Below are positions 1 through 56,333 of a stretch of DNA of 56,333 nt, in pieces. The stretch covers positions 1 to 56,333 of the forward strand of contig RBZT01000504.1 in NCBI GenBank assembly GCA_003693705.1, read 5' to 3'. Each line of letters starts with the position of its first letter. Positions within the stretch are counted from its first letter, which is position 1. This DNA comes from Polymyxa betae A26-41. Taxonomy: Eukaryota > Protista > Endomyxa: Phytomyxea. Both the position numbers and the translations under genes were made by a program. The notes under the pieces are model-generated. The model was given only the letters and a program-made list of their open reading frames with translations. It was not told where the DNA came from and searched no databases.

Positions 1-31
1 CCACAACAATTCAGATAAATAAAACGTCCTT

Positions 32-682
32 TCACATCATCGCCGGTCCCGCGGTTGTATTCGATCCCGTCAGATACAGCTGAACGACCTGGCGAACCCG
101 GCCCGGATCCAGTCGCGGTCTTCCTGCCGTAATGCCCTCTGCGTTCTGCTGCTGCGGATACAGCTTGACCTGGGCGCTAACCTGCTCGCAGGCCCGATTG
201 AATGCTTCCAGGCGCCGAGCGAGATCAATGCCCTCGACGTCGTCGCTCGCCTCGTTCAGCAGCGACTGATTCTGCTCGTCAATCTCAGGGATCGGTTTCG
301 CCCGAATCAGCTGGCCCTGGATAGCAAGCAGTCAGCGCTCACTAACGAACGTTGTGGCGCACGGCGGGTCGTACTGGATCGCAGCTGTCCGTGGTCGGGA
401 CGAACACGAAACTCGACGCCAGGTCGCGCTCGACATCGGGTCGCAGCAGCTCTTGGGCGATCGACGAAATCTGGCTGGAGACCAGGTGGAACTGGGACAG
501 GATCCGGGGCCTGTACGAACCGGCAGGATTAGCTGTCGTATGAACGAATAAGAATGGGGTCTTGGGGTCAACCATTGCCAGGCCGCGTGCGGCGCCGCCA
601 GGTTGATCTTGGACAGGGTCGACGACAGCTCTCGGGCGTCGACGCGCAACGCCCGAAGGTACGCCTCCAGCGGGTTCTCCAT
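32..682 (-). CDS. MED8: Mediator of RNA polymerase II transcription subunit 8 (3 exons)
   Basis: Spliced translation MENPLEAYLRAL...AAWQW|PRILSQFHLVSSQI...CDP|GQLIRAKPIPEIDEQ...AMM* resembles Med8 motifs (W..IL.QF..VS.Q; LR.K..PE.E); two GT-AG introns. Confidence 0.75.
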
Positions 683-2339
683 CCGATCAACGGACGGCTT
701 CGGCAACGACTGCGCGCTGGGCTGGTATTCCTCCTGCCTGAGACCGACAATAGAAGCGGGATATGCCTGAATGCGCATTTCATCGCCTTCAACGTAGAAT
801 CGAAAATGTCATGAAAATTTCCTCGCTTTGAATCGTCCAAGACGGAGGTCGATAATGATTCAGAATCAAACTATAATTTAGAGTACCCAGAAATCGTCGA
901 ATTTTCATCGTGAGATGAGCTGTTTTTCTTAAACTTAGAAAAGTTTCATAAGCATAGAAATCAACTGGTTGTGATTGCCAAGCTTAAAGACAATTTCTTC
1001 AGTAATAATGCGAATGAATTCAATTCAGTGGTGCAGACTGTTGGATTCGAGTCCGAAATGCATGAAGGGCCGTGTTAATAGACGTCTGAACTAAGAAGAT
1101 ACAAAGAGCATTAAAGCCAGAAGAATCCAGGTCATCAACTTCTAAGGCAAAGGTCAGGTTTAAAGGCTACAAGAATATGATGCACATCGACCAAACCCTA
1201 TGGTACATTCACCCACCAGTTTTGTTGGAGTGGAGACATCTTAGCAGCTTTCGGCAATGGATGGAGCAGGCCATTGAGCTACAACATGATGCTTTCTATC
1301 TGTATCCAGTTCATGTGCATTCCCATACCTTCGGCGATATGTTGTTTTTCGCATGATCGATATAAGACGCTGCTACCAGTATTTGTCAGACGAGTTACTC
1401 AGGAATGCTGGTTACACATGACACAGATTTAACAGCAAAGCGCCACAAGCCTGTGGAATCGGTTTAACGAAATGACATTTCCAATTTTTCGTATTTGGAA
1501 GCGAGAGCCGTAATAATACTGTATTAAAAGCTTCTTAGTTAATTGCAACCCAGTTTCGAACGTCTCAGAATGAAGAGGTTGAACTTCAGATTTAGCTCCA
1601 TTTGTCTGGGTGAGTCTTGCGTTTGCAAATCCCACGTTTTAGACCTCGTTGGCTCATGCGAATCTTTCCAGGCTGTTTGTTTTGTTTATTCGGGTTGTTA
1701 CGCCATTAATAGGCGATGAAGGCGACACATTATCCTCTAATGCAGGGGCTGCAAGAAGTAAGAACAGCAACTCGTACTAGTAATCCGGGGCTTCTTCCAC
1801 CTTTGTGACTCGTCTTGCTTCTTGGTGTGAGTGCATCTGCAACTTGCTTTCTCAGCTTGTACTTCATCTTATGACAAATCTATCTTTTAAATGGTAAATT
1901 TGTCGCTTTACCATTCGGCCTCGAAAGATCTACCACCTCAGGCGGTGAAGCGAACAACAAATGTCTTTAACGTGGTTCAAACTCGCGACCCCTGAAGTCT
2001 TTCCAGGCTGTTTACATTCCAGCCTGGACTTGCGCTGCGCCATAGGCCAGCCAATACAAGAGTGGCGATTCTTGAAGGCGATGCAGTATATACCATGTGA
2101 CAGGGATCTGAAATTTGTTATCGTCGATACGAGTTTGAATAACTCCAAAACGTCATAGTTGGAGTTATCATGGCGGGAAAGTTTCGAAAATAAAAGAGCT
2201 ATTTGGGAACCTGATTCTGCAAGATTGTAAACTGCGGTAGTCCCTCAAATCCGGTGAATTCGGGAAATGTGATAATCGTGGCTTTATTGAAACCGAGAGG
2301 GCTTGCTGGTTTGGTTATGATGGTTTTCAGTAGATTGCA

Positions 2340-3030
2340 GTTCACCAATTTGGGCCTGTACCTTTACCGCCACCGTAGTCGCCCAACTTATAGGGATCAT
2401 CGTCGCCGTTATCGTCGTCGTCATCATCGCCTTCCATATAGAGCTGGTGCTTGGGCAGTTGTTGTCCTTAAGTGGTGGCCTGAGCGACAGAACGGAATCG
2501 GGCGCTGAGCGATAAGGCCTCTGCTAAGCTGTGGCCCCCAGGACCCCAACCGCCCCAATCATCACCATCGTCCAGAGCGACATATCAGCCTTGTAGATGT
2601 TCTTGATCTCGATAAATTTCAAAATGACGAATGACGGAATGGGAACAGAAGGAGCCAAGCCGAGAAGCAGTTCACTGCACCTACCACTACCGGTGTACTG
2701 TACCTCCGCACTTCGGAAATTGCCGCGACCCTAATACAGGGCGAGTCGCTCTAATGAAGCTGCGCCTCTCTAAGAGTGGCCGCACCGTTTGCTTGTCTTC
2801 ACGTTCTTTGTATTGTCCGGTGAGCACTCTTGGCTGACTTCGCTCTTGCTACCATCATGGACATTGCAACTGTTGCTCAGGTCCGCTCCCTGCCGCCATC
2901 CTGGCTGTGAAAACGTAATTTCCTCTGATCACTAGTTAAGACGAGATGTAGAAATCCATCAGCCTCCGTGGCAAATTCCGTGCCATTATTGCGAGAAGGC
3001 TTCGACCAGGAATGTCTTAAACATCATGCG
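2340..3030 (+). pseudogene. Decayed receptor-like (TM + TKL-type) protein kinase relic
   Basis: Fragments in order across frames and stops: TM helix LIGIIVAVIVVVIIAF (~2388-2435), GLC*...PIITIV, TGVLYLR...LIQG (GL.YLH..IIHGD-like), LADFALATIM (~2831-2860; DFG-like), RRLRPG. Confidence 0.4.
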
Positions 3031-3066
3031 GAGTCGATCCTTTCTGAAGCAAGCACTGCTTCAAGT

Positions 3067-3345
3067 AAAAACAGAAGAGAAGGCGCCATCACTGGGTTGC
3101 ACGGGTTAGGGTTTTATCATACTAAGTGGGGGAAGGGCGGCGCCGGGGCCGATCACGACGGCTGCTTGGCGTGGCGAAACCGCGCCATACGATGGGACGG
3201 CGCCGTCGGCCGAAGCCGACAACAGCACGGCGCGGCGATGACGGAAGTCAGGACAAGCTTTTAGGTGGAGCCCTTGCCTTAGGGCATTTGGGTAGGGTTA
3301 GGACTAGATTTTGGGACTAAAAGAGTCGATTCCTGTCATTAGGGA
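3067..3345 (-). ncRNA. Structured ncRNA candidate, telomerase-RNA-like (putative template CCUAACCCUA)
   Basis: GC-rich island without a convincing ORF; hairpins 3167-3187 and 3205-3220 (cUUCGg on minus); long-range helices 3238-3246/3330-3339 and 3258-3264/3317-3323 enclose TAGGGTTAGG (3293-3302); T5 tract at the minus-strand 3' end; AT-rich upstream. Confidence 0.45.
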
Positions 3346-3916
3346 GAAATAATATATTTTTAAAATACTGTAAGAATTTTTTTAAACCTCTTTGTTTGGT
3401 ACTCCGTAAATCTTACCGAAGTAAAAAAACGTTTGGCATTTTCATGCTTTAACGCATTCTACTCACTGGTCGTTCCGTTTGATGGTGCCGGAAAATATGT
3501 TACAGTACTACAGTATACGGTTTTCCAAAGGAAATTTCAAGTACATTCGGCAGCACCTCGGCCTTAGAGATCGATTTGACATTGGTGCCGAATTTTTGTT
3601 ACGGGTTGGATCAGAAACCCGAAAATAAAAAAATACAAATGAGAACAGTCGAGGGCGGTCCTGGTATGCATGTGCTTGCTCGTTGCGATACAATTTTTAC
3701 GTCACTGACCTCATTGTCAATGTGATTCCTTTCGATTCCACCTCTGTTGTAAGCAACGAAGGCGAAGCTTGGTCGTCAGGAGGTCCCTTCGTCAAACGTC
3801 CAAGACCGCAACGATGCTACTTGCGCAGTTCCATTTTGGCGCCAAAACGCCCACCTTCATTGCTGCTCGAGTTTAGCATAATCAAATTGTTTTCGTGAGG
3901 GACGACATCGACAACA

Positions 3917-4615
3917 ATGTTCCTGGAGCTTCTGGTACGTCCTCAGAAATCAATCGGCCTAACTCTAAACCCCTCCTAGATCGGACCGATGTTCTCTGGT
4001 AAATCCAGTTTGCTCCAAGCTCGCCTGCGCCGCTATCAAACCTTAAAATGGAACACATTGGTTCTCACTAGCAGCCTGGACAAGCGTTATGTGTCTCAAA
4101 ACGAGGATAACGCCGCTGTCGTCACCCACGATGGCCAATCGGTGCCAGCGACTGCCGTCCTCGAACTCTTGCCAGTTCTCAAGTCGAAATTGTATAAAAA
4201 ATCTCAAGCTATTCTTCTAGAAGAAGCTCAGTTTTTTGATGACCTGCTCGAATTCGTGCTTCATGCTGTGGAAATCGACGGGAAAGACGTTGTTGTAGTC
4301 GGTATGTAAAGGTTTTTCTTTCAGCAGCTTATTCAGCTTTAATCAAATTGATTAGGTCTGGACGGTGACAGAAATCGATGCAACTTCGGGCGCGTCTTAG
4401 ACCTAATCCCATATGCTGATTGCTTAACCAAGCTAACCGCGTTGTGCTCAAGATGTTGTGATGGAACACCGGGACTATTCAGCTGCCTGGTCGTCGACGA
4501 CAGCAGCGATCGCGAGTACGGGCAGATTCGGGTCGGAGGTTCGGATTCCTATGAGCCCATGTGCCGGAGACACTATCTTGAGCAGCGCAGGAAGCTTGAT
4601 CCAGTCGTCGCTTAA
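3917..4615 (+). CDS. TK1: Thymidine kinase (TK1-like, 3 exons)
   Basis: MFLELL|IGPMFSGKSS P-loop, LLEEAQFF, VVVG|LDGD, KLTALC..C, GG.DSYEPMCR zinc/lasso motifs. Confidence 0.95.
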
Positions 4616-4829
4616 GCACGCCCCTTGTATATATTCCAACCTTCTTTGTACATGACCCAGAGCGTCTCCATCCAGCTTAAGAATGTAAAGAAAAAGAATA
4701 ATGAACTAATGTCTGAATATATTGGTATGAAAGCAAGTCGAAAGTTGCCACTTGGTAACATTTCCCATCTCGACGCAACATTCAAATGGTGCATCTCACT
4801 TGGTGAACGACTGGATCCATGTTGTCTAA

Positions 4830-4954
4830 AACTGACCCTGGCGCCCCGCTTGCTTGTGACATTATTCACTCGGAAAGCCACAGCACCTAAGAGCGATGTC
4901 CAGTCCATCAGCATCGACGAAGTCGTTGGTGACTGCGCGATTCATGTTACGTAG
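4830..4954 (+). pseudogene. Protein kinase subdomain VIII-IX relic
   Basis: LAPRLL...TAPKSDVQSISI resembles APELL...T.KSDVYS.GI; no upstream kinase body. Confidence 0.3.
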
Positions 4955-5027
4955 AGGCCCCTTCAGTTACTGACAGTCTACTGCGCCTTTACGAAAGTGG
5001 TCGACTGCCTATTCGACATTTGGGCTC

Positions 5028-6003
5028 ATGGCTGACGACCAGCTGAAATCGGCCCTGAACCTGATGCGGCGCATGCCGCCCTCCAAGACTGAGACCAGCC
5101 TGTCGGGTCTGATCAACTTGGTCCCTGACCTGACCGATGAGCTTCTGCAGCGGGTTGATCAACCGTTAAAAATCGCAATTGATTCTGTGGCCGGCCGAAA
5201 ATTCGTTATCTGTGATTATAACCGTGATGGAGATTCATATCGGTTTGCACATATCAGATTTTGAAAAGTCGGAAAGCTTATGACTTGCAGGTCGCCATGG
5301 TCCAACAAATATTTCCCTCCCATTGAGGATGGATTTACTCCAACTGAACCATTACGCGAGCTGGAGGTTCAATGTAATGCTATATTCGATCAGTATCGAC
5401 ACATGTGATGTTTTCTGCATGATGCATAGTGCCTTGGCTAATAAGGTATTATAGGTATTTTGAAGGAGGCATATCTTCGGTTTATTTATGGGATATCGAT
5501 GAAAACAGCTTTGCCGGCTGTTTCCTGATTCAGAAAGACGTGGAAAACGTCAAAGGATTGAAGAGCGGTACTTGGAACTCCATCCACGTTGTGGAAGCGA
5601 GAGACCGCAAGAATGGAATGTTCGAGTATCGGCTTACCACCACTGTTATTGTATCAATGGAGGTACAGAATAACAGTGTTGGCAATGTTGATCTATCTGG
5701 AAACATGACCATGCAAGATGCCAAGGCTAGTTTTCAATGTCTTTCGCAGAGTTCCCTTCTGATACGTTTTTGTAGGTGCTCGCATTAAATGCTGACAACA
5801 CTCATATATCCAATATGGGAAAAATGATTGAAGACATCGAGCTACGAATCAGAAACTCGATCGAGGGCGTTTACATCCAGAAGACCAGGGAAGTCTATAA
5901 CGGTATTCGCAACAACGGCGCCCATCCGAAACAGCTGTCTTCGTTCACCGAAGACCTCAAGGACGCTGTCGTCAAGCACGGTAGCACCAAATCTGATGTT
6001 TGA
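5028..6003 (+). CDS. CAPZB: F-actin capping protein beta subunit (4 exons; intron 5726-5775 is GC-AG)
   Basis: [30 protein letters not shown]|[37 protein letters not shown]. Confidence 0.97.
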
Positions 6004-6084
6004 CCCTCAGTCTTCAATAAATTTCCACTTAATTGTCACTCGGGGTTCAAGATATCATTGGAGATTGTGAGAAAGCGACACGCC

Positions 6085-6290
6085 TCCTAGTCGACTAGCT
6101 CCTATTCGGATCACCGACTGTGCAATGTTACCCTGCAGCAGTGTCAATGGAGGGGCTGCAGCTAGCGATAGCCCTAGGGCGGAGGATCCCCATCATCGTC
6201 TCTTATCACTCCTGATATCTCTCGCCTCAACATTGCTGATTTCGGGATGATCGATGCCCTGAGGGCGCCCCAGCTTATCCCCGTGAAAGC
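6085..6290 (+). pseudogene. TKL-type protein kinase relic (subdomains V-VIII)
   Basis: LLVD*LLFGS, QLAIAL..IPII, LITPDISRLNIADFGM, GAPAY in correct kinase order with frameshifts and a stop. Confidence 0.45.
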
Positions 6291-6690
6291 CCCCGACCAG
6301 GTCCAGATCCCCGAATTCAGTTTGCCTCCAAGCCAAGACCAGAGCCATCGTCAATACATTAGGCAATTCAGTCTTCGCAAGGAATCAAGTTCTGTCACTG
6401 TCCTAGCCGATCAACAAGAATCAACTGTCCAAGCGAGACGAACGTCTAAAGCCAAACCTTAACCGATATAATACTCAATGCAAACAGTGACTGTATATAT
6501 AATAACTATAATGTAAAATTAGCATAAATTTTTAGAGAAATTTCCAAGATTAAAGAATAATTCGCAAAATTGGAAGATGATTTTTTTGTCCGTCAACTAA
6601 ATCAAAGACCTTAACAACTTGTCAAGAAACCGTCTTGTCGAACCCTTGAACTTCCCTGATTTACCTGATTATAAGCCTTTGGACGCCAAG

Positions 6691-6852
6691 GTAAGCAACT
6701 TGCTGAATCGATGCGATGACAGTGGTCGGTAGTGTGCGGTCTGCTCTGTAATGGGGTATGCTATGAAACATAGATACTCCTTGCTATTCACCGACCGCCA
6801 TTCACTGCTAGCCTTTTGTCTTCTCCGTTCAGAAGCTGAACGTTCTTTTCAG
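6691..6852 (+). other. Probable 5' UTR intron of XRN1 containing a long stem-loop
   Basis: AAG|gtaagc donor at 6691; ttttcag directly before ATG 6853; helices 6722-6730/6790-6798 and 6753-6765/6769-6780. Confidence 0.55.
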
Positions 6853-9800
6853 ATGGGTGTACCGAAATACTACAGATGGCTAAGCGAGCGATATCCTTTG
6901 ATTAACCAAGCGATCTATGACGCTATCCGACCAGAATTTGGTCAGCGACGCTGTAAATGGCTTAACCGCAACTGATAGGCAAGCTTGCTGTAGATTGCAT
7001 GTATTTGGATATGAATGGCATTATTCATGCTGCTACACATGGCCCTAGCGTGGATATTACCAAACCTCTGCCTGATGGTACCCTCAAACGGCTTCGCTTA
7101 TTGAAGTAATTGTGCTAATGGTTTCTCTTAGATGCTGCAATGGCATGTGTATTCCATTATATCGACAAAGTCGTTCGACTTGGCAGGCCCAACAGGTTGC
7201 TGTACATGTGCCTGGATGGTGTTGCGCCCAGGGCTAAAATGAACCAACAGCGCCAAAGACGGTTTCGGTCAGCGCATGACAGTGCTAAAGTCGATAAGTC
7301 TCACAAAGAATTACCAAATTACTTATTGAAAGTTTAGGTCAGAGAAATGGCCATTGCACAGGGCGAGCTGAGCCCTGACGTCACATTGTTTGATTCCAAC
7401 TGCATCACACCTGGAACGACATTCATGGCTAAGGTTTAACGCCGTTCGCCAAATCGACATCAACAGTGCTGAATGGCAGTAGCTGACAGAACATCTGAAA
7501 TTTTTCATTCGTAAGAAGATCGAGGAGGATCCACTCTGGCGCCAATTTACGGTCCTGTTTTCTGGTCACGAAGTAGGCGTTTGAGGTACCTTTGCTTGAA
7601 ACAGGTTGGTTCAGTTTTTCCAGGTTCCAGGCGAAGCTGAACACAAAATCATGCGGTATATCCGAACGATGAAAGGGCAACAAGGTTACGATCCGAATAC
7701 GCGCCATCTTTTATACGGTCTCGATGCCGATTTAATCTTCTTGTCGTTGGCTACGCACGAACCTCATTTCGCCCTTCTTCGAGAAGAGATTGTGTTTGGG
7801 AACCCGAAGTACAGCGCTACATATTTTTTTTAAATTCTGCTAATTTGCCTTGAAGAAAGAACGAAGTCAGGAAGCCTACTTCGAAGCACGATGAATTTCA
7901 ATTGCTTCATATCTCAATCTTAAGAGATTGTATCGAACATGTCAGTGTACTGTAATCATGCCGTGTGTGAACTCATCAAAAATTCAGGAGTTTCGCTCGG
8001 TTAGCATCCCTTTTGGATTCGATCTGGAACGCCTCATTGACGACTGGATCTTCATTTCGTTTTTCATCGGGAATGATTTCATACCACATTTGCCCTCCAT
8101 GGATATCCATCATGGAACCTTAGATAAACTGATCGCTGTCTATAAATCCCTTCTTCCAAGATTCGACGGTATGCTTTCATTCATGTGTTTCATTCTAGTT
8201 GTTTTGTAACCAGTCCTGTTTTATGTTTATACTTAACTGATTCGTTAGGCTACATGACCGATTCTGGCAAGATTGATCTGAAGAAGCTCGAAGTCATGTT
8301 CCATCGGTTATCCGAGTTCGAACTCGAAATTTTAGAAATGCAAAAACGGGATATGGAATATCTGGAAAGCAAGCGGAATCGGTCATTTCAAAGTAAGGTC
8401 GAGAGGTTGCCGGTTGGTCCCGATGTTTCCGTCGAAACCGACGGAGTTAACGAAGCTCCCAGAGATAACGATGAGGAAAGCGAATCAGACATTGAAGATC
8501 TAGATTTGGTAGTTCATTCTTTTGTAACGGTAATTTGCTGTTAAATCTAATTTTCAAAGGCTGTCCGCGATTTGGAAATTGAGGAAGAAGACCTGAAAGC
8601 TACCTACTACAATGAGAAATGGTATGGGTTGATGGATAACCCGCAAGAGCTCGACAATCTGTGCAGATCTTATTTAGAAGGTGAAATACTTGCTGTTTTT
8701 TGCTTTTTTGCGTTTGCTTCTGGCATCGCTTTTTGTTTCATGTTTTTTCCGTCTTTCTGCAAGTTATTCCTGTGAATTAATTCTGTGTCAGGCCTTTGTT
8801 GGGTGCTGCTATATTACTATCAAGGAGTTCCATCCTGGGGATGGTTCTATCCCTATTTCTACGCCCCATTGGCATCCTCAATGCGAAACCTCTCACGATA
8901 TCAGGTCGAATTTACGCTCGGCGACCCTTTCCTACCGTTCGAGCAGTTGCTGGGTGTTCTGCCGCCTGCGTCAGCTCCTTTGATACCGAAGGCGGTCGCC
9001 AATCTGATGACCGACCCGCGGTCTCCTATCATCGACTTCTACCCGACCACATTCGCTGTGGACATGAATGGAAAAAAGTTGAAAGTTTACTTGCATTTCG
9101 GGCTCTGGTTTGACGATTATCATTTCTCAGGAACGAATGGGAGGGAATTGCTTTGATTCCGTTCGTCGAAGAGCAACGTTTAGTCGCTGCGATTCGTTCG
9201 TTGCCAAAATCGGTATTCTCTAAAACAGAACGATTACGAAACCGTCACGGCGACGAGCTCACTTTCAAGTAAGCTATGTCGACTGCATGTCAAAGAGCAC
9301 CGTCTCTTAACGATTTCCAGGTACGACCTGAAAACAGTCGAGCCTGTCAGATCATCGATTCCGGAGATTTTCTCGTCCTTGGATGCCAGGTGAGACCACT
9401 CAAACGAATGCCTGTAATGATCGTGTCTAATTGCTGTTTCGTTCAAAGTCATTGTCGGGTAGAAAAATTCGAGCTGCCTCCTACCGGCAATGTGCCGTTC
9501 CGAACCCATTTATGTAAAGGCGTTCAACTACCAGCTCCCAGTTTCCCCTGCTTGAACTTGCTTAACATTACAATGGCACTAGCTCCAGCTGTAGGCGAGA
9601 ATTTTCAGTATTCGGATCTGCTTAGCTCAGGTGTTGTTCAGAATGTCAATGTGTTCGGACGTGGTAGCAAGCGGGAGTCGCTCGTCGCTACGATCGTGGC
9701 GGATCCGGCAGTATCGCTGCTGGATTATGCTCGCGGGCTGATTGGAAAACAATGCATTGTCGAGTACGTTTTCATTAACGGGCTGCTCAGCGGACTCATT

Positions 9801-12272
9801 GCTGAACTGTTGGACAGCTGGCCTTTCTTACGCGATGCGAAGGTGGTTTCGGTGACCGATGGTCAGCTGCGGTATTCCGCTGAAGCGCCTGATGGAGTGC
9901 CGCTTAGCCTGAAAGAAACTAACGTATTCAACGATGCAGTCTCCGAGGATCGCATCAAAATTCTGACCTCCCGAGCTACAGACATCGGCGATGAGCGGGT
10001 CGGCATTGTTGCTGAAAATCTTTTTCGTATCAATTTTGCAATTAGGTTCGTGTTGATGTCAAGCTGTTTACTGGGATGGGTCGAAGTTTATCGGGTGCAA
10101 CACACAAGAAATTCGCTCTTGAAGCGGTTTCCTATCCTGCCCAGGCAATCATTTTTTTGATTCTCAATGGTTTGTATTGATATTTTCAAAGTTAGTTATC
10201 GCTTCCCGATTAGTGGCTGATAAGAGATTCGATACGGCACCTGCTCAGTCTATCAGGGAAGCATTCCCGATCAAATGTCCGATCATCTATATCGGGACCC
10301 CCGCCGAGCTCTATGGATGTGCAGGTGTCGTCTTTGGTCACGATTCCAAAGTTCGTCGAATAAGAACTTTTTGTCGCGTTATTAATTCTCTCTAAAGTTC
10401 AGCGCGACGATTCGTTTGAGCACGTTCACTGCAGAGCACGATATTAAAGCTTTATGTCAAGTTGTTCAGTCTAAGGTTGGTTTCGCTTGTCACAGTGTCC
10501 TTTTTGGGTTTAATACCGTTGAAGGAGAAATGGATCCCGAGTTTCAAAGCTGCTCAGCAACTGGATATGTCGCCGTCACTGTTGGGGCGACTTTCAGCTG
10601 CTGTTTTAGTCAATCCTGGAAGAGCTAATCTCGGTAACTTTGCTAAGGTTTTTCCATGCTGCATCATTTTTAATTGTGTTCAGGATTAAATCTGAAATTG
10701 GTTCAACGTCAAATGATGGTCCCCGGGTACACACGTGTGAAAACCGGCACCAACGGGCTGTGGGAATATTCACAAGCGGCTCTTCGTCTGATCGACGCTT
10801 ACCGCATCGAATTTCCCGAATTATTCAGTGCCATTGACGATAGCGATTCGAAAATCGTCGATCTGCGAGACTATGTCGAGGAGGATCCCAAAGTATCCGG
10901 TGTACATTTTCCTTTCGTTAGCTCAAATAAATTAGGATTACGTCATAAGAGCGCAAGCCTGGCTCAAAGCTCAACCAACGTCACATCTTCCACTGGTGCC
11001 GCAGACAAGTCGAGTCCTGTCTCCCGATGCCATTTCCGAGATTGAAAGAACCCAATCGCAACTTCGCCGAAAACAGCAGCAATGCCAAGATATCAAGCTG
11101 ACCAATGCTCCCATTCAGTTTCTGTACAAGCAAGCTCAGCGGGTTCAGTGGTCACCTACTGAGTTGTCACATATGAATTTGGGCGATCGTGTCCTGTTCT
11201 TAGGCGGACATCATGGCGTTCCATTCGGTATGAGAGGCAATGTCGTCGGTTGTCATGAAAGTAACTGATTTTTTTTTATCCTCTCAATTCCTGATTCCTT
11301 GCAGGCGAAATTGATGTCGTCTTCGACGAGACCATTTTAAGCGGAACCGACCTGAACGGTCGGTGTAGCGCTTCGAGAGGCTTAACGCTGACCTCGAAAT
11401 GCGTCCTGAATCTAAGCAGGCCTCGCATCCCACAGTTACATTCTAAAGCGCCAAGCCCTGAAGCAGCCCCGTTCGTTCCAAAGTTTACTCCAGCTGAGCG
11501 CGCAACCGCTGTGAAACCTCCCCCTACTAAGCAGTTCTTTCCCGAACGGAAGAGCCAGATTGCTGTGAACACGACAAAACACTTTGCCAGGACTAATAAG
11601 GATAACGAAGATAGTCGAGATTGGTCCCAGATGTGGACTCAGTTACAAGATAGTACGGTCTCCCAGCAGCAAAAGCCTTCGCAACAGTCTCAAGCTCAAC
11701 TTCGTCAGTGGTCCAGTCAAGACGAGCCACGTGCAGAGCAGCGATATATCAGGTACCAACCGCACTCGGGTGTTGCACGAGCACCTGTAATGAATCCGCA
11801 ACAACGCCCGGAGCGCCCTCGAAGTCGGTATCGTCCGAAAGAGACTCCCAGCGCTGCCATCAACGATCGTCCGCCTCGTTCGAAAGAGACTCCTGTCGAC
11901 GATCGCAATGCACGTTTCTCGACCCATTCGTCAATGAAGACGCTATTCGGTTTGAGTGAATCGCCTACTGAAACAGCCAGGCGGTCGTTGCTTCCTGCTC
12001 AATCCCCACGCGATCGTGACCTTTCAAATGGCACATCTGCGCGTGCTCCCAAACCAGCTCCGCCCGCGAGTCGCAGTCAAGCGCCAAAGGTGTTCCCGAT
12101 GAGTTCGTCGCAGCCTGCCGCTCGCTGGCGAAAGAAACAGCCAGTACCTACTCCAGCCCAGCCAGCTGTGGATTTAAATTTCCGCCCTTTCAGCTCATAT
12201 GGATTGTCCGCACAGGCTCAGGCTCAGCCCTCGCAGCCATCACTCGTTCGCCCAGCTGATCTCGAATCTTAG
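6853..12272 (+). CDS. XRN1: 5'-3' exoribonuclease 1 (about 20 short introns)
   Basis: [84 protein letters not shown]; extended XRN1-type C-terminal domains ([13 protein letters not shown]). Confidence 0.97.
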
Positions 12273-12372
12273 CTCATCGGCGCGTGCAATGTTTAACCTA
12301 TATAAGCGAACAGACTGATCATCTACGATAAATTCATTGTGGTATAATAAATCAATGAGGTAATGAATGCAT

Positions 12373-13458
12373 CTAAAATGCCAAAGCATCGTCCAGCTCG
12401 CCGGCTTCGTCGAGCTCAATAATAATATCGAGACCACCAACCAGCTCGCCTCGTACATATACTTGAGGGTAGGTTGGCCATTGCGAAAACTTCTTCAAAC
12501 CTTCGCGAACCTCATTATCCTCGAGGATGTTAAACGACCCGAAGTCGACCCTGTGGGTTTTCAGTATTTCGACCAGCTTACGGCTGAAGCCACATTGAGG
12601 TGCTTCAGGCGACCCCTTCATGAAGACCATAACCGGCGATGACGCGATCAGCGATCGCAGACGGTCCTCAAGCGACTGCTGTGTTCGACCGGCAGCGTTT
12701 TGCAGCATGTCATCGAGTTCTTCGGCCTCATCCAATTCCGTCACGATATCCAATCCTCCAACGAACTGAAGGCATAAAGTTAGAAACTCGAAACCCCAAT
12801 GCTTGGAAGAAGAATGAACCAAATCTGTCTAACCTCTCCCTTAATCCAGAGCTGAGGATACGTCTTCCAGTTGGCGAACGTCTTCAGGCCTTGACGGACA
12901 GTTTCGTCGGTCAGAATATCAAAGTGACCAAACTCGACGTTTTTCGACTTAAGCAGCGCAACGATCTTGGCGCTGAAGCCACATTTCGGCTGGTCTGGCG
13001 ACCCCTTCATGAACAACATGATCGGGCGCTGGTTCACAATCCGTCTCAGATCAAGATTTGGATCTCTAAGATTTTCTCCAGATTCAGCAGCGACCTTTCT
13101 AACGGCATTGGCCACGCTCTTCACATCAGCGCTTTCAATTCTTTCCACCTCAGCGCCGCTTTGCAAAACTAACGTTGTCGGTGCCGAGTTTACCCGAAAG
13201 CGCTTCGCCAGCTCAGGGACTTGATCGGCATCAATCTAAGCAAATCACTTAGAGGGCGGCGTGTTTGAGGGGATGGTAGATTACTGTAACAAAGGCGACC
13301 GATGGGTAATCTTCGGATAACTGACCGGCTAAGCTCAGCATCTGCTTGCAGGGTTCGTGCCATGTAGCATAGAACAATGCTACGACGGGCGACTGGCCTT
13401 GGGAAAGGAATTGGTCGAATTCGGCAGTGCTGCCGATCGGAACGACAGCAGGCGGCAT
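12373..13458 (-). CDS. GLRX3: Multidomain monothiol glutaredoxin (Trx + 2 Grx; PICOT/Grx3/4 type)
   Basis: N-terminal Trx-like WHEPC domain; two FMKG.P..P.CGFS...WxTYPQ Grx domains. Confidence 0.93.
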
Positions 13459-13949
13459 TGTCAATATGCTTTCAAACCGGAAATGATGTCGAAATTGCAA
13501 TTCAGCGGAATATCCGTGAAAATATTGCGTAATTTTTTCATAAAAATACAAAATAATGTTGATTTATTGGCAGACCTACTAGTAACATTCGAAGTAGAAA
13601 GGACTGCATCCCAGAACGCCAATTCGTGAGTCTTGGCGCGGAGATACCTCCTTGTTATTCCATTTGATTTTTCACATATTGCAGGTCCCATAAACTCAAA
13701 ATGTACATGAGAGGAGGCCTTCGTAGCCAATAAAATTTAATAACTATGTCGTCCAACCATCATTCAGAAACTTGCGCGAAAAAGGTTCTGGAATTTGACA
13801 AACCCAAGACTTTAGCAAATGTTCGAAGCAGGTTCAAGTTTGAATTTGAGATTTACTATCAATAATAGAAGCCGTCACAAAGTGCAAGAAAAACAGACGC
13901 CGCTTAAACTTTAAACTCAAAAAAAAGCTTGATGAAAAAACGCATGTGA

Positions 13950-14310
13950 ACGCCAAGAATATGAAATCGATGAAAATAGTGACCACGCTGTTGCAGCAGC
14001 AGCAACACTGGCAAACTAATGTTGTTAAGATTTGGAACATGATGAAATGACATCCGGTTCATAACGACTATAGACCATCGCTAAATCCCAAATGGTAACT
14101 CTAAAAGATTCGACAAAAATTTCTCCAGAGAACAGAGTGATCTATGCATCTCCATACTTAAAGAATATGGTCAGGATTAGGGCCAATTCTTGATCAGCTT
14201 TGATACATGAGTCGCGAGATATAAATCTAAAATCCCGGATCAATAGTGATGGTTCTTGCAGCATTGAATCGTGGGCAGACTATTGATAGGTGTGCAGAAA
14301 TCAACTGATG
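13950..14310 (+). pseudogene. Possible ankyrin-repeat gene relic
   Basis: DENSDHAVAAAA, LIHESRDINLK, TIDRCAEIN (LIDRGAEIN-like) separated by stops and frameshifts. Confidence 0.3.
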
Positions 14311-14464
14311 ACTTCGGCTTGTTTATCCGTTTTCTTTATACAAGTCGGTGGTGAGCTAAACTAAGCCGAATACCACAAACATGAGAAACAGTTCATTCGG
14401 GTCATCGTTGCAAGCGTTCCGCCTCAATCCACCACTTTTCGCCGTGATTTTGGAGTTTGTCTTG

Positions 14465-16161
14465 TTAGAAACCCGGATCGCGATATGACGTGATGTCATC
14501 GCTCAGACTTAGATATGATTCTCGGATGTGGTCCAAAGTATCAGTTTCGATGGAATATCGAGCTGCGGCCATCGCCGGGCTCAGGCTTTGAGCAGACCGA
14601 GTTAATTGCAGAATTCGATCAAACAACGGTTCTAAAGAAGGAATGTTCATTTCCCGATATACGAATAGAAGGGGAAACGTACCCGCGCTGGTCCATTCGG
14701 CAAAGGCACCGACCGAAACGCGTCTAGCATAACGAGACGGAGGCCGGCGGCCTTCAGCCAACGGCGATCCGACTGGAACGGAGATCGGGCTCGTCAGGTT
14801 GCATTCGGCTTCGGCTTCTTGGCCGATCGCTACTCGATATTGTCGCATGAATCGTCGATCTAACAAGGTATCAGCAATCGGATGCAGCAACACAGATTTC
14901 TGGTTAGAAAAAAATCCTTCAAGACCTGTTGGCTCTTCATGTAGCGAAGCTTGTAGCGATGCAAATCGCAGAGATGGATCGAAAACCAACGAGCGCAACA
15001 GGTCAGCGCTGGAGAAGTCTCGGGATGAACGGCGGTAGCAAGCCGAGCCGGCATACAAAGCAAAAGCCTGGAAGATCGTGCCAATCTGGACTTCGTTAGG
15101 TCGGGTTTGCGATAGAAGCCGAACGTCTCACCTTCATGTCGGCGGTGGGCTCCCGATCAAAGACCAGGGCGCTGCTGCATTCGTATAATCGAAGGCAGGC
15201 CATCATCCGATTGAACACGGCGTCGGCATCGCTATTCGGGGCGGCAGACCAGATCGGCAGCGTAATCAGGCTCTGCCGAGACGTACAGAAATCGTCACGA
15301 ACCTGCTCTAGGACCACCGATGCTACTGCTCCATGCAGCTATAAACACGAAATCGTTATAAACAAGACCACAGAAAACGTCACATAGTGAAAGCAGCGCA
15401 AAACGTTTTTTAAAATTTTGAATCATTTGCCAAATAAAAAAAAGCATATGATAAAGGAAAGCGAAGAGGGCTCAGCCTCGGGCATACCGAATCGACATCA
15501 GTCAATGTGTGAATGGTCTCCAGCGTGTCACATTTCTCTATCTACGTCTATGAATAAATGGAAGAATGACAAGAAAGCTGTCTCGAACCTGGCGCCGGAC
15601 AGCATCGGTGGCGTCATCCAGGACCCGATCGATCAGCTCCAGGCCGTTCTGGAAAAGGTCGCCGACCACGTTCGGCAGCCGGACCTGGTTTTGACGGCCT
15701 AATCGGATGCCGGCTTTCGATAACGTTCTGATCCACTAAAGGCAGGCATGAGCAGTACGACGACACGAAGTTAAAATCGATACCGATTCGACGCCTTCGA
15801 TAGTCGACGATGACGCAGGCAGATTATGAATGACGCGCTTGCCAACCCTACGATTGTCAACGCCAGAAACGCCTACGAACTTCTCTTACCAAGTGTCGAT
15901 GTCTTTCTGATCGTCTGGGTTCAAAACCGGCTGCTGAAACGACGATTGCAGATCGAAGGCGACGAGGCGAGGCTCTGCCCCATGTAACATTACATTGTGA
16001 GCGATAACATCGCTGGGGACAGTGGCCTGGGCCGAGATCTATCACCATCATCAGCACAGCTCATGGCCCAGCCCGAAATTGGGCTTTACCAAGAGGTCCA
16101 AGAACTGGCTCCCGATCAGGTTCGAAATCGGTCCGAACTGCAGCTGGATCGCCTCTCGCAT
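14465..16161 (-). CDS. MSTO1: Misato/DML1 tubulin-FtsZ-like protein (multi-exon)
   Basis: Spliced: MREAIQLQFGPISNLIG, PRLVAFDL, VRRQ|IEKCDTLETIHTLTDVDS|LHGAVASVVLEQVRDDF, resembling Misato MHEIITLQLG / PR.V.YDL / EECD.LQGF..GF.G.A...E...DEY. Confidence 0.8.
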
Positions 16162-16467
16162 GGTCACCGCGATCCTCGATTTCGCACTCCGCAAATCAGC
16201 AAATAGCGTTTCCAATTGTAGCGAGGACCACGAAGTTTGAAATTGCAAGCTCGCAACTGACACTTTATTTGTGAAATTAATTTCAACAGCAAAGCAACCG
16301 ATGAATTGGTTAGAAGCCAAAAGGCGACAACCCTTAAGTTTCTAATGCTATGCCGCTATGGGTTGAAAACCACGCGAATCGGCAAGAAAATGATGCCTGC
16401 ATATAATAATGTCTTTATCCAATTCGAAAACATTTTCCAAGGCGTACGCCAACAGATATTCATCGAG

Positions 16468-16996
16468 ATGCATCCCAAGAAAATGTCGCCTTCCTCATCA
16501 GGTCCGTTTCTGACGGAATCGAGGGCCTCGTATCAATGGCCACCAGCACAGAAACAGGCGTCGTCGACAATCCCTGCTCGCATCTGCCCGACCGAACCTT
16601 TCCAGAGGACCGACGTTCGTGAAGGGCTCGACCGTCATCTTCTATTCACCCATCTCGGTGCCGAAAACGTCGCCGCCCAGTTTGTCACCTCCTCTCAACG
16701 AATGTCATCAAACATAATTGATAAGGTGCCGGCGCCCTCCCTTCTGGCCAAACGGCAAGCCTTCTGGGAAGCGGATCGTAACCAATCCGGGCGACGAACC
16801 GCCAGCACGACGAACTCGCAATTTTACGCTCCAGTAAGCCAAGAGCAGCTGAAACTCCAGCTCTCCCTGAACCGCTCAATTCAGTCGAAAGCGGCTCTGG
16901 GGACGCCATCGCTTTCGTAAGTAATATCGAAATCAATAAAGAGTTGAGATGGGCGTCGATGCGTTCAGGGTGCGGCGCGGCCTGCTTGAAGCTTGA
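16468..16996 (+). CDS. Uncharacterised ~160 aa protein, possibly a flagellar microtubule-inner-protein-like (2 exons)
   Basis: Long ORF with a gtaagt..ttcag intron to a TGA at 16994-16996; recurring short motifs FLTESRASYQWP, QFVTSSQ, STTNSQFY. Confidence 0.5.
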
Positions 16997-17083
16997 GCCC
17001 GACTTGTTGAGCTTGTTCAGGGGCGGACTTCTCTGCTTTTTACTTCCCATTTCTATAAGCCGGCATTGGTTGTTGCCGTATCC

Positions 17084-19271
<2,188 letters not shown>

Positions 19272-19379
19272 AGCTCATCAATTGTTCATAATATAAATTA
19301 CACAGATTGCAATGGGTCGTCATTCTATAGTTTATGATGATTATATCTATTTTAGTTCAGAGAAAAATTTGCCAATGTG

Positions 19380-20153
19380 TTATGCAGCATCTGCGGGTGT
19401 GATCCAGCTGCGATAAAATCCCTGCCCAGCTTTGAAAACTATCATGATACTTAGCACGAACACAAAGACCCAGGCGACTGCAGTGATCAGGCCAATAGCA
19501 ACGGCGCCTAATGCTGCAGCAATGACAGCTACCCAGAATGCAACTACCAAACCAATTGCTGCTGCCATCAAAAAAACTCCAATTATTGCAGGACACGACA
19601 CCAATAGCAACAGTATCAGAGCAACAGCCATCTTGGGGTTTTCTTTCGCCTTTTGAACTTGTAGCTTTGACTTCTGAACTAGACCTGACATGAATTCAAA
19701 GAAGACATTCATGAACGTTTGCGTCTCTTGAGATCGCGAAACAGCAGTTAAAAAGAGTGGCGGAGGTGGCAAATCTGAGCGGTTTTGATTATTTGGAAGA
19801 TTATCTCGCCCTTCTGGTTGAAAATATCCCTTAGAGTTGGTTCCAGTCTTAGCGCTGTCATTTGTCTTAATAATAGCAGGCATGTTGCTTTTTGGGCCCT
19901 CATACAGCTGCCGATTGTCAACCGGGTGAAGTTCATCTATAGTCCTCTCAACACGGCCTTCAATTTCCTGCTGGGTGATCTTCTGAGAAGCAGCGACGTC
20001 TTTCTCCGAGATATCGGGCAAACTGACCGGGATAAATTTATCGAACTCTGTTGACTTGGTCTGGTCCTGGCCTGGCTTGGATGCTTGCAGAGGGGCGGGA
20101 GCAGCCGGACCTGAGCCGGGGCCGGCAGCCTTACTTGTCTTTCCTTTGGCCAT
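19380..20153 (-). CDS. Uncharacterised protein with a ~65-residue C-terminal hydrophobic stretch
   Basis: Intronless ORF MAKGKTSK...; long uncharged segment MAVALILLL...LSIMIVF. Confidence 0.65.
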   Translation of the reverse strand: MAKGKTSKAAGPGSGPAAPAPLQASKPGQDQTKSTEFDKFIPVSLPDISEKDVAASQKITQQEIEGRVERTIDELHPVDNRQLYEGPKSNMPAIIKTNDSAKTGTNSKGYFQPEGRDNLPNNQNRSDLPPPPLFLTAVSRSQETQTFMNVFFEFMSGLVQKSKLQVQKAKENPKMAVALILLLLVSCPAIIGVFLMAAAIGLVVAFWVAVIAAALGAVAIGLITAVAWVFVFVLSIMIVFKAGQGFYRSWITPADAA

Positions 20154-20373
20154 AGAGACAGTCACCTTCAGGGTCTTGAAAAGCAAAAATGGCCATTGAT
20201 AAACGCAATTGTTCCGTTCATTAATGAAAGTGTGGGGGGACACTCGACAAGTCTGCGTTGCGACTTCAACCTACTGAACGCAGACGTGGAATGTAACAAT
20301 AGCACCACGTCGTAATCGATGTGGAGGGGCATTACTGTATTGAAAGCTTTCAAGTTTTTGAAGCTTCAGTCTT

Positions 20374-21128
20374 TCACCAGTCGTCGTCATCATCGTCGTC
20401 AGATGCAGGACTGGCGCCTGGCCGACCGAACTGTACTTTAGTCTTGAGCAACTCTTTCCTGGGATCACGATCCAGACTGGAATGCAGCATGCCTTTAACG
20501 CTGTGAGCCAGAACCCATTCGACCACATCCGCGGTTGTCTTCAACCCGGCCCAGGCCGAGATATGCACGAACTGGCTGACAATATTACCATTCTTATAGA
20601 CCAGAACGGTCGGGCATTTCTCTCTGGGGAAGTTTGGGATCGCTTCTTGCGCCACGATTCTCACAAATTTGACTGTTGGAAATCGGCGAGCGACCTCTTC
20701 CAAGCAATGGTTTAGCAGCGAGCAAGCCTCAGACCCATTTTCCATCAGATGAACGACAACGTAGCATTCATTGCTAGCATCGGTAACAGCTTTCTTGTAA
20801 TCTGTCTGACCAACTGCAAACAGACTTCCGAATCGACTTTGACGCTGCTGCTCTTTTAGTTCTGCTAAGCGCTTCTTACGATAGAATTCCAGCGTATCTT
20901 CTTCGATGTCGTCTTCATTTTCGTGAAGCTGCTGCATTGACATAGATTCATAGACATTTCTATTCAGTTATCAGGATACGATCTCGCAGAGGCGTATACT
21001 TTTGCATACATGGCTTCTGCAGCTTTTCGAAGAGCCTCGTGCTGGTCTTCTTCAGAAGCGACTTTGGGAGGTGGCGCCATAATGCCATGCCTAATCAGGG
21101 CGTCTTCCCATTCGGTTTTGCCGGCCAT
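20374..21128 (-). CDS. PDCL3: Phosducin-like protein (PhLP2/PDCL3 type), 2 exons
   Basis: TEWEDALIRHGI; YRKKRLAELK..SRFG; VVVHL; FPTVKFVRI; AIPNFP...PTVLVY. Confidence 0.9.
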
Positions 21129-21419
21129 TTTAATAACGCCTTTGAGACAGTCTGCAGGCTACACGGAAAGGGGGTCGACAGATAGGAGGTCTTTCCCGGA
21201 CTTGAAGTTTTCGAAAAAATCGATCTTACATGTGTACAGACTTGAGGAATAATATCTTCTAGAATTGTTGGTTTTACGCTAACAGCCACTGGTATTCGAA
21301 ATGCGGCTTACTATATATTTCGAAATCTGTTTACTTCGTGTCATGACATTACTGCAAAGTCCACCAGGTGGCTGATAAATCACCGAAAATACACGGTTTA
21401 CTAGGCCAGATCTGAGCCT

Positions 21420-21830
21420 CCATTGCATTGGACAATGCGCTCAGTATGACCGTTGTTCTATTGCTAGTTCATTTTCAGTTGATACTCAGAATAACCGGTT
21501 ATGCAGCAGCCATAGCCAGACCCGAGTTATTGGTTTAAACAATGGCAATTTAAGGCGCCGCTTCAAACTGCCCAATGGAATGCATTGATGTAGTGCAATT
21601 TCCTGCTCTAAATCTGCAAAGTTAATAATCGAGTGCATGGTTTTACATTTCAATATCAGACTCTGGAATGATAAACCTGCTTACAAAAATGTCGCGATAA
21701 TAACCGAATCTCGATTACCAGATGTTATGCAAACAAATGCAACCTGTGCAGAATCCTCCCTTTAATTATTGGCGACCGCCTGAATCTTGTTTTTCAATGG
21801 GTCATGTTACGTGCCGCCCAGTCTTCTATG
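21420..21830 (-). pseudogene. Possible ankyrin-repeat relic
   Basis: Fragments DWAARN, NAFHWAV*SG, NNGHTERIV in broken frames. Confidence 0.25.
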
Positions 21831-22194
21831 ATTTGAAAGATTTTAAAATAGGGATGAAACTTGAACGTTATGGCAAATCATTCTAGCAGCAATTGCTGAG
21901 CATTTTGTTGTATGTACAATCCGGACTCCAGAGTCAAAAGCTACTTCTACAAAAATACGGCTCGATTGGATTTAGGATAACTATTGGGGTCTTTCTTTGT
22001 CGCTAACAGTCTATGTTGCAGATTACTCAAACGAAGAACTATACTTTAGAAATACGAGCATTCTGAAACTGGAAATCGGATTGACAAACTTCAAATTACA
22101 GCAATCTGACTCGTGTCGTATTATCGAATGAGATATCGAAATCAAATTTCTATCAGTTGTATATTGTTTATACCACTTTGTTGTAAATGCAAGG

Positions 22195-25100
22195 CTAATT
22201 TTGATGCCCAGTTAGTTCGGGAAGCTCGTCATGCTCAAGGTCACCATCTTGTGAAGCTGCACAATGATAGAGCTCATGAAGACAGGCGAGCACAGCGGCC
22301 GCCCTTTCGCTTTCTGTTGTTATTCTGACATCTTCGTCTACCTCGAGCACTTTAAACAGATCGACATCCGGCAATTTTTTAATGAAATCTTGAGCATCAC
22401 TGAGTGACTCCACTAGTGGTGGAGACGAAATCTCTCCAGAAAACTTGTGATCGGGATTGATTACAGATTCGGAAATGTATTCTTGCAGATAGCCCAATAA
22501 TATGCTTCTATCGTCCTGATCGACGACTCTAGCACCGTAATTAATATTAGCTAAGATCTCGCGGAGATGATTAAACTGTATCGTTTCATTATCGTTCAGA
22601 GATGATCGAATTTGCGACAAAGAAATCTCGAAATCACTATGCATCCACTGATATTTTTCCTTCCAGGCATTTCTGTATCTAGATCGGGTCTCCAAAACTG
22701 CATGGAAGTATGCCAAAGCGAACGCCACTTTCTGAAGAACGATAGGTTGTGAGCATTCTTGCAGCGAATTTGATGGAAGATTTTCATAGATTGCTAAAAG
22801 GTTGCTTTGAATGTCACGAGGTTTCTCCAAAGCCACTTTTACACAGCTATGAAGCAGCTCTACAGGGAAATCGTCCACCGAGCTTGCAGATAAGAACAGT
22901 CTGAACCCAGATTTGCCATTTTCGTCATCCTTGCACGATTCAATAGTCGCTGTCAAGATGGGAACTAATTCTCGAGCCAAATGACAATTTTGTATCAGCA
23001 CCCAATCACAAGAAGTTTTCGCTTTCGAAATTGTTTCTTGAATAAACGATTGCTGTCCTGCACCGAGTGATATTGATATAACCTTGGTTGTGATATTGAT
23101 TTGTCGTGCGGTCCGGGTCAGTATGACAGATGGATCAGCACCTGTATCCAGCAGGAACAGGATTACAGAATTGCAATTACGAATAAACTCGTGGAGGTTA
23201 TCAGATGTGCCACCAATTAATTCGTCTCCTAGGATGGTTCGGACAAAGTGCTGCATTTCAAAGAAAACCCGAGGTTTCCTGACAGTCTTGACAACAATCA
23301 TTTTCTGGAATGGTGTCAGCCTCGTATGCCAGTTGGCAGGAATTGGAGCAAATGAAGCGTCCTGATCAGACATGAACGCCGCCCAATCCGAGTTAGTAAT
23401 GAGGTCCTCTCCAAGACCAGAAAACGCCGATATTGCAGATAAATTGACCAATTCAGTCCAGGTTTCTTGATTCATCCATCCTTTGGCTCTTTCAGGGATG
23501 CCAGCTGGTAGGTGAGAGCCTTTTGCTGTTGGAGCCCCCTTGAGGAATATGCTGATTTCAGACTCAAATCCAGCTGCATTGTGGGAGTATTCTAAAGAAA
23601 GCAGAACTGCGAAAATTAATCGATGTTCTTCAAACAAAGATCTGGTAACAGCAGAAAAAAGAAACTTTGTCATCGTCTTCGTTAGAGAATCGATTCGATT
23701 TAAGTCTTGAAGTTCTTTTGTCAGTTGAAGGCAATTCTCAAAATCGGCAACAAATTCGATTAAGGAGAATTTGTACATGGGGCATACCTATCAAATTTAA
23801 GGCCTCAACAGGTGGATGGATATATTTGAAACATACCAACGACATATTATTCGCCGCAAAGTATATAGATGTTCCACGTTGGGCAATTGAGCGATACTGA
23901 TTTCGTGTGGTTCTAATCTCAGTCAGAGTAGCTTCGGTCTCAAGCAAAGCTGTCTGTATAACAGCGAATGTGGCAGCACTCGAACCGAGTTCCTCGACCA
24001 GGCTGATATCGTCCAGTATTGAGCCTCGACATGAAGAAAGCATTTTTAGAATCTTGTCTTCTAGGTCGATCATTTGCTGTCAAACGCTGAATGATAGGAT
24101 TTCCAGTTCCAGTACACTTACTGTATTACTATCCGATACTTGCAACAGCATCGCTTTATACTTATCTTCAGTATCGTTGCGTTCATTGTTGATTACAATA
24201 CTGAGCAATTTCTCATCCAAGATTGGTCGGGTTACAGTGAAATCCAAGGCCGTAAATAACACAAATAAATCGGGGGAATAATGAGGCTTCGGCAACCTTG
24301 TCGTCATATACAGTTTGAAATTTGCAGAATACGAGACTGAATGGTCGTTCATACGTAAATACCAACGCCCATCTTCCGTGTAAAACTGATTAGCATACTT
24401 AGCAGATTCCATTATTAGTAGCGCGCTCAAACCTGCTTAAGCAATACAGGATATAATCGGAAATCAAGGGATTCGCCAACATCTTCAAGCAGGACAGGAT
24501 CTCCAGCAACGATGGATTCTTCAATCACCGTGTTGAAGTTAGGATCTGAAGCTTTGCAAACCTTCAGATTATGTCCACCCTCGAGCGACTTAATCCATCT
24601 CTTTCCCTGTTCTTGTGGGTCGATAAGTAACGGCCAACGACGACCACGATAAAGGATTAAAGCATTCTCAATGGAGTCTAGAACTGAGTTAAGCCCAATC
24701 AAATAGATAGTTTTGTAACACATACAAGCATCCGGAGAGAGGCCATGTGAACACCATTCTTTGATTGTAAGAGCGTCTCCAAAAAGCTCAAGTAAAGGAT
24801 GGCGTTGTGAGGTACTTAACGAAACATTGGTGCAAAATGCGGTCCAATCCTTAAGCAATCCATCTCTGACAACCTGAGGAAAAGGACCAAGATAGGCGAT
24901 TTGTGCCGCCGCCAGAAGAACGTCACCAGGAAGAGTTTTTGCCCGAGATTCCAGCTCGCTCAATTTCGTATTCCAGCGACTTCCCTCGTTGGAAAAATGC
25001 TGCATAAGTTTTTCCGCACGTTCTAAGCGTTGAGATAAGACATCTCCTTGCACTCTTAACGCCGTTTGAGCTGATAAACTTTGTTTGTGCTGATTGTTGA

Positions 25101-28100
25101 GAGATTCAATGCGGCTCTGAACTTCAAACAGCATGTCCTTCTTGGCATTTAGAATCTCTTGCGATTTACTAAGATTCTCTTTAGCCTGCTCCAGAGCACG
25201 ACGTTTGGGCTCAACATGTTCGTAGATAATGGCATACTTGTAAATGGAGCACACCCACTGACAGAGAGATGTGATGGCGCTTGAGACCATACTGGTTTTC
25301 TCGGGGTCAAAATCAGGGTTTTCTATGTAGATTTGTAGTTTCTTCAGCGTTTTGTTAGAAATCGAGGTTTTGTCAAATCCTTTTAATATGTCAAGAATCT
25401 GCATGTCGCCTAATAAGCGCTTTGAGGCAGCCCAAGTTTGTGGTTCACCCAAAAGCAAACAAACAGCAGACATCACCAATTCAACAAGTTTTGGCGGGTT
25501 AGAAAATGTTTTAAGAACAGCCAGATCGTCTTTGTTAATGGTGTTCAATGATGCCATTGCGGCCTCTAAAGCCGGCAGTGCTTCTTGCAGATCTTGTTCG
25601 CACTCGTTTTTGATAACTTCTACTCGTCTAGTCAGCTCTCCGAATTCGGTTGCCTCCTTTTCGCATATTTCCGATTTTTGATTGGCCTCTGCTTGCTCGC
25701 GTTCCAGAACGGTCAACAGCCCATTTGAGCGTTCAACTGCTGTTTGTAATTCTGTTTGCAACAGCTGGGAGCTATCCCGTAAGCGAATTACCAAATCGTT
25801 TGACTCCCTCAGTTTTGATAGACCAGCCATGTACTTCTCAATGCCTTGTGAGTTCTTATCCCGTTGCTCTTGCAGCATTAATAAGTAAAGTTTTACCAGC
25901 TCTAGATAGGCGGTTGCCGTATGGTATACATTGACATCATGCGAAGTTAGATAGAGCTTACAAGCGTTAATGACAGTCTGGTGTACGTGAACACATGTCT
26001 GGCATATGGGGTCTTCAAGCTCAACAATATCCAATCGACCGACTTTGGTACGAACGAACTTTTGGGCAACAGTATATAATTGCTGAACTGACCATGCTTG
26101 GTATGAATCGACCGTAAATCGTCCCAGATAAGGGAACGCTCGACAGCGCCGATTAAACAGAGGGGAGTCTGGGTTTAATGTCGCAACAATATGAACGTTG
26201 GACTTGACGCACTTGTGGAAATGAGCAATAGTTTCGTCCCGGTTATTCAGAGAGACACCAGTAGAATCAGCGGCGACTTTCACACGGATCAAAACTTGTT
26301 CGAACTCTTCGTTGCTGAATAAATGGTCTAGATCACCGCTGCTCACAAAATATTTTAGATCGATTAGGAGAGTATCGTTGCTGATGTTTGAGTCAGGAAC
26401 ACACCAAACTACTGGTTGGTTATCGGCTCCTGCAATAGTGATGAGCTTTTGGAGATCTGCATGAAGATTCTTCATCGAGCTTAAGGATGCTCGGCTGGCA
26501 ACAATGCAAGGCATATTGCAAATATGCGAAGCCAGCCGAGTTAGGCTTTGACGCCCGGTTGCACCAGGCCCGATAAGAGCAGAATGTGAGCCGGGAATAC
26601 GAAGAAGCCTGCAAAGACGACATAAATGCAGTACGGCGTCTTCAAAAAGAACCAAATTCAACTGGTTGTTAGGGTTGGTCTGATTGAACCCGTCCAAAAA
26701 ACTGGTCAACGTTGTTAGCAGCTTGATCTTTTCAGTTACCGGAGCGTATATCGATTCGTTCCCATTAACAGCAATGCTATACGTTAAGGAGAGATCAGGA
26801 GAAATTCCTGGAATGGCTGCACGTACCACTTCGTTAACTGTCGAATCGATAGCGTCGGTGTCAATGGGATTGCTGAATCGATCCCGGATAACTCTCATGA
26901 ATTCATGAGCCCAAAAGTTGACAAAGCTGGCCTTGTCGGCAAATTTATGGGAAACGCCAGCAAGCAGCATTCCCTTGCAAATTTTCTTATAATCGTGGAA
27001 ACTGAATAAATACTCCGGATAGAAGTTGATAGACTTGCGAAGCTGGCGCTGCAAACGCTGGGCGATCGCTAGTTGGGCAGTTATGAGCAACTTCGCGCAT
27101 TCGTCGAGCTCGGGATTTGATGCCCGAACGAATGTTGATATGATTGCTCCAAATATCGCTCTCGTGCAAGCGTCAGTAGGTTCAGCCCACCATAATAGCT
27201 GGAAATGACGAACCAGTCTAGGTGATAAGACCGGCCGGTTGCAAACACCTGCAATTGTTGGAGACATTGCACATATGAAGACTTCATCCACGAGGCGTTT
27301 GAAGGTAAGCTTATGAGGATCGTGAAATCCTTTAGAATCCAAGCATTGACGAATAAATTCCACAGCAGCAGGACCAGTCTCTGGATTTAGCAACGGTAGA
27401 TTAACATCATCAACAAAAAAAGCGAGTTTCTTTCCGGCTGGTGGGCCTAAGATGGCTCTACGTTTGGCATCCACCCTACGCTCTATTTGCTCATGAATGT
27501 TGTTCACATTCGAAAGCGCAGACATTAAAAGGGGGATGGTTTGCAGACGTTGGCTGGCATTTTGAAGGAAAGATTGTATCACTACGCTCTTCCCAACTCC
27601 TGGTTTGCTGCCAAATAAGGAATGTGAGCCGACAGAAGTAAATGCTTCAAGTAAGAAGCGGTATCGAACAGTATCCGTTGTAGGGACTACAAGCAAATCA
27701 ATTGAATGAGATGGATCGAATTCAAAAGTCTCGAGTTTTTGAGACCAAGCAAGATAAGCTGCTCTTTCGCTTGAAACGAAATAGTCATAAACAGAGCCTT
27801 GTTCGGGTGGCAAAGGGATTCCAGATGATCGCCCTTTAGCAAATTTACCACGAATAAATGTAGAGAATGCAGTCTGAGAACGATCATCCAGATTGGCTCC
27901 TAATGACCAAACGATTGCGAATAAGAAGTACATTGCCGTAACTCGATTCACGCCATCCTCGCCATGTAATGATGGATCTGCTCCACGCTCTGGGACCAGA
28001 AGAATGTCGAGCAGATTTAAGCATGAGCTTACTAAGTTCAGATCCGTCGATTTAGTGTTCTCTGTGCAGTTGGTTCGGATAAATTCCAGAATCGGAGGAA

Positions 28101-31100
28101 TATGGTCTTGCAGCAACGATAGCAGTTTCGTCGCTCTGTTCCCTACTCGAGAGCGATAATTCGCCGACCACTTGTCAACCAGCATGGAGCACGTTATAAC
28201 TTTATCATTGAAGAAGACAACTGCGGATCTCGAAAGGAAAGAGGGTGATGCATCCTTTAGATCATCTGTCTCAAATACGAGCTTATAACAAGAAGATATT
28301 CTTAGCCTCTCACCGTTCGATAAGCACCTGCATAACAAGCAATCAGTTAAAGCACCAATCCAATGTTGATCTTACAAAAATTGATTGTCATCCAAGACAT
28401 TCCTCAACGGGTGTGTCCAGACGGTGTTAAGTGGACCATCAAAAGTAATCCAGGATTGGACATTAGGTGGAGGGGGATCTCGGATGAGCCTCGAGAACAC
28501 ACCGTCGAACCATTGCTTATTATTGAAACTGCCATAAAGTTGACTAGTGGTAAGAGCAATCGGATGGATGACGTTCCGAATAACGGATTTCCAGTGATTG
28601 TCTTTTGGTTCTTGCTGAAAATAAGAGGTAAGCGCATTTGCAAGGATTCCAGTTGCCCATGTTTTTCCGCTGCCTGGAGCGCCCAAAAGAACAACAGCCT
28701 GATTGAACTTTATGGATTCGTGCAATCGCAGTATCTGGTTGACGAGTACGGGAGACGCGGAGAACGACTGTGCCGTGATTGCTGCAGCAATTGCGTTTGT
28801 TAAAGTAGTCGACGTGACTATTGCGGTGGAGTTATTTGTTGTGGAAGCCGATGGGAAGTGCATTGCAATGCATGAATCGAGTACGGCAATATCATCTCCA
28901 AGAAGCTTGCCACTGAAAAACTTTCGAATGGCTCTTATGATACAGTGCTCTTCCGATATATTAAGATCAGAGCGATGGTAAGTGCCGGCAATGAAAGAAA
29001 TAGATTTAACAGAATTCGCCGAAATGGGATTAGTTCTGTCTTTGGGAAGGCTTTTGCCAAATTCAGTTAATAAAGCAAACATGGTTGGTGATAGCTGTTC
29101 CACGTTAGTGAACCCTTCGGAAAACAGTCTTAGTTTCAGCACGAAGCTCATATCTATTGACATCATCGCAATTGGTCGGAACAAAAGCTTCAGATTCTCA
29201 GGAATCACAGACTGATCCCCGGAATCCATAGTTAAGAACAGGCCAATGTTTGAGTTCAATGAAATAACACGACCCTCAAACAGAAATTCTGGACGACCAA
29301 CCATTAAAGCTTGACGAATGGTTAGCATTTGCTGAGCAACCGCCGACAGAACTTCGGATCTAATGCAAGCGATCGTATCAAAGCACGCCCAGACACCAGC
29401 CTGCGCTAATCCAGCCAATATTTGGCTGAAAATCGGTAAGTCGAACGACTTGTCACTGCTCACAACTAGACAGGACATGCCCAGATATCTTGCCAGATCC
29501 TTAATCGACTCCGTTTTACCAGATGTCGTTGCCGACATCACCGCACCACCATATCGCCAGAAAGTCGCTGTCGCCAGAGCCCGCTGGCATCGAATTGTGG
29601 CCTCTGTGGGTACCAGGGTGTGATACGCCCCTAGATACTCATACCCATACCTGTTGCAGATTCAGGAAATGAAATAAGCAGCAGCATATGAGTACCTGAA
29701 TGAGCATTGATCAATATAAACGTTACAATGGCCATCTGCCGAATCCCATTGATAACGTAGCCGACAGGGCCATGTCATGGTCAGGAGGTCGCGCGAAAGT
29801 CCCAAAAGATCACGCTGAGCAACATTGGCAATGATGAGTGCTGATAGGGTAAGGCGCTGCGTCATTGTCCTCTGCCCGTTACGAACCAGTTCGGCGTAAC
29901 GTTCGATTTGGGCGTTGGTCTGTGAGAGCAACGACCCGATGGAGTCCCGGCCGCCGTTCAGTGCCGCCTGAATCAAACCGGTGGCCACGATTTTTTCAAC
30001 GGTGGTAGCGATCTGAGTCAATTGTTTTAATGCCCTATACAGATACTAAGACCAGCTAACAGAGAAAGAATCAGGGCGATTACCCTGTATCCCATCCGAT
30101 AGAATTTTTCGGGAAAACATCAAGCCCTCGGCGAATATGATCGCGAATAGTTCGTTTCATTCCTTTTTCGATCAACAGGAGCCAATCTTCAAGATTTCCG
30201 CTTATGGAAACGGGCTGTTCGAGATTGATGTAGTCCCCTTCCAGAGTCGTGACGCCAATTGCTTGCAGAGCGTCATTTGCATGGACAAAACGAATGTCTC
30301 GAATGGTATCAAATATCGCAGTAAGATGAGGCTGAATATCACCAGGTTGGCGCGTCTCGGAAATAACTTTTAATAACTGATTATCTGACAGGAAATACAG
30401 CCGAGGAAATTTCGACCGCTTGGTTTCTAGATATCTGCAAGGAGTAGTAAGCCCACGATAGCCACACAAATAAGAAGCCGTACTGAGTTAAACATTTCTT
30501 GAGCGATTCTAAGTCACGATTGGCAGCGGAAAGAATGTTGAAAATCCCAGGAGTAGAAATGACACCAAGAGCGTTGGGTTTGCGATGCAACCGACGCATA
30601 AAATCACGCCAGATGCGATCGACATCGGCGAATCGTTTGGTTTCGGTTGGCAGCTGCTTGCCAATATCTGGGGCGCCAAATATTGACTCGAGATATGACC
30701 AGGTTTTCTGAACCAATTTCCAAACTTCTATAACGTCATTCAGAAGACTTAGACGTTTGATCCATTCGTCAACATCCGTGTAAAATGACGAGATGAACCT
30801 GATTGTCCGATTTTAGCATTCAAAATCAGAAGAACGGCAATTTACCGGGAGGAAAGCATCGTTTGTAGAGTCATCTGACTATCCTCAAGATGGTTGAGAA
30901 CAGACTCAATATCGCCCAGAACAAAAACATCGCTTGAGTCTCGATAGGTGATCAGAGGGAAGTCCAAATTATCCCATAAGCTCTTAACATTCGATAAAGC
31001 CGACTGTAAAGAAAACTCACCTACAGCCTGCCAAAAGGTTCATATACGTCATGCAAGCAACGGCGAAGTCACCCATATCTAACTGACCTGGGCAACAGTA

Positions 31101-33960
31101 TCGGCAATTAGCTCGGTATGAGGCAACAGATTGATAGTTCGAATTTGATGCAAATCGAGGTTTTCAATGGGTTCGTATGGCTGACCGATAAAAGCGAACA
31201 TAGTTTCCCAGTGTTTTGACCTCAACGATCGATTTGCCAAATTCAGAAGCATAGGCATGGTCGATTTCCAATCATCCACCAGATCGCGAATCATGGTCGT
31301 CAGAGATGACGATTCTCGTCTAACTAAACGGTTAATCTCCTTCGAATAAGCCGATACAAGAGAATTCATTTGCTCGATATCTATGCTTAAAAACGAACCT
31401 GAAAAACGTTACAGAGAAAAGGGTTTGGCATAGTCGTAGCCTTACTGGATTCCCATTCCGCTGTTTTGACGATCCAGTCCTGGTACAGGGTCCAGAAATC
31501 CTTCCTCAAGGTGAACTTGTCCCGGACCTCCTGAAGCTGAGTGAAAGGATACGGGTCTATATCAAAGGTCGTCTGATATTTGTTAAGGGTCGAAGCGCTT
31601 TCTTGGATGGTCTGGAGCGCATTGCCAATATTCGTTAATTCGGTCAAGACAATTTCGGGCATCGCGTGGACATCAACAAACATTCCTGAAATGTTCGATC
31701 TCAGAACAACAATCTTATAAATGATTGATAGCACTATACCCTGGGACAGCGCTTGGTCAAGAGCATGTAAATCGAGATTTAATCGCGATATATTCTGGTC
31801 GACTTGCTCTCTCATATCAGGTAGACGAGTTCTCGACTTCTCCCACTCGATCGTCATTTTTTCAGCCAGCAACTTCTTAGCGCTGCGCAACTCATCTAGC
31901 AACACAGCGTCTTGCGATGGAAGGACGAGTTTATGAGTAGAGCTAGTTAGGAGATCGTGCATCAATTCGACTTGATCGCTCAGATGTGTAAGCGATGGCA
32001 TTTCAGATCGGAACTTCTTCTGACTGGAGATATGATTGGCGAAGTCGCTTAATGTATCTGGATTGCGATCAAGGGCGCCAATGCATTGTGTGTATTGACG
32101 CAACGCTTCCTACGAGTTTAATGATCAGTGAGAGCAATTGCCAGTTAAGTCAAACCGACCTCGCATCTCGTATGGAAAGATTCTAAAAGCAGCTCCTCCA
32201 TTTCGATAATAGACTGGTCCAGAATAGGTAATAGCCTGTTCTTCAATTTTCTGCTTTCAATGTGAAAAATGCCAACGGCGAAACCGGGCCTCATGTTTCG
32301 GTCGACATCGCTATGCCAAGCCGCTTGTCGCGCCATCAGCTTCTGGATCTCCTCCACAGAAGGATTCCTGGCTCGAAACTGCTTAATGTTCCAAGTCCCG
32401 CCGAACTCGTGGACTTCTCTCCATTGCTCGAATACCTGAGCGATGCTGACCGTTTGCAGGAAGTCATGTCGCACTCGTTCGGCGATAGCGGCGCATGTGC
32501 TGACAAACTGGCTCGAGCCACGAATAATCTGGGCTACGTTGGGTTCGTTCGGCGACGCCAGGCCAGATTTTACGATGTTCTTGAAGTTGTTTAGCAGCGA
32601 TATCCTAGGAACGGCTTCAACTGTAGCAATCATTCCGTCTACCATTTTCTGAATGATGCTGCTGATATCGCTATCGCTAATGCCATATAAAAGTCCTTCA
32701 GGTCCATATGCGATGGTGGTTTGAAACAGACCGGCCTTCCTTGGTGTCTGCAAAACCTCTAAGAATTCCGAATTCGTGGACAGTGTCAAGGCAACGAGAT
32801 TCTCAACGGCCATATAGTCGACAAGCCGGATGAAGTCGCATAGCATATCGGCTTCTCTGTTGGCGAACCGCATCTGACGAAACCGTTGAGCACGTTCCTC
32901 TTTAATCTTGACCAGAGACAGAGTTTTCTGCTGGTGCGGAAACATTGTTGCCATAATGGTTTTCGAGTCTCCATTCACGAATCCTTCACTGGAAACGCGA
33001 GCCCTTTCTTTCAGTTCGGTACAAACCGCATCAACAGTTGACTGAAGACGGTCCAGTATTTCGTCGAATTTTTTCCCTGCCCGTAGGCGCTGTTCGGTTT
33101 GGTCTTTAACAAATTCTTTGGCGAGGTACGTCTGAGATTTGACATTGAGCAGCCGTATTGCCTGCATCTCATACATTAGCTTGTTGATTTCAATTAACTG
33201 CAGATGGAAAGACGGTTTTCCCAGAAACAAATTGGCAGCGAGCGCCTTTCGCCTTTTGTAATAAATGCTATAGCGAACGTTGCTGCACCAAAGCCTAAAC
33301 GTCTTTGCTGGGAGGTAGTGCTTGAAAAACCGAATTGAGCGCAGAACGTTGAAGTTTGTAGATTCCCGAATCCAATCGACAAGGGGCATAAAAGTGGTAG
33401 GCTGGCCTGGGCAGATATGGACAATACCTGTAGCTGATACAGTGAAATACTCGGGATCGGTTTTCTTCTTCGGCACCACGACCAGATCGTATGGTCGGAA
33501 AGCATCTCCTTGCTCTGAAACGCGATTGCAATACACGAATTTAATGGACGATGAGCTGCCATGCAAGGCGAAAAAAGCCACAGCTTCAGCCCCAGTTCGC
33601 AAGCGAGCGGCCGAGGGCTGTATCGTGCTAATAATGGCATCTTCACGTTCTTGCTCTCCGCTCAGAAATATCTGGCGCAAAATTGGGAGATGCAGAGGCA
33701 TGTGCTGCCGGTTGGAGCGCCATCCCTCTTCAGGCGGTTCCGGGTCTGGCGCCGGCGACGATAAAGCCAGGCGAGGAATACGCCGAGGGACTTTACGTGC
33801 CGGAGCCGGCAGCGGCGTCACATCAGGAATGTCGAATGGCCGACGCTCCTAAACAATGGCATTAGACAATGAGATCACGACTACAAGCCACAGTTACCGA
33901 ATCGGAATTTTGCTTTGGCCTTTTCGACCCCATCGCCCCTGGGGTGGCATTCAGAGGCAT
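22195..33960 (-). CDS. Axonemal-type dynein heavy chain (DNAH6-like N-terminus) with degenerate AAA1 and no C-terminal domain
   Basis: About 13 introns; RPYDLVVV N-terminal motif, WSYLESIF, FPRLYFLSD linker, AAA1-4, stalk and MTBD (NPPKLVELVM...SLCQWV), RWPLLIDPQEQG, WVLIQNCHLA, INYGARV; stop soon after the AAA6 lid. Confidence 0.92.
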
Positions 33961-33973
33961 TTCAACGGCCTAG

Positions 33974-34490
33974 ATGGGCCAATGTCGGTCCTTCCTGGCT
34001 CTTGTTCTTGTCTGTACTGTGACTGATTGTGGTGATATTCATTTCATGCCGAAAAATGGACATGACGACAGCAGCAGCTATTCTTACCACAATTGGCGAA
34101 ATCTTATTGAAATCGAGGTTTTGGGGCGTCTATTTATAGTCACAGAACGATGTTGTTGATTTCCATTCATTACTGCAAACAGGAGTGATAACTTTTGAGC
34201 CGTTTTATCGACACAAATGAAGCTTGTTTGGCAAAGGCATGAAACTCAAGCTTGCAGCTTCAGTTCTTTGCACATTTTTGAGAAGGATGTCGAAAAATAC
34301 ATGGGATGTTGCTTGGTTAATCGTTATCCAGTTATCCTGGCGTTCAATTTGTAGAAGTACAAAAATTCATGTTTCAAAAGAGCGCCTGCAAGGTCTTAGG
34401 TAGCCTCATGTTTTGTGTACAATCCCTCTGATATCCGATACTAAGACCAATCAATCGGTTATCAATGGAAATTGGATATCGTCAAATAAT
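33974..34490 (+). pseudogene. Decayed secreted-type ankyrin-repeat gene
   Basis: Signal-peptide-like MGQCRSFLALVLVCTV, IHFMPKNGHDD (~34037), frameshifted ING.LDIVK (34461-34486). Confidence 0.4.
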
Positions 34491-35196
34491 GCAGGCGCTA
34501 GGTCTTAGACTTGTGTGATCTACCGATCTTTCTCAAGAGAACTATTCAAGAAGTCTGTATTTTTTAATATTCCTTTAGAACAGAGCACCAGGAGCCAGGA
34601 TGCTCATTACCAATCATTCAGAATATGTCCAGGATCAATCATTAACGGGTAGATTCGTCTATAAACGATTTCGTACACTAACCTCCCCCAATTTAAGTTT
34701 TTGACAGAAGGGAGATTTCTGTGATAAATACGATGACGATATACTCCAGGCCTTTTGATTTTGTTGTAATCTATCACTGTAATAGTTACCAATTAACGAA
34801 AATAAGTTGGAAATTTACCAAAGATAAAAGTTATTAATAAATACAGTTTAGGACTTTAGGCTGGCAAAAATTCTGATAAAACTTAATATGAACCGCTTGA
34901 TTCGCGGTTTTAGCGAAAACCGACATTTGTTTTAGAAAGATGTTGTACTGAAAGTTGCTTTCGAACGAGCGGGAGGTCTTCACGATAGTTTCTATGTGTG
35001 ACCTCTATCCAAATCGTTTTGACACACACAGCGGCTTCATGAGAAACGAATGTCCACTTTGAAAAAACCGGTTGGATGATTTGTTATTCGAATCAACTGT
35101 ATTAGGCTTGTAACGATAGACATAGATTGATGTGGTGGCATGCGATCTGTAAGGCGAAGTCCATCAGAAAACAGGCGCTGAGTGATTGCAGGATGG

Positions 35197-36133
35197 TCAT
35201 AAAGTCAAGTGCATCGGCTTCCCTTTGGTATTTTCGCCCTTGTTAGTTTCATTATGAGCAGTCCATTCCATAGGCAGCTTGATCGAAGGCTCGATATCTT
35301 CAAGAATTGCTTTTTTAATAGCTCTGCCCAGAGCTAGAATTTTTTCCCTGTTATCCGAACTTGAAAAAATCAGACAGCCGGACCATGATGGATAGTTATC
35401 ATATACCTTCTATTCCAAATAGCGATTCGATCAGTAGCCCGACGACGAGAAACAACAGCACCGCAGATCTGAATTTTAAGACGCTGCAATCAACAATACC
35501 CAGCATTACATACCTCATTTCCGCTGGGGTCTATTGTCTCTCCGATTATTCCAAAGACGAGGTTCTCCCACACCTTATCGAGTTGCGATCGGTCATGCTT
35601 GACATAAACAATCTACAAGCTTTTACAAATGCTATGTGATAATGAAAATCAGGGACATTACCCTATAAGAGCATCCATTAGTCAGAAGATGAAGCTATTC
35701 AGAAAATAAGCCTCGTTTTACCATTTTCCGCCATTTTCGTTATTAGGGTCCTCCCACATTGGCTGGATGCCTTTCTTAAACAGATGATAATTGCTTTTAT
35801 AATCAAGGCAGCTTGGCAAAATGCAATGCCTGTGATATCTGAAAGCAAACGACGTTAGTTCCGATAAAAGCAAAGACTTTCTAGAGAGAACGAGACGCTG
35901 CAAACGCAAAACATTTTGTTAAGCGTGCAAACAGAAGTGCCTGACCTCCAGAACATTTCAATAGTGTCGAATGAGCCGACTCTTTGCAAATGCGATTTCC
36001 AATCATCGGCGTTACCGGCAGGAGCGCCAGCCGGAGTCTGATAGAACCATAACGTCCATGGCGACTGTAATGGATGTAAGCCAGCGCCTGGGTCGAGATC
36101 GGCTGATGCCAGGATGGGCTCGTCCCCGGCCAT
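35197..36133 (-). CDS. EIF4E: Eukaryotic translation initiation factor 4E family protein (includes 1-nt exon at 35662)
   Basis: HPLQSPWTLWF, FDTIEMFW, YHLFKKGIQPMWEDP.N.NGGKW, WENLVFGIIGE, ICGAVVS, DRIAIW. Confidence 0.95.
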
Positions 36134-36382
36134 TGGCGAGAATAACACGAATAACACGGTATAACAACCGCGGATGGAGGGACAGAATATTTAACAAGAC
36201 AGGTGAATGGAAAGTTGTTAAGGCACCACTTGACCCCAGATTAAGCAGTATTTAATCAAACTGTTAATAATAAGATGAAAGTCAAAGCTCAATACTTCAG
36301 CCAATAAACGAATAAAGTGTTACCACTACAAAGATCGGAACACTCTGATTACAGAACAATCAATGGATATTTGCCAGGAGTT

Positions 36383-39300
36383 TTATCTACCAATTTGGTT
36401 TATTATCGCGTCGTTAATACTGGCAAACGCTTCCACGATCCTGTTGATTTCGTGAACGCGTTCATTATTTACTTCAGAATCAGTCGCAGGTGCTAGTGAT
36501 ACGTATCCTAACAGAGAACGACTAAACCGTAGCGAATCAGAAGTTAATGTGCCAATAGCCGCTATCGATCGATTCTTAACAGCGTCCATTAACTCTGATT
36601 GATTGATGATGTTTGGTTCTAGCCAGGCAAGTGCTGCCTCCGGTATGTCAGATGATATAGCCTTTGCTTGGGTACTCATTAACCTATGCTGATAAGTTGG
36701 TAAAAAAAACACCAGGTAAAAACCAACGTACTTGCTTCGAGAACTCGATGCTTTTCGTAGAGATACGGCGACCTCTACCAGAAGCAGATGGAGTCTTTGA
36801 GTGAGCTCAGCAGCTAAAGCGGGAATATAAACCTGCCGAGACTCCAGGTACGAAATCACTTTCGGATGCGCTGGAGATTTGGTCATCAATCGGAATATTA
36901 AAGTCCTCATGACAGATTCGTAAACGTTGAGATCACTGGCAAGCTGCAGCAATTCCGAAGAGTCACTGGAATCAGAATAGGCTTTGAGAATAAAGTCCCT
37001 CCTGGCAATCTGAAAGGTTTTACTGTTTCGAATTTGGAAGTGGAATAACAAGACTCACTTTAGCAGCTTGACTTGTGATTGAAAGATTGATAGGTTTGGA
37101 CAGAGCAGATCCTGGAAACAGTAACCCTAATTCTGAAATAAACGAAGGTGAAGCCAGGCGGGCGCATCGGAATAGAATGCAGAATGTTCGAACTTCTTGC
37201 AGAGTGACATTACATACCGAGTCCTGGAATTAATTGAACGGACAATAAAAGGAGCACAAAATAACCTCTTGACCTTATCAGATATCAATTGAAGAAGCAT
37301 ATCTCCTAGAGCGAGTGCATCGTCCCAGTTATACAGGAGATTAGTAGGCTTCGCCACCTCAGATGATGTGAAGCATAAAGAAAACAATTGTTCAACGACA
37401 GTCCTCCAAATGCTGCAACAAATCGATAGACTGTAAGAATTCTCAGGGATAGTAAGGGATAAAAATCGAATGCAGCCAGCGAGGTCGTTGCGTTGAGTGA
37501 ATAACGCCTTAGCGCATTGCAAAAAGACACTCTAATTTAACGTTCAGAAAAAGGGATCTTCAAGCTGATTTTCTGATCGCATACCGATTCGTCAATGTGT
37601 CCTGGAAATTCAGCAATACATTGTGATACGACAGAGCTCCAGTCTGAATCAGAGAAGTGCTCCGGTGCGACATTAATACGGGCTGCCAAAACGAAACCCA
37701 AATACGAGTTCAGACAGCCAATGGAGGTCTCATTAACATCTGCAAACTTGACAGCAACTGGGAATACAGAAGACGCTCTCAGAATACATTGCACTTTAGC
37801 GATATCGGATAGCTGAGAAGCAATTGGAGCAAAACGAGATCCCATCGTCTCGTTGGATTTCAGACTCTCCGAAAGCTTTAAGGCGCGTTCGATGTCGGAA
37901 GACTCTGCGATCGACTGGAAACATGATTGCTCAGTAGCGAATAGGTTCGTAGCGCTGACGGAAGGAGCATTCCAGTACCACATCAAAAAACATTCCTGAA
38001 CAATATCAGTGAAATTAATAGCGAGATTATCGAAAATTCATACAGAAAGGCGAGATTCCTGTATCTTTGTGGATTTTACGAACGTGGTGACTGCTTCGAA
38101 CAGCCCCAAGTTTAATGGATCAAACACAGCTCGCGCCAACTCCATCTCACATGGTAGATCGCGGACAACGAAGAGGAATATGTTCACGAACGGCAGCATC
38201 GAGTTAAAGTCTGAGTCTAGCAGTACAGCGCCGAATTTGATATAGGCATTCAACAGAGAGTAGGCGAGACCTAATCCATCAACAGACATCTTATCCTGAC
38301 CAAGCAGCAAGGACAAAGCAGCCGAAACGCATTCATACCGCTTCAGCTCATTTCTTGTCGAAAGCGGTTGGCAAAGCGTGGCATGTATAATAGAATCAAT
38401 TGTAGCACTTTTGTCAACACGGAATATTCGCTCAAAAGCGGCAGCAATCTGTTCCTGGCTTTCGCTGCTTTGTACGGCTGCTTTCGCCTGACGCCACAAT
38501 GTATCAAAGTTGACGTCAAGAGACACACGATGGAGTGCGACGTTGTCGGATGCAAGCAGAAGAGGTCCATCCATATGACGGTGGCGTAAGCAATGCCCTT
38601 TTCCGATCTTTTTGGCGGTAACCCGTTTTCCAAACGGGAGCTCCCAAAGCTCAAGAATCTCGAGGTTGGACAAATATATAAGTAGCATCAAAGGGGCAGT
38701 CTTATCTTCATCTATACGATATCAAGGATAAGCCTGAAACTAACCGAACCGAACCTTTTAAGAAAGCAACCTGTGCATCTCGATATCCTTTCCAAATTCG
38801 AATAAACAAAAATTGCCTCAGGTCAAGCAACAGAATACGGCCAAGATTGTCGACACAAGCAGCCCATTGCTGCGAACCATCAGTCAATATTGACTGAATT
38901 ATGCGATTCGGAACGTCTCCGATTGTCGCGAGAGGATTGATCGTATAAGTGGAGGCGCGTTCTACGAGGCTCTTCGTAGGTTGTGGTATCAAGTTACCAC
39001 TATCGGTATTCTCTAACAAGGGTAGCTTAACAAAAATATGATAAAAGTTAACATGTATTGCCAAGATTGACTGACCGCTAGGAGAGTCATCTGTGTTGTC
39101 GATCAGAATTTTCTTTCCGAATGCGAAGAAACTCGAAGCGATTTTACGAGCGGCATCAACACCTTGCCTCACAGTAGCTGCAATGATTTCGTTTGCCGGT
39201 CGCTGACGATTGCATTCTGCGAGCGCGATCATGTTAAACGAGGGCGAACCGACGGTGATGAACTGGAATTTATGTGAATCGGCATTCAGCAGACGCCCGA

Positions 39301-40075
39301 TGCCAAAAGGAGTATCTGTAAAATTTTCAATATAGAAAGACGATCCTTAGGGGATCAGCGATACCACAAAAGACGACATCCATTACGCTGCTCTGCCCGG
39401 CAACTGAGAATTTATGAAATTGCAGATAGCGCAGAGGGTCATCTTCAGGTTCATCTTCGCTAAGATCGTAGTCGACATGCCGATTACAAATCTCGGTGAA
39501 GGACGGGCCGTCCAAGAAAACCAGACGATCTTGATACCGCACAACGATGTCAGGGCTAATGTTGTTTGCTTAAACGAATGGCTAGATTTGCAGCTGCCCT
39601 TACCGGTCGAGATTTGGCTGTTGAGAGCGGCAGCGGAAATCCAGCACCCGATCTCGATGCAGCACATGGCAGAACAGCAACGTGCGATCCTGAACGACAT
39701 TTGTAACCAGGTGGGAAGGCAACTATGGGGATTACGCTGTCTAGAACAGCAACGATCCCGTTGTCAAACCCCAGCACGACACGCCATGAATGGGCATAGT
39801 CAAGAGCGACCAGAGCCGACACCGAATCCCTGGAAATGTTATTGATACATTATAAATCCCATCAATGTGAGGCATTACCCGGCCGTAAGGACTGGTACGA
39901 GAGCGCCTAGATCAGGCCAGGTCGCATCGTGGTTACTAAAGGTGAGGGCTAATGACAACGGCCCCGTGGCAGCAATTGTGATGCTGCCGGAGTTGGATCT
40001 TGACCAGAGTGTGATGGACTTCGACCAGGCCGGCTTCAGGATCGGCTCCAGGAGAAGGCGGCCCCGGACCCCCAT
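36383..40075 (-). CDS. RAB3GAP2: Rab3 GTPase-activating protein non-catalytic subunit (multi-exon)
   Basis: AACVDNLGRILLLD...IRIWKGYRDAQ signature; LELWEL..GKRV; exons joined by GT-AG introns. Confidence 0.85.
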
Positions 40076-40119
40076 TTAGAATCTGTATATGAGAACAGGA
40101 CCGAGCAACATTGAAAGTG

Positions 40120-40410
40120 ATATGGATGTGGCTGCGCCTGATGGATGTCTTTTGAATATTCAAAAAATGGATTGCCATTCTAGGCCCTCAGTGGATGGAG
40201 AGACATATGATTATGAAACCCCAACATTGTTGATCTGCTCGACCACATTTGCTTACTTCGGAATAGTTAGTATGTGCCATGAAAGCCGTTCGCTGAATAT
40301 CAGTTTCAATGTTACATCATGAAATTCAGAACGTTGCCTTTGATCCCTAATAGACTTCAGAAATTCCTGGCAAAGACGATTATGGAGCGGAGGACTTGAA
40401 CATCGTGCCT
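40120..40410 (+). pseudogene. Possible ankyrin-repeat relic
   Basis: MDVAAPDGCL, DGET...FGIV, KDDYG fragments. Confidence 0.2.
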
Positions 40411-40711
40411 ATTGGTCGTACAATACTTTTCTCCATTGTTTTCATCGCAGTCTATAAGAATCCCGCTCTAGTTATTGACTAACAGACATAATAAGGGAAA
40501 CGAGATTTCAATAAAGAACGAAATTCTAAGATTATATTTGTATAATAACACATTGTAAGTGATTTATAGTGTCCATTGCAGTGACGAAGAGAATCTGAGG
40601 TCGCAACGTGCAGCGAAATTTTTTTTGGCTGTTAAGAGCGCGGTCACCAACGGCCGGCCTCGACTCCGTGGCGGCGAGATTCGTCGATCGCCATCCCAGG
40701 GCGAGACAGAG

Positions 40712-42579
40712 ATGGCTACCGAGCCTAGCGCCGTATCGGGGCCCAACCGCCTGGATGAGCAACATCCTAAGGCCAATGAATCGGATCACCTTCAGCAGTT
40801 CTATGGTTCGGGCCAGTTGCAGGATTGTAGCGATGTTCCTCTGAGTAGCCTGATTAGACGAATCTTCGAATAAGGAGCAGTCTGTCGAACAGGATGAAGA
40901 TTCGCTATTTGCAGAGCTTTATGGAAAGCAGGATGGCGTAAGAGAGATAACAGCCTCAGAATCGCAATCCAAAGGTTTGCTCATTACAATTCTCGTCAAA
41001 TATCGAGTGTAATCAGCTTATCAGAGACGGAAATGAAGGATGACGATGAAAGCGGCAGTGAAGAGAGCGGTAGCGAAGAGGAAGAAACCGATGACGAGGC
41101 CGATCAGGACGTCAAAATTATTCTGATGAATTCCAGCGATGCTGCCCGCCCAACGCCTGGTCGTGTCGCTCCCAACAAGTATGTTAGACAGGAGGCACCG
41201 ATTGCGGCAGCAGCAGCTGCCATTGCACCACTAATGTCCATTGACGGCGAGATGACTGCCGGTGAAACTCAAGAAGCTATTGTTAATGCTCAGGCAAAAT
41301 GTAATTTTTCTTCGACTTCTGTTTTATGATGGATTTTCTCAAGTTATGCTCAAAGAGTGGGAAAACGGGAAAATGCTTTTTTCTTTTTGTTTTGCAGCAT
41401 CGCTTAAAATTTGTGCTGTTCAGCCTCACAAGCGGCGATCGCGAAAATGATCCCTGAACAGCCGGAGCCGATCGATTCCAACGGCCAGCCGATCACGTTT
41501 CCTTCCGTCTACGATGTTGATATCGATGCGCTTCCCGAGAAGCCTTGGAAGAACCCGCAGGCTGATCCGAGCGATTGGTTCAACTACGGTGAGCTTTCTC
41601 TCATTCGCAGCTCTCTCGATCTGAATCAGAAGTTCCAGGTTTTGACGAAGATTCGTGGAGAGCGTATTGTCAGCGCCAGGTTCAAATGCGTTTGAGTGTT
41701 ACGAAACCCAGGAAGCAAAAGCACTTCGAGCAGCACGCCCAGGGTCACCCTCAGGGCCATCCCCAAGGTCACCCCCAGGTCCAGCATCATCATCGGAAGC
41801 CCGGTCCTATCACCGCTAATGTCCCTCCTCCGCATCGCCCACATCATCCTATCAGCCAGGATGTTCTTCAGCTTGGCGGGGGCTCGAATTTCGCCGATTC
41901 GTCTGCAAATGCGGATCCGAGGCATTCTTACCCGCCTCGATATGAAGTATAGTGTTGCTTTCTTTTTATCCATTTAACAAAGCAAGATCGGGTTCATTAC
42001 TGTGATTTTACATCATCTCATACTCATATGTATAGGTGCAGCATCAGCAGCAGAATAGGGGACCTGTAGTGCACAGAACAGCACCTTCTCCATTACCGAA
42101 TCACGATTCAGGCAAGCCGCCGATCCCCTCCGGCTCTAGGTTCAAAGAAGCAGAAAGTCTTTCCGACCCGAGAAGCAGGCCGCCACCGCGGCACCCGTCT
42201 CCTGCTCGACACGAGGTCGGGATTCTGTCTCGATCTGTCTTCGTCGCTGATTGTTTGAAAGGCTCCGGCTCGAAATCGCGAAGATACACGCGATCACTCT
42301 CGATCGCGATTTGAGAATTCGCGCCGCTCGTCTGAGCGAGAACGGCGCGAATCGTCTTCAGCTCGCCCTTCGTCATCATCGGGCTATGAAAAGAGAGGTC
42401 GATCTCCACCTCGGGAGAGTCACTATGAGTCCAAGCATCGAGAATCCGATCGGCGCGGTCGTTCCGCAGATCTCGATCATCGTCGCGAGTATGATCGCCG
42501 GGATGCTTCGTACCGTGAGAAGCGACCAAGGTCGCCGGTACCATTGAGTCGAGATTATGATTCGAAACGACGACGATGA
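40712..42579 (+). CDS. FIP1L1: Pre-mRNA 3'-end processing factor FIP1
   Basis: Acidic N-terminus; DVDIDALPEKPWKNPQADPSDWFNYG|FDEDSWRAYCQRQ Fip1 motif; RS/RD-rich C-terminus. Confidence 0.93.
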
Positions 42580-43088
42580 GATTCGGTTTTTAGCCGATTT
42601 TTTGTCTAAAACTCTGCACGCAGCTGTTGTAGTTCTTGTATTTTATTTCATCATCACAGATGCAACTGATTTTCTAACAAGACAGTACGAGTTAATCGGG
42701 CATTCATTTATTTTTACAATGCATACTATAAATTCGTGTCTTCTTCTTAGAATCCGTTCCCCCAAAGTGATGCCGTCTAGCTACTTAGACCCCAACCTGA
42801 ATTTAGGAACCACATTTGCCAAAGTTTGGTAAGCATTTATGCTTTGCTTTTTGAAGCTATCTGGTCTGATCAACTTGGCCTTTTAAGCGATGACGAAGGT
42901 TGCTTTGAAGTGATACAACAGCCTCTTGTAAGCTAAATTGACATTATAATAAAGACAGATCAGGATTGTGAACGCGTAACGTCAACGACTGCTATGAAGA
43001 TGGCTGCAGTCGCAGTTTTATGTCTTAGTTGCTCTATCTATCTCTCTATCCTTGAATCTTTGCACTTTTATTTACACTTGTTTCCAAG

Positions 43089-43780
43089 ATGGATATCGTT
43101 ATTGGGCTCGTCGGGCGCGATTACGCCATGGTATTGACCGATCGTGCCGCCGTCCGGTCAATTGTTCGTTTCCAAGATACCGAGGATAAAGTCGACCGAA
43201 ATCGATTCTGAATCCTACAGCGGCTGAGTTCTGTTTAGATCTATCCTGTAGGAGACAGTGAATCCCCAACGAAACAGCTTATGGCTTGTGCTGGACAAAC
43301 GAGCGATCGGACCAACTTCTGTGAGTTCATTCAGCGTAATGTCCAATACTACACCCTGCAAGCTGGAATTCCATTATCCACTAAAGCTGTTGCCAATTTT
43401 GCCCGGTATTTACAGGTTTTATTATTTCACCTCACAGTTTATTGAAGCAAATCAGCAATGAGCTTGCAGTCGCTCTTCGGAAAGGTCCTTTCCAAATTAA
43501 TCTGCTCATTGGCGGATATGACGAAGGAAAGAAGCCGTCGTTATATTATTTAGATTACCTCGGTTCGCTTCACTCTGTAGACAAAGCCGCTCATGGTTAT
43601 GGTTCCTACTTCACATTGGGTCTGCTAGATCGGCACTTCAAGAAGGATATGACCGAAAAAGAAGGGCTCGATCTGCTGAAGCAGTGCATAGCGGAGCTTC
43701 GACAACGTTTTTTAATCAACACACCGGAATTTCTTGTCAAGGTCGTCGACAAGAACGGCATTCGAGAAGTCAAGCTTTAA
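43089..43780 (+). CDS. PSMB2: 20S proteasome subunit beta 4 (beta type-2), 3 exons
   Basis: MDIVIGLVGRDY, DRTNFCEFIQRN, PFQINLLIGGYD, LYYLDYLG, AHGYGSYF, CIAELRQRFLIN. Confidence 0.95.
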
Positions 43781-44021
43781 TTGTCAATAAGAATCCCATA
43801 TCTTTCTAATCGTCCACAGTGTTTGCAGATAGCGGTTTCCCCATCAATTAAATTACTCAAACGTATCAAGTTGCAATGTTAAAATATGAACCATGTGCTT
43901 TGCAATCTCAAAGATGAACTAGTAGCAAATTTTAATGTCCCCATCTTGCCAAACTTTGCGGATGTTGTTTTTTTGACGCTTCTTTCAACTACTCAGAGAC
44001 AAACTCGATCGGCTTCATCCC

Positions 44022-44276
44022 ATGTGCGATCGTCAAGAGCAATACAGTATTCGCTTATCAGAGACGGGGTGTTCAGATTTGTATGCCCATCTCCAAGGTC
44101 GACTGTTGTTTTGGTATCCTTTGCAGCCCTGCTCAGAAATCTGCCTGTTAGATTGCCTTGTGGTTAACAAGCGCGACTGGGCCATTTGCCAAGAACAGAT
44201 GAGGGCGTTTCGAGAATGCTTTGAGAAGGCCGGCTTCAATAGCCACAATAATCCTCAGCCTCATTCTAAACTATGA
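44022..44276 (+). CDS. COA4: Twin CX9C protein, cytochrome c oxidase assembly factor 4-like (2 exons)
   Basis: TGCSDLYAHLQ|DC...DWAICQEQMRAFREC gives two CX9C motifs after removing a GT-AG intron. Confidence 0.8.
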   Translation: MCDRQEQYSIRLSETGCSDLYAHLQGRLLFWYPLQPCSEICLLDCLVVNKRDWAICQEQMRAFRECFEKAGFNSHNNPQPHSKL

Positions 44277-44284
44277 TAAACCGC

Positions 44285-45530
44285 CTAACAAGGATCAGCT
44301 CCCATACGATTCAAGTAATAGCATGCTTTTTTATGATTCCGATTCGATTTTCGTCCTCTACTACGAAGCAGCAAGACTTGATCGGATTGATGGCTGATTC
44401 TGCTCGGATGGACTTTAAGATGTTCAGTCCGCTCAACAGTGATTGCTGATACGATGACTCGTTGCCACTGTGTCACTGGGATGACTGTGGTGTCTAGAGT
44501 CATGATGAAATGAAGCCGGCCAGTGAAGCCTGTGGGGATAATGGCAAAAGCCCTCGGTGCACTAGACTCAGTCATCTAACCTTTTCGCTTTCATCATGGT
44601 GAATTTGCTGTTTTGCAAGGCCGGTTGACTATGCAAGCCTCAACCATGCCTCAAAACGTGTCTTGGCGCATATAAACTGTGAGGCGACACTGTTGCTGAG
44701 CCCTGCCCCATGCAATTTCACCGTTGATCTCTTATCGCTGTTCGTCAAGCTTACAGAACTGAGCTCATCTCGAGACAATGCAAGGTGCAGCCTTTGCCAC
44801 TTCACCAATGGGTCCTTCCATACTTACATCAGGAATTTTGAAAACTAACGTCCCAAGATTCGCGTTTCTGTTAGAATACCTATAGCCTATGTAACGGACT
44901 GGAAATCCAGAGCTTAGGTGGCGATGACAAGCAACTTTATACATTGCAGCTTTAATTGGACCTAAGTCAATATTGCAGTTGTCGTGACTGGATATGGCGA
45001 CTTGGGACTGCACAAACAAGTGCTCTCAACATCCCGAGCAACTACCAGATAACTCTGACGACAGAACATTCGGATACGCATACAGTATCCGGCATGAACG
45101 ACAAAGATCTTCGGGGCTGTAGAGCTTCCGGGCATTTAAGTGAATCTGCAGCTCCAGTTAGGTACAGATAAATATAAGAGATCAGGTTCGTTCTTGAATG
45201 TCCTGGTCGGACTACAGTGAAGGCGTTTCGCGAATGTTTTGATAGGCCATTGTTCACAAGGCGAAACGATTCTCATCCTCATTAGAATACGTTTGGCAAC
45301 AAACTGACGCAAGACTTGAGTTTTCATCATACAGTAATTAATGTCAGAACGACGATAAACATGCGACATATCTCGATGTAGGTTAGTGAGTTAGCTCTCT
45401 CGACTGAGAAAGCGTCGGTAGTGACCTTCACGTCCTCAACCCACACCTGCCCGGCTAGCTTCAAGTTTCGGCAAGCCTCTTTTCGAAACGTACGTCGTCA
45501 CTTACTAGGCAGAGACGAAGACGGCGATCA
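44285..45530 (-). pseudogene. Disrupted lineage-specific gene with possible signal peptide
   Basis: Splice-like signals (gtaagt..ttgaag) and protein-like fragments, but frameshifts (e.g. ENRFAL/VNNGLSK) prevent a clean model. Confidence 0.3.
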
Positions 45531-45813
45531 TGGTGACAATATCCATCATAGAGAATATACGAAACACAAATTTGTATTTCAATCACGATACCAGTTTCAA
45601 ACTTGATTACTTGAAGGAAACCGGCGCTCGGAAGTCAGTTCACGTTTGCGCCAGTTTCGAAAACGGAAATTGCCAAACTCGCAGTTTTCGGAAAACTTGG
45701 GAAAAATTTTTTTTGAACCACTTACAATTCGTTTTGCGTCGTCGTCGCCCGGATTTCTGCTCCAATGAATTTCTGTGCAGATGAATATATATATTCACTG
45801 AAAAACCTGTGAT

Positions 45814-46593
45814 ATGATCGACCGGGAGGATATTGATATAATCGACAGTTATGAGACGAGGGCGGCCGATGAGCTTGCGGATGACGATGACGAGGGCCCT
45901 TATTTCTTCCGAACTCTGCCATCTAATCCTCTCTCTTTAAGAGCAATGAAGATTGCTGTTCTTCAGGGCCGCCTCATGATTGAAGGCGCGACCGAAGGCG
46001 CGACCCAACCGCTCATATCTGAGTTCTCTTGGCGCTTCGACAATGCAGACGGGAACATAATTGTCAGCCCAGCTCCAGCAAGCAAGCCACCCGCTTGTGA
46101 GCTCAAAAGATGTAATGCTGCAAGTAAGTTCAGAATAATCTCGCCGTTGATTTGCTGACGGCTCTTTGTCAATTCAGCCTGCAAAACGGTGCTCAAATCG
46201 AGCCGATGCACGTTCCCGCTTGACGAGTGGCATTCTGCGAAGAAATTACAAATCATCCCATTGCTAGATCCGACCTTTCCAGTCGATGAAGTCTCCATGT
46301 TCGCTTGTGAGATAGAGTACAAGACGAACGGATGGCAGATTAGAAACATTGGCGGCGACGGCAAGCAACTTTAAGTATTGTTGTACAGTATGGAGTTGAA
46401 ATCTGATACAGACGTCGAGATGTCGTTGCAGCGGATTGAGTCTGCAACGGCGATCGATATCAGATTTTTGTGGGTCGACTTGCAGGATTTCGACACTGCG
46501 ACGATAACGACGGAGCTCTTGGTCCAACATTCCGATGGTCAGTTTGAGCGTCAACGTTTGACGTTAACAGCTGTTTTTTTTCGAGCTGCCTAA
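45814..46593 (+). pseudogene. Unknown 2-exon gene with an in-frame TAA at 46372-46374
   Basis: Reading frame stays open on both sides of a single TAA; the paralogous copy near 47858 has TAC at this position. Confidence 0.5.
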
Positions 46594-46843
46594 CGCCACA
46601 CCTCCGGCAAATTAATAAGCACTGCAACGAAAAGTCAGAAGGGAAAAGACGAGAATCGCTTTTACAGAATCAAGTCGTTGGACTGTATTGGCCGAAGAAG
46701 CAAATCTGGTCCCGAGTTATAAGCGGTTTGCCCTTCTGAAATACAATGATTCTTTGGCCTGCGAACATCTGTGGAGGTTGTTTGTGATTGACGTGATGTC
46801 TGGAGTTAAGCGTGAACATAATTTCGATCGGCTTTTTATTCAA

Positions 46844-47089
46844 ATGTGCAATCGACAAGGGCAATACGTCATTCTCTCACCAAAGACGGGGGCGTTTATG
46901 CCCATCTCCAAGGTTGACAGTCGCGTTGGCATCCTTTGCAGCCTGCTCAGAATCTGCTTGATAAGTTGCCTGGCTTGGTCAACAGCGCGATTGGGCCATT
47001 TGCCAAGAACAAATGAAGGCGTTTCGCGAATGCTTGCATTGAGAATGTCGCTCCATTGGCCTAAACAGTCCTCAGCCTTATTTCAATAA
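46844..47089 (+). pseudogene. Degenerate duplicate of the COA4-like gene, intron remnant included
   Basis: Clear nucleotide similarity to 44022-44276 (tatgcccatctccaaggt, tgggccatttgccaagaaca) with indels and loss of the first Cys. Confidence 0.85.
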
Positions 47090-48394
47090 AAAAACTACAG
47101 TATAAGAAAATCATCTAAAGCTGACATACAAGCACCATCTCAGATTCCTTTCGGATTTCGTTTTGAGGGCAGAATTCCTCAGTTTTTGTGCTGATATATT
47201 CGCCAGAAAGTGATTGCCATTATAAAATTGAGATTTGCATGGAAAATTTAGAAAAGATTTGAGCGCCTTCGCGGCTCCGTTCAATTACGCACTAGAGCTG
47301 GGTGGTGGTGCACGATTTGCGAATTCAAATATGCAAATCTGTCAAAATTGAGTAAAATTTGAAAGAATGGATGATATGCAATACTGGCGGCCGAGTCAAG
47401 CAATAATGAATATTTATAAAATGGAACGAAACTCAAAAGTGCACATATGTCGTGGTCTCGATTCGGCGGCTTGGAACTCTACAAATAATTGTTATCGACA
47501 TCGCAGAGAACTGGGTCGTCTTGCAAAGACTTTGACCAGATAACTTTGACGACAGAATTTAATGTTGGAGACCCAGATTCGCATGGACGATGAACGACTA
47601 AAATTTCTCGGGAATTAAGGGCTTTGGAGTGTCAGCCAACTACATCCAAGCGCATGATTCGAATCGCCGTTCAATATTACTTTGGACTACATGCGGTGAA
47701 GGCTTTTCCGAACGTTAATTGAATGGCGTTTCCACAAAGACAGACAATTCTCGACCTTTTTAAATTTATAGAAAACCCATTTATTGTTATATCCTTCTTG
47801 CAAAGGGGATGAAGTCGAATGGGTGGCCAGGAACGTTGGCGGTGACGGCAAACAACTTTACGAGGAGCTGCATTGAGTTGAAATCCATACAGATGCCATG
47901 AATCGCAGCGAATTTAATCTGCAACAACAGTCGATATCCGGCGGTGCTTTGGGGTCGATCTGCAGATTCTAACCTCATACCAATAACGACGGAGCCCTTG
48001 GTCGAGCATTTCGGTCAGCAAATTCCCGGCGCGAACGGCACTGCTGAACGCCGCAAAATGGGAATTGTGCGGCAAGGCGACAACTTTAGATGGAAAAGAA
48101 AGATGAGCATTGCTTTCAACAGAATAGAATCGTTGGATTGGATTTGCGGAAGACATCGGCTCCTGAGCTAGAAGCGTTCCCAAACATCCGACATGGTGAT
48201 TTAGCCTTCGGAATATAAGGATGGATAACCTGATGGATTCAGGGCGTCCCTGTTTCTTCCTCGAACTCGTTTCTGATGGGAAGGTTCGGGCTCGAAAGAA
48301 CGAAGTTCCGAATGGCGGTAGAGCGACGTGGACATGTGGCCGTGCCCCTATGCCGATCTGTAACTGAATATGTGGTCTCACTGTGGCCGTGTCA

Positions 48395-48543
48395 CCGTTG
48401 ACTGTCTGGTAGTAACGCTAAGGGAGGACCCTGGTCACCTCTTGATAGCGTCGCTTCTCTCTCTCTTCCCGTTGACTGTCTGGTTGCAACGCTAAGGAGG
48501 ACCCTGGTCACCTCTTGATAGCGTCGCTCTCTCTCTCTCTTCT
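48395..48543. repeat. Tandem direct repeat of 2 x ~74 bp, each ending in a (CT)n tract
   Basis: ccgttgactgtctggt...gaggaccctggtcacctcttgatagcgtcgct(ct)n starting at 48395 and 48469. Confidence 0.95.
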
Positions 48544-48571
48544 CATTGACGCCGGGTGCCGACCGACAACC

Positions 48572-50290
48572 ATGGCCACCGTCGTCGATCAGAAACAGGT
48601 CCGACACTGTCGTCTGTTGGTGCCTTCGCCCGACTCAACCGCTGCTGCAGACCGTCTCCGTACCGCTTCTAGCAGCCGAGCAGCAGCCACCGCCTGATAA
48701 GGTCCTACCTTGGATCCTTACTCTATCGGTTGCTTTCGGGGCGTTGCTATTTGGTTATCATGCTGGTAGATTATTATCAATTTCTATCTACTTCATTCAA
48801 CCAGAGTTACAGGGTTTTCGTCGCCTACAGATAAGGCGATCCTCGCACAGGTTTTCAATGGCAATCGAGCCAGCCTAGACTTCGCCTGGTCGATTCTGAA
48901 TATCGGGGCGATGATCGGTGCGTTAATCTGTGGCTCTGCAGCCAGCTCTTTGGGTCGTAAACCTGCCATTCTGCTTGGCTGCATCCCTTACGTATTGGGT
49001 GCCCTATTCATGATCTTCTCTTCGTCATTGTCATCGTCCCTGTTCACCCTAGGCCGTTTTCTGGCAGGAGCTGGCGTCGGATACAGCTCTGTAATCGTTC
49101 CACTGTACATCGCTGAAATCGCACCTCCGTCGTTACGTGGAACCTTGGGCTGCGTTAACCAATGTAGCGCTTTCATCATTTGTAGATTGGCATTATTTTA
49201 AGCCAATTTCACAGTGAATATCTCGGCCGGTGTGCTTGTCGTCTCAGTGCTGGGCATTGCCATGGTTGCCCATCCATGGTGGTGGCGCCCGATGCTATTC
49301 ACATCGTTGTTGTTTGTCATAGCTCAGTGGGTGCCGATTTTCTTTCTGGCACCGGAATCGCCGGCCTGGCTCTGCGCCAATGGCAAAATCGACCAAGCTC
49401 GAGCCAGTTTGGTCAGGCTTCGCGGCAAGAATTACCAAGTCGATGGCGAATTACAATCAATGGCACTTCGAAACTCCCAGGCTGGCTCTGTTTATGAAAT
49501 GCTCCAATAGTTTTTTTAACTCGATTGCAGAATGCATCTGGCTCGGATGCAACTGGATGGATTGCGATCATGATGACGCCTCGTCTTCGGCGCCCGGTTC
49601 TGGTAGGGATTGGCCTGATGATTTTGCAGCAGTTCTCCGGTATTAACGGGGTCGTCTTTAATATGAGCTCGCTATTCGAATCCAGTTCGAATGACGACAA
49701 GGCCAGATACGTTGCTATGTTTGGGACTTGCTTTGTAAACGGATTCCAGGTTTGCTATCTCTGGCGTCTACAACCATTCCACTCACATGCTGTTTTCAGG
49801 TTCTTTCTACTGCTGTTGCTGTTTCAATGATGGAAAAGTTCGGCAGGCGGCAACTGCTGCACACATCCTGCGTTGGAATGGCGCTTTCTTGTGTCCTAAT
49901 GTCGTTCGCCTCATTTTTCCATCTTTCTACCTTTATCAAAATTTTTGCTTTGTAAGTATGCTGCGATCACATCATGCGATCAACTAACATGTGTTCAGGT
50001 GCGGGTACATTTGCATGTTTTCGATTGGAGTTGGCCCACTCGCCTGGCTTCTTTGCAGCGAAATCTTCCCTGGCGAGATTCGCTCGCTGGCAATGGCATT
50101 TGCTACCGTTTTAAACTGGGCCTGCGCGTTCGCAGTCACGTTAACTTTTGAACAGACGACCGTGGCATTAGGCCAACACGGCTTATTCTTGCTATACGCG
50201 TCGTTCTGTGTCCTTGGCTCTCTGTTCGTATTTATCTGGGTGCCTGAAACCCGAGGGCTGTCATTGCAAGAGATTGAAGATATGTGGTGA
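48572..50290 (+). CDS. MFS sugar porter (GLUT6/8 / ERD6-like)
   Basis: LFGY..GFSSP, LGRK, GRFLAG, PLYIAEIAPPSLRG, PESP, QQFSGIN, FGRR, GVGPLAW...EIFP, PETRG; N-terminal VPLL motif. Confidence 0.95.
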
Positions 50291-50327
50291 TTGTATTCGA
50301 GAAATACAGGACTTTATTTTCATTGTC

Positions 50328-50783
50328 TTACTCACATTCCGCATCGAGCCTATCTTGAGCGGCGGCTGGGTTCCCCTGATTCGATTCACCACTGGACTGC
50401 CTCTCTGATTGGCGCCGCATCATAGCTTCCAATGTAGCTTGTCTTTCAAAGAACGAACGGCGGCATAGAAACCAGGTCAGTAGCGACATAGAGAGACCCG
50501 TCTTTACACCGAGATCCAAAGACGGTATCAGCAATTCTAATCAAAATCAGATCACAGTTTACAATGACAGACTTTCCTACGCGTCTTCCGATATCGATGT
50601 AAGGACATAAAGGCGCCGGTCGACAGTCCCCAGAGCAACGCATTCCGAAAACATGGGATCTTCTGCAGCGCTGCATGCTGAATGGAACGAATCGGTGTAT
50701 CAGCAGGGCGCCCATACCTGGACCGAGAACAGAAACGACAATGGATCGATAGAGCTGGGGTCCTGCTGGACACCGTCGCCCAT
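50328..50783 (-). CDS. COX20: Cytochrome c oxidase assembly protein COX20-like (3 exons)
   Basis: KIPCFRNALLWGLSTG...LTWFLCRR pattern typical of Cox20/FAM36A. Confidence 0.75.
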
Positions 50784-50872
50784 GGCGCTATCGAGGCTTG
50801 GAAAGTACGACCTTCGCGGGGTCCGTGTCGTCATGCATGGAACCCTCTGTTGTTTATTCAATCATTGAACAA

Positions 50873-52381
50873 TTATAACTTCGAGACTATGCCGTTTTGC
50901 TGCTGCTCTTCGCCATTGACAAAGAGCGGTTCGATAATAGTGCGAAGATGATTCATTGGCTTGTTACGGGGCGACCAGACGGCAAAACTGGAACGAAGTT
51001 GATCGACTTCAAAGGCCGGATCCGACCCGGCTCGAGCTAAAAGCCATGCCAGCCGACTCCTGCTGGATTTTAAACAATAATCATAATGACACGAACGCAC
51101 CAGGTACCTGACGAAGTAGGCGTTCAGATCCGAGTAATAGAACGCATCGTTCAAATGAACGGCCCAATGAGCGCTGGTATGTTCCAACGGCGCGATTTCG
51201 GCATCATTGTCGTCGTCACGATCCGGCGGTAAGAACCAAAGCGCGGCCAGATCGTACACGGCCGGCTCCGTATGGATCGTCGAATGCGATCCGTTCCTGT
51301 CGAAAAACGCGCCGCGGTAGAATCCGCTGAGATGCGGTAGCAGGTCGGAGGGCTCCGAACGCGTGTTGGCCCACGCCAGGCAAAGACTGATCAGCCGTAC
51401 AGGGAACGTGTCGACCCGTGACCGTTTCTCGACATACAGGCCGCGTAACAGGCGTCGATGATGCCCGAGCGAATGCATCACGGACGAGAACAACGGGACG
51501 ACCGCGTCGCGATCAGCGCCGATGGCGACGATGCGGACGCCGTGCCGGAGGAGGCGACCGACAGCATGCTGTGCCCGTTCGGCGACATGAGCGAACGGAT
51601 GCCCCAAGGAGAAGAGCTCGGCGGTCGCCGCGAATCTGTCGTGAGGCAGGTGAGGGAAGGGGCCATGGTGTGGCCCAGCCATGAACAGCAGGCCAACGTA
51701 GCGATGGCGTCGCAAAGACACCCATCCGCGTTCCACCAACGTATCCATCAGCAGGCCGGCCAGTACGGCTGCGACGCAATGAGCTAAATCCAAGAGCAGC
51801 AGAGTTTCTACCTCCTTGCGAATGCGAAGCAATAAAGACGGCGTCGGCCTCGGCGAACGACTGCTCGTGCGCTGGCAGCTGTTCGACGAGGACGTCTTCG
51901 AGGCGGGCATCGACCATACCATGGCCGAATAAGGGGATTAAGGTCAGAGTGAGCTCGCAGTTAGAGCCCTCGTTTTTTAACCGTTGACGAATGGCGGCCG
52001 CTAACGCCTGCGCCATACCCGTAGAGACCTCGGAAGGCGACCAGCTGAAGAAACGCCCGCCGAGTACCGCCCAGCCGTGAAGGCCTAGAAATACCTAAGC
52101 TAGGGTTTGAGGTTTCAGGGTTTGAGCTATACCGATGACGAGAACATTTCGAATAGATTTGATATCGTTCTGAAGCGACGATGGCGTGCTGACGAGCCAA
52201 TTCCGCAACCTATTCCAAATGGAGAGATCGGCGTCGGCGCTCTTGTCGTCGTGTGGCGCCCTTCAATGCATCAGCGGCGAAGATGACAGCTGGGCAAGGC
52301 GTCCTACAAGCTGAGGAAGGAGTCAGGCCCTGCGACCGGCCGCCGACGAATAGCGTCGAGGGCGGGCGCCGACGGTGCCAT
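50873..52381 (-). CDS. YML020W-like alpha/beta-hydrolase-fold protein (multi-exon)
   Basis: VLVIG|LHGW, ASHSQG|AV nucleophile elbow, MAGPHHGPF, DAVVPLFSS, GSHSTIH.EP.VY. Confidence 0.8.
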
Positions 52382-52573
52382 GATGACGACTTCCCTTTAC
52401 CGCAATTTTTTTTTATATATTTTTTTCTAATAAAAACGAAAGCTGTTTGGGCCCACCCCACGACCCCAAGCAAACAGCCGCTCTCATATTTGTGATAGCG
52501 AGCTTATGTATAGTAATAAGGTCCTGGGGTCTCTTCACCCATTCGGTCGTTCATTTCGTCTAAATGCGTGGTG

Positions 52574-53687
52574 ATGACATCGTCGCGATGGCCGTCGACC
52601 GACGCCCGGGCGCCGTGCCCGGAGCGCGAGCCGCGTAACCAGGCTCTGAACGCCCTGGATCATGTCGCGCGTAGCTTCGCCCGGATCTCATCTCCCGAAC
52701 CATCCCGCCTGCACCAGGTCTGTCCTAACGTTTGCACCATATGATGCCCTATTCATCCCTTATAGCTAGATAACAGCTTAGAGCAATATGGTGGGAATCG
52801 CTGATAGAGATTTTGATGATGACTGAAGCAATTTGCAGATGCTCTGAATGAACTCGAACAACGAACCGGCGTCCGCAAAGCGCATTGGGCGATTCTGGCA
52901 GCCGCCTTCGCCATGTTGTTTGTAAGTTTTTAACCTCTATCTACATCGAAGGTTCTGATCGTAATATCCCAGATCTTCTTCGGATTCGGTTCCAGCACAC
53001 TCTGGTCGGGTCCATAATTTCTTTTTTGACCTCCACCAATTTGAACAATATTCTTGTTTTGCTTCTTTATCGCTTTTGCTGTTTTCCTCATAATCGTATA
53101 GCGAATGGATTGGGTTTCTATACCCAATGTATGCCTCGTTCAAATGTCTTGATAACCCCGTTCAAGATCGGCATAATATCACCTCCTGGCTCATATATTG
53201 GGTAACTGTTCGTCTCATCTTCCTTACTGCGGTGCTCTAACTATCATACTGTTCAGGTCGTTTTCGTAGTTTATCAGAGCAACGAATTTATAGCCGATTC
53301 GATTCTGTGTCGGTTGGTCCATAGCCATGATCGGATTTTGCTCGTGGTGATTATTGTAGGTTCCCTTTTTATTACACGATGAAAGTTGTGTTCGTGATGT
53401 GGTGCCTGCTACCGGCGTATCGTGGCGCTGCCGTTCTGTACCAGGCCGTCATCGTACCGGTCGGATTGCAGCTCCAGGTCCAGCTCGCTCAAGTGCGTCG
53501 CGATGTCGGAGATGTAGCCCATGCCTGCATAGTAACTGTCGCCTTACACCTTCGGGCGGCGTCGGACGCCCTGATTCGGCGCTATCCTCAGGTGGGTATA
53601 CACATGCAAGCATCGACACTGTATTTGTTAATAACATTCTTACAGACTGCTCAATTTTTACGTATTCAAACACCAAATAAACAATAG
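52574..53687 (+). CDS. TB2/DP1/HVA22 (YOP1/REEP5-like) ER-shaping protein, many small exons
   Basis: LEQRTGVRK, IGFLYPMYASFK, WLIYW|VV, FPFYYTMKVVFVMWCLLP..RGA. Confidence 0.85.
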
Positions 53688-53731
53688 CGGCTTCCTTCAA
53701 AGAACCCGCGAATGATCGTTTGTAACATTCT

Positions 53732-55201
53732 TTACACAGCCATGTCCATTTTGATAGGCGGATGGGGATTGTACCCTTCTAGGACGAAATCTTCGAAGCG
53801 GAACGCGTCGGGGGCGGTATCACTCGGCGCCGAGATCGTCAGTTTGGGGAACGGGCGCGGGTTCCGCTCGATCTGCTTGCGAAGGGCATCGACATGGTTT
53901 AGGTAAATGTGAGCGTCACCCAGGACGTGAATGAACTGGCCCGGTTCCAGGTCAGTGACGTGAGCCAGGATCCGGGTGAGAAGCGCATAACTGGCGATAT
54001 TAAAGGGGACTCCCAGGCCCATATCACAGCTTCTCTGGTACATGAGCGATGACAGGCGCCCGTTCTCAACAAAGAACTGCACGAACATATGACAGGGCGG
54101 CAACGCCATCTTCGACAGATCTGACAGGCAACATCAGCAAACCATGTACCGGCCAGGAATGGACCAGTACGAACCCGCAGGATTCCAAGCTGACATCACA
54201 ATACGACGGTTTTCCGGTTCGGTCCGAATCTGACGAACGACTTCTGCGAGCTGATCGACGCCCTGACGCGCGTAATCGGCGCTGCAATCCGTGTATTGGG
54301 CGCCAAAGTGTCGCCATTGGAACCCATAGACGGGTCCCAGATCGCCGGGTCGGCGATGGTGCAGACCGCGAGAGTCGAGAAATTCCCGGGACCCGTTCCC
54401 ATCCCAGATCCGGATCCCTTTAGCACTGAGTTCGTTCCCATCCGTACAGCCTCGCAGGAACCACAACAGCTCCTCGACGACGCCCCGCCAGAACACACGC
54501 TTCGTAGTCAGCAGCGGGAACCGGTCGCCGCTCAGATCGAATCGCATCTGGGCGCCGAACAGCGCCAGTGTACCGGTACCGGTCCGGTCGTCGCGTTTGA
54601 CGCCTTCGCCCAGAATCCGCCGAATCAATGACAAGTAATGATGTTCCTCGTGAGGCAGCGGGGACGGCGCCAGTCGCCGAACGAAAGTGCTAAACGCGAA
54701 CGTTTCGTCGCCATCGGTCTGCTCTTCGCCGGCATCAGCCTCGAGAAAGACGGCCGAGTCGATTTCCGGAAAGAACGCATCATACTTGGCATGGCCGGGA
54801 CGTTCCTGAACCCGTGTCACATGCAGGACGTGGCAGTACGGCCGCTTGAGAGCATCGGCGTACACCGACTCGCCACCAATCACGAAAACGCGGTCGATGG
54901 GCGGGTCCTGAACCTGCAGTAATGCCAAAGCCTCGTCTAAGCTCGAGGCAGTGATCACGTCGTCGCCGAATCGCGTACTCGACTGGGTCAGCACGACGTT
55001 GATACGATCGGGAAGCGGCCGATATCGTTCAGGTATTGATTCCCAAGTACGGCGTCCCATGATGACCGCATTGCGCCCAGCGCCGATTGTCAGGCGCTTG
55101 AAGCGGCGCAGGTCTGCCGCGATACGCCAGGGCAAGGCGCCGACAGAACCGATCCCGCGCGAGATCGATGAAAATGCCGCCACGACCTCGATCGACATCA
55201 T
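53732..55201 (-). CDS. DHFR-TS: Bifunctional dihydrofolate reductase-thymidylate synthase (1 intron)
   Basis: [24 protein letters not shown]; [53 protein letters not shown]. Confidence 0.98.
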
Positions 55202-55526
55202 CGTGCTGTGATCCGGGGCTCCGAATTAGACTGACGAGAAGGCAGCGGCATCGGAGCCTGCGTGCTGATCGTGCACCTGGGGCGCATCAAACTTGAACAA
55301 AATTGCGAACAAAATGGCGCACTTTGCCATGATAAATTTAGACTGATTCCTTAAAATGACCAATTTTATGTTCAATGTTCAACTAAATGTTCAAGTCCGA
55401 AAAATATGCGTACACAGTGAGTTAATAACGTTGTTAATCTACAAACTCTTTTCCTGACCAATCCTCGTCATCGGCCAATCTACGTTGATGGATTAAAATT
55501 TCTGTACTAGGTAATCAACGTACAAA

Positions 55527-55832
55527 TTGGCCAGCATTACTATAGATGCAGTCATTACCGTAAATCACAGAAACGGTCGAATCCATGCCCTGCAGCTATT
55601 GTTGTCGATCCAGAAGGAACAATTGACCAAGGATTCAGCTCGAAAGAGCACACTTGTTGCCTTAATTCCAGCACTGAGACAATTCTTGTTGTCGATGCTT
55701 TTGAAGAGGTACATTTTCCAAGCTAGATGGATATTTGTATTAATTGATTCTATATACTCGTTGAAAAAGGACAAACATTATGTTGAACAGGTATACGAAA
55801 TCCTGGAGCGCTATGCCCAGGCAGAAAGTTAA
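55527..55832 (+). pseudogene. Possible ankyrin-like relic
   Basis: NGRIHALQLLLS fragment in an AT-rich spacer; the ORF begins at a non-ATG codon. Confidence 0.2.
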
Positions 55833-56028
55833 ATAAAACAGAAAGGCGCTGGTTTACAGAGTCCCCAATCGCCAGCGGAGACTCTTAGAGAGGATACCCA
55901 AACTCCTCATAGACGTAACGATGCGTGCCTGTTTGCCAGTAAACGTAAGTAGAGTCAAATAACACTACACTTGGGACGAACAGATGACAGAATATCTACG
56001 TGCCTGAGTCACGATTAAAAGTTTATAA

Positions 56029-56333
56029 GAGCAAGTGCACCGCGCACGATTATCATTATCATAAAATATTAAATTTTGAAAACATAAAGATAAGGATTTG
56101 TGCGGGTTCCCCCACCGGATCACAAATACATTAAAAATGGATCAGTGGCAATCCTATCTGGATAGTGAAATGAGCGACGACAGTGACAGCGATGATAGTG
56201 ACAGCGATGACCAGCTGCTGCTTCTCATGCTTGATGAGTCTACCAGTGAAGAATCTGATGTCGAAACTGATTATCGGCCCAGTCGGAAACCGAACAAAAA
56301 TCGTAAGAGGGAGCTTTATGATCGGTTGCTGTT
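56029..56333 (+). mobile_element. Left end of a PIF/Harbinger-like DNA transposon; transposase-like ORF from ATG 56137 runs off the window
   Basis: TAA (56026-56028) followed by GAGCAAGTGC, resembling a Tourist/Harbinger terminus; ORF with acidic N-terminus then RPSRKPNKNRKRELYDRLL, like the start of Harbinger/Plant_tran transposases. Confidence 0.65.

What the first reader, a model, noticed from the sequence alone, without database searches (positions are those of the whole stretch)
35613..35721. Single-nucleotide exon in eIF4E completes the conserved GGKW tryptophan
Seen on the minus strand: GGC GGA AAA TG|gtaaaac...ctgactaat...ttatag|G|gtaatg...ttgtag|ATT GTT TAT. Splicing the outer sites directly gives TG+A, a stop with a frameshift. 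Two ordinary introns (35721-35663, 59 nt; 35661-35613, 49 nt), both typical in size here, flank one G at 35662 and restore TGG and the frame (GGKWIVYVK...WENLVFGIIGE). Established: 1-nt exons are extremely rare. Inference: intron-definition splicing permits this, and skipping would act as a poison switch on a core translation factor. Automated annotation likely misses it.
Basis: seen in the sequence. Interest (0 to 1): 0.8.

Follow-up and report, generated by a model that had tools for sequence, protein, structure and literature searches.

The report
One-base exon in protist eIF4E gene
A cap-binding translation factor gene of the beet-root parasite Polymyxa betae needs a single G, sitting alone between two ordinary short introns, to complete a conserved tryptophan codon. 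The mRNA contains that G, and a second genus has the same layout, so this is a real but rare kind of exon that gene finders will miss.

Summary
On the minus strand the sequence reads AAATG|gtaaaac…ttatag|G|gtaatg…ttgtag|ATTGTT, exactly at the stated coordinates.

- **mRNA:** A 785-nt spliced transcript contig from public run X1 (depth 94) lacks all introns and joins exon 2 to the next exon by skipping 108 of the 109 bases. The mRNA therefore reads AAA TGG ATT and is in frame.
- **Organism:** The genome matches the Polymyxa betae draft by contig count and size (1,001 contigs, 27.09 Mb).
- **Conservation:** A GC-rich, Plasmodiophora brassicae-like orthologue (L007) has the same exon lengths (117/1/99/62). 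It also has the same AG|G|GT between introns of 58 and 53 nt, while its intron sequence is otherwise diverged.
- **Chance:** A chance AGGGT in the right place occurs in about 1.5% and 2.5% of shuffles.
- **Rivals:** A single intron would need TA–AG ends. An assembly error would have to recur in two species.

My best reading is a constitutive 1-nt exon (about 0.88).

One-base exons are already known in Arabidopsis APC11, Fusarium CYP621A and 13 Coprinopsis genes. This is therefore a new member of a known kind, and I found no report of one in Rhizaria. The "poison switch" idea is untested. The scan holds other unchecked microexon notes for this genome.

The parts
36134..36168 (-). 5' UTR (at least this much)
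   Evidence: Transcript contig of run X1 reaches 36168; the ATG is at 36133.
35946..36133 (-). Coding exon 1 (188 nt), from the ATG to …FDTIEMFW + AG
   Evidence: Translation; Pfam IF4E positions 1-38; contig piece 35946-36168.
35839..35945 (-). Intron A, 107 nt, GTCAGG…AACTAAC…TTTCAG
   Evidence: Joint that skips 107 bases in the transcript contig. The orthologous intron in L007 is 58 nt.
35722..35838 (-). Coding exon 2 (117 nt), ends …GGC GGA AAA TG
   Evidence: Translation; Pfam IF4E positions 40-76; aligns to human eIF4E residues 77-112 in 1ipb_A; same length in L007.
35663..35721 (-). Intron B1, 59 nt, GTAAAA…CTGACTAAT…TTATAG
   Evidence: Sequence; absent from the transcript; L007 counterpart is 58 nt, GTACGT…TTCTCAG.
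35662..35662 (-). One-nucleotide exon G, third base of the Trp codon (residue 102; human W113 by alignment)
   Evidence: AG|G|GT context. The mRNA keeps exactly one G at the junction. The same AG|G|GT is at L007 3462-3466. Chance is 1.5% and 2.5%.
35613..35661 (-). Intron B2, 49 nt, GTAATG…TTGTAG
   Evidence: Sequence; absent from the transcript; L007 counterpart is 53 nt, GTGTGG…CTGAT…TAACAG.
35514..35612 (-). Coding exon 4 (99 nt), IVYVKHDRSQLDKVWENLVFGIIGETIDPSGNE
   Evidence: Translation; Pfam IF4E positions 82-107; contig piece 35514-35612; same length in L007.
35469..35513 (-). Intron C, 45 nt
   Evidence: Joint that skips 45 bases.
35407..35468 (-). Coding exon 5 (62 nt)
   Evidence: Contig piece 35407-35468; same length in L007.
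35360..35406 (-). Intron D, 47 nt
   Evidence: Joint that skips 47 bases.
35197..35359 (-). Last coding exon (163 nt including TGA at 35199-35197)
   Evidence: Sequence. The local frame check gives 630 nt, 209 aa and no internal stop.
35150..35196 (-). 3' UTR (continues beyond 35150)
   Evidence: The contig piece reaches 35150 and the record runs 73 nt further.

Best explanation
This is an expressed, class-I-like eIF4E gene of the plasmodiophorid Polymyxa betae. The third base of a conserved tryptophan codon (GGKW; human W113 by alignment) is a constitutive one-nucleotide exon, G35662. It lies between two ordinary U2-type GT-AG introns of 59 and 49 nt.

**Shown.** The mature mRNA is …AAA TGG ATT…, with exactly one G between exon 2 and the next exon. 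The only placement of that G that uses canonical splice sites is G35662. A second genus has the same layout.

**Inferred.** The 3' splice site of the first intron and the 5' splice site of the second are 1 nt apart. Two spliceosomes can hardly sit on both at once, so the introns are probably removed one after the other, in either order.
- If B1 goes first, this leaves …TGG|GTAATG, a normal 5' splice site with a full-length upstream exon.
- If B2 goes first, this leaves …TTATAG|GATT, a normal 3' splice site.

This works in an organism that recognises very short introns as units (intron definition). It resembles recursive splicing, except that one base is kept. The arrangement predates the Polymyxa/Plasmodiophora split. 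It is held in place because TGG is the only Trp codon.
For: 1. The sequence is exactly as described.
2. Transcript contig X1 (785 nt, depth 94, no mismatches) has four joints: 47, 45, 108 and 107 nt skipped. At the site of interest the exon-2 piece is 118 nt (117 + one G) and abuts 35612 with no letters in between.
3. The gene is single copy in the assembly, so the transcript is not from a retrocopy.
4. With the G included, the model is 630 nt, 209 aa, with no internal stop.
5. Orthologue L007 (GC 0.589; P. brassicae is 58.5% by PMC6328671) has exons of 167/117/1/99/62/148 nt and five GT-AG introns of 58, 58, 53, 64 and 59 nt. It has AG|G|GT at 3462-3466. P. brassicae introns average 60 bp (PMC4471660).
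6. Introns of the two species are 38-55% identical, against 69-73% for exons. The shared AGGGT is therefore not leftover similarity.
7. A chance AGGGT in a suitable place occurs in 1.5% and 2.5% of shuffles.
8. Other verified introns in this gene are 45 and 47 nt. A rough open-frame junction scan of the dynein gene suggests 45-49 nt. So 59 and 49 nt are ordinary sizes.
9. The genome was sequenced on Illumina MiSeq at 225x.
10. There is precedent for the same AGGGT one-base exon in Fusarium. A one-base exon was also proven by mutagenesis in Arabidopsis.
Against: - No read or experiment shows that the G in the mRNA is G35662 rather than G35721 (a TA-AG intron) or G35613 (a GT-TA intron). The aligner itself reports the joint as slidable by one base.
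- No partly spliced intermediate was seen. My only reads call went to one contig run and three raw runs that held no reads of this organism.
- Only one other species could be compared. Its identity as P. brassicae is inferred from GC content and similarity.
- Intron B2 has no clear CTRAY branch motif near its 3' end. It contains two unused AGs (35633-35632 and 35621-35620).
- The neighbouring 107-nt intron is removed whole, so a double-length gap is not in itself a sign of a hidden exon.
Confidence: 0.88

Rival explanations
1. There is one 108-nt intron with non-canonical ends. It is either TA…AG (35720-35613, keeping G35721) or GT…TA (35721-35614, keeping G35613). The internal AG-G-GT is then a coincidence.
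For: The transcript joint is reported as 'skips 108, ends CT..TA, both = 1', which is exactly these two placements. A 107-nt intron in the same gene is removed as one unit, so introns of this length are processed here.
Against: - In L007 the same logic gives TA…AG or GT…CA, so only TA-AG fits both species. A UA 5' splice site is not a known spliceosomal class (my own knowledge).
- Both species have a good canonical donor one base upstream (TG|GTAAAA, TG|GTACGT).
- Both species have an internal YAG|G|GT that yields two typical-size introns. The joint chance is about 4e-4 if the two are independent.
Confidence: 0.06
2. The assembly has dropped a G at the donor. The true sequence is TGG|GTAAAAC, so a single canonical GT-AG intron of 109 nt explains the mRNA.
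For: RNA cannot show intron sequence.
Against: - The assembly is Illumina MiSeq 2x250 at 225x coverage. A GG/GGG error is unlikely there.
- An independent assembly of a different species (L007, a Logan contig) has the same two-G donor, AAATGGTACGTG, and the same internal AGGGT.
- The exonic bases of the contig match the assembly with no differences.
Confidence: 0.02
3. The outer canonical sites are spliced, giving TG|ATT, and a G is added afterwards by insertional RNA editing. Alternatively, the transcript comes from another, intron-less gene copy.
For: None specific. This is listed only because the mRNA holds a base that the outer sites do not supply.
Against: - The gene is single copy in the assembly.
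- I know of no nuclear insertional editing in this group (my own knowledge).
- Editing does not predict a conserved internal AG-G-GT.
Confidence: 0.01

Closest known systems
Fusarium CYP621A one-nucleotide exon (Nelson & Syed 2026, PMC12940212)
   Same: - A lone G in the identical AG|G|GT (AGGGT) context.
- It sits inside a codon of a conserved motif.
- The gap is about twice the typical intron size, in an organism with ~50-60-nt introns.
- It is conserved across orthologues and supported by spliced RNA.
   Different: - The Fusarium case is a fungal P450, and the G is the middle base of a Gly codon.
- This case is a rhizarian eIF4E, and the G is the third base of the only Trp codon.
- Only two species were compared here, against 20 or more there.
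Arabidopsis APC11 single-nucleotide exon (Guo & Liu 2015, PMC4674806)
   Same: A constitutive one-base exon between two GT-AG introns that is needed for the reading frame and was missed by annotation.
   Different: - The base is an A, inside a 422-nt gap with long plant introns.
- It was proven by substituting and deleting the base in reporter constructs. No such test exists here.
Ultra-short exons of Coprinopsis cinerea (long-read annotation, PMC12230235)
   Same: A small-intron organism with many microexons, including 13 one-nt, 57 two-nt and 27 three-nt exons. Leaving them out often creates a premature stop.
   Different: That was a genome-wide catalogue in a basidiomycete fungus. This is a single gene in a protist, with conservation between genera shown.
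Recursive splicing at ratchet points (zero-nucleotide exons) in Drosophila long introns
   Same: A 3' splice site is directly followed by a 5' splice site. Removal is stepwise, with a splice site being reconstituted or used after the first step.
   Different: - There AG|GT are juxtaposed and nothing is kept; here one base is kept.
- There the introns are tens of kilobases; here they are 59 and 49 nt.
Fungal spliceosomal twin introns, 'stwintrons'
   Same: A complex intervening sequence in a short-intron organism that needs two consecutive splicing reactions.
   Different: In a stwintron an internal intron interrupts a splice signal of the external intron and no exon base lies between. Here both introns carry complete signals of their own and are separated by an exon base.

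Membership tests
One-nucleotide internal exon between two spliceosomal GT-AG introns | The mature mRNA holds one base at the junction that the outer canonical splice sites do not supply. | tested here: met
   The transcript contig skips 108 of the 109 bases. The exon-2 piece is 118 nt rather than 117, and nothing lies between the pieces.
One-nucleotide internal exon between two spliceosomal GT-AG introns | A base of the right identity lies between an AG and a GT inside the gap, and both resulting introns are canonical and of workable size. | tested here: met
   TTATAG|G|GTAATG, with introns of 59 and 49 nt. Verified neighbouring introns are 45 and 47 nt.
One-nucleotide internal exon between two spliceosomal GT-AG introns | The AG-N-GT is conserved in orthologues although the intron sequence diverges. 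| tested here: met
   L007 has TTCTCAG|G|GTGTGG with introns of 58 and 53 nt. Introns are 38-55% identical and exons 69-73%. Only one other species was available.
One-nucleotide internal exon between two spliceosomal GT-AG introns | Changing or deleting that base changes the mRNA in the same way (the APC11 test). | not testable with these tools
   This needs a minigene experiment.
One-nucleotide internal exon between two spliceosomal GT-AG introns | Partly spliced intermediates or two separate lariats are found. | not tested
   The single read-laying run returned one fully spliced contig. Three raw RNA runs held no reads of this organism.
eIF4E family (Pfam PF01652) | The IF4E domain matches above the curated cut-off. 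| tested here: met
   Exon 1 scores 34.5 bits and exon 2 49.5 bits against a cut-off of 28.7. The genome search gives 86.3 bits over profile positions 37-130. The closest PDB hits are eIF4E and 4EHP.
eIF4E family (Pfam PF01652) | Class I pattern: Trp at the positions of human W43 and W56 (classification from my own knowledge). | tested here: inconclusive
   Exon 1 reads …SPWTLWFYQ… and …DDWKSH…, which fits class I. However, exon 2 is closest to 4EHP structures. No full-length alignment was made, because the joined model was not searched.
Recursive splice site (zero-nucleotide exon) | AG and GT are directly juxtaposed and no base is retained. | tested here: not met
   One G lies between AG and GT and is retained in the mRNA.
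Stwintron | An internal intron interrupts the donor, acceptor or branch signal of an external intron. | tested here: not met
   Both introns have intact GT, AG and upstream signals of their own. The outer pair alone would give TGA.

The most novel reading that the evidence does not exclude
The one-base exon is also a conserved regulatory weak point. If the G is skipped, the junction reads TG|ATT in P. betae and TG|ATA in the P. brassicae-like orthologue. Each is an immediate TGA. Regulated or stress-dependent skipping would then produce an unproductive, decay-prone transcript and tune the dose of this eIF4E paralogue. Nothing here excludes this. Nothing supports it either, beyond the fact that the stop arises in both species, which follows automatically from TG plus an Ile codon.
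Probability: 0.08. Interest if true: 0.75.

Novelty: new member of a known kind. Interest (0 to 1): 0.55.

Why it matters
- **Lower limit of exon size.** This case shows that limit outside plants and fungi, in Rhizaria. It also shows that such an exon can be stable across genera rather than a short-lived accident.
- **Annotation.** Any pipeline or aligner that cannot place a 1-nt exon will truncate or frameshift this eIF4E at a conserved tryptophan. The same probably applies to other genes of plasmodiophorid genomes, whose introns are about 45-60 nt. The scan holds dozens of further microexon notes for this genome, all unchecked.
- **Mechanism.** It is a compact natural substrate for asking how a spliceosome handles a 3' and a 5' splice site one base apart.

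Tried and rejected
- **Raw RNA runs X9, X12 and X19** carry the same species label as X1. They had 0 reads on the gene, so they do not hold this organism. I suspect the label is the host's. They are no test.
- **Word searches with exon-bearing open frames.** The window frames found nothing. The L007 frame found one unrelated eIF4E fragment with GGKW uninterrupted. The length window of that tool excludes full-length eIF4E when the query is one exon.
- **Whole-library phmmer with exon 1** gave three likely orthologue fragments. Only one (P0002, giving L007) had retrievable DNA.
- **Metagenome scan with the exon-2 alignment** returned three loci, none an orthologue. L008 has an intron four codons upstream of GGKW, and L009 and L010 are AT-rich and intron-less.
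- **Synteny between L007 and the window** was not detectable beyond the gene itself.
- **Paralogues** L001, L002 and L004 have no intron at GGKW, so they give no hint of origin.
- **PDB alignment of the 33-aa exon** was too weak to fix the register. The Pfam coordinates were used instead.
- **Joined spliced model.** All searches were exon by exon, by reference. The join was made only inside local scripts to check length and frame, and it was not printed. For the same reason the annotated P. brassicae protein was not looked up by exact sequence.

Full report
**What is in the sequence.**

Read on the minus strand, window 36133-35197 holds a six-part coding region of an eIF4E-family protein. Exon 2 (35838-35722) ends …GGC GGA AAA TG. 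It is followed by:
- GTAAAAC…CTGACTAAT…TTATAG (35721-35663, 59 nt);
- a single G (35662);
- GTAATG…TTGTAG (35661-35613, 49 nt);
- ATT GTT TAT… (35612 onward).

Every base and coordinate in the finding is correct. The flanking translations are …KGIQPMWEDPNNENGGK and IVYVKHDRSQLDKVWENLVFGIIGE…. Both match Pfam IF4E. Exon 2 ends at profile position 76, and residue 5 of the next exon lies at position 82, so by extrapolation one position, the tryptophan, is missing between them. In human numbering (1ipb_A) exon 2 covers residues 77-112. The PMW tryptophan is therefore W102 and the split codon is W113. Joining the outer GT and AG directly gives TG+ATT, a TGA.

**Which organism.**

The window's assembly has 27,085,814 bases in 1,001 contigs. 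The Polymyxa betae draft genome is described as 1,001 contigs, 27,085,946 bp, GC 45.1%, from MiSeq 2x250 reads at 225x coverage (PMC6328671). A DHFR-TS fusion gene in the window fits a non-opisthokont protist (the taxonomic meaning is my own knowledge). I take the organism to be P. betae, a plasmodiophorid (Rhizaria) and obligate root parasite of beet.

**RNA evidence.**

Four runs of one study hold 51-61% of the sampled words of the gene region, which is about its exonic share. Laying X1 gave one 785-nt contig at depth 94 with no mismatches, in five pieces: 36168-35946, 35838-35721, 35612-35514, 35468-35407 and 35359-35150. The joints skip 107, 108, 45 and 47 bases.

At the site of interest the exon-2 piece is 118 nt, that is 117 plus one G. 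The record positions are contiguous, so the mRNA reads AAA TGG ATT. The tool reports the ends of the skipped part as CT..TA with one base of slide. This is what an aligner must do when it cannot place a 1-nt exon.

- With that G, the model is 630 nt, 209 aa, without internal stops.
- The gene is single copy in the assembly, so the contig does not come from a retrocopy.
- The three raw RNA runs offered under the same species label held no reads of this organism and are no test.

**Which G?**

The mRNA alone allows three placements:
- G35662 between two GT-AG introns;
- G35721 with a TA…AG intron;
- G35613 with a GT…TA intron.

Comparison with a second species decides between them as far as sequence can. 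A phmmer search with exon 1 against 1.84 billion representatives found three close fragments. One of them (P0002) lies on a 35.5-kb Logan contig, fetched as L007. L007 has GC 0.589, close to the 58.5% quoted for Plasmodiophora brassicae. I call it P. brassicae-like by inference.

Its gene matches ours exon by exon. Its exons are 167/117/1/99/62/148 nt, giving 197 aa without stops. Its five GT-AG introns are 58, 58, 53, 64 and 59 nt, in line with the published mean of 60 bp for that species. At the homologous place it reads AAATG|GTACGT…TTCTCAG|G|GTGTGG…GTAACAG|ATATTG.

The lone G between AG and GT is therefore present in both genera, while the intron sequences are only 38-55% identical against 69-73% for exons. 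In dinucleotide-preserving shuffles, an AGGGT that leaves two halves of at least 40 nt arises in 1.5% (P. betae) and 2.5% (L007) of cases.

For a single intron, the only reading that fits both species is TA…AG. That requires a 5' splice-site type I know of nowhere. It also ignores good canonical donors one base upstream in both species.

**Assembly error.**

A dropped G at the donor (TGG|GT) would make one canonical intron. I could not lay DNA reads. Against this reading:
- the assembly is deep Illumina data;
- the same two-G donor and the same internal AGGGT occur in an independent assembly of another species.

I give this 2%.

**Intron sizes.**

Verified introns of this gene are 45, 47 and 107 nt. 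A rough scan of open-frame junctions in the neighbouring dynein gene suggests 45-49 nt (heuristic, not verified). Thus 59 and 49 nt are ordinary sizes and 108 nt is about double.

The 107-nt first intron is a caution. It is removed with nothing retained, it has no internal AG|GT, and its L007 counterpart is 58 nt. A double-length gap is therefore only a hint.

**How it most likely works.**

Shown: the mRNA, the canonical signals, and their conservation.

Inferred: the 3' splice site of B1 and the 5' splice site of B2 are one base apart, and U1 pairing at the second site would cover the AG of the first (general knowledge of U1/5' splice-site pairing). The two introns are therefore probably removed in succession. 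Either order leaves a normal site, …TGG|GTAATG or …TTATAG|GATT. This suits an organism that recognises very short introns as units.

B1 has overlapping CTGAC and CTAAT branch-like motifs about 17-21 nt from its AG. B2 has no clear CTRAY near its end and has two unused AGs. This is a weak point of any model that uses the final AG.

Paralogues in the same genome, and unrelated eIF4Es, have no intron at GGKW. The intron pair is therefore a lineage-specific gain that predates the Polymyxa/Plasmodiophora split. How it arose cannot be read from the saturated intron sequences.

**What is known.**

One-base nuclear exons have been reported three times in the papers I could search:
- Arabidopsis APC11, proven by base substitution in reporters (PMC4674806);
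- Fusarium CYP621A, with the very same AGGGT, conserved in 20 or more orthologues and seen in RNA reads, called there 'the second example' (PMC12940212);
- the long-read annotation of Coprinopsis cinerea, which lists 13 one-nt, 57 two-nt and 27 three-nt exons (PMC12230235).

No paper in the library links plasmodiophorids with microexons. This scan holds 45 first-reader notes on microexons in the same genome, all unchecked. They are a lead that this genome may be rich in very short exons, not evidence.

The finding is thus a new member of a known kind. It is the first I can find in Rhizaria and in eIF4E, and it is conserved between genera.

**What is not supported.**

The 'poison switch' is untested. 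Skipping the G would give TGA in both species, but that follows automatically from TG plus an Ile codon, and a contig cannot show minor isoforms. 'Core translation factor' should be softened: the genome has four eIF4E-family loci, three of them class-I-like by their tryptophans and one 4EHP-like. 'Annotation misses it' could not be checked. The announcement paper reports no gene annotation, and I could not search the full-length model.

Searches were made exon by exon, by reference, and the join was made only in local scripts for a frame check and was not printed.

**Verdict.**
- One-nucleotide exon: about 0.88.
- Single TA-AG intron: about 0.06.
- Assembly error: about 0.02.
- Other readings: about 0.01 or less.
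- Interest: 0.55.

Noticed in passing
window 35839-35945 (minus strand): The first intron of the same gene is 107 nt and is removed with nothing retained (joint skips 107). It has no internal AG|GT. Its counterpart in L007 is only 58 nt. The sequence ...GCAG|C|GTCTCG would leave a C that the mRNA does not contain, so that reading is not supported as a hidden exon. Why it is double-length in P. betae alone is unexplained.
   Followed up: partly
window 35632-35633 and 35620-35621 (minus strand, inside intron B2): Two AG dinucleotides lie 19 and 7 nt upstream of the AG that is used and are not used in the transcript. No clear CTRAY branch motif lies near the 3' end of this 49-nt intron; the only CTGAT is 36 nt upstream. 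The branch point of B2 is therefore unclear.
   Followed up: no
window 54137-55201 (minus strand): An open frame with DHFR followed by thymidylate synthase domains on one polypeptide. This fused DHFR-TS is typical of non-opisthokont protists (my own knowledge).
   Followed up: no
G000 contigs C539, C698, C630 (loci L001, L002, L004): Three further eIF4E-family genes. L001 is 4EHP-like (Tyr at both class-defining positions) with an uninterrupted domain. L002 and L004 are class-I-like and have introns elsewhere. None has an intron at GGKW.
   Followed up: partly
L007 3405/3518 and window 35722/35612: Skipping the lone G would create TGA at the junction in both species (TG|ATA and TG|ATT). This follows from the Ile codon that comes next, so it is not evidence of regulation.
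   Followed up: no
L008 870-1100: A metagenome eIF4E from an unrelated eukaryote (GC 0.51) has an intron-like interruption between …MWEDAANAN and GGKWVITMK. That is four codons upstream of the plasmodiophorid position, so this loop region has been hit by introns more than once.
   Followed up: no
whole genome (scan notes): The scan holds 45 first-reader notes that name microexons in this genome (2, 4, 5, 7 and 9 nt, among others) and one on a zero-length exon. All are unchecked. Together with this verified case, they suggest that a systematic cDNA-based catalogue would be worthwhile.
   Followed up: no
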